IMG/VR virus record: IMGVR_UViG_3300042350_005891
From: an uncultured virus (IMG/VR IMGVR_UViG_3300042350_005891)
Lineage: Duplodnaviria; Heunggongvirae; Uroviricota; Caudoviricetes
Length of the DNA stretch: 20,000 nt
Reading direction: 5' to 3' (one strand)
The notes under the pieces were generated by a model, which searched no databases, was not told where the DNA came from, and saw nothing but the letters and a program-made list of their open reading frames with translations. Below are positions 1 to 20,000 of the stretch, one piece after another. Numbering within the stretch: position 1 is the stretch's first letter; each line of letters opens with the position of its first letter. A program made the position numbers and the translations under genes.

Positions 1-258
1 GTCAAGGCTGGGTCTGCCGGAAAAGTTCTTCGCGGGCTTGGTAAGGTTGCCGGCCCTGTGGGTGCGGCTTTGACTGCCGTCGACATGGGCGGGGCTCTTT
101 CCGAACTCCGCAAGCTCGGTGCTGAAAAGATTGCCGAAGAAAATGAAGTTAAGGAGATGCAGGCACCTGTTTCACAACTGCGAAAATACACTCCGGAAGA
201 GCGGCTTCGCGTCAAAGAGATGCTTAAAAAACTGAGGTCCGAAGCCAAACTGCGTTAA
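1..258 (+). CDS. C-terminal part of an Ala/Gly/Lys-rich protein, probably an internal virion/ejection-type protein (5' truncated)
   Basis: Frame is open from base 1 (VKAGSAGKVLRGLGKVAGPVGAALTAVD...) to TAA 256-258; composition resembles phage internal virion proteins (inference). Confidence 0.6.
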   Translation, partial: VKAGSAGKVLRGLGKVAGPVGAALTAVDMGGALSELRKLGAEKIAEENEVKEMQAPVSQLRKYTPEERLRVKEMLKKLRSEAKLR

Positions 259-263
259 GCTGT

Positions 264-1331
264 ATGGCCGTTTCCTCGGATTACCAGCGCAGGTTACAGG
301 CCCTCCGGTCCAGCAGTGGGCCGTCGTTGTCCGTTGAACAGGCCAATGCGATGCGGGCCCAGGCCGAGCTTGAGGCCATGACCCCGGAGCAGAGACGCGC
401 ACGCTACTCCCAACAGAACCAACCCCTACCGGTTTACGAGCTTGGAAAAAATATTGCCACCGGCGAAACGGTTATGACAAATCAGCCGGCCCAGACGATG
501 GCCGAGCGGGACAAGCGATTGGCTCAATTCACCAAATCCAATCCGGTGCAGGGAGCCAAGTTGCGTGGCGATATCAAACCTTATAAGGGAATGGGAACGG
601 AAAATTTTGAGATGGCGCAAATGGCTGACGAGGCCATGTTCAATCAACCCGAAGTTCCGGAAGCCCCGGCGGGTTCGCAGATGCCTCCGGCCAGAAAAGA
701 AAATATAAGCGTGCCGCAACTGCTGACCGACATGCGGTATTTCGTAAGCCCCCAGTTCAAAATGCCTACCACTCCCGAAGCCGGCACAGCGATGACGGCT
801 CCGGAATCAACGGAACCACCCGCTCCCCTTTCCCAAAGCCTGTCGCCGGAAGCCCAGGCGGTTGTGGCCGTGGGCCAAGCCGCCAAAGCCGCCGGGCCTA
901 CCGCCGGCAAAACCCTGCTCAGAGCAGCCGAGCTTGTTCCTGGGGTCGGTGGCATGCTGACGCGGGCCCGTATGGTTGCCGCCGCGCCGGAGGTTGGGAA
1001 GTTTGTCGCCGGCCCAGGCACACGGGCCGTTCGGGAAATTCAAACACGTGGACAGGAAGCTGCTCCGAAAGTCGCCATGGACCTTGCGCCGATGGCGATC
1101 CGCGCTGGTGTCGCCGGCGCTCGGCTGGCCCCGAAGGTGGGAGCAAAGATCGGATCGGTTGCCCGCGAAGTTGGAACCTATCAGGATTTGGAAAAGCAGA
1201 TCGAGGAAAGAGCCAAGAGGCGCAATCTGATGGGTGAACTTTACCCGTTGGCTCTGGCTGACGAGCGCAGAAAAGCCGCCGCCTTGTTGCGGCAAGGCGA
1301 CAAAATCATAGCTCAGGAGGGTAAGAAATGA
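264..1331 (+). CDS. Hypothetical 355-aa Ala/Pro/Gln-rich protein, probable virion-associated protein
   Basis: Long ORF starting 5 nt after the previous stop; low-complexity helical sequence; late-module context. Confidence 0.7.
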   Translation: MAVSSDYQRRLQALRSSSGPSLSVEQANAMRAQAELEAMTPEQRRARYSQQNQPLPVYELGKNIATGETVMTNQPAQTMAERDKRLAQFTKSNPVQGAKLRGDIKPYKGMGTENFEMAQMADEAMFNQPEVPEAPAGSQMPPARKENISVPQLLTDMRYFVSPQFKMPTTPEAGTAMTAPESTEPPAPLSQSLSPEAQAVVAVGQAAKAAGPTAGKTLLRAAELVPGVGGMLTRARMVAAAPEVGKFVAGPGTRAVREIQTRGQEAAPKVAMDLAPMAIRAGVAGARLAPKVGAKIGSVAREVGTYQDLEKQIEERAKRRNLMGELYPLALADERRKAAALLRQGDKIIAQEGKK

Positions 1332-1468
1332 GAATCCAAAACCTGAATCTAAACCAGAAGAACGCCAAGATGCCCACCGTCCGCACCCCGTCCCTCAAGG
1401 TGACCAAGGAAAAGGGTTACCCCATGAAGGGCAAGGTTTACAACAAAGGCCGCGGCCTGGGTAAATAA
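1328..1468 (+). CDS. Small basic protein, 46 aa (MRIQNLNLNQKNAKMPTVRTPSLKVTKEKGYPMKGKVYNKGRGLGK)
   Basis: Translated manually; ATGA overlap with the stop of 264..1331; not in the ORF track. Confidence 0.6.
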   Translation: MRIQNLNLNQKNAKMPTVRTPSLKVTKEKGYPMKGKVYNKGRGLGK

Positions 1469-1514
1469 CCCCGTTTTGTTAGAGTAGCGTCTGGGTAAGC
1501 CTATGGCTTTAGGC

Positions 1515-1542
1515 TTTACTTCGACCCCCGCTTCTGTAATCT
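1515..1542 (+). promoter_or_regulatory. Putative sigma70-type promoter (TTTACT-16-TAATCT) for a near-leaderless mRNA
   Basis: -35 at 1515-1520, -10 at 1537-1542; ATG at 1550 with no SD. Confidence 0.4.
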
Positions 1543-1549
1543 AAAGCTT

Positions 1550-2821
1550 ATGCCCGATTACTTTCCCGAGATCGACAGACCTCTTTGGTCAGACACGGAA
1601 GTACGCTCGCTACAGAAAATAGTCGGCAGACTTGAGGACTCCATCAGCGGGGATCTATTTGGCCGTACCAAGATTTCCCAGCCCACCACGCTTTTCGATT
1701 CGTCCCACGTTTACCAGGACAACGGGCAGTTTGTCGATTCGGTCAACGGAACAGGAGCCAGCGTAAGTTACTTAGTCAACCAGAGTTCAGCTTCATTGAA
1801 TGTTGGGACTGCTTCGGGTGAGTATGTCTACCGGGAATCCCGGAAGGTCTTCACATACCAGCCCGGGAAAAGCTTGCAGGTTCTGCAAACCTTTGTCTTC
1901 AACCCGCCGAAAGCCAACCTTCGCCAACGGGCGGGGTACTTCTCCAGCGAGAATGGCTTTTATGTAGAGCGGGATGGGACTGATGTTTACCTGGTAAAGC
2001 GGTCTTTCATTGGCGGGTCGGTGTCCAATACCAAAGTTCTTCAGGAGCAGTGGAACCGCGATCCTCTGAACGGGAGCGGCCCGAGCGGACTCACTCTCGA
2101 TATGTCCAAGTCCCAGATTCTTTTTTCGGAATACGAATGGCTCGGGGTGGGGTCGGTGGTGATGGGTTTTGTGATTAACGGGAACCTGATTGCTGTCCAT
2201 CAATTTGACAACGCCAATGTAAACACATCGGTTTATATCACGTCCGCCACCCTGCCGGTTCGGTTTGAAATTGAAAATACCGGGGCCACGGCCAGCTCAA
2301 GCTCACTAAAACAAATCTGTGTATCCGTTATTTCCAATGGAGGTTACGAGAAGAAGTCAGTCCAAAGCATCGCCAGAAGGTCAACGACGGTTGCCGCTAC
2401 AGTGGCCGGAACCATCTATCCCCTGGTGACGATACGATTAGCTTCTGACAGGCTGAACGCGGTTATCCTCCCGTCACAATACCATCTTCAGCCGACCTCT
2501 TCCGGAAGTTATGAGTATTTTCTCATCCGCAATGGAACGCTTACCGGGGCATCCTATAACACGACGGCATTTCCTAATGTGGATTACGACGTGGCGGCTA
2601 CGGCCATCAGCGGTGGAGAGGTGATCGAACAAGGGTATTTCGATGCTTCTGCCCAGTCAGCTGCCCCGGCCATAGTAGTGGCTGACTATAACTTTTCTTA
2701 CCAACTTGGAAGGAATAGTTTTACCGGAGTGAGTGACACGATGACCCTTGCGTTTGCCACGTTCACGTCGACCGGGTCGCCATCCGCAATTGGGGCGATG
2801 GGCTTTTACGATCTTACTTAA
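1550..2821 (+). CDS. Phage virion structural protein (beta-rich family of aquatic phages)
   Basis: Motifs DLFGRTKISQPTTLFDS, YQPGKSLQ, RAGYF..NGFYVE, EWLGVGSV..GF and LPVRFEIEN recalled from cyanophage-type structural proteins; Ser/Thr/Gly-rich. Confidence 0.7.
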   Translation: MPDYFPEIDRPLWSDTEVRSLQKIVGRLEDSISGDLFGRTKISQPTTLFDSSHVYQDNGQFVDSVNGTGASVSYLVNQSSASLNVGTASGEYVYRESRKVFTYQPGKSLQVLQTFVFNPPKANLRQRAGYFSSENGFYVERDGTDVYLVKRSFIGGSVSNTKVLQEQWNRDPLNGSGPSGLTLDMSKSQILFSEYEWLGVGSVVMGFVINGNLIAVHQFDNANVNTSVYITSATLPVRFEIENTGATASSSSLKQICVSVISNGGYEKKSVQSIARRSTTVAATVAGTIYPLVTIRLASDRLNAVILPSQYHLQPTSSGSYEYFLIRNGTLTGASYNTTAFPNVDYDVAATAISGGEVIEQGYFDASAQSAAPAIVVADYNFSYQLGRNSFTGVSDTMTLAFATFTSTGSPSAIGAMGFYDLT

Positions 2822-2921
2822 GCTTGGCCAGCTTCGCCACCTTGATGAGCAGGCCCTGGCTGGGCCGATAGGAATGGTCGATTAAACTTTTTCTCTGCTT
2901 TTTCTTTTTATCCCGGGCCAC
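2814..2921 (-). CDS. Small basic peptide, 35 aa (MARDKKKKQRKSLIDHSYRPSQGLLIKVAKLAKLK)
   Basis: Translated manually; GTG start 2 nt after the stop of 2924..3163; stop overlaps the convergent + gene by 8 nt. Confidence 0.4.
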   Translation of the reverse strand: MARDKKKKQRKSLIDHSYRPSQGLLIKVAKLAKLK

Positions 2922-2923
2922 GG

Positions 2924-3163
2924 TTAGTGGGGCCAGACGGGTTTGTCTGACCAGTCGGTCTTGATATGAAGCTCACCGTCCTCGAACCACACCTCGATCT
3001 CGGGGTGGTATCCCTGAACTAGCTTGTCGTGGAGTTCGTGGAAAGCCTTGCGGGTGACCGTTAGTTCTCCACCCCTGTTGTCAAGCGCAGCCGCGGCCAA
3101 GACCACGCGAAGGAATTGGTCGGACAACTCACCGATTCCGGTGTCAGCAATTTTCTTTCCCAC
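2924..3163 (-). CDS. Hypothetical protein, 79 aa
   Basis: ORF with globular-looking sequence and no better competing ORF. Confidence 0.6.
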   Translation of the reverse strand: MGKKIADTGIGELSDQFLRVVLAAAALDNRGGELTVTRKAFHELHDKLVQGYHPEIEVWFEDGELHIKTDWSDKPVWPH

Positions 3164-3332
3164 ATAATTATGCTGACTTAAGGGATTGCCAAGTCAATAC
3201 AGGGGGGACAAAGTTGGGGATGAGGAATACAAAACGGGATGTTGTGTGGCTTGTGTTCCTTGTTCTCTATGCCATAACCCGTTCATTGTTTCTGCTTGCC
3301 TGTCGCAGAACGTCGGATAGACTAAAAAATCT

Positions 3333-3497
3333 ATGGCGCAAATAGAAAACCCCGAGCCCCCGAGCGCTCTGATTCTTCCCGAAGAGGTGGCAAGCATACT
3401 GCAATTTGCACACGCCTGTTCGAAAGGCATCATCACGCCCGAGGAACTCGGGGTTAAACTAGCCGAGTTTGAAAAGTGGCTCGACTCCACTTACTGA
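3333..3497 (+). CDS. Hypothetical protein, 54 aa (MAQIENPEPPSALILPEEVASILQFAHACSKGIITPEELGVKLAEFEKWLDSTY)
   Basis: Translated manually; preceded by TTGCCT(3296-3301)-16-TAGACT(3318-3323); stop abuts the convergent ORF ending at 3499. Confidence 0.55.
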   Translation: MAQIENPEPPSALILPEEVASILQFAHACSKGIITPEELGVKLAEFEKWLDSTY

Positions 3498-3498
3498 T

Positions 3499-3660
3499 TC
3501 AACGCATCAGTATCTTTTTCTGGATTGCCTCGCAGGATTTGCTGTAGATACCCAAAGAATAGGTATAGCCTACCCAGCAAACCACGATGAGTCCGATGGT
3601 CTGAAGCACGACAAAGATCATGCCGACCATCCCCACGGTTTTACCTTTGGGCTTATCCAT
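3499..3660 (-). CDS. Small membrane protein, 53 aa
   Basis: MDKPKGK followed by the hydrophobic stretch VGMVGMIFVVLQTIGLIVVCWVGY; start overlaps the upstream stop. Confidence 0.55.
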   Translation of the reverse strand: MDKPKGKTVGMVGMIFVVLQTIGLIVVCWVGYTYSLGIYSKSCEAIQKKILMR

Positions 3661-3865
3661 GGACACCTGCCAGACGAAGTGCCTCGTCAGCCCCGGCCTT
3701 GAACACGTTCTGAAGAACGTCGTCCAAGAATCCGGGAGCCAGCTCGAGTTTAAGGTCAGTGACCTGTTCGTTGGCGGCGTCCACCTCTGCGTTGAATGAG
3801 ATCTTGTGGATGCTGTCACCAGCACCCCAGAGGATCTCGCCTTGTACCTTTTGCGTTTTGTTCAT
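3653..3865 (-). CDS. Hypothetical protein, 70 aa
   Basis: Start MNKTQK has an ATGA overlap with the stop at 3862. Confidence 0.6.
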   Translation of the reverse strand: MNKTQKVQGEILWGAGDSIHKISFNAEVDAANEQVTDLKLELAPGFLDDVLQNVFKAGADEALRLAGVHG

Positions 3866-4500
3866 TCTAATACCTCGCTCCAATACCGACTTGTTTTGAA
3901 TCCCTGCAAGTTGTCCCACCAGATGAATCTGGCCGCGGGTGCAGGGATGCCGTGTTTCCGTGACTCCGTCCGCCACTCGTCCTCAAGGGCCAAGTATTCG
4001 GAACGCGTCACGTGCCTGTCTTTCCCATGGATGGACTTCAGAACCCGGCGGTCCAGACATACCACGTCGGACTCACCAAGGTACTTCATCTCCATGTAGA
4101 AACTGGACTTGGCTATCGCCAACCCCGGAACCGTGTCAGCAATCCTGTCACGATACTGCGTAAACGGTTCGTTGGCGTAGCGAACGAACAGATGTGGCTT
4201 GGCCTGAAACATCTGATCGAACTTCCAAATGTTGATCGCCTTCGTTTTCCATAGCCCGGTCTTGGTTTGAAATAACTCAAACTGTAGTTTACCAAGATCA
4301 GACTTCCACTTGCCCCGATCCTCGATGGCGCGGAACGCCTTGACGTTTTGCTTCCAACCAAAGTTCGCAGCCAGGATGGAAAACACCCAGAATCGCCACT
4401 CGTCGTCGCGACTCTTAGGTTTGATTTTTTCCCAGTAGTTGACATAACGCGATACCACGCGGGGTTTGAGCCCGGCGAATACCTCAGCTACCCCACTCAT
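3862..4500 (-). CDS. HhH-GPD superfamily protein resembling Ogg2-type 8-oxoguanine N-glycosylase/DNA lyase (divergent)
   Basis: FSILAANF ~ FCILTANF; RDRIADTVPGLAIAKSSF ~ REFLVKNIKGIGYKEASHF (HhH); VVCLDRRVL ~ VAILDRHIL; TRSEYLALE ~ TRKKYLEIE; start taken at MSGVAE. Confidence 0.7.
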   Translation of the reverse strand: MSGVAEVFAGLKPRVVSRYVNYWEKIKPKSRDDEWRFWVFSILAANFGWKQNVKAFRAIEDRGKWKSDLGKLQFELFQTKTGLWKTKAINIWKFDQMFQAKPHLFVRYANEPFTQYRDRIADTVPGLAIAKSSFYMEMKYLGESDVVCLDRRVLKSIHGKDRHVTRSEYLALEDEWRTESRKHGIPAPAARFIWWDNLQGFKTSRYWSEVLE

Positions 4501-4714
4501 AGAACAGGGGTTTCGTCTCTCCTTCGGGAGACGGATGGAGACGCGACTCTCCACCAAACTTCTCGAGGTCCGCCGTCAGAAGGGCCATGCCCTCCGTGTC
4601 GGATACGTATCCCCGGATACTGTCGTTTTTAATCCCATCTTCAAACGACACCCAAGTGTCGTCCGCGGATAGGAAGGTTTTTGTTTTGGTGTCTACAATA
4701 CAATAACAACTCAT
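4484..4714 (-). CDS. Hypothetical protein, 76 aa
   Basis: ORF coupled on both sides (ATGA at 4711-4714). Confidence 0.6.
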   Translation of the reverse strand: MSCYCIVDTKTKTFLSADDTWVSFEDGIKNDSIRGYVSDTEGMALLTADLEKFGGESRLHPSPEGETKPLFYEWGS

Positions 4715-4929
4715 AGGGTTACTCCTGTCTTATGTTCCTTTACCATTTGGCTGATCGCGATTACGACCTGGCCTTCAATTGCGCTGATGAATTCCCCGCT
4801 CACCCGAGAGGGGACACACTTAAGAGGGGCAAGCCCCATCTCAAGTCTTGTCTTGTTGCGCTCCTTGAAGTTGGCCGATGCCATGTCCAAGGCGGCGCGT
4901 TTAACCGCTGCTTTGTTAATCAAACTCAT
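4711..4929 (-). CDS. Putative histone-fold-like protein, 72 aa, lacking alpha3
   Basis: AAGGAG SD before MSLINKAAVKRAALD; RVSGEFISAIEGQVVIAISQMVKEHKTGVTL matches the prokaryotic histone pattern RVS.DF...L...V...I......KTL. Confidence 0.45.
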   Translation of the reverse strand: MSLINKAAVKRAALDMASANFKERNKTRLEMGLAPLKCVPSRVSGEFISAIEGQVVIAISQMVKEHKTGVTL

Positions 4930-5060
4930 GCTGTGTCTCCTTGAAACCAGATCACTCTGGACAATATATTTTCGTTGTAGGGTCTGGCCCACACGGGCCA
5001 TAACTTGATCCGAACCCCGTCCATTGTTCCGATATAGGCGGACAGGGTAAGGGCAAGCAC
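4926..5060 (-). CDS. Possible small hypothetical protein (about 44 aa)
   Basis: Fills the gap between coupled genes; stop forms ATGA with the next start; start codon uncertain. Confidence 0.3.
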   Translation of the reverse strand: MLALTLSAYIGTMDGVRIKLWPVWARPYNENILSRVIWFQGDTA

Positions 5061-5061
5061 C

Positions 5062-5727
5062 CTAATGCTTCTTGTAATCAATGGCGAATACACTTTTGTC
5101 CCAACACTTTCTACAGTCACCGCACTTGTTTCTTTGCTTCGAAGAAGGGCAGTTGAAGTTGCCGATCATGCTGGCCCCCGACACCGTCAACCCAAGACGC
5201 TGGGCGATACCCACAGGGGCTGGGCCGTCCATCATCAGGGCCGACAGGCGGATGCACAGGTTGTCGGGAACCTCACCACCACCCTCAATGTAGCTGGACA
5301 CAAACGCGTACTCGCGGGTGGGTAGCCAGAAGGAAATGTGGGGCAACATCTTTGCCACGTCCACAATGTTCTTCAGATGCCACACACCTTGAAGATCGCC
5401 GGAATCATGCCAGCGGAAGTGGTGGGTTTTTGTCTTCCCGATTAGGTAAGTTATTGCACTTACCCAAAGCGGATGGGTCAGGGACTTGAAGCGTTTCTCC
5501 ATCGCCTCCACGACGTTGGGGAACACGTAGCGTCCCTTCAGCGCGTAGCAAAACGCGCAGATACTACCCGCCACCTTCCGCATCTTCTGCCCGATAAGGC
5601 AGCGTTTGGCTGGCGTCGAGTATGCGTACCCCGGCATCTTGGAAGGTTTGGAGAGCGTACCGACTATGCTCTCCGCTTCCTTCTTGTTCTTGAACGGCTG
5701 GTCAGCGGGAGTAGATTTTGGATTCAT
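5062..5727 (-). CDS. GP88-family (mycobacteriophage gene product 88-like) radical-SAM-like Fe-S protein
   Basis: LSKPSKMPG, C-x13-C-x2-C-YA.KG.Y, FRWHDSGD, FWLPTRE, NL.IRLS and C-terminal C-x8-C-x2-C-x2-C-W; start taken at MNPKST. Confidence 0.8.
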   Translation of the reverse strand: MNPKSTPADQPFKNKKEAESIVGTLSKPSKMPGYAYSTPAKRCLIGQKMRKVAGSICAFCYALKGRYVFPNVVEAMEKRFKSLTHPLWVSAITYLIGKTKTHHFRWHDSGDLQGVWHLKNIVDVAKMLPHISFWLPTREYAFVSSYIEGGGEVPDNLCIRLSALMMDGPAPVGIAQRLGLTVSGASMIGNFNCPSSKQRNKCGDCRKCWDKSVFAIDYKKH

Positions 5728-5965
5728 GTGCCTTCTGGTCCCAGGGTTTCTTGCCCTCGAACTTCTCCTTCCGCACCATAATCCCAGCGTTGTCGTAGCC
5801 CGTGCACTCGCACCACTCGGGGATAAGAGTCGATGCATCGCGGCCTCGAAGAACCACGCGCTCGATACGTTCCACCTCTTCCTCGTGCCATCCGTATCCG
5901 TAGGGATACTTGGTTCCGGCGATGTCCCGGGCTTGCTTTCCTTTGTATTCAACTTCAGTAATCAT
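5702..5965 (-). CDS. Hypothetical protein, 87 aa
   Basis: AGGAGG SD, ATGA coupling at 5962-5965. Confidence 0.65.
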   Translation of the reverse strand: MITEVEYKGKQARDIAGTKYPYGYGWHEEEVERIERVVLRGRDASTLIPEWCECTGYDNAGIMVRKEKFEGKKPWDQKAHESKIYSR

Positions 5966-6120
5966 TTGATCCTCCTTGCCAATTCCTCGGCAATGTGACG
6001 GGCATACAGGCTACCGGATTCGTCGCCTTTAGCCGGTCGGGTTTCGGTTCTAGCTTGCGGGGTCCGGAGTTCCTCAAGCCGTTGTTTTAATTTGTCTGTG
6101 GTCATGTATTTGATCTTCAT
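5962..6120 (-). CDS. Hypothetical protein, about 52 aa
   Basis: MKIKYMTTDKLKQRLEELR..., coupled to the downstream gene; start could be either Met. Confidence 0.55.
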   Translation of the reverse strand: MKIKYMTTDKLKQRLEELRTPQARTETRPAKGDESGSLYARHIAEELARRIK

Positions 6121-6155
6121 AAAATACGGGGGCGTGGGAGTTGCCCACGCCCCCG
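6121..6155 (-). terminator. Intrinsic terminator-like hairpin after rIIB
   Basis: 12-bp perfect stem CGGGGGCGTGGG/CCCACGCCCCCG with a 5-nt loop, followed by TATTTT on the - strand. Confidence 0.7.
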
Positions 6156-6162
6156 CCTCCAA

Positions 6163-7017
6163 TTAGTTGTTTCCGGGCAGGGCGTTCAAGAGCCGGTTAG
6201 CCGCCTCACGAATGGCGGTCACCAAGCTGTTGTCACCCGTTGATTCGCTCGCCTCGACGTCATCCTCTTCATAGATGTCGTCTTCGACCGAGTCGTACGT
6301 TTCTGCGTACGCTTTGGGCAGCGGGCCAGTGTAGTGGGCCACGACCTCATAGCGGGCAGTGCGAAGCTTCTGGCATTCGCAGTCGTTGGGAACCGAGACG
6401 ACATCGGCAGGGTTGATCTTGACGATCATTACCTTGCGGTCGCTTCCTCCGAACGTGGTTGCGTATTCCAGCGAGCCGGCGTGGAAACCATACGAACAAC
6501 CGTTGTCGGGATTGTCGTCCACGTCGCGCCGTTGGATGCTCAGCACCGAGCCGACCGTGTTGCTGAACTTGCCGGTGTGGTGGTCGGTGTAGTCGGGTTG
6601 AACCGACTTGTAGGCAAGGAAGTGACCGTCCTCGGTGATGGGCAGATGCTCGTGCTCGAGGAACTTGTACAACTGCGTCCGGCTGTTACGGCTCGGATTG
6701 TTGTAAAGATTCTCGAGGAACCTGGTCAGCGGGGCCACCGGAAGATTGTTGGACATGAAGTCCAGAATCCTCTTGGAGATGACCTCATCAACCGGCTCGC
6801 CACGATGGTGGACAGCACCGTCCCGCACCTCGACGTTGTCGCCAAGGTAAGCGGACATGGCCTGTTGGACATCCATCAGCTTCTCGATGTCAGCTTCGTT
6901 GTCCCCGCGGGCGATCGCCTCGATCACCAGTCTCGCGTTGGCGTGGTCACGGCGCAAGGTGTGAGCCTTGCCGCCGATGACTGCCGTTATACTCTCGTCA
7001 GTTACTATGTATTTCAT
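6163..7017 (-). CDS. rIIB: RIIB-like protein
   Basis: NPS....QLY.FL....LPITEDGHFLAYKSV..DY.D.HTG.F.N..G, VDDNP...CSYGFH, VKINPADVVSVP.D....K.R...YEVV; directly downstream of rIIA; AAAGGA SD. Confidence 0.92.
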   Translation of the reverse strand: MKYIVTDESITAVIGGKAHTLRRDHANARLVIEAIARGDNEADIEKLMDVQQAMSAYLGDNVEVRDGAVHHRGEPVDEVISKRILDFMSNNLPVAPLTRFLENLYNNPSRNSRTQLYKFLEHEHLPITEDGHFLAYKSVQPDYTDHHTGKFSNTVGSVLSIQRRDVDDNPDNGCSYGFHAGSLEYATTFGGSDRKVMIVKINPADVVSVPNDCECQKLRTARYEVVAHYTGPLPKAYAETYDSVEDDIYEEDDVEASESTGDNSLVTAIREAANRLLNALPGNN

Positions 7018-7041
7018 ACTATTGTTCCTTTCGTTTTTGGT

Positions 7042-9396
7042 TTATCGGCCATCACGCGCGGCATCAACGAGCCGCACATATTCGACCGAAGCTTGTGTTG
7101 GGATGGAGAACGCATGGCTCCGCATCATATCGGGAGACTCTGGGTTTCTCACGAAGAGCGGATAGCGATCGACCAGACCCTTGGATGCTTTCTTCAAATC
7201 AAACGATGGCTCGGGAAGAAGATTAAAGAGTGCTTTGTACTCCTTGCTCTCTTCTCCACGGCCAATCTGCCAGACTCCTGTGGGGCGTCTGAGCCACACG
7301 GGAAGTTTCCGTTGCTCTTGTTCGTTTCCACCAAGCATCCGATAAAGGTGTTCCATGTAGACACGGAACGGACTTTTCGGGTCAAGCCCGCTGATGAGGC
7401 TTGGCTTGTTCTTTGAACTCTCAAACCACCTGAACAAGTCCTCCGTCTCAAAGAAGTTACCGGAGTTCTTCCAACCATTACTACCCCAATGGGATGAGCT
7501 GTAGGAGAAGAACACCCGAGCCGCCTTGCGGTCGGCAATCAGTTGTGCCTTGTCTGGGTTGGCAACGAGAAACTCTTTGACATACTTGTCGAGAGCCTCG
7601 TGGAGGCAGATGAGGTTATCGTTAGCTTTGGCTTTCTCGTCGGCAACCTTGACGCCGTAAAGCGCCTTGACCGGAGAGATAGCCTTCAGATACCCCAATG
7701 CATCGTGCAGGGTTTCGTAGTTGCTGTAGAACGCGTCTCTTCCAAGGGTCGCAGACCACTCAAACTTGTTGAGCCGGACAAAGACAGTCTCGCCATCCGG
7801 CGCCTGTCCAAGATTCCAATGGTCGCTGAGCTTGTCTTGATCCGCATAGTCCGAGCGAAGGACAAACAGATTCCCGCGGGAATGCTTTTTGTCCTTCACG
7901 GCGATCACGGGGTCACCGTTCTCATCAACGAATGTCTTCGCTGGCGGCTTGGGCAACGCCTCGATGGAGCGGAACGGCACATGCTTGAACCAAGGCACAT
8001 TGGCCTCGAGCCAGGCTTTGCCACCGTTCTTGCAGGATATGACAAAGACGGTTGCGTCATTGCTGTAATCCGTGGTGTTCGTCATCCAATAACGGAGGCG
8101 GGCTTCACCCGATCCGGTCTTGGTGTCGTTGAGGAACACCTCCATATTTTTGGAGATATGGATTCGGTGGTCGTCACGATCAACGCTTACCCTTGACTTG
8201 CCCCAGCTGCGCTTGCCCATCCGAAGCAGGGTGATGCCATGCTCCTCAAGAATGGTCTTGGGTGTCTTGGTGATCTCGCCCTTGGCGTTCTTCTCAGTCT
8301 CCGCAAGCGGGAGCTCGAAGTCCCCGCTGAGTGGAATACCTTTCCACGTCAGCTTGGGCTTGATCTTCTTGACGACGGCGTCACGGAAGTTGCTTGAGCC
8401 ATACTCACCGTAACGGCGGAACTCGCGGATAACCTGATACGCCGCGATGATGTCGGGCGCACCCTGCACAGCCTTGATAAGCTCGTCTCCGATCGTGTTG
8501 ACGATCGGGGTCAGATGCTTGATCAGACTCTGGATGGTCTTCTGCGAGTATTGCAGGTCCTCACGGGAAGGTGCGATCTGCACATCCCCGAGCTCGACCC
8601 GCACGTAGACGCCAGCGTTGATCAATTCCTTGATCGAGTTGGGTCCGGCGAAGTCGGCTTTCAGCGGATACAAAACCAGCCCCATCTGGAGCCAGCTATT
8701 GTTATCGCCACGGAAAGACCAGTTGCTTCCCTTGACCGAGCCTTCGCTGTAGTCACGCTTGGCCAGCATCTCCTGTTCTTCCGCAGTCGCCGACGCCAGC
8801 TTGGGCTGGACGTCAAAGACCTTGTAGACACGGATGGCCGTCGAGCGAAACCGCTCAACGTCAGTCGGGCGGACGGCGATGGCAATCTCAACCCCGCTTG
8901 GTTCCTTGGTCTTGGTCTCGCTGAGCATCGTGGCTCTGCCCACTTCGCTCTCGTCGATGTAGCAGTTCCAGATGCGCTTGGTTCCATCGTGGATGTCGGT
9001 CACGGTGCAGGAGTCGGTGTACGAGCCATAGGACTTGCAACCGATGCCAAGGCAACCCGTGAACTTATTGCTCGTCCGCTTGCTTGACCCGCCGTAGGAG
9101 CAGAACAAGTCCTTGAACGACTCAACGCCAAGACCCGGACCGAAGTCACGGAGCTTGAAGGTGGGAGCCAAGGACGTGGGAAGCGTCACCTCGAACGGCT
9201 TCTTCTCGTTGCCGTTGAGCATGTGCGCCTCGCACGCATTTGTGCCGTACTCACGGACCACCGCACGGATGGGATCGGAGTAGGCTTTGCGGAGGATGCT
9301 GGCGATGTGACCGAGGTTGGCCGTGTCGATCTTGTAGTCGACCGACTCGCCGCCACCCTCGATGACCGCCGAGTTTCTTGCAGCTGTAATGATCAT
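7042..9396 (-). CDS. rIIA: RIIA-like protein with N-terminal GHKL/Hsp90-type ATPase domain
   Basis: YSDPIRAVVREYGTNACEAH, RDFGPGL, YGGSSKRTSN..TG.LGIGCKS..SYTD, PSREDLQY; paired with rIIB. Confidence 0.92.
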   Translation of the reverse strand: MIITAARNSAVIEGGGESVDYKIDTANLGHIASILRKAYSDPIRAVVREYGTNACEAHMLNGNEKKPFEVTLPTSLAPTFKLRDFGPGLGVESFKDLFCSYGGSSKRTSNKFTGCLGIGCKSYGSYTDSCTVTDIHDGTKRIWNCYIDESEVGRATMLSETKTKEPSGVEIAIAVRPTDVERFRSTAIRVYKVFDVQPKLASATAEEQEMLAKRDYSEGSVKGSNWSFRGDNNSWLQMGLVLYPLKADFAGPNSIKELINAGVYVRVELGDVQIAPSREDLQYSQKTIQSLIKHLTPIVNTIGDELIKAVQGAPDIIAAYQVIREFRRYGEYGSSNFRDAVVKKIKPKLTWKGIPLSGDFELPLAETEKNAKGEITKTPKTILEEHGITLLRMGKRSWGKSRVSVDRDDHRIHISKNMEVFLNDTKTGSGEARLRYWMTNTTDYSNDATVFVISCKNGGKAWLEANVPWFKHVPFRSIEALPKPPAKTFVDENGDPVIAVKDKKHSRGNLFVLRSDYADQDKLSDHWNLGQAPDGETVFVRLNKFEWSATLGRDAFYSNYETLHDALGYLKAISPVKALYGVKVADEKAKANDNLICLHEALDKYVKEFLVANPDKAQLIADRKAARVFFSYSSSHWGSNGWKNSGNFFETEDLFRWFESSKNKPSLISGLDPKSPFRVYMEHLYRMLGGNEQEQRKLPVWLRRPTGVWQIGRGEESKEYKALFNLLPEPSFDLKKASKGLVDRYPLFVRNPESPDMMRSHAFSIPTQASVEYVRLVDAARDGR

Positions 9397-9656
9397 ATGA
9401 GTGAATCTCCTTTCACGTATTCAATGATGAGTGGGCGTAGCTTCTTTCCCCGTTTGACCTTGGGGGCGTCGTTGACCTTGTGCTTGCGCTCCACGACCAC
9501 CGACCAGATGTCGGCATCCGTGTAGTTGGCAAGCGCGATCTCCGCCTCCCGCATGGTGATGTAGAGGGTCGGGTCGACCATCACATTGTCACGGTCATAG
9601 ATCACCAGAGCGTCAGCCTTGGTAACCTTGGGGTGAATCTTGATCGCCTCACTCAC
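9393..9656 (-). CDS. Hypothetical protein, 87 aa
   Basis: Coupled to rIIA by ATGA. Confidence 0.65.
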   Translation of the reverse strand: MSEAIKIHPKVTKADALVIYDRDNVMVDPTLYITMREAEIALANYTDADIWSVVVERKHKVNDAPKVKRGKKLRPLIIEYVKGDSLI

Positions 9657-9966
9657 CGGTTGGAATCCTGTGAGCTGTGAAGTGCCACTCTTCCGACGTC
9701 ACGGTTGACGCCTGGAGAATGTGGTCGACTTCCTCGGGCGACAGCCGCTTGAGGAGATGTTGCCGGAGCAACGGTTTGACGAGCCTTTGCTTGTCGTGTT
9801 CGTCCATGCGAACCTCGAAGACCTGACCCGACCATTCCTTGTTTCCAAGCTTCGCGGATTCGAGGAAGAGAGTGCGATACTCTTTCCGTCGCTCGTTGGA
9901 GAGCTTGAGGTTTTCGGTTGCGCGACCGAAGTCGTCGACAACCTGAGTTGGTATTGTTAGTTCCAT
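9649..9966 (-). CDS. Hypothetical protein, 105 aa
   Basis: Start MELTIP preceded by the AAACCGAAAGGAAC leader/SD. Confidence 0.7.
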   Translation of the reverse strand: MELTIPTQVVDDFGRATENLKLSNERRKEYRTLFLESAKLGNKEWSGQVFEVRMDEHDKQRLVKPLLRQHLLKRLSPEEVDHILQASTVTSEEWHFTAHRIPTGE

Positions 9967-10003
9967 TGTAGTGTTCCTTTCGGTTTTGGTTTCGTTTTGT
10001 TCC

Positions 10004-10050
10004 GCCCACACGGGCAGACCGACACGCCCTCATCGGGCGCGCGGGGTCTG
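10004..10050 (-). ncRNA. Structured cis element, copy A (GAUGA-loop hairpin plus tetraloop hairpin)
   Basis: - strand: CAGAC CCC GCGCGCCC GAUGA GGGCGUGU CG GUCUG CCC GUGU GGGC; same spacing as the copy at 12747-12793; G.U pairs form only on the - strand. Confidence 0.65.
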
Positions 10051-10054
10051 ACCG

Positions 10055-10231
10055 TCAAGACCAAGTAGCTTTGCCTACGGTGTTGCCGTTCTCATCGCGA
10101 ATGGTGTAGGTTTCGCGCTGGTCGTCAGCCACATCATCGGAGAGTTCGCTCAAGATTCGGGACAATTCAAACTCCGGGGCATCCCCGAAAGCCGCATTGT
10201 CCGTATCAATTTCTAATTTGAACTTTGCCAT
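10055..10231 (-). CDS. Small acidic protein, 58 aa (MAKFKLEIDTDNAAFGDAPEFELSRIL...IRDENGNTVGKATWS)
   Basis: Translated manually; GGAGG SD; the DNAAF...E..RIL...D.NGN.VG pattern is recalled from small phage early proteins. Confidence 0.75.
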   Translation of the reverse strand: MAKFKLEIDTDNAAFGDAPEFELSRILSELSDDVADDQRETYTIRDENGNTVGKATWS

Positions 10232-10242
10232 TTGATACCTCC

Positions 10243-10512
10243 TTATTCTGTTGTTGCCATCGGGAACACGAGCTTGCCTTCCTTGGAGGTCGGCTTGTCG
10301 TGTTTGAGTTCATACCAGTAACCAACGATGGTTTTGTTTGCGTCTTCAACGCAACCATCCTTGACTAACTGGAGCCGAAGTCGAGCAGAAACTTTGTTGC
10401 CGAAGAGGTTGGTATTCAACCACTTATAGCATTTCTCCCGGTTCGGAAACTCATAGACTCCGTTTCGGTTTCCACGCGAATCGGAGTGAATGAATACTTT
10501 AAGATTCATCAC
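10243..10512 (-). CDS. Hypothetical protein, 89 aa
   Basis: Coupled ORF in the early block. Confidence 0.6.
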   Translation of the reverse strand: MMNLKVFIHSDSRGNRNGVYEFPNREKCYKWLNTNLFGNKVSARLRLQLVKDGCVEDANKTIVGYWYELKHDKPTSKEGKLVFPMATTE

Positions 10513-10799
10513 TCGTCCGCCAGAAACTCTTCCGCACGTTCGGACGCAATCTCCATCAGCTTGGATTCTGCAATGTTCTGCAAATCCTCGGGGATGGGGA
10601 TTATGTCTTCACCGTTGGGGAGCTCTCCAATGGAAAGATTCTCAACGGTCACCGAATCGGTGGCGAATCGTTCGACATGATCACGGTAACCAATCGGGCC
10701 GACATCCTGTCTGGACAACTCGACGGTGACATCAGCGGTCGCGCCATAACGTGCCCCGTTATACTCAAAGTCAATGTCAAACTGATTTTGGTATGTCAT
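10509..10799 (-). CDS. Highly acidic protein, 96 aa
   Basis: Start MTYQNQF with ATGA overlap at 10796-10799; 22 D/E versus 6 K/R. Confidence 0.7.
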   Translation of the reverse strand: MTYQNQFDIDFEYNGARYGATADVTVELSRQDVGPIGYRDHVERFATDSVTVENLSIGELPNGEDIIPIPEDLQNIAESKLMEIASERAEEFLADE

Positions 10800-11080
10800 A
10801 CGAGCTCCCTGTCCGCGATCATCTGTTTGCGAGCTTCCTGCAAAAGATGCTGGACAACTTCCGCATCCCGCAGGGCCAGGTTCCTGTCGGTTCGCTTGTA
10901 CTTGTAGCCCGTGATTGAGGAGATGATCTCCATGCAACGTTGGGGCGTGGCGAACCGAGTCAACCTCATCCCGCGGTTCAGGGCTTGTAGCCCCTGTTTC
11001 GCGACAAGAAAGCTGATGACCGGAACTCCGTTGAGAGCCCCGCCAGTCGTGTCGATTGTGATGATGCGCTCCTTACTCAT
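10796..11080 (-). CDS. Hypothetical protein, 94 aa
   Basis: AAGGAGGT SD; coupled on both sides. Confidence 0.7.
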   Translation of the reverse strand: MSKERIITIDTTGGALNGVPVISFLVAKQGLQALNRGMRLTRFATPQRCMEIISSITGYKYKRTDRNLALRDAEVVQHLLQEARKQMIADRELV

Positions 11081-11300
11081 TTGTCACCTCCTTGATTTGG
11101 TAGCCGTAAGCCCAATGCCCGTTGGCTAGGTCAAACACACAATGGTCTTTAACCTCAACGGGAATGTGCTCCACGACGATTCCACCTTGTTTCTGTCCAT
11201 CGTTGACAAGCTCGATGCCAACGATCTTGGCTTTCTCCCAAGATTCGTTGCCCCACGAGCCACGCCACCAGACTTGATCGCCTTTGCTGAATAGCTTCAT
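11073..11300 (-). CDS. Hypothetical protein, 75 aa, possibly an SH3-like beta-barrel
   Basis: F.KGD.V.W...W...KAKIVGI...FDL.NG.W.Y..QI pattern; GAGGAGG SD. Confidence 0.65.
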   Translation of the reverse strand: MKLFSKGDQVWWRGSWGNESWEKAKIVGIELVNDGQKQGGIVVEHIPVEVKDHCVFDLANGHWAYGYQIKEVTNE

Positions 11301-11461
11301 TTCTTATCCTCCTCAATGATCGTTAACAACTGCTCGCAGTTTTTAATATGGTCATAAATCTGACCATAAATGTGCTCATCTTCTGGTGAAAGGACGATTG
11401 CCTTGGTCACATCAAGGGTGAGCGTGTTCAGCTTGTTCCTAATCTTGGTAATCGGCTTCAT
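11297..11461 (-). CDS. Hypothetical protein, 54 aa (MKPITKIRNKLNTLTLDV...IIEEDKK)
   Basis: Translated manually; GAGG SD; ATGA coupling to the next gene; fills the gap in the ORF track. Confidence 0.65.
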   Translation of the reverse strand: MKPITKIRNKLNTLTLDVTKAIVLSPEDEHIYGQIYDHIKNCEQLLTIIEEDKK

Positions 11462-11828
11462 TTGACCTCGGCTTTCTGAACGTGGTTTGGATCTTCTCGT
11501 GGATCATCTTGATTGTTTGAATCAAGGCATCAAAGCTGGATTGGCTTACGCATCCAGTCTTGAAGATGTAGTATGGTTCCGGCGAGACGACCCTTCCTGT
11601 ATTTGTCCACTCGTAGGTGGGACGAATCTCAAACATCGCCCTGTAGCCATCAAGGTCGGTGTAATAGAGGCCCACGCTACCAATCTCTGTTTTGGTTGGC
11701 AGACGGTGTGTCCGAAGCACAACCTTCCCGCGGGGAAAGCTGTAAGTGGACGTCCGAGGAATCGGGTCAAGCCCCAGCAAATGCTGGAGCTTGCCCTTCT
11801 CGGCGACGACGGGTAATGGGTAATTCAT
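11439..11828 (-). CDS. Hypothetical protein, 129 aa
   Basis: Coupled ORF (ATGA at 11825-11828). Confidence 0.6.
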   Translation of the reverse strand: MNYPLPVVAEKGKLQHLLGLDPIPRTSTYSFPRGKVVLRTHRLPTKTEIGSVGLYYTDLDGYRAMFEIRPTYEWTNTGRVVSPEPYYIFKTGCVSQSSFDALIQTIKMIHEKIQTTFRKPRSNEADYQD

Positions 11829-12010
11829 TTAACGAATCGAAGCATCAGTGTCCCGATGCCAAGCTCCAGATAAATGATAGTTGAACTTGTGCTCCAGTAG
11901 ATCTCGAATCCGAGAGCTGTCGGAGCAAAGTTAAAGACGAACGTGTTGCTCGCCTTGCTGCGATAGGTGTGGAACCTAGCCCATTCCCAACTGGTGTTAG
12001 TCAACTTCAT
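11825..12010 (-). CDS. Hypothetical protein, about 61 aa
   Basis: GAGGAG SD before MTMKLTNT; exact Met uncertain. Confidence 0.55.
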   Translation of the reverse strand: MKLTNTSWEWARFHTYRSKASNTFVFNFAPTALGFEIYWSTSSTIIYLELGIGTLMLRFVK

Positions 12011-12350
12011 TGTCATTCTCCTCCTCGTTGACCGCGCCATTCAGCACGGCTTGTTTCTGTTTGCGGAAGCGGAACGACCAGTCACCCGACCACGAGCGGA
12101 TGATGGCGATCAGCTGTTCAAAGCTTGGAATCCGGTAAGGACGCTCAAGCTCGGACGCAATGTAGAATCCCCAGGTGTTGTCGGGGGTTCTGACATTGAT
12201 CATCGTCTCGGGCAATACCCACCCTTCGGGGTGGGCGATGCCGTTGACGATGACCGTTCCGGTGTTGATGGTGAACTCAAGACCTTGGCCTTGCTTTCCC
12301 CGTAGCTGGATTTCCTGTCCAGCCCTCCAGATTTTGCTGTTGGGATTCAT
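11997..12350 (-). CDS. Hypothetical protein, 117 aa
   Basis: GGAGG SD, start MNPNSK with ATGA overlap. Confidence 0.65.
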   Translation of the reverse strand: MNPNSKIWRAGQEIQLRGKQGQGLEFTINTGTVIVNGIAHPEGWVLPETMINVRTPDNTWGFYIASELERPYRIPSFEQLIAIIRSWSGDWSFRFRKQKQAVLNGAVNEEENDNEVD

Positions 12351-12487
12351 CGAACGTCCTCCGCAAGCACATTGATGAGCTTGATGAGAAGCATCGCGGA
12401 AGCCACCAGACAGGCGGGGATGGCGATGAACGCCATGCCCAGCTGAAGGAGGATCGTCAGCACGTCCCAGCACTCCTGCGGGGTCAT
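12347..12487 (-). CDS. Small membrane protein, 46 aa
   Basis: MTPQECWD followed by a hydrophobic run of about 30 aa; ATGA coupling on both sides. Confidence 0.6.
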   Translation of the reverse strand: MTPQECWDVLTILLQLGMAFIAIPACLVASAMLLIKLINVLAEDVR

Positions 12488-12711
12488 GCGACCCCCGCTA
12501 GGTTGAGCCGGTTGCCGAAGCCCCGGTTGTTGTGGTTGATCTTGATCATCGCCTCGGCACGCGCTTGCGTGGCGTCGATGACCGCCTCGTTTTCCGTCAG
12601 TCCCTCGCCCTCCCATCCCTCGATCGAGGCGATGTAGTAGCGACCTGTGAGATTCCCGCTGGGGGAAGTCCCTTGGCAGACCGAGATTACGATTTTGTTG
12701 TTGACTTTCAT
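12484..12711 (-). CDS. Hypothetical protein, 75 aa
   Basis: Start MKVNNK after the AACCAAAGGAA leader; Y.ASI.GW.GEG.TE.EAV is loosely HicB-N-like (weak). Confidence 0.65.
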   Translation of the reverse strand: MKVNNKIVISVCQGTSPSGNLTGRYYIASIEGWEGEGLTENEAVIDATQARAEAMIKINHNNRGFGNRLNLAGVA

Positions 12712-12746
12712 TTGTATTCCTTTGGTTAGGGTTATCTGTTTTCTCC

Positions 12747-12793
12747 AGCCTATCGGCCAGACTTGTGCCCCCTCATCGGGGGCACTTGGTCTA
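12747..12793 (-). ncRNA. Structured cis element, copy B (GAUGA-loop hairpin plus tetraloop hairpin)
   Basis: - strand: UAGAC CAA GUGCCCCC GAUGA GGGGGCAC AA GUCUG GCC GAUA GGCU; begins at the stop codon of the upstream gene. Confidence 0.65.
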
Positions 12794-13081
12794 TCCGCAT
12801 AGAACCCAGAACATCCCGAACTGACGGGTCGTTCTGTTGCGTTGGTAAGCTTCGTCACAGGTCATCATCTTTTTGACGACAACCTTGCGGTTGATGTCGG
12901 TCAACGCATACGACCGCTCCAGACCCTGCGCCCTTTCACGGGCGAGCCGGAGACGGCAGTTGCTGTTGGCCATCTTGATGTTCTTGCGCCACTCCTGCTT
13001 GTTGAGCTTGCGGTTGTTGTAGGCGACCAGCCCGTCACGAACCGCATACTTGACGCCGATAAATCCGATCTTTGTGTTCAT
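12791..13081 (-). CDS. Basic hypothetical protein, 96 aa
   Basis: GGAGG SD, ATGA coupling; Arg/Lys-rich. Confidence 0.65.
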   Translation of the reverse strand: MNTKIGFIGVKYAVRDGLVAYNNRKLNKQEWRKNIKMANSNCRLRLARERAQGLERSYALTDINRKVVVKKMMTCDEAYQRNRTTRQFGMFWVLCG

Positions 13082-13416
13082 ATGTCCCGCCCTCCGCTTT
13101 GGGTGATCAACACACGGCGAGGGGTCATCCTTGCGATGGAAGCCCTGCGACGGAACAGTTGACCAGGAGCCTCGCAGTCGTCGCGATCGACGTCCATGAA
13201 GGTGGTGAACTCAAGCCTTCTGACCTCACGGTGCACCGGAAACGGCTTCGAGGATTCGAAGACATACCAGTGCGTCCAGCTGTCGTCCGAGGACTCCTTG
13301 GCCACGTCGATCACCCGCTTGCCCACGTAAGCGGACTGCGGGTGGTAGTTTCTACAGCCAAACTTGATCACCTTTCCGCTGTAGACCACGTTATTGATTG
13401 TGATGTAGTCACTCAT
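13078..13416 (-). CDS. Hypothetical protein, 112 aa
   Basis: AAGGAG SD before MSDYIT. Confidence 0.65.
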   Translation of the reverse strand: MSDYITINNVVYSGKVIKFGCRNYHPQSAYVGKRVIDVAKESSDDSWTHWYVFESSKPFPVHREVRRLEFTTFMDVDRDDCEAPGQLFRRRASIARMTPRRVLITQSGGRDI

Positions 13417-13432
13417 TGTTTCTCCTTGTTGG

Positions 13433-13684
13433 TTATTGCGAGCGACCGCCGGCATCCAGCACATTCCTTAGTGCCGAACGCTGACCGACCCTGCGCGAAA
13501 TTCGTTTGAAGTCTCCAAAGCTTTCGGGGCTCATCACGTTCAAAGCCCCCGCCGTCTTGTCCGAGTAAACCATCGCCCCCTTGAGCTTGGGTTCCGGCCA
13601 GTCAAAGGCGCATCCTTTGCACTTGGAGAACCCAAGGTCGAGGCGCTCCACCTCGACGGGTTGGTTGCAGATGGAGCAGTTCAT
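13433..13684 (-). CDS. DksA/TraR-like C4 zinc-finger protein, 83 aa
   Basis: CSICNQPVEVERLDLGFSKCKGC = CxxC-x3-V-x3-RL-x6-CxxC; ATGA coupling. Confidence 0.65.
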   Translation of the reverse strand: MNCSICNQPVEVERLDLGFSKCKGCAFDWPEPKLKGAMVYSDKTAGALNVMSPESFGDFKRISRRVGQRSALRNVLDAGGRSQ

Positions 13685-14166
13685 CGGTGGCGATGCTCCC
13701 ACAAGGTCTTGATGTGGGACTTGTAAACCTTGGCAACCGAGGGCATCGGGCAGAACCTAGCCTTGGTCACAAGGGATCGGATGGCAGCCCGTATGTTGTC
13801 GTGCCGGAACTTGACGTCCCGCTCAACCCATAGCTTGGACTGGTCGGGCTTGCCCTCCTCCATCCGCCGCCGGTAGGTCTCGGCCTTGGGGGTCACGAGC
13901 CTATGCTTGTAGGTTCCGGTCGAATGGAACCCAAGGGCTTTGGCCGCCTCCGCCACGCTGTCGGCTTTCAACGCCGCCGTCACCCCGTTGATAGTAAGCT
14001 TGGGGTTGGAGGGAACCGGGCTACGCCGTTCCCGTGGGATATGGGGTTTGCGTAGGTCAAGTTGCAGGTCGTCCCACCGACCCGAACCGGACATGGGGTC
14101 ATTGACCTCACGATCCTGTGCCATACGGCGCAGGGTTCCGAAGTCCTGTAGATACGTGTTATTCAC
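13681..14166 (-). CDS. Basic hypothetical protein, 161 aa, first gene of the long early block
   Basis: AAGGAG SD and GTG start; follows the promoter-like motif at 14196-14231. Confidence 0.7.
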   Translation of the reverse strand: MNNTYLQDFGTLRRMAQDREVNDPMSGSGRWDDLQLDLRKPHIPRERRSPVPSNPKLTINGVTAALKADSVAEAAKALGFHSTGTYKHRLVTPKAETYRRRMEEGKPDQSKLWVERDVKFRHDNIRAAIRSLVTKARFCPMPSVAKVYKSHIKTLWEHRHR

Positions 14167-14195
14167 TGGTTACTCCTTGGTTGATGGTTTCTCTC

Positions 14196-14231
14196 ACAAT
14201 CCCTATACGGCTCGCCGTCCCCTCCCCCTTG
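14196..14231 (-). promoter_or_regulatory. Promoter-like motif copy 1: CAAGGGGG-N14-CGTATAGGGATTGT
   Basis: 13/14 identical to 15363-15376 and shares the upstream box; both lie just 5' of the first gene of a - strand unit. Confidence 0.5.
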
Positions 14232-14330
14232 GGAAAGCTTCCCAAAGGCAGGGGGGAGGCTATGGCATCCTCGAATCTTTGATTCAAAGAAGGCTTGCAT
14301 CGTGCACGATAGGCGGTATAAGCTCGGTTT

Positions 14331-14786
14331 ATGGGCAAAGTATTGGCCGTAGATTGGCAAGCCATTGAACGTGACTTCCTTGCAGGGAAGAGTCGAAGCT
14401 TCATTGCATCGACGTATGGTATTAGTCCATTCACGTTGGATGCCCGTTCCCGACGGGGGAAGTGGGTGTTGAAACGTGCACAAGTTACAGAGAAGATCGC
14501 ACAAACGAGACAGGAGGGTGTTGTCCAAGATCAGGTCGGAAGGCAAGCCCGATATCTGTCGAGGATCGCTAATCAAGTCGATCATAGCTTGGATGTCCTC
14601 GAAGCCGAGATGCCGGGAACCAGGAAAGAAGTGCGTGAACAGGTCGAAGTGCTCGAGAAGATCGACCGCATAGCTCGACCTGCATTGGGCTTGGCTTCCA
14701 CGAATCAAGGAAGCAACGGTAAAACGGTGGTGAATCTCGCCATTCTCAGAAGCGAGGAATCCGTGAAGCCTGCGATCGAGGTCTAG
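14331..14786 (+). CDS. Terminase small subunit-like HTH protein
   Basis: DWQAIERDFLAG.S...IASTYGIS..TL..R.RRGKW is the typical N-terminal HTH of TerS-like proteins, followed by helical segments and a VVNL tail; upstream TTGCAT-18-TAAGCT. Confidence 0.65.
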   Translation: MGKVLAVDWQAIERDFLAGKSRSFIASTYGISPFTLDARSRRGKWVLKRAQVTEKIAQTRQEGVVQDQVGRQARYLSRIANQVDHSLDVLEAEMPGTRKEVREQVEVLEKIDRIARPALGLASTNQGSNGKTVVNLAILRSEESVKPAIEV

Positions 14787-14832
14787 CTTCGTTAAGCTTG
14801 GATTCATTGATTCTGGGAATCTTGGAAATTTC

Positions 14833-14873
14833 AAAATAAAAAGGGGAGGGGGGAGGTTTTGCCTCCCCCCTCC
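14833..14873 (-). terminator. Intrinsic terminator, possibly bidirectional
   Basis: 12-bp stem GGAGGGGGGAGG/CCTCCCCCCTCC with a 5-nt loop, then CCTTTTTATTTT on the - strand; lies between convergent genes. Confidence 0.8.
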
Positions 14874-14879
14874 GGTTTG

Positions 14880-15299
14880 TTAGGCGATCTTCAGGGCTGC
14901 CAGAACCTTGTCCTGCACATCCTGAGGGAGTCCCTTGAGGGCGTCCAGAACCTTGACCGCTTTGTCGGCGGGTTTGGCCTGGAGGGTGACAACCCCCGTT
15001 TTCGGATCGCGGTAAATCCGCTTCATATCCATCTTACCCGAGGCGACATCGCTCGCCGTCTTAGCGAGTGACGCTTCGCCAAGGGTATTGAAGAACGCTT
15101 GAGCCTTGGCATATCCGGTGGCGAGTTGGGAGCCCTTCAAATTCTGGAGCGTCCCATACGCTTTCCGTGTTGCCAGCCGTCCGGCATCAGTCACCAACGC
15201 TTCGCCGTCCCAGTTGCCGAACACCGCTTTGCGTTTTCCCTTGGCATCGGCGATCTTCACCGAGCCCCTAGTTGCGAGTGCTACTTCTTTAGTTTCCAT
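14880..15299 (-). CDS. Basic Ala/Lys-rich protein, 139 aa, apparently monocistronic
   Basis: AACCGAAAGGAAAC leader/SD, own promoter-like motif and terminator. Confidence 0.8.
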   Translation of the reverse strand: METKEVALATRGSVKIADAKGKRKAVFGNWDGEALVTDAGRLATRKAYGTLQNLKGSQLATGYAKAQAFFNTLGEASLAKTASDVASGKMDMKRIYRDPKTGVVTLQAKPADKAVKVLDALKGLPQDVQDKVLAALKIA

Positions 15300-15362
15300 T
15301 TTGTTTCGTTTCCTTTCGGTTGTTTCCCCCTCCCCCCTCCCCTATCGGGGAGCGTTGGAGGG

Positions 15363-15399
15363 ACAACCCCTATACGCACCCCCTCCCCCACCCCCCTTG
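15363..15399 (-). promoter_or_regulatory. Promoter-like motif copy 2: CAAGGGGG-N15-CGTATAGGGGTTGT
   Basis: Matches copy 1; AT-rich tract 15421-15454 lies upstream. Confidence 0.5.
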
Positions 15400-15447
15400 C
15401 GGAAAATTCCAAATACCGTGTATGTACTTAAAAAATTAAATTTATTT

Positions 15448-15852
15448 TTATTTTGGCAGACCAATTGTAACGCCAAGCTTGGTCGCAAACTTCCAGCTCT
15501 CAACAGGCACCCACTGCGGGCAGACAATAAACTTAACGCCGTAGCGGGCGGCTTCCAGGATGCACCGCTTGCAGGGCGGATAGGTTACGGCGAGGAGAAA
15601 CGGTTCGCCGGGAACTGCGTAGGCCAGTGCGTTGGTCTCCGCGTGTACCATAAAATCCCGGCGGTACTCACGATCTGAAGACTCTTTGGCGTCGAGATCA
15701 AAACCGGGAGGGTATCCGTTATATCCAACCCCACAGACTGAGCCGTCTTCTCTAAGAACTGCTGCACCGACCTGGACGAACTTGTCGACGCTGGCGAGTC
15801 TGGCTGCTTCGGCGAGTCGGAGGGCGAGTTCAATCCACTTGAGCTTTGGCAT
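15448..15852 (-). CDS. dCMP deaminase (cytidine/deoxycytidylate deaminase family)
   Basis: S.D...QVGA, GYNG.P.G, HAETNA and PPCKRC zinc motifs. Confidence 0.92.
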   Translation of the reverse strand: MPKLKWIELALRLAEAARLASVDKFVQVGAAVLREDGSVCGVGYNGYPPGFDLDAKESSDREYRRDFMVHAETNALAYAVPGEPFLLAVTYPPCKRCILEAARYGVKFIVCPQWVPVESWKFATKLGVTIGLPK

Positions 15853-16441
15853 AGATCAGGTTTTCGCTGGTCCGGGCTTCCACAATCTCGCTGAAACCCT
15901 GGGCGGTTAAAGTCGAATCAAAAAACTCGCGGTCCTGGTTGTTCCACTCAAGGCAAATCAGGGAGGTCTTGAGGGCGTTTAGGTCCAAAAGCGGCAGGAT
16001 CGTTTTCACCGTGTTTTCGGTATCCAGCGATATAAAGTCGAAAGTCTTGTGGATCGAGGTTTCCAGGAGCATCGGCACCGTGATCATCCTTACCTTGATC
16101 GGGGTAAACGTGGCTCCGCTATTTTTCCACTTCTCAACCCAGGTAGGGTCGGTGGTCGAAACCGCCCAGTCGCCCGAATCGAAGAACTCAACCTCGCCGG
16201 CCTTGTCTCCGACGCATTCCATGACCAGCTGCATCTTGGGATCGCCGTCTATGGCATCGAGGAAAGCCTGGTGAAGCGACGGGGAGGGCTCGACATAGAC
16301 GCCCTTGAAACCCCGCTCCCACAGGGCCCGGGTGTTCGAGAACTTGGTCGGGTGAAAGGCCCCGATGTCCAGGAACGTCCCGGCAGGCTTACCCTCAAAA
16401 TGTTTGAGGATCGTCCGCTCTTCGTCGTTCTGGGAATACAC
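15830..16441 (-). CDS. FkbM-family SAM-dependent methyltransferase
   Basis: YSQNDEE, FLDIGAFHPTKFSNT, GVYVEPSP, FDFISLDTE, LICLE, NLIY; GTG start at 16441. Confidence 0.88.
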   Translation of the reverse strand: MYSQNDEERTILKHFEGKPAGTFLDIGAFHPTKFSNTRALWERGFKGVYVEPSPSLHQAFLDAIDGDPKMQLVMECVGDKAGEVEFFDSGDWAVSTTDPTWVEKWKNSGATFTPIKVRMITVPMLLETSIHKTFDFISLDTENTVKTILPLLDLNALKTSLICLEWNNQDREFFDSTLTAQGFSEIVEARTSENLIYAKAQVD

Positions 16442-16443
16442 GG

Positions 16444-17031
16444 TCAGGTCCCGGGCTGGCAGAGCGTGCCCTGCGAAGTCCAGTTGTAGTGGTGCAGAAC
16501 CTTGTCGATGTGGTGGCTCGTCTTGGCGTGGGGCCAAAGCTGCTGGAGCCAGTAGACGTCCTCACCGTGGTACTGGTCGGAGAACTTGGCTGACTTGGCC
16601 AGGAAGGTGTCCCACACGCAGACCTGGTACGGCGGGCGGGTGATGTCTTTGCCGGTCCAAAGGTCGATCGTGGGGTGGCCGAGCTTGAAAGTCACCTCGG
16701 CCTCCTTGCCGTCGATGCTGGCCTTTTGCCGGAAAGTGATGACATCAACCTGGTGGGCGTCGATCGCCGCGGTGATCTCCTTGATGTAGTCGGGGCTGAC
16801 CCAGTCATCATCGTCGACGTAGGCAAGGTATTTGCCGATCGCGCAGGCAAGTAGCCGCTGGCGTTTGAGGCCCGACGAGCACTTGAGATTGTCGCCGATC
16901 CAGAGGACTTCGACGTCGTCGCGTTTGGCCTCCTCGATCTGGGCGCAGAGGTAGTCGATGAGTTTCTTACACTGCTCGGGCCGCTTGGTGGTGGTTCCGA
17001 CCAGCACGCTGAATGAGGGTTGTTTTGTCAT
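16444..17031 (-). CDS. GT2/GT-A glycosyltransferase
   Basis: SVLVGT, G.KRQ.LL..A.GKYLAYVDDDDWVSPDY, GED..W, I.KVL.HY. Confidence 0.88.
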   Translation of the reverse strand: MTKQPSFSVLVGTTTKRPEQCKKLIDYLCAQIEEAKRDDVEVLWIGDNLKCSSGLKRQRLLACAIGKYLAYVDDDDWVSPDYIKEITAAIDAHQVDVITFRQKASIDGKEAEVTFKLGHPTIDLWTGKDITRPPYQVCVWDTFLAKSAKFSDQYHGEDVYWLQQLWPHAKTSHHIDKVLHHYNWTSQGTLCQPGT

Positions 17032-17717
17032 GTGAGTAGGTGTGCGTTCCTTTTGTTGTAGATGGCCTCGCCATACTGGTAGGCCGGTTTGGAGTTTGCC
17101 CGGTCGTAGACTTCGTCCGAAGGCTTGCCGGTCAAAAAGGGATGGTCGTGGACAAAGCCGGGGATGATCGGAACATCCACACGCTGGCCGAACCTGCGGG
17201 TGCGGAGCGACAGGTCGGTGTCGACATACACATGCCGGTACTCGGGGTGGTAGAAGTTGCCGTTAAGCTCGTAGAGCTTGCGGGTGATCAGGGGAAAGCA
17301 TACCAGGTCGAAATTAGGCGGGCGTCCGGGATGGTCGGGGAGCGAGAGCATTTTGGGGTCGTCCAGGTGCGGGCCCATGACCTCGCGGAACCAGGCATCC
17401 CAGTGGTAGGGACCGTACCAGTCGTCGGCCATCTGGAAGAGCAGGTCGCCCCTGGCTTTGCCGGCCATCATGTTCATCGCCATGCAAAGAGTACCGCCTT
17501 CCTGGGAGACGTCCCAGGTCGGGGGCGGCACAACCACATGGTCGAACGCCTTCAACTCCTCGCAGGACTTGTCGTCCTCGTCGACTCCAAAGATCCACTC
17601 GATCAGGTCGGGACGGTGCGCCATCTCCATCCAGTTGCTTTTCCGGGCCAACGCTTCCTTGCATCGGCGCGTCGGGTGGAGGACCGAGATTACTATGTCA
17701 GGACTTTTGCTGCTCAC
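17028..17717 (-). CDS. GT-A fold glycosyltransferase
   Basis: ISVLHPTR, GVDEDD, N......GDLLFQMADD, FYHPEYRHVYVDTD, HDHP. Confidence 0.82.
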   Translation of the reverse strand: MSSKSPDIVISVLHPTRRCKEALARKSNWMEMAHRPDLIEWIFGVDEDDKSCEELKAFDHVVVPPPTWDVSQEGGTLCMAMNMMAGKARGDLLFQMADDWYGPYHWDAWFREVMGPHLDDPKMLSLPDHPGRPPNFDLVCFPLITRKLYELNGNFYHPEYRHVYVDTDLSLRTRRFGQRVDVPIIPGFVHDHPFLTGKPSDEVYDRANSKPAYQYGEAIYNKRNAHLLT

Positions 17718-18411
17718 TTACCGGATTCTCCTTGAGGTGCTTGAAGAACTTGTCCACATCGGCCCAGTAGTTGAAGGTTCCGATATGCCCGACGGTCAGG
17801 GTCGGATCGATGAAGATCTTGATGCCGTGGTTGACCAGCTTCTCGCAAACGATGAAGTCCTCCGACAAAAGCTCGCGGCCCTGCCAAATGCCGATCTCAA
17901 AGACGTTGGAACCGACGACCCCCTGGATCTCGTACTTCTTTTCGTTCTCCCAAAGGGTCGTGTAGGCCCGGCGGCTCATCCGAAGGAAGCCTGTCCCAAG
18001 CCGGCGCACCTCGATGAGTCCTTTGTCATTGGGCTCATAGGGCTTGTCCTTGAAAAGCTGGAAGTTGAACTGGACGTTGTCCGGGATCTTCTTTCGGCAG
18101 GCCGAGCCGACCACGTCGACGTCATGCTTGAGCAACTGGCGGATCGCATCGGGTTCCCAGACCATGTCGTTGTCGATCCAGATAATGTCGTCGGGCTTGC
18201 GCTTGTATGCCTCGTTGAGAAGCGTGTTACGAGCCAACGGTAGCAGGGACTGGTTTTCAAGAATCTCGGATTCGAGGGCGATGCCTTCGGCCAGCAGTTC
18301 GATCGTCGAGGTGAGGAGCGAGCGGTGAAACCCTGCGGCCACCATGCCGCCGTAAGCCGGGGTCAGCACCATCACGCTACGCATGTTCATTCCTAGGTCG
18401 GGTATGTTCAT
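17698..18411 (-). CDS. GT-A fold glycosyltransferase (phage TPxYGG type)
   Basis: TPAYGG, SLLPLARN.L, WIDNDMVW.P, GTGFL.MSR, LSEDF..C, IDP.....HIG; start at ATGA 18408-18411. Confidence 0.85.
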   Translation of the reverse strand: MNIPDLGMNMRSVMVLTPAYGGMVAAGFHRSLLTSTIELLAEGIALESEILENQSLLPLARNTLLNEAYKRKPDDIIWIDNDMVWEPDAIRQLLKHDVDVVGSACRKKIPDNVQFNFQLFKDKPYEPNDKGLIEVRRLGTGFLRMSRRAYTTLWENEKKYEIQGVVGSNVFEIGIWQGRELLSEDFIVCEKLVNHGIKIFIDPTLTVGHIGTFNYWADVDKFFKHLKENPVSEQQKS

Positions 18412-18602
18412 TTCTTTTTCCTTTTCTTTTTCGTCAGGTTGTATGGGTTGACCGGCGCACCGAGCGGGGCCGTCTTCCATTTGCCGAAGTTCGAGGTCGA
18501 GCCGTATCCGGTTTTCAATTCTGTGCGGGCCGCGGGGTAGGCATCAAGGTAAAGCGAGAACACCCACCCGAACAACTTCACGGTAATATCAAATCCTCTC
18601 AT
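18408..18602 (-). CDS. Hypothetical protein, 64 aa, with basic tail
   Basis: ATGA coupling at both ends. Confidence 0.6.
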   Translation of the reverse strand: MRGFDITVKLFGWVFSLYLDAYPAARTELKTGYGSTSNFGKWKTAPLGAPVNPYNLTKKKRKKK

Positions 18603-19192
18603 GCCGATTCCTCCGTTACCACCTTGTCAAAGCCAGGTTCCTCGGCGTGCCAGGTTTCCGACTGCACCCGCAGCCAACTGGGTTTGCCTTGCGCTTTGAC
18701 GAAGCTCGACTCTTTCCAAAGGATGTTGTTGTTCGGAACGCAGGTGTACCGACCGTTTGACAACGCGATAAAGTTATGAGACTTGGTTTGACTCGGCTCC
18801 AAAGAGTAGGAGTCTTCATAAGGCTCAGCCGTAAAAACATAATGACCCGAAGCCCAATTCTGCCGCTTGGCGATCCACACATCGACGTCGAGTTCCCGGA
18901 GGTAGTCGTAACGGATCGGCGAGAAGTTGTAGCCGAAACAGTCCCACCGCTGTGCGTCACCGATTTCCCATTTGGTGTCGAAACCCACACGGTCGTGGCA
19001 AAGGGCATGGAGTGGGAGACCGCGGTAAACAGCGCCGGCCTTGAGCATCACCGAGCAACCCCACGCACGGTGCGGAGTGGAGAGCAGACCGAACCAAACG
19101 CCTTCCTCCCAGCCTTCGGCCTCGCCGTTACTCATAATTGATTTGTCGACCCAGCAGTATTGGTGCTGGGGAAGATTTGCTGCGTATATCAT
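18599..19192 (-). CDS. Conserved phage protein of unknown function, 197 aa
   Basis: ANLP, GA.Y..LP..A, WDCF, Y.FT, K....I.L.NG.....PNN.ILW...SF motifs recalled from a widespread aquatic-phage family. Confidence 0.75.
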   Translation of the reverse strand: MIYAANLPQHQYCWVDKSIMSNGEAEGWEEGVWFGLLSTPHRAWGCSVMLKAGAVYRGLPLHALCHDRVGFDTKWEIGDAQRWDCFGYNFSPIRYDYLRELDVDVWIAKRQNWASGHYVFTAEPYEDSYSLEPSQTKSHNFIALSNGRYTCVPNNNILWKESSFVKAQGKPSWLRVQSETWHAEEPGFDKVVTEESA

Positions 19193-19254
19193 TTGCGTGC
19201 CGCAGAGTGTCTCAATTCAATTGACCTTTGGCAAGGAATTTCTAGTTTCATTAT

Positions 19255-19440
19255 ATGAATAACAACTGGGACTGGGAACAGTACGGGCGGCTCATGCGGG
19301 GTGAGAACGAACGACCGGACATTCAATGCAAACTGTGTGGTAGCCACAAGTCGGTACAGCAGGTCGTCTGCTCGGTCTGTTTCGAGCAAGTTATAGACAG
19401 CCGCAACGGGGCCTACCCGGAACGCATGGTTAGGGTCTGA
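19255..19440 (+). CDS. Small Cys4 zinc-binding protein, 61 aa
   Basis: CKLC-x10-CSVC; upstream TTGACC(19221-19226)-16-TAGTTT(19243-19248) places the predicted +1 at the ATG. Confidence 0.5.
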   Translation: MNNNWDWEQYGRLMRGENERPDIQCKLCGSHKSVQQVVCSVCFEQVIDSRNGAYPERMVRV

Positions 19441-19505
19441 TTTACTTTGTAAATACATATTTGCTTAGCTCTAAATGGTGGCAGTCTCTACAAAATCTAC
19501 TCACT

Positions 19506-19850
19506 AGTGGGTAGTATACCCACTCGGGGGTACTCCAAACCCCTTCAGGGTGGTAGTATACCCCCACCCCAGGACAAACACCCCCCACCCCTTTTTGTCA
19601 GGGTCCTACTTCTGTATCTCTTTTATTTTTAAATATATATAAGATATATAAATAAAGGGGGTGGGAGGGGGTCCCACTGGGTGGGGGTAGTTTGACTTAG
19701 TCCGCCAACACAAAATAAAAACACGCGAAAACGCAACAGCCGCGTGGCAACGAAGTTCAAAATGGCCCCCACCACCCCCACCCCTACACCCTCGATTCTA
19801 CGAATCTTTGTCCTTCAACAACTTACCCAAAAACCATGGGGTGGGGGTAT
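19506..19850. repeat. Origin-like non-coding region: AT-rich core flanked by CCCCCACCC repeats, plus a 12-bp direct repeat
   Basis: GGTAGTATACCC at 19510 and 19552; CCCCCACCC at 19561, 19582 and 19775 and inverted at 19679 and 19839; 36-bp stretch 19621-19656 has a single G. Confidence 0.6.
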
Positions 19851-20000
19851 CTATGGCAATAGTTTCCTGATTACTTCAACAGGTATAATATCTGTTCCAA
19901 TACGTTCACCATCAATAGCTGCCCCTGCGGTTATCCCAACCAGTTGACCGTTGGCCAAAAATACAGCCCCTCCCGAGTACCCGGGTCTAGGCTTCGCCGA
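19851..20000 (-). CDS. C-terminus of a trypsin-like serine protease (5' truncated)
   Basis: Manual translation SAKPRPGYSGGAVFLANGQLVGITAG...IIPVEVIRKLLP*; catalytic-Ser motif G-x-S-G-G plus the G.LVGI and IP...I..LL patterns. Confidence 0.8.
   Translation of the reverse strand, partial: SAKPRPGYSGGAVFLANGQLVGITAGAAIDGERIGTDIIPVEVIRKLLP

What the first reader, a model, noticed from the sequence alone, without database searches (positions are those of the whole stretch)
10004..12793. Repeated covarying two-hairpin element with a GAUGA pentaloop between early genes (candidate new cis-regulatory RNA)
Seen: two intergenic copies on the transcribed - strand have identical architecture. A (10004-10050) is CAGAC-CCC-GCGCGCCC-GAUGA-GGGCGUGU-CG-GUCUG-CCC-GUGU-GGGC-GGAACAAAAC. 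B (12747-12793) is UAGAC-CAA-GUGCCCCC-GAUGA-GGGGGCAC-AA-GUCUG-GCC-GAUA-GGCU-GGAGAAAAC. Substitutions in the 8-bp stem keep pairing (C-G to U-A, G-C to C-G, G.U to G-C) while the loop, the AGAC/GUCUG outer stem and all spacings are invariant. G.U wobbles form only on the - strand. Neither copy has a U-tract, and each sits just after a stop codon and before an A/C-rich leader with an AAAGGA SD. Established: lambdoid boxB elements are GC stems with GNRA-like pentaloops (lambda GAAGA, P22 GACAA with the third base extruded), and T7 early mRNA is cut at intergenic RNase III hairpins. Inference: GA(U)GA could adopt the P22-type fold, so this may be a protein-binding antitermination, processing or stability element. 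The Arg/Lys-rich ORFs 12791..13081 and 13681..14166 are candidate binders.
Basis: partly seen in the sequence, partly recalled or inferred. Interest (0 to 1): 0.8.

Follow-up and report, generated by a model that had tools for sequence, protein, structure and literature searches.

The report
RNase III-type phage mRNA cutting signal
Two copies of a small folded RNA between the early genes of an uncultured phage look like the host-enzyme cutting sites of phage T7, with one extra feature: the predicted cut would free a protective hairpin exactly at the front of the next gene's message; this is untested and belongs to a known kind of signal.

Summary
Both copies are real and belong to a phage-only RNA family: 55 distinct sequences in two unrelated phage groups (~70 kb, two copies; ~38 kb, one copy). 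7 of 8 upper-stem pairs covary and there is no Rfam hit. The GAUGA loop is not conserved (8 of 76 contexts, 35 different tops), so the boxB-like reading fails, and the proposed binder ORFs are missing from 3 of 3 carrier genomes of the 38-kb group. The element is a ~20-bp irregular hairpin whose lower 3' strand can instead pair downstream as a 7-bp hairpin. In the register of T7 RNase III sites (8-bp stem, cut 3 nt below it; all five T7 early hairpins fit), the predicted cut falls exactly on the first base of that hairpin: 76 of 76 contexts here, and likewise in three sibling elements of other sequence. Best reading (0.72): a host RNase III site that splits the early polycistronic mRNA and leaves both products hairpin-protected. 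No RNA end was observed. The scan noted this kind of element before on other phage DNA. Verdict: new variant of a known kind.

The parts
10010..10055 (-). Copy A, long irregular hairpin (4 bp, 1x1 loop, 5 bp, 3x2 loop, 8 bp, GAUGA loop): predicted RNase III substrate
   Evidence: fold, z -5.85; family covariation
10018..10019 (-). Copy A, predicted single cut on the 3' strand, between 10019 and 10018 (inferred, not observed)
   Evidence: register from PMC1540722 numbering and T7 control
10001..10018 (-). Copy A, alternative 7-bp hairpin; would be the 5'-terminal stem-loop of the downstream mRNA after the cut
9967..10000 (-). Copy A, unstructured A/C-rich leader with SD-like AAAGGA (9975-9980)
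   Evidence: sequence; fold
9649..9966 (-). Gene downstream of copy A, 105 aa, no family assigned
10055..10231 (-). Gene upstream of copy A, 58 aa, phrog_9027 (unknown function); stop codon abuts the hairpin
12754..12797 (-). Copy B, long irregular hairpin (3 bp, 1x1 loop, 5 bp, 3x2 loop, 8 bp, GAUGA loop): predicted RNase III substrate
   Evidence: z -6.09
12761..12762 (-). Copy B, predicted single cut on the 3' strand, between 12762 and 12761 (inferred, not observed)
12744..12761 (-). Copy B, alternative 7-bp hairpin with GAUA loop; would cap the 5' end of the downstream mRNA
12712..12743 (-). Copy B, A/C-rich leader with SD-like AAAGGA (12718-12723)
   Evidence: sequence
12484..12711 (-). 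Gene downstream of copy B, 75 aa, no family assigned
12791..13081 (-). Gene upstream of copy B, 96 aa, basic; its stop codon lies inside the hairpin's 5' arm; not needed for the element

Best explanation
Each copy is a processing signal for the host's RNase III in the phage's early polycistronic mRNA, built to flip fold when cut. Shown: the RNA structure, its covariation, its place between a stop codon and an A-rich leader, and two mutually exclusive pairings of the GUCUG strand. Inferred step 1: in the intact transcript the ~20-bp irregular hairpin forms first. Inferred step 2: RNase III nicks only the 3' strand, 3 nt below the 8-bp upper stem, because the internal loop blocks the other strand. 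Inferred step 3: the upstream product keeps the upper stem at its 3' end, while the freed downstream strand refolds into a 7-bp hairpin that starts at its very first nucleotide. Inferred outcome: small early-gene messages protected at both ends, with an open ribosome-binding leader.
For: Register: PMC1540722 numbering and all 5 T7 early hairpins (8 of 8 pairs, cut 3 nt below) give the same geometry. R1.1 position is from PMC8708148; the other four positions are recalled. At offset +3 the downstream fragment has no unpaired 5' base in 76 of 76 contexts, against 0 of 76 at +2. Sibling elements E3, E4, E5 of other sequence give fractions 0.96 of 24, 0.89 of 18 and 5 of 5 at +3, and at most 0.04 at +2. 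E. coli rules: proximal-box position 2 is A-U/U-A in 70 of 76; distal-box position 2 is U.G in 55 of 76; proximal-box position 4 is G-C/C-G in 0 of 123. One family top is letter-identical to that of T7 R0.3 (5 of 76) and another differs from R1.1 by one base. The long hairpin dominates the intact fold in 74 of 76 (0.79 and 0.85 in the window). Three copies found by the model, outside the search pattern, carry one G-to-A change that keeps both alternative helices paired. A related hairpin without any upstream cutting stem sits just after the early promoter in 11 of 42 islands. No phage RNase III in 0 of 5 genomes searched, so the enzyme would be the host's.
Against: No RNA end was seen: only assembled contigs were available. 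Window copy A has C-G at proximal-box position 2, an antideterminant for the E. coli enzyme. Both window copies have C-G at distal-box position 2 (as do T7 R0.5 and R1.3) and a 5-nt top, one base shorter than the shortest T7 top and below the minimal helix of PMC1540722. Siblings fit the E. coli rules less well (position 2 A-U/U-A in 19 of 24 and 10 of 18; U.G in 2 of 24 and 2 of 18). In E3 the downstream hairpin already dominates the uncut fold in 21 of 24. E3-E5 resemble each other, so they are perhaps one independent family rather than three. Invariant core columns were fixed by my search pattern. The host and its RNase III are unknown.
Confidence: 0.72

Rival explanations
1. An uncut conformational switch or binding site for a host factor (RNase III binding without cleavage, another protein, or a three-way junction) that controls translation or stability of the next gene.
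For: Two exclusive folds are both conserved. The lower stem and second hairpin are nearly invariant in sequence, more than RNase III should need. A three-way junction closed by columns 8:66 and 9:65 is also paired in 55 of 55.
Against: Neither fold touches the SD or start codon, which lie more than 20 nt downstream, and no terminator follows. Columns 8 and 9 pair equally well in the long hairpin (55 of 55 each). The +3 register in elements of other sequence is not predicted by this model.
Confidence: 0.13
2. Mainly a DNA-level homology anchor for swapping early genes, like the PeSL cassettes of T4-type phages; the RNA fold is secondary.
For: 14 upstream and 14 downstream gene families occur in 36 combinations around 81 copies. 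The element is patchy (16 of 42 islands) and is shared by two unrelated phage groups.
Against: Compensatory changes in 7 of 8 stem pairs (13 stem variants) reduce DNA homology while keeping RNA pairing. G.U pairs favour the transcribed strand. 38-kb genomes carry one copy. No promoter or terminator lies in the element and no tyrosine recombinase in 0 of 5 genomes. I did not test whether swaps are more frequent here than at plain junctions. A side role in recombination is compatible with the best explanation.
Confidence: 0.07
3. A new small self-cleaving ribozyme.
For: Same slot as phage ribozymes (general knowledge); conserved core next to a free variable stem.
Against: No Rfam ribozyme hit. 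Almost every conserved base is explained by Watson-Crick or wobble pairing in one or both folds, leaving no conserved unpaired catalytic set. Siblings of other sequence share only the geometry.
Confidence: 0.04
4. A boxB-like pentaloop bound by a phage Arg-rich protein for antitermination.
For: Both window copies, and copy A in several relatives, have the same pentaloop on a G+C-rich stem (8 of 76 contexts).
Against: Orthologous copy B has other 7-nt loops in G001 and G002; 35 different tops in the family; candidate binders absent from 3 of 3 carriers of the 38-kb group.
Confidence: 0.03

Closest known systems
RNase III processing sites of the phage T7 early mRNA (R0.3, R0.5, R1, R1.1, R1.3)
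   Same: Intergenic in a host-transcribed early operon that includes anti-restriction genes; 8-bp core stem with short top, internal loop below it, A-U at proximal-box position 2, frequent U.G at distal-box position 2; one top identical to R0.3.
   Different: T7 downstream products mostly lack a strong 5'-terminal hairpin (-0.3, -5.8, -0.8, -6.8, -0.3 kcal/mol against -10 to -14 here; R1.1 has one starting at base 2). No sequence similarity in the lower stem. Unrelated phages, unknown host, cleavage not shown.
Staphylococcus aureus cspA 5' UTR (PMC3386247, passages read)
   Same: [quoted passage not shown]
   Different: A single chromosomal leader, not a repeated intercistronic phage cassette; there the cut also relieves structure at the ribosome-binding site, whereas here the SD is open in both states.
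PeSL cassettes of T4-type phages RB49 and phi1 (PMC2839356, abstract only)
   Same: Repeated intergenic stem-loop cassettes in variable early regions, with genes shuffled around them.
   Different: PeSLs hold a sigma70-like promoter and act as terminators; this element has neither signature.
Lambdoid boxB hairpins (lambda, P22); features recalled, search listing only
   Same: G+C-rich stem with a GA-starting pentaloop in the two window copies.
   Different: Loop not conserved in the family, stem far longer, no N-like protein shared by carriers.

Membership tests
T7-type RNase III processing site | Irregular hairpin of about two helical turns with an internal loop | tested here: met
   A 4+5+8 bp, B 3+5+8 bp with 1x1 and 3x2 loops; long-hairpin model 89% of cells paired in 55 sequences
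T7-type RNase III processing site | A-U/U-A at proximal-box position 2 (E. coli rule, PMC1540722) | tested here: inconclusive
   Met in 70 of 76 family contexts and in window copy B; not met in window copy A (C-G)
T7-type RNase III processing site | No G-C/C-G pair next to the scissile bond (proximal-box position 4) | tested here: met
   0 of 123 contexts of four elements have one
T7-type RNase III processing site | Distal box with U.G at position 2 | tested here: inconclusive
   55 of 76 family contexts; C-G in both window copies, as in T7 R0.5 and R1.3
T7-type RNase III processing site | At least 11 bp between cut and terminal loop for the E. coli enzyme | tested here: inconclusive
   34 of 76 contexts have the 8-nt top of R1.1; T7 R0.3 and R1 have 6-nt tops; the window copies have 5 nt, one shorter
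T7-type RNase III processing site | Intergenic in an early polycistronic transcript made by host polymerase | tested here: inconclusive
   Intergenic and co-oriented in both groups. A TTGACC-17-TAGTAT promoter heads the 38-kb island; no consensus promoter was found for the window's operon
T7-type RNase III processing site | RNase III-dependent cleavage at the site | not testable with these tools
   Only contigs from two metatranscriptomes with 5% word share; no end information
boxB antitermination hairpin | Conserved GNRA-like pentaloop | tested here: not met
   35 tops of 5-12 nt; pentaloop in 8 of 76
boxB antitermination hairpin | Cognate Arg-rich protein in all carriers | tested here: not met
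   Both candidates absent from 3 of 3 complete 38-kb carriers; other binders not searched
Known Rfam families (ribozymes, riboswitches, leaders) | Covariance-model hit at gathering score | tested here: not met
   no hit near any gathering score; none on the window copies
PeSL cassette | Sigma70 promoter plus terminator stem-loop | tested here: not met
   neither at 10001-10055 nor at 12744-12797
Integron attC site | Cognate tyrosine recombinase and GTT-type core | tested here: not met
   PF00589 in 0 of 5 genomes, 14 of 14 controls; core reads GTC; attC features recalled

The most novel reading that the evidence does not exclude
The cassette is a translation-sensing processing switch. In 71 of 85 copies with a called upstream gene, the stop codon lies within 7 nt before the AGAC arm or inside it. 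A ribosome terminating there would melt the lower stem and flip the RNA into the downstream-hairpin state, which RNase III should not cut. Cutting and release of the next cistron would then depend on whether the upstream gene is being translated, and the portable cassette would have carried this control between two unrelated phage lineages. Against: 14 of 85 copies have the stop 10-83 nt away.
Probability: 0.15. Interest if true: 0.7.

Novelty: new variant of a known kind. Interest (0 to 1): 0.42.

Why it matters
If right, it shows T7-style dicing of early mRNA in two abundant uncultured phage lineages (584 IMG/VR stretches encode the 38-kb group's terminase), with an added design: one nick yields a 3' hairpin on the upstream message and a flush 5' hairpin on the downstream one. 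That gives a base-exact, cheap prediction (ends at 10018 and 12761), a compact candidate part for insulating and stabilising cistrons in synthetic operons, and a marker for slots that hold anti-defence genes (ArdC follows one copy). It does not open a new class of RNA: RNase III sites between phage early genes and cut-induced 5' hairpins are each known.

Tried and rejected
No whole genome is held for the window; relatives G001 and G002 served instead. A loop-anchored scan of viral contigs gave 84 stretches, of which 80 were examined and only the two copy-A orthologues were real; this first suggested that the loop is the wrong anchor. Protein-anchored scans with rIIA and the 105-aa protein found only G001. 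One search used a mis-registered structure string and is disregarded; replace it. Cellular genomes: 74 exact-pattern stretches in GTDB representatives scored at most 25 bits against 66-97 for real copies, so no host-chromosome copy was found; this scan used one strict pattern. blastn against cultured phages gave only a chance 40-nt hit. Reads: two metatranscriptomes with 5% word share, contigs only; one contig covers most of the element, which shows presence in an RNA library and nothing about ends, strand or level. Hammerhead, twister, pistol, HDV-like, kink-turn, c-di-GMP-I, ZTP, N4-type promoter hairpin, REP and CRISPR-repeat mimic were considered by eye from recalled consensus features and dropped; only the Rfam scans are a real test. 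A pseudoknot between the 5' strand and the tetraloop showed no covariation by eye in alignment A1. Atlas searches of the two downstream proteins gave only hypothetical clusters. An Ocr-like downstream protein had no PDB hit and only a weak pairwise match to T7 gp0.3. Literature: the element was not found in Fremin et al. 2023 (PMC10690425) supplementary files 3-6 by motif, nor in file 4 by four contig names. The alignment archives and PDFs of that paper could not be read, so it may be among their 10,000 candidates. Searches (listings only) showed no paper on this element.
Full report
Observation. The two copies are at the stated places on the - strand. The shared pattern matches twice and never in 200 shuffles. 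The window is part of a phage: terminase small subunit at 14331-14786, rIIA and rIIB at 6163-9396, and a run of small co-oriented genes from 14166 downward. Rfam gave no hit on either copy, even at E up to 10.

Family. No genome is held for the window. Two related ~70-kb phages carry copy A unchanged (54/54 in G002, flanks about 76%) and copy B with the same stems but different 7-nt loops. Of 183 matches examined, window copies included, 91 had both an 8-bp stem at the right spacing and an A-rich tail, 91 had neither and 1 had the stem only; the 92 were dropped. The 91 include duplicates and reduce to 55 distinct sequences. On their alignment all 18 tested pairs are kept in every row, 7 of 8 upper-stem pairs change on both sides, and 0 of 500 shuffles reach the covariation score. 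The rows are related and fall into 13 stem variants of about five main types, so the number of independent events is small. The invariant columns were fixed by my pattern and carry no weight by themselves.

Distribution. A covariance model scores real copies at 66-97 bits and the 74 pattern hits in GTDB genomes at 25 bits or less. Carriers are two unrelated phage groups. Among 21 carrier records, the 15 of the ~38-kb group have one strong copy and the ~70-kb records two (one 81-kb record four, one a truncated second). In an unbiased set picked by terminase, 19 of 80 loci and 16 of 42 complete early islands of the 38-kb group carry it. In the 70-kb group 9 of 11 loci picked by small terminase carry it; the other two hold little DNA on the early side. 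In both groups it lies in an early block divergent from the small terminase gene, between a stop codon and an A-rich leader; 14 upstream and 14 downstream gene families occur in 36 combinations around 81 copies. One downstream gene is ArdC (PF08401).

The loop is not the point. GAUGA is 8 of 76 distinct contexts among 35 tops of 5-12 nt. The two basic ORFs proposed as binders are absent from 3 of 3 complete 38-kb carriers. The boxB reading therefore fails.

Anatomy. The outer stem is longer than first described, giving a ~20-bp irregular hairpin. Its lower 3' strand can instead pair downstream as a 7-bp hairpin, so the two folds exclude each other. In the intact RNA the long hairpin wins (74 of 76). 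Three copies found by the model, outside the pattern, have a single G-to-A change that keeps both helices paired, which is independent evidence that both folds are selected.

Siblings. The 38-kb islands hold three more intergenic elements of other sequence and the same build (E3 in 28, E4 in 20, E5 in 5 of 42 islands; at least one of the four types in 34 of 42). A related tetraloop hairpin with no upstream stem (E0, 11 of 42) sits just behind the early promoter. E3-E5 resemble one another and may be one family. A geometry-only scan, built from these elements and so partly circular, gave 31 hits in five sequences; 11 had an A-rich tail and 10 of those were the known elements, against 6 hits and 0 with a tail in 289 kb of resampled control.

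RNase III register. Pertzev and Nicholson (PMC1540722; passages and the first part of Results read) define a proximal and a distal box on a 34-nt minimal substrate. From their numbering I infer that the 3'-strand cut lies 3 nt below an 8-bp core whose top pair is distal-box position 2. As a control, all five T7 early hairpins pair 8 of 8 in this register. The R1.1 position, nt 5887, is from PMC8708148 (passages) and has a +-1 ambiguity of convention; the other four positions are recalled. Applied here, the cut falls on the first base of the alternative hairpin in 76 of 76 contexts (0 of 76 one base earlier), and in 0.96 of 24, 0.89 of 18 and 5 of 5 sibling contexts. Position 2 of the proximal box is A-U/U-A in 70 of 76, and in the G+C-rich stem variants it is often the only A-U pair. 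The pair next to the cut is never G-C (0 of 123). No phage RNase III was found in 0 of 5 genomes, with 8 of 14 controls positive.

Against. No RNA end was observed. Window copy A breaks the position-2 rule. Both window copies have a top one base shorter than any T7 site and below the E. coli minimum. Siblings follow the E. coli base rules less well, and in E3 the downstream hairpin already dominates before any cut (21 of 24). The host is unknown, and RNase III orthologues differ in specificity (PMC6121014, passages).

Mechanism. Most likely a single host RNase III nick leaves a 3' hairpin on the upstream message, as PMC1540722 and PMC6993053 (passages) describe for single cuts, and a flush 5' hairpin on the downstream one. 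Stabilisation by a 5'-terminal stem-loop is established (title of Emory et al. 1992 seen in the reference list of PMC7509114), and an RNase III cut that yields such a hairpin is shown for S. aureus cspA (PMC3386247, passages). All functional steps here are inferred. Confidence 0.72. Rivals: uncut switch or binding site 0.13, recombination anchor 0.07, ribozyme 0.04, boxB 0.03.

Novelty. It works like T7's early RNase III sites; membership rests on geometry and is unproven without cleavage. The addition is the cut-released 5' hairpin, weak or absent in at least three of five T7 sites. The family is not in Rfam and was not found in the paper searches or in the readable supplements of Fremin 2023; that paper's alignment files could not be read and may hold it. 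I reached this reading (notes) before seeing that the scan had noted the same kind of element on a look-alike genome and on other phages; those notes are unchecked and are not counted as support. Verdict: real, new variant of a known kind, interest 0.42.

Noticed in passing
window 14196-14228 and 15363-15395: Two 33-nt G-rich look-alike stretches (repeat D8) lie upstream of the two - strand genes at 14166 and 15299 and share a TATAGG-containing end; possibly a promoter type not seen by the sigma70 scan.
   Followed up: no
window 15318-15360 (-): A GAUA-capped hairpin (z -3.5) precedes the A-rich leader of the 139-aa gene, resembling the stand-alone 5' hairpin E0 of the 38-kb phages.
   Followed up: partly
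L354:3500-5700 (38-kb phage G007): Short early island on the strand opposite to nearly all other genes, next to the small terminase gene, with a consensus-like promoter and three processing-type elements (E1, E3, E4); gene content differs widely between relatives.
   Followed up: yes
L188:1582-1965 (-): Acidic 128-aa protein behind the element with a weak pairwise match to T7 gp0.3/Ocr (33% over 58 aa, E 4e-4 for the single comparison; no PDB hit): possible DNA mimic.
   Followed up: partly
L186:1611-2459 (+): ArdC anti-restriction protein (PF08401 and PF18818) directly behind the element.
   Followed up: partly
38-kb islands, e.g. L364, L375, L393: A short motif beginning AAACGGC recurs one to three times between genes near the end of the early island; function unexamined.
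   Followed up: no
window 10055-10231 versus L105, L134, L135: Some 70-kb relatives lack the 58-aa gene and have a different stem variant of the element directly after the preceding gene, in front of the same downstream gene: gene gain or loss with exchange of the element.
   Followed up: partly
window 3862-4557, 5062-5850, 15448-18411 (-): 8-oxoguanine glycosylase-like gene (PF22175), GP88 (PF17338), dCMP deaminase, and a methyltransferase plus three glycosyltransferase-like genes.
   Followed up: no
window 6126-6156 and 14845-14873: Strong terminator-like hairpins; the second reads as a terminator on both strands between convergent genes.
   Followed up: no
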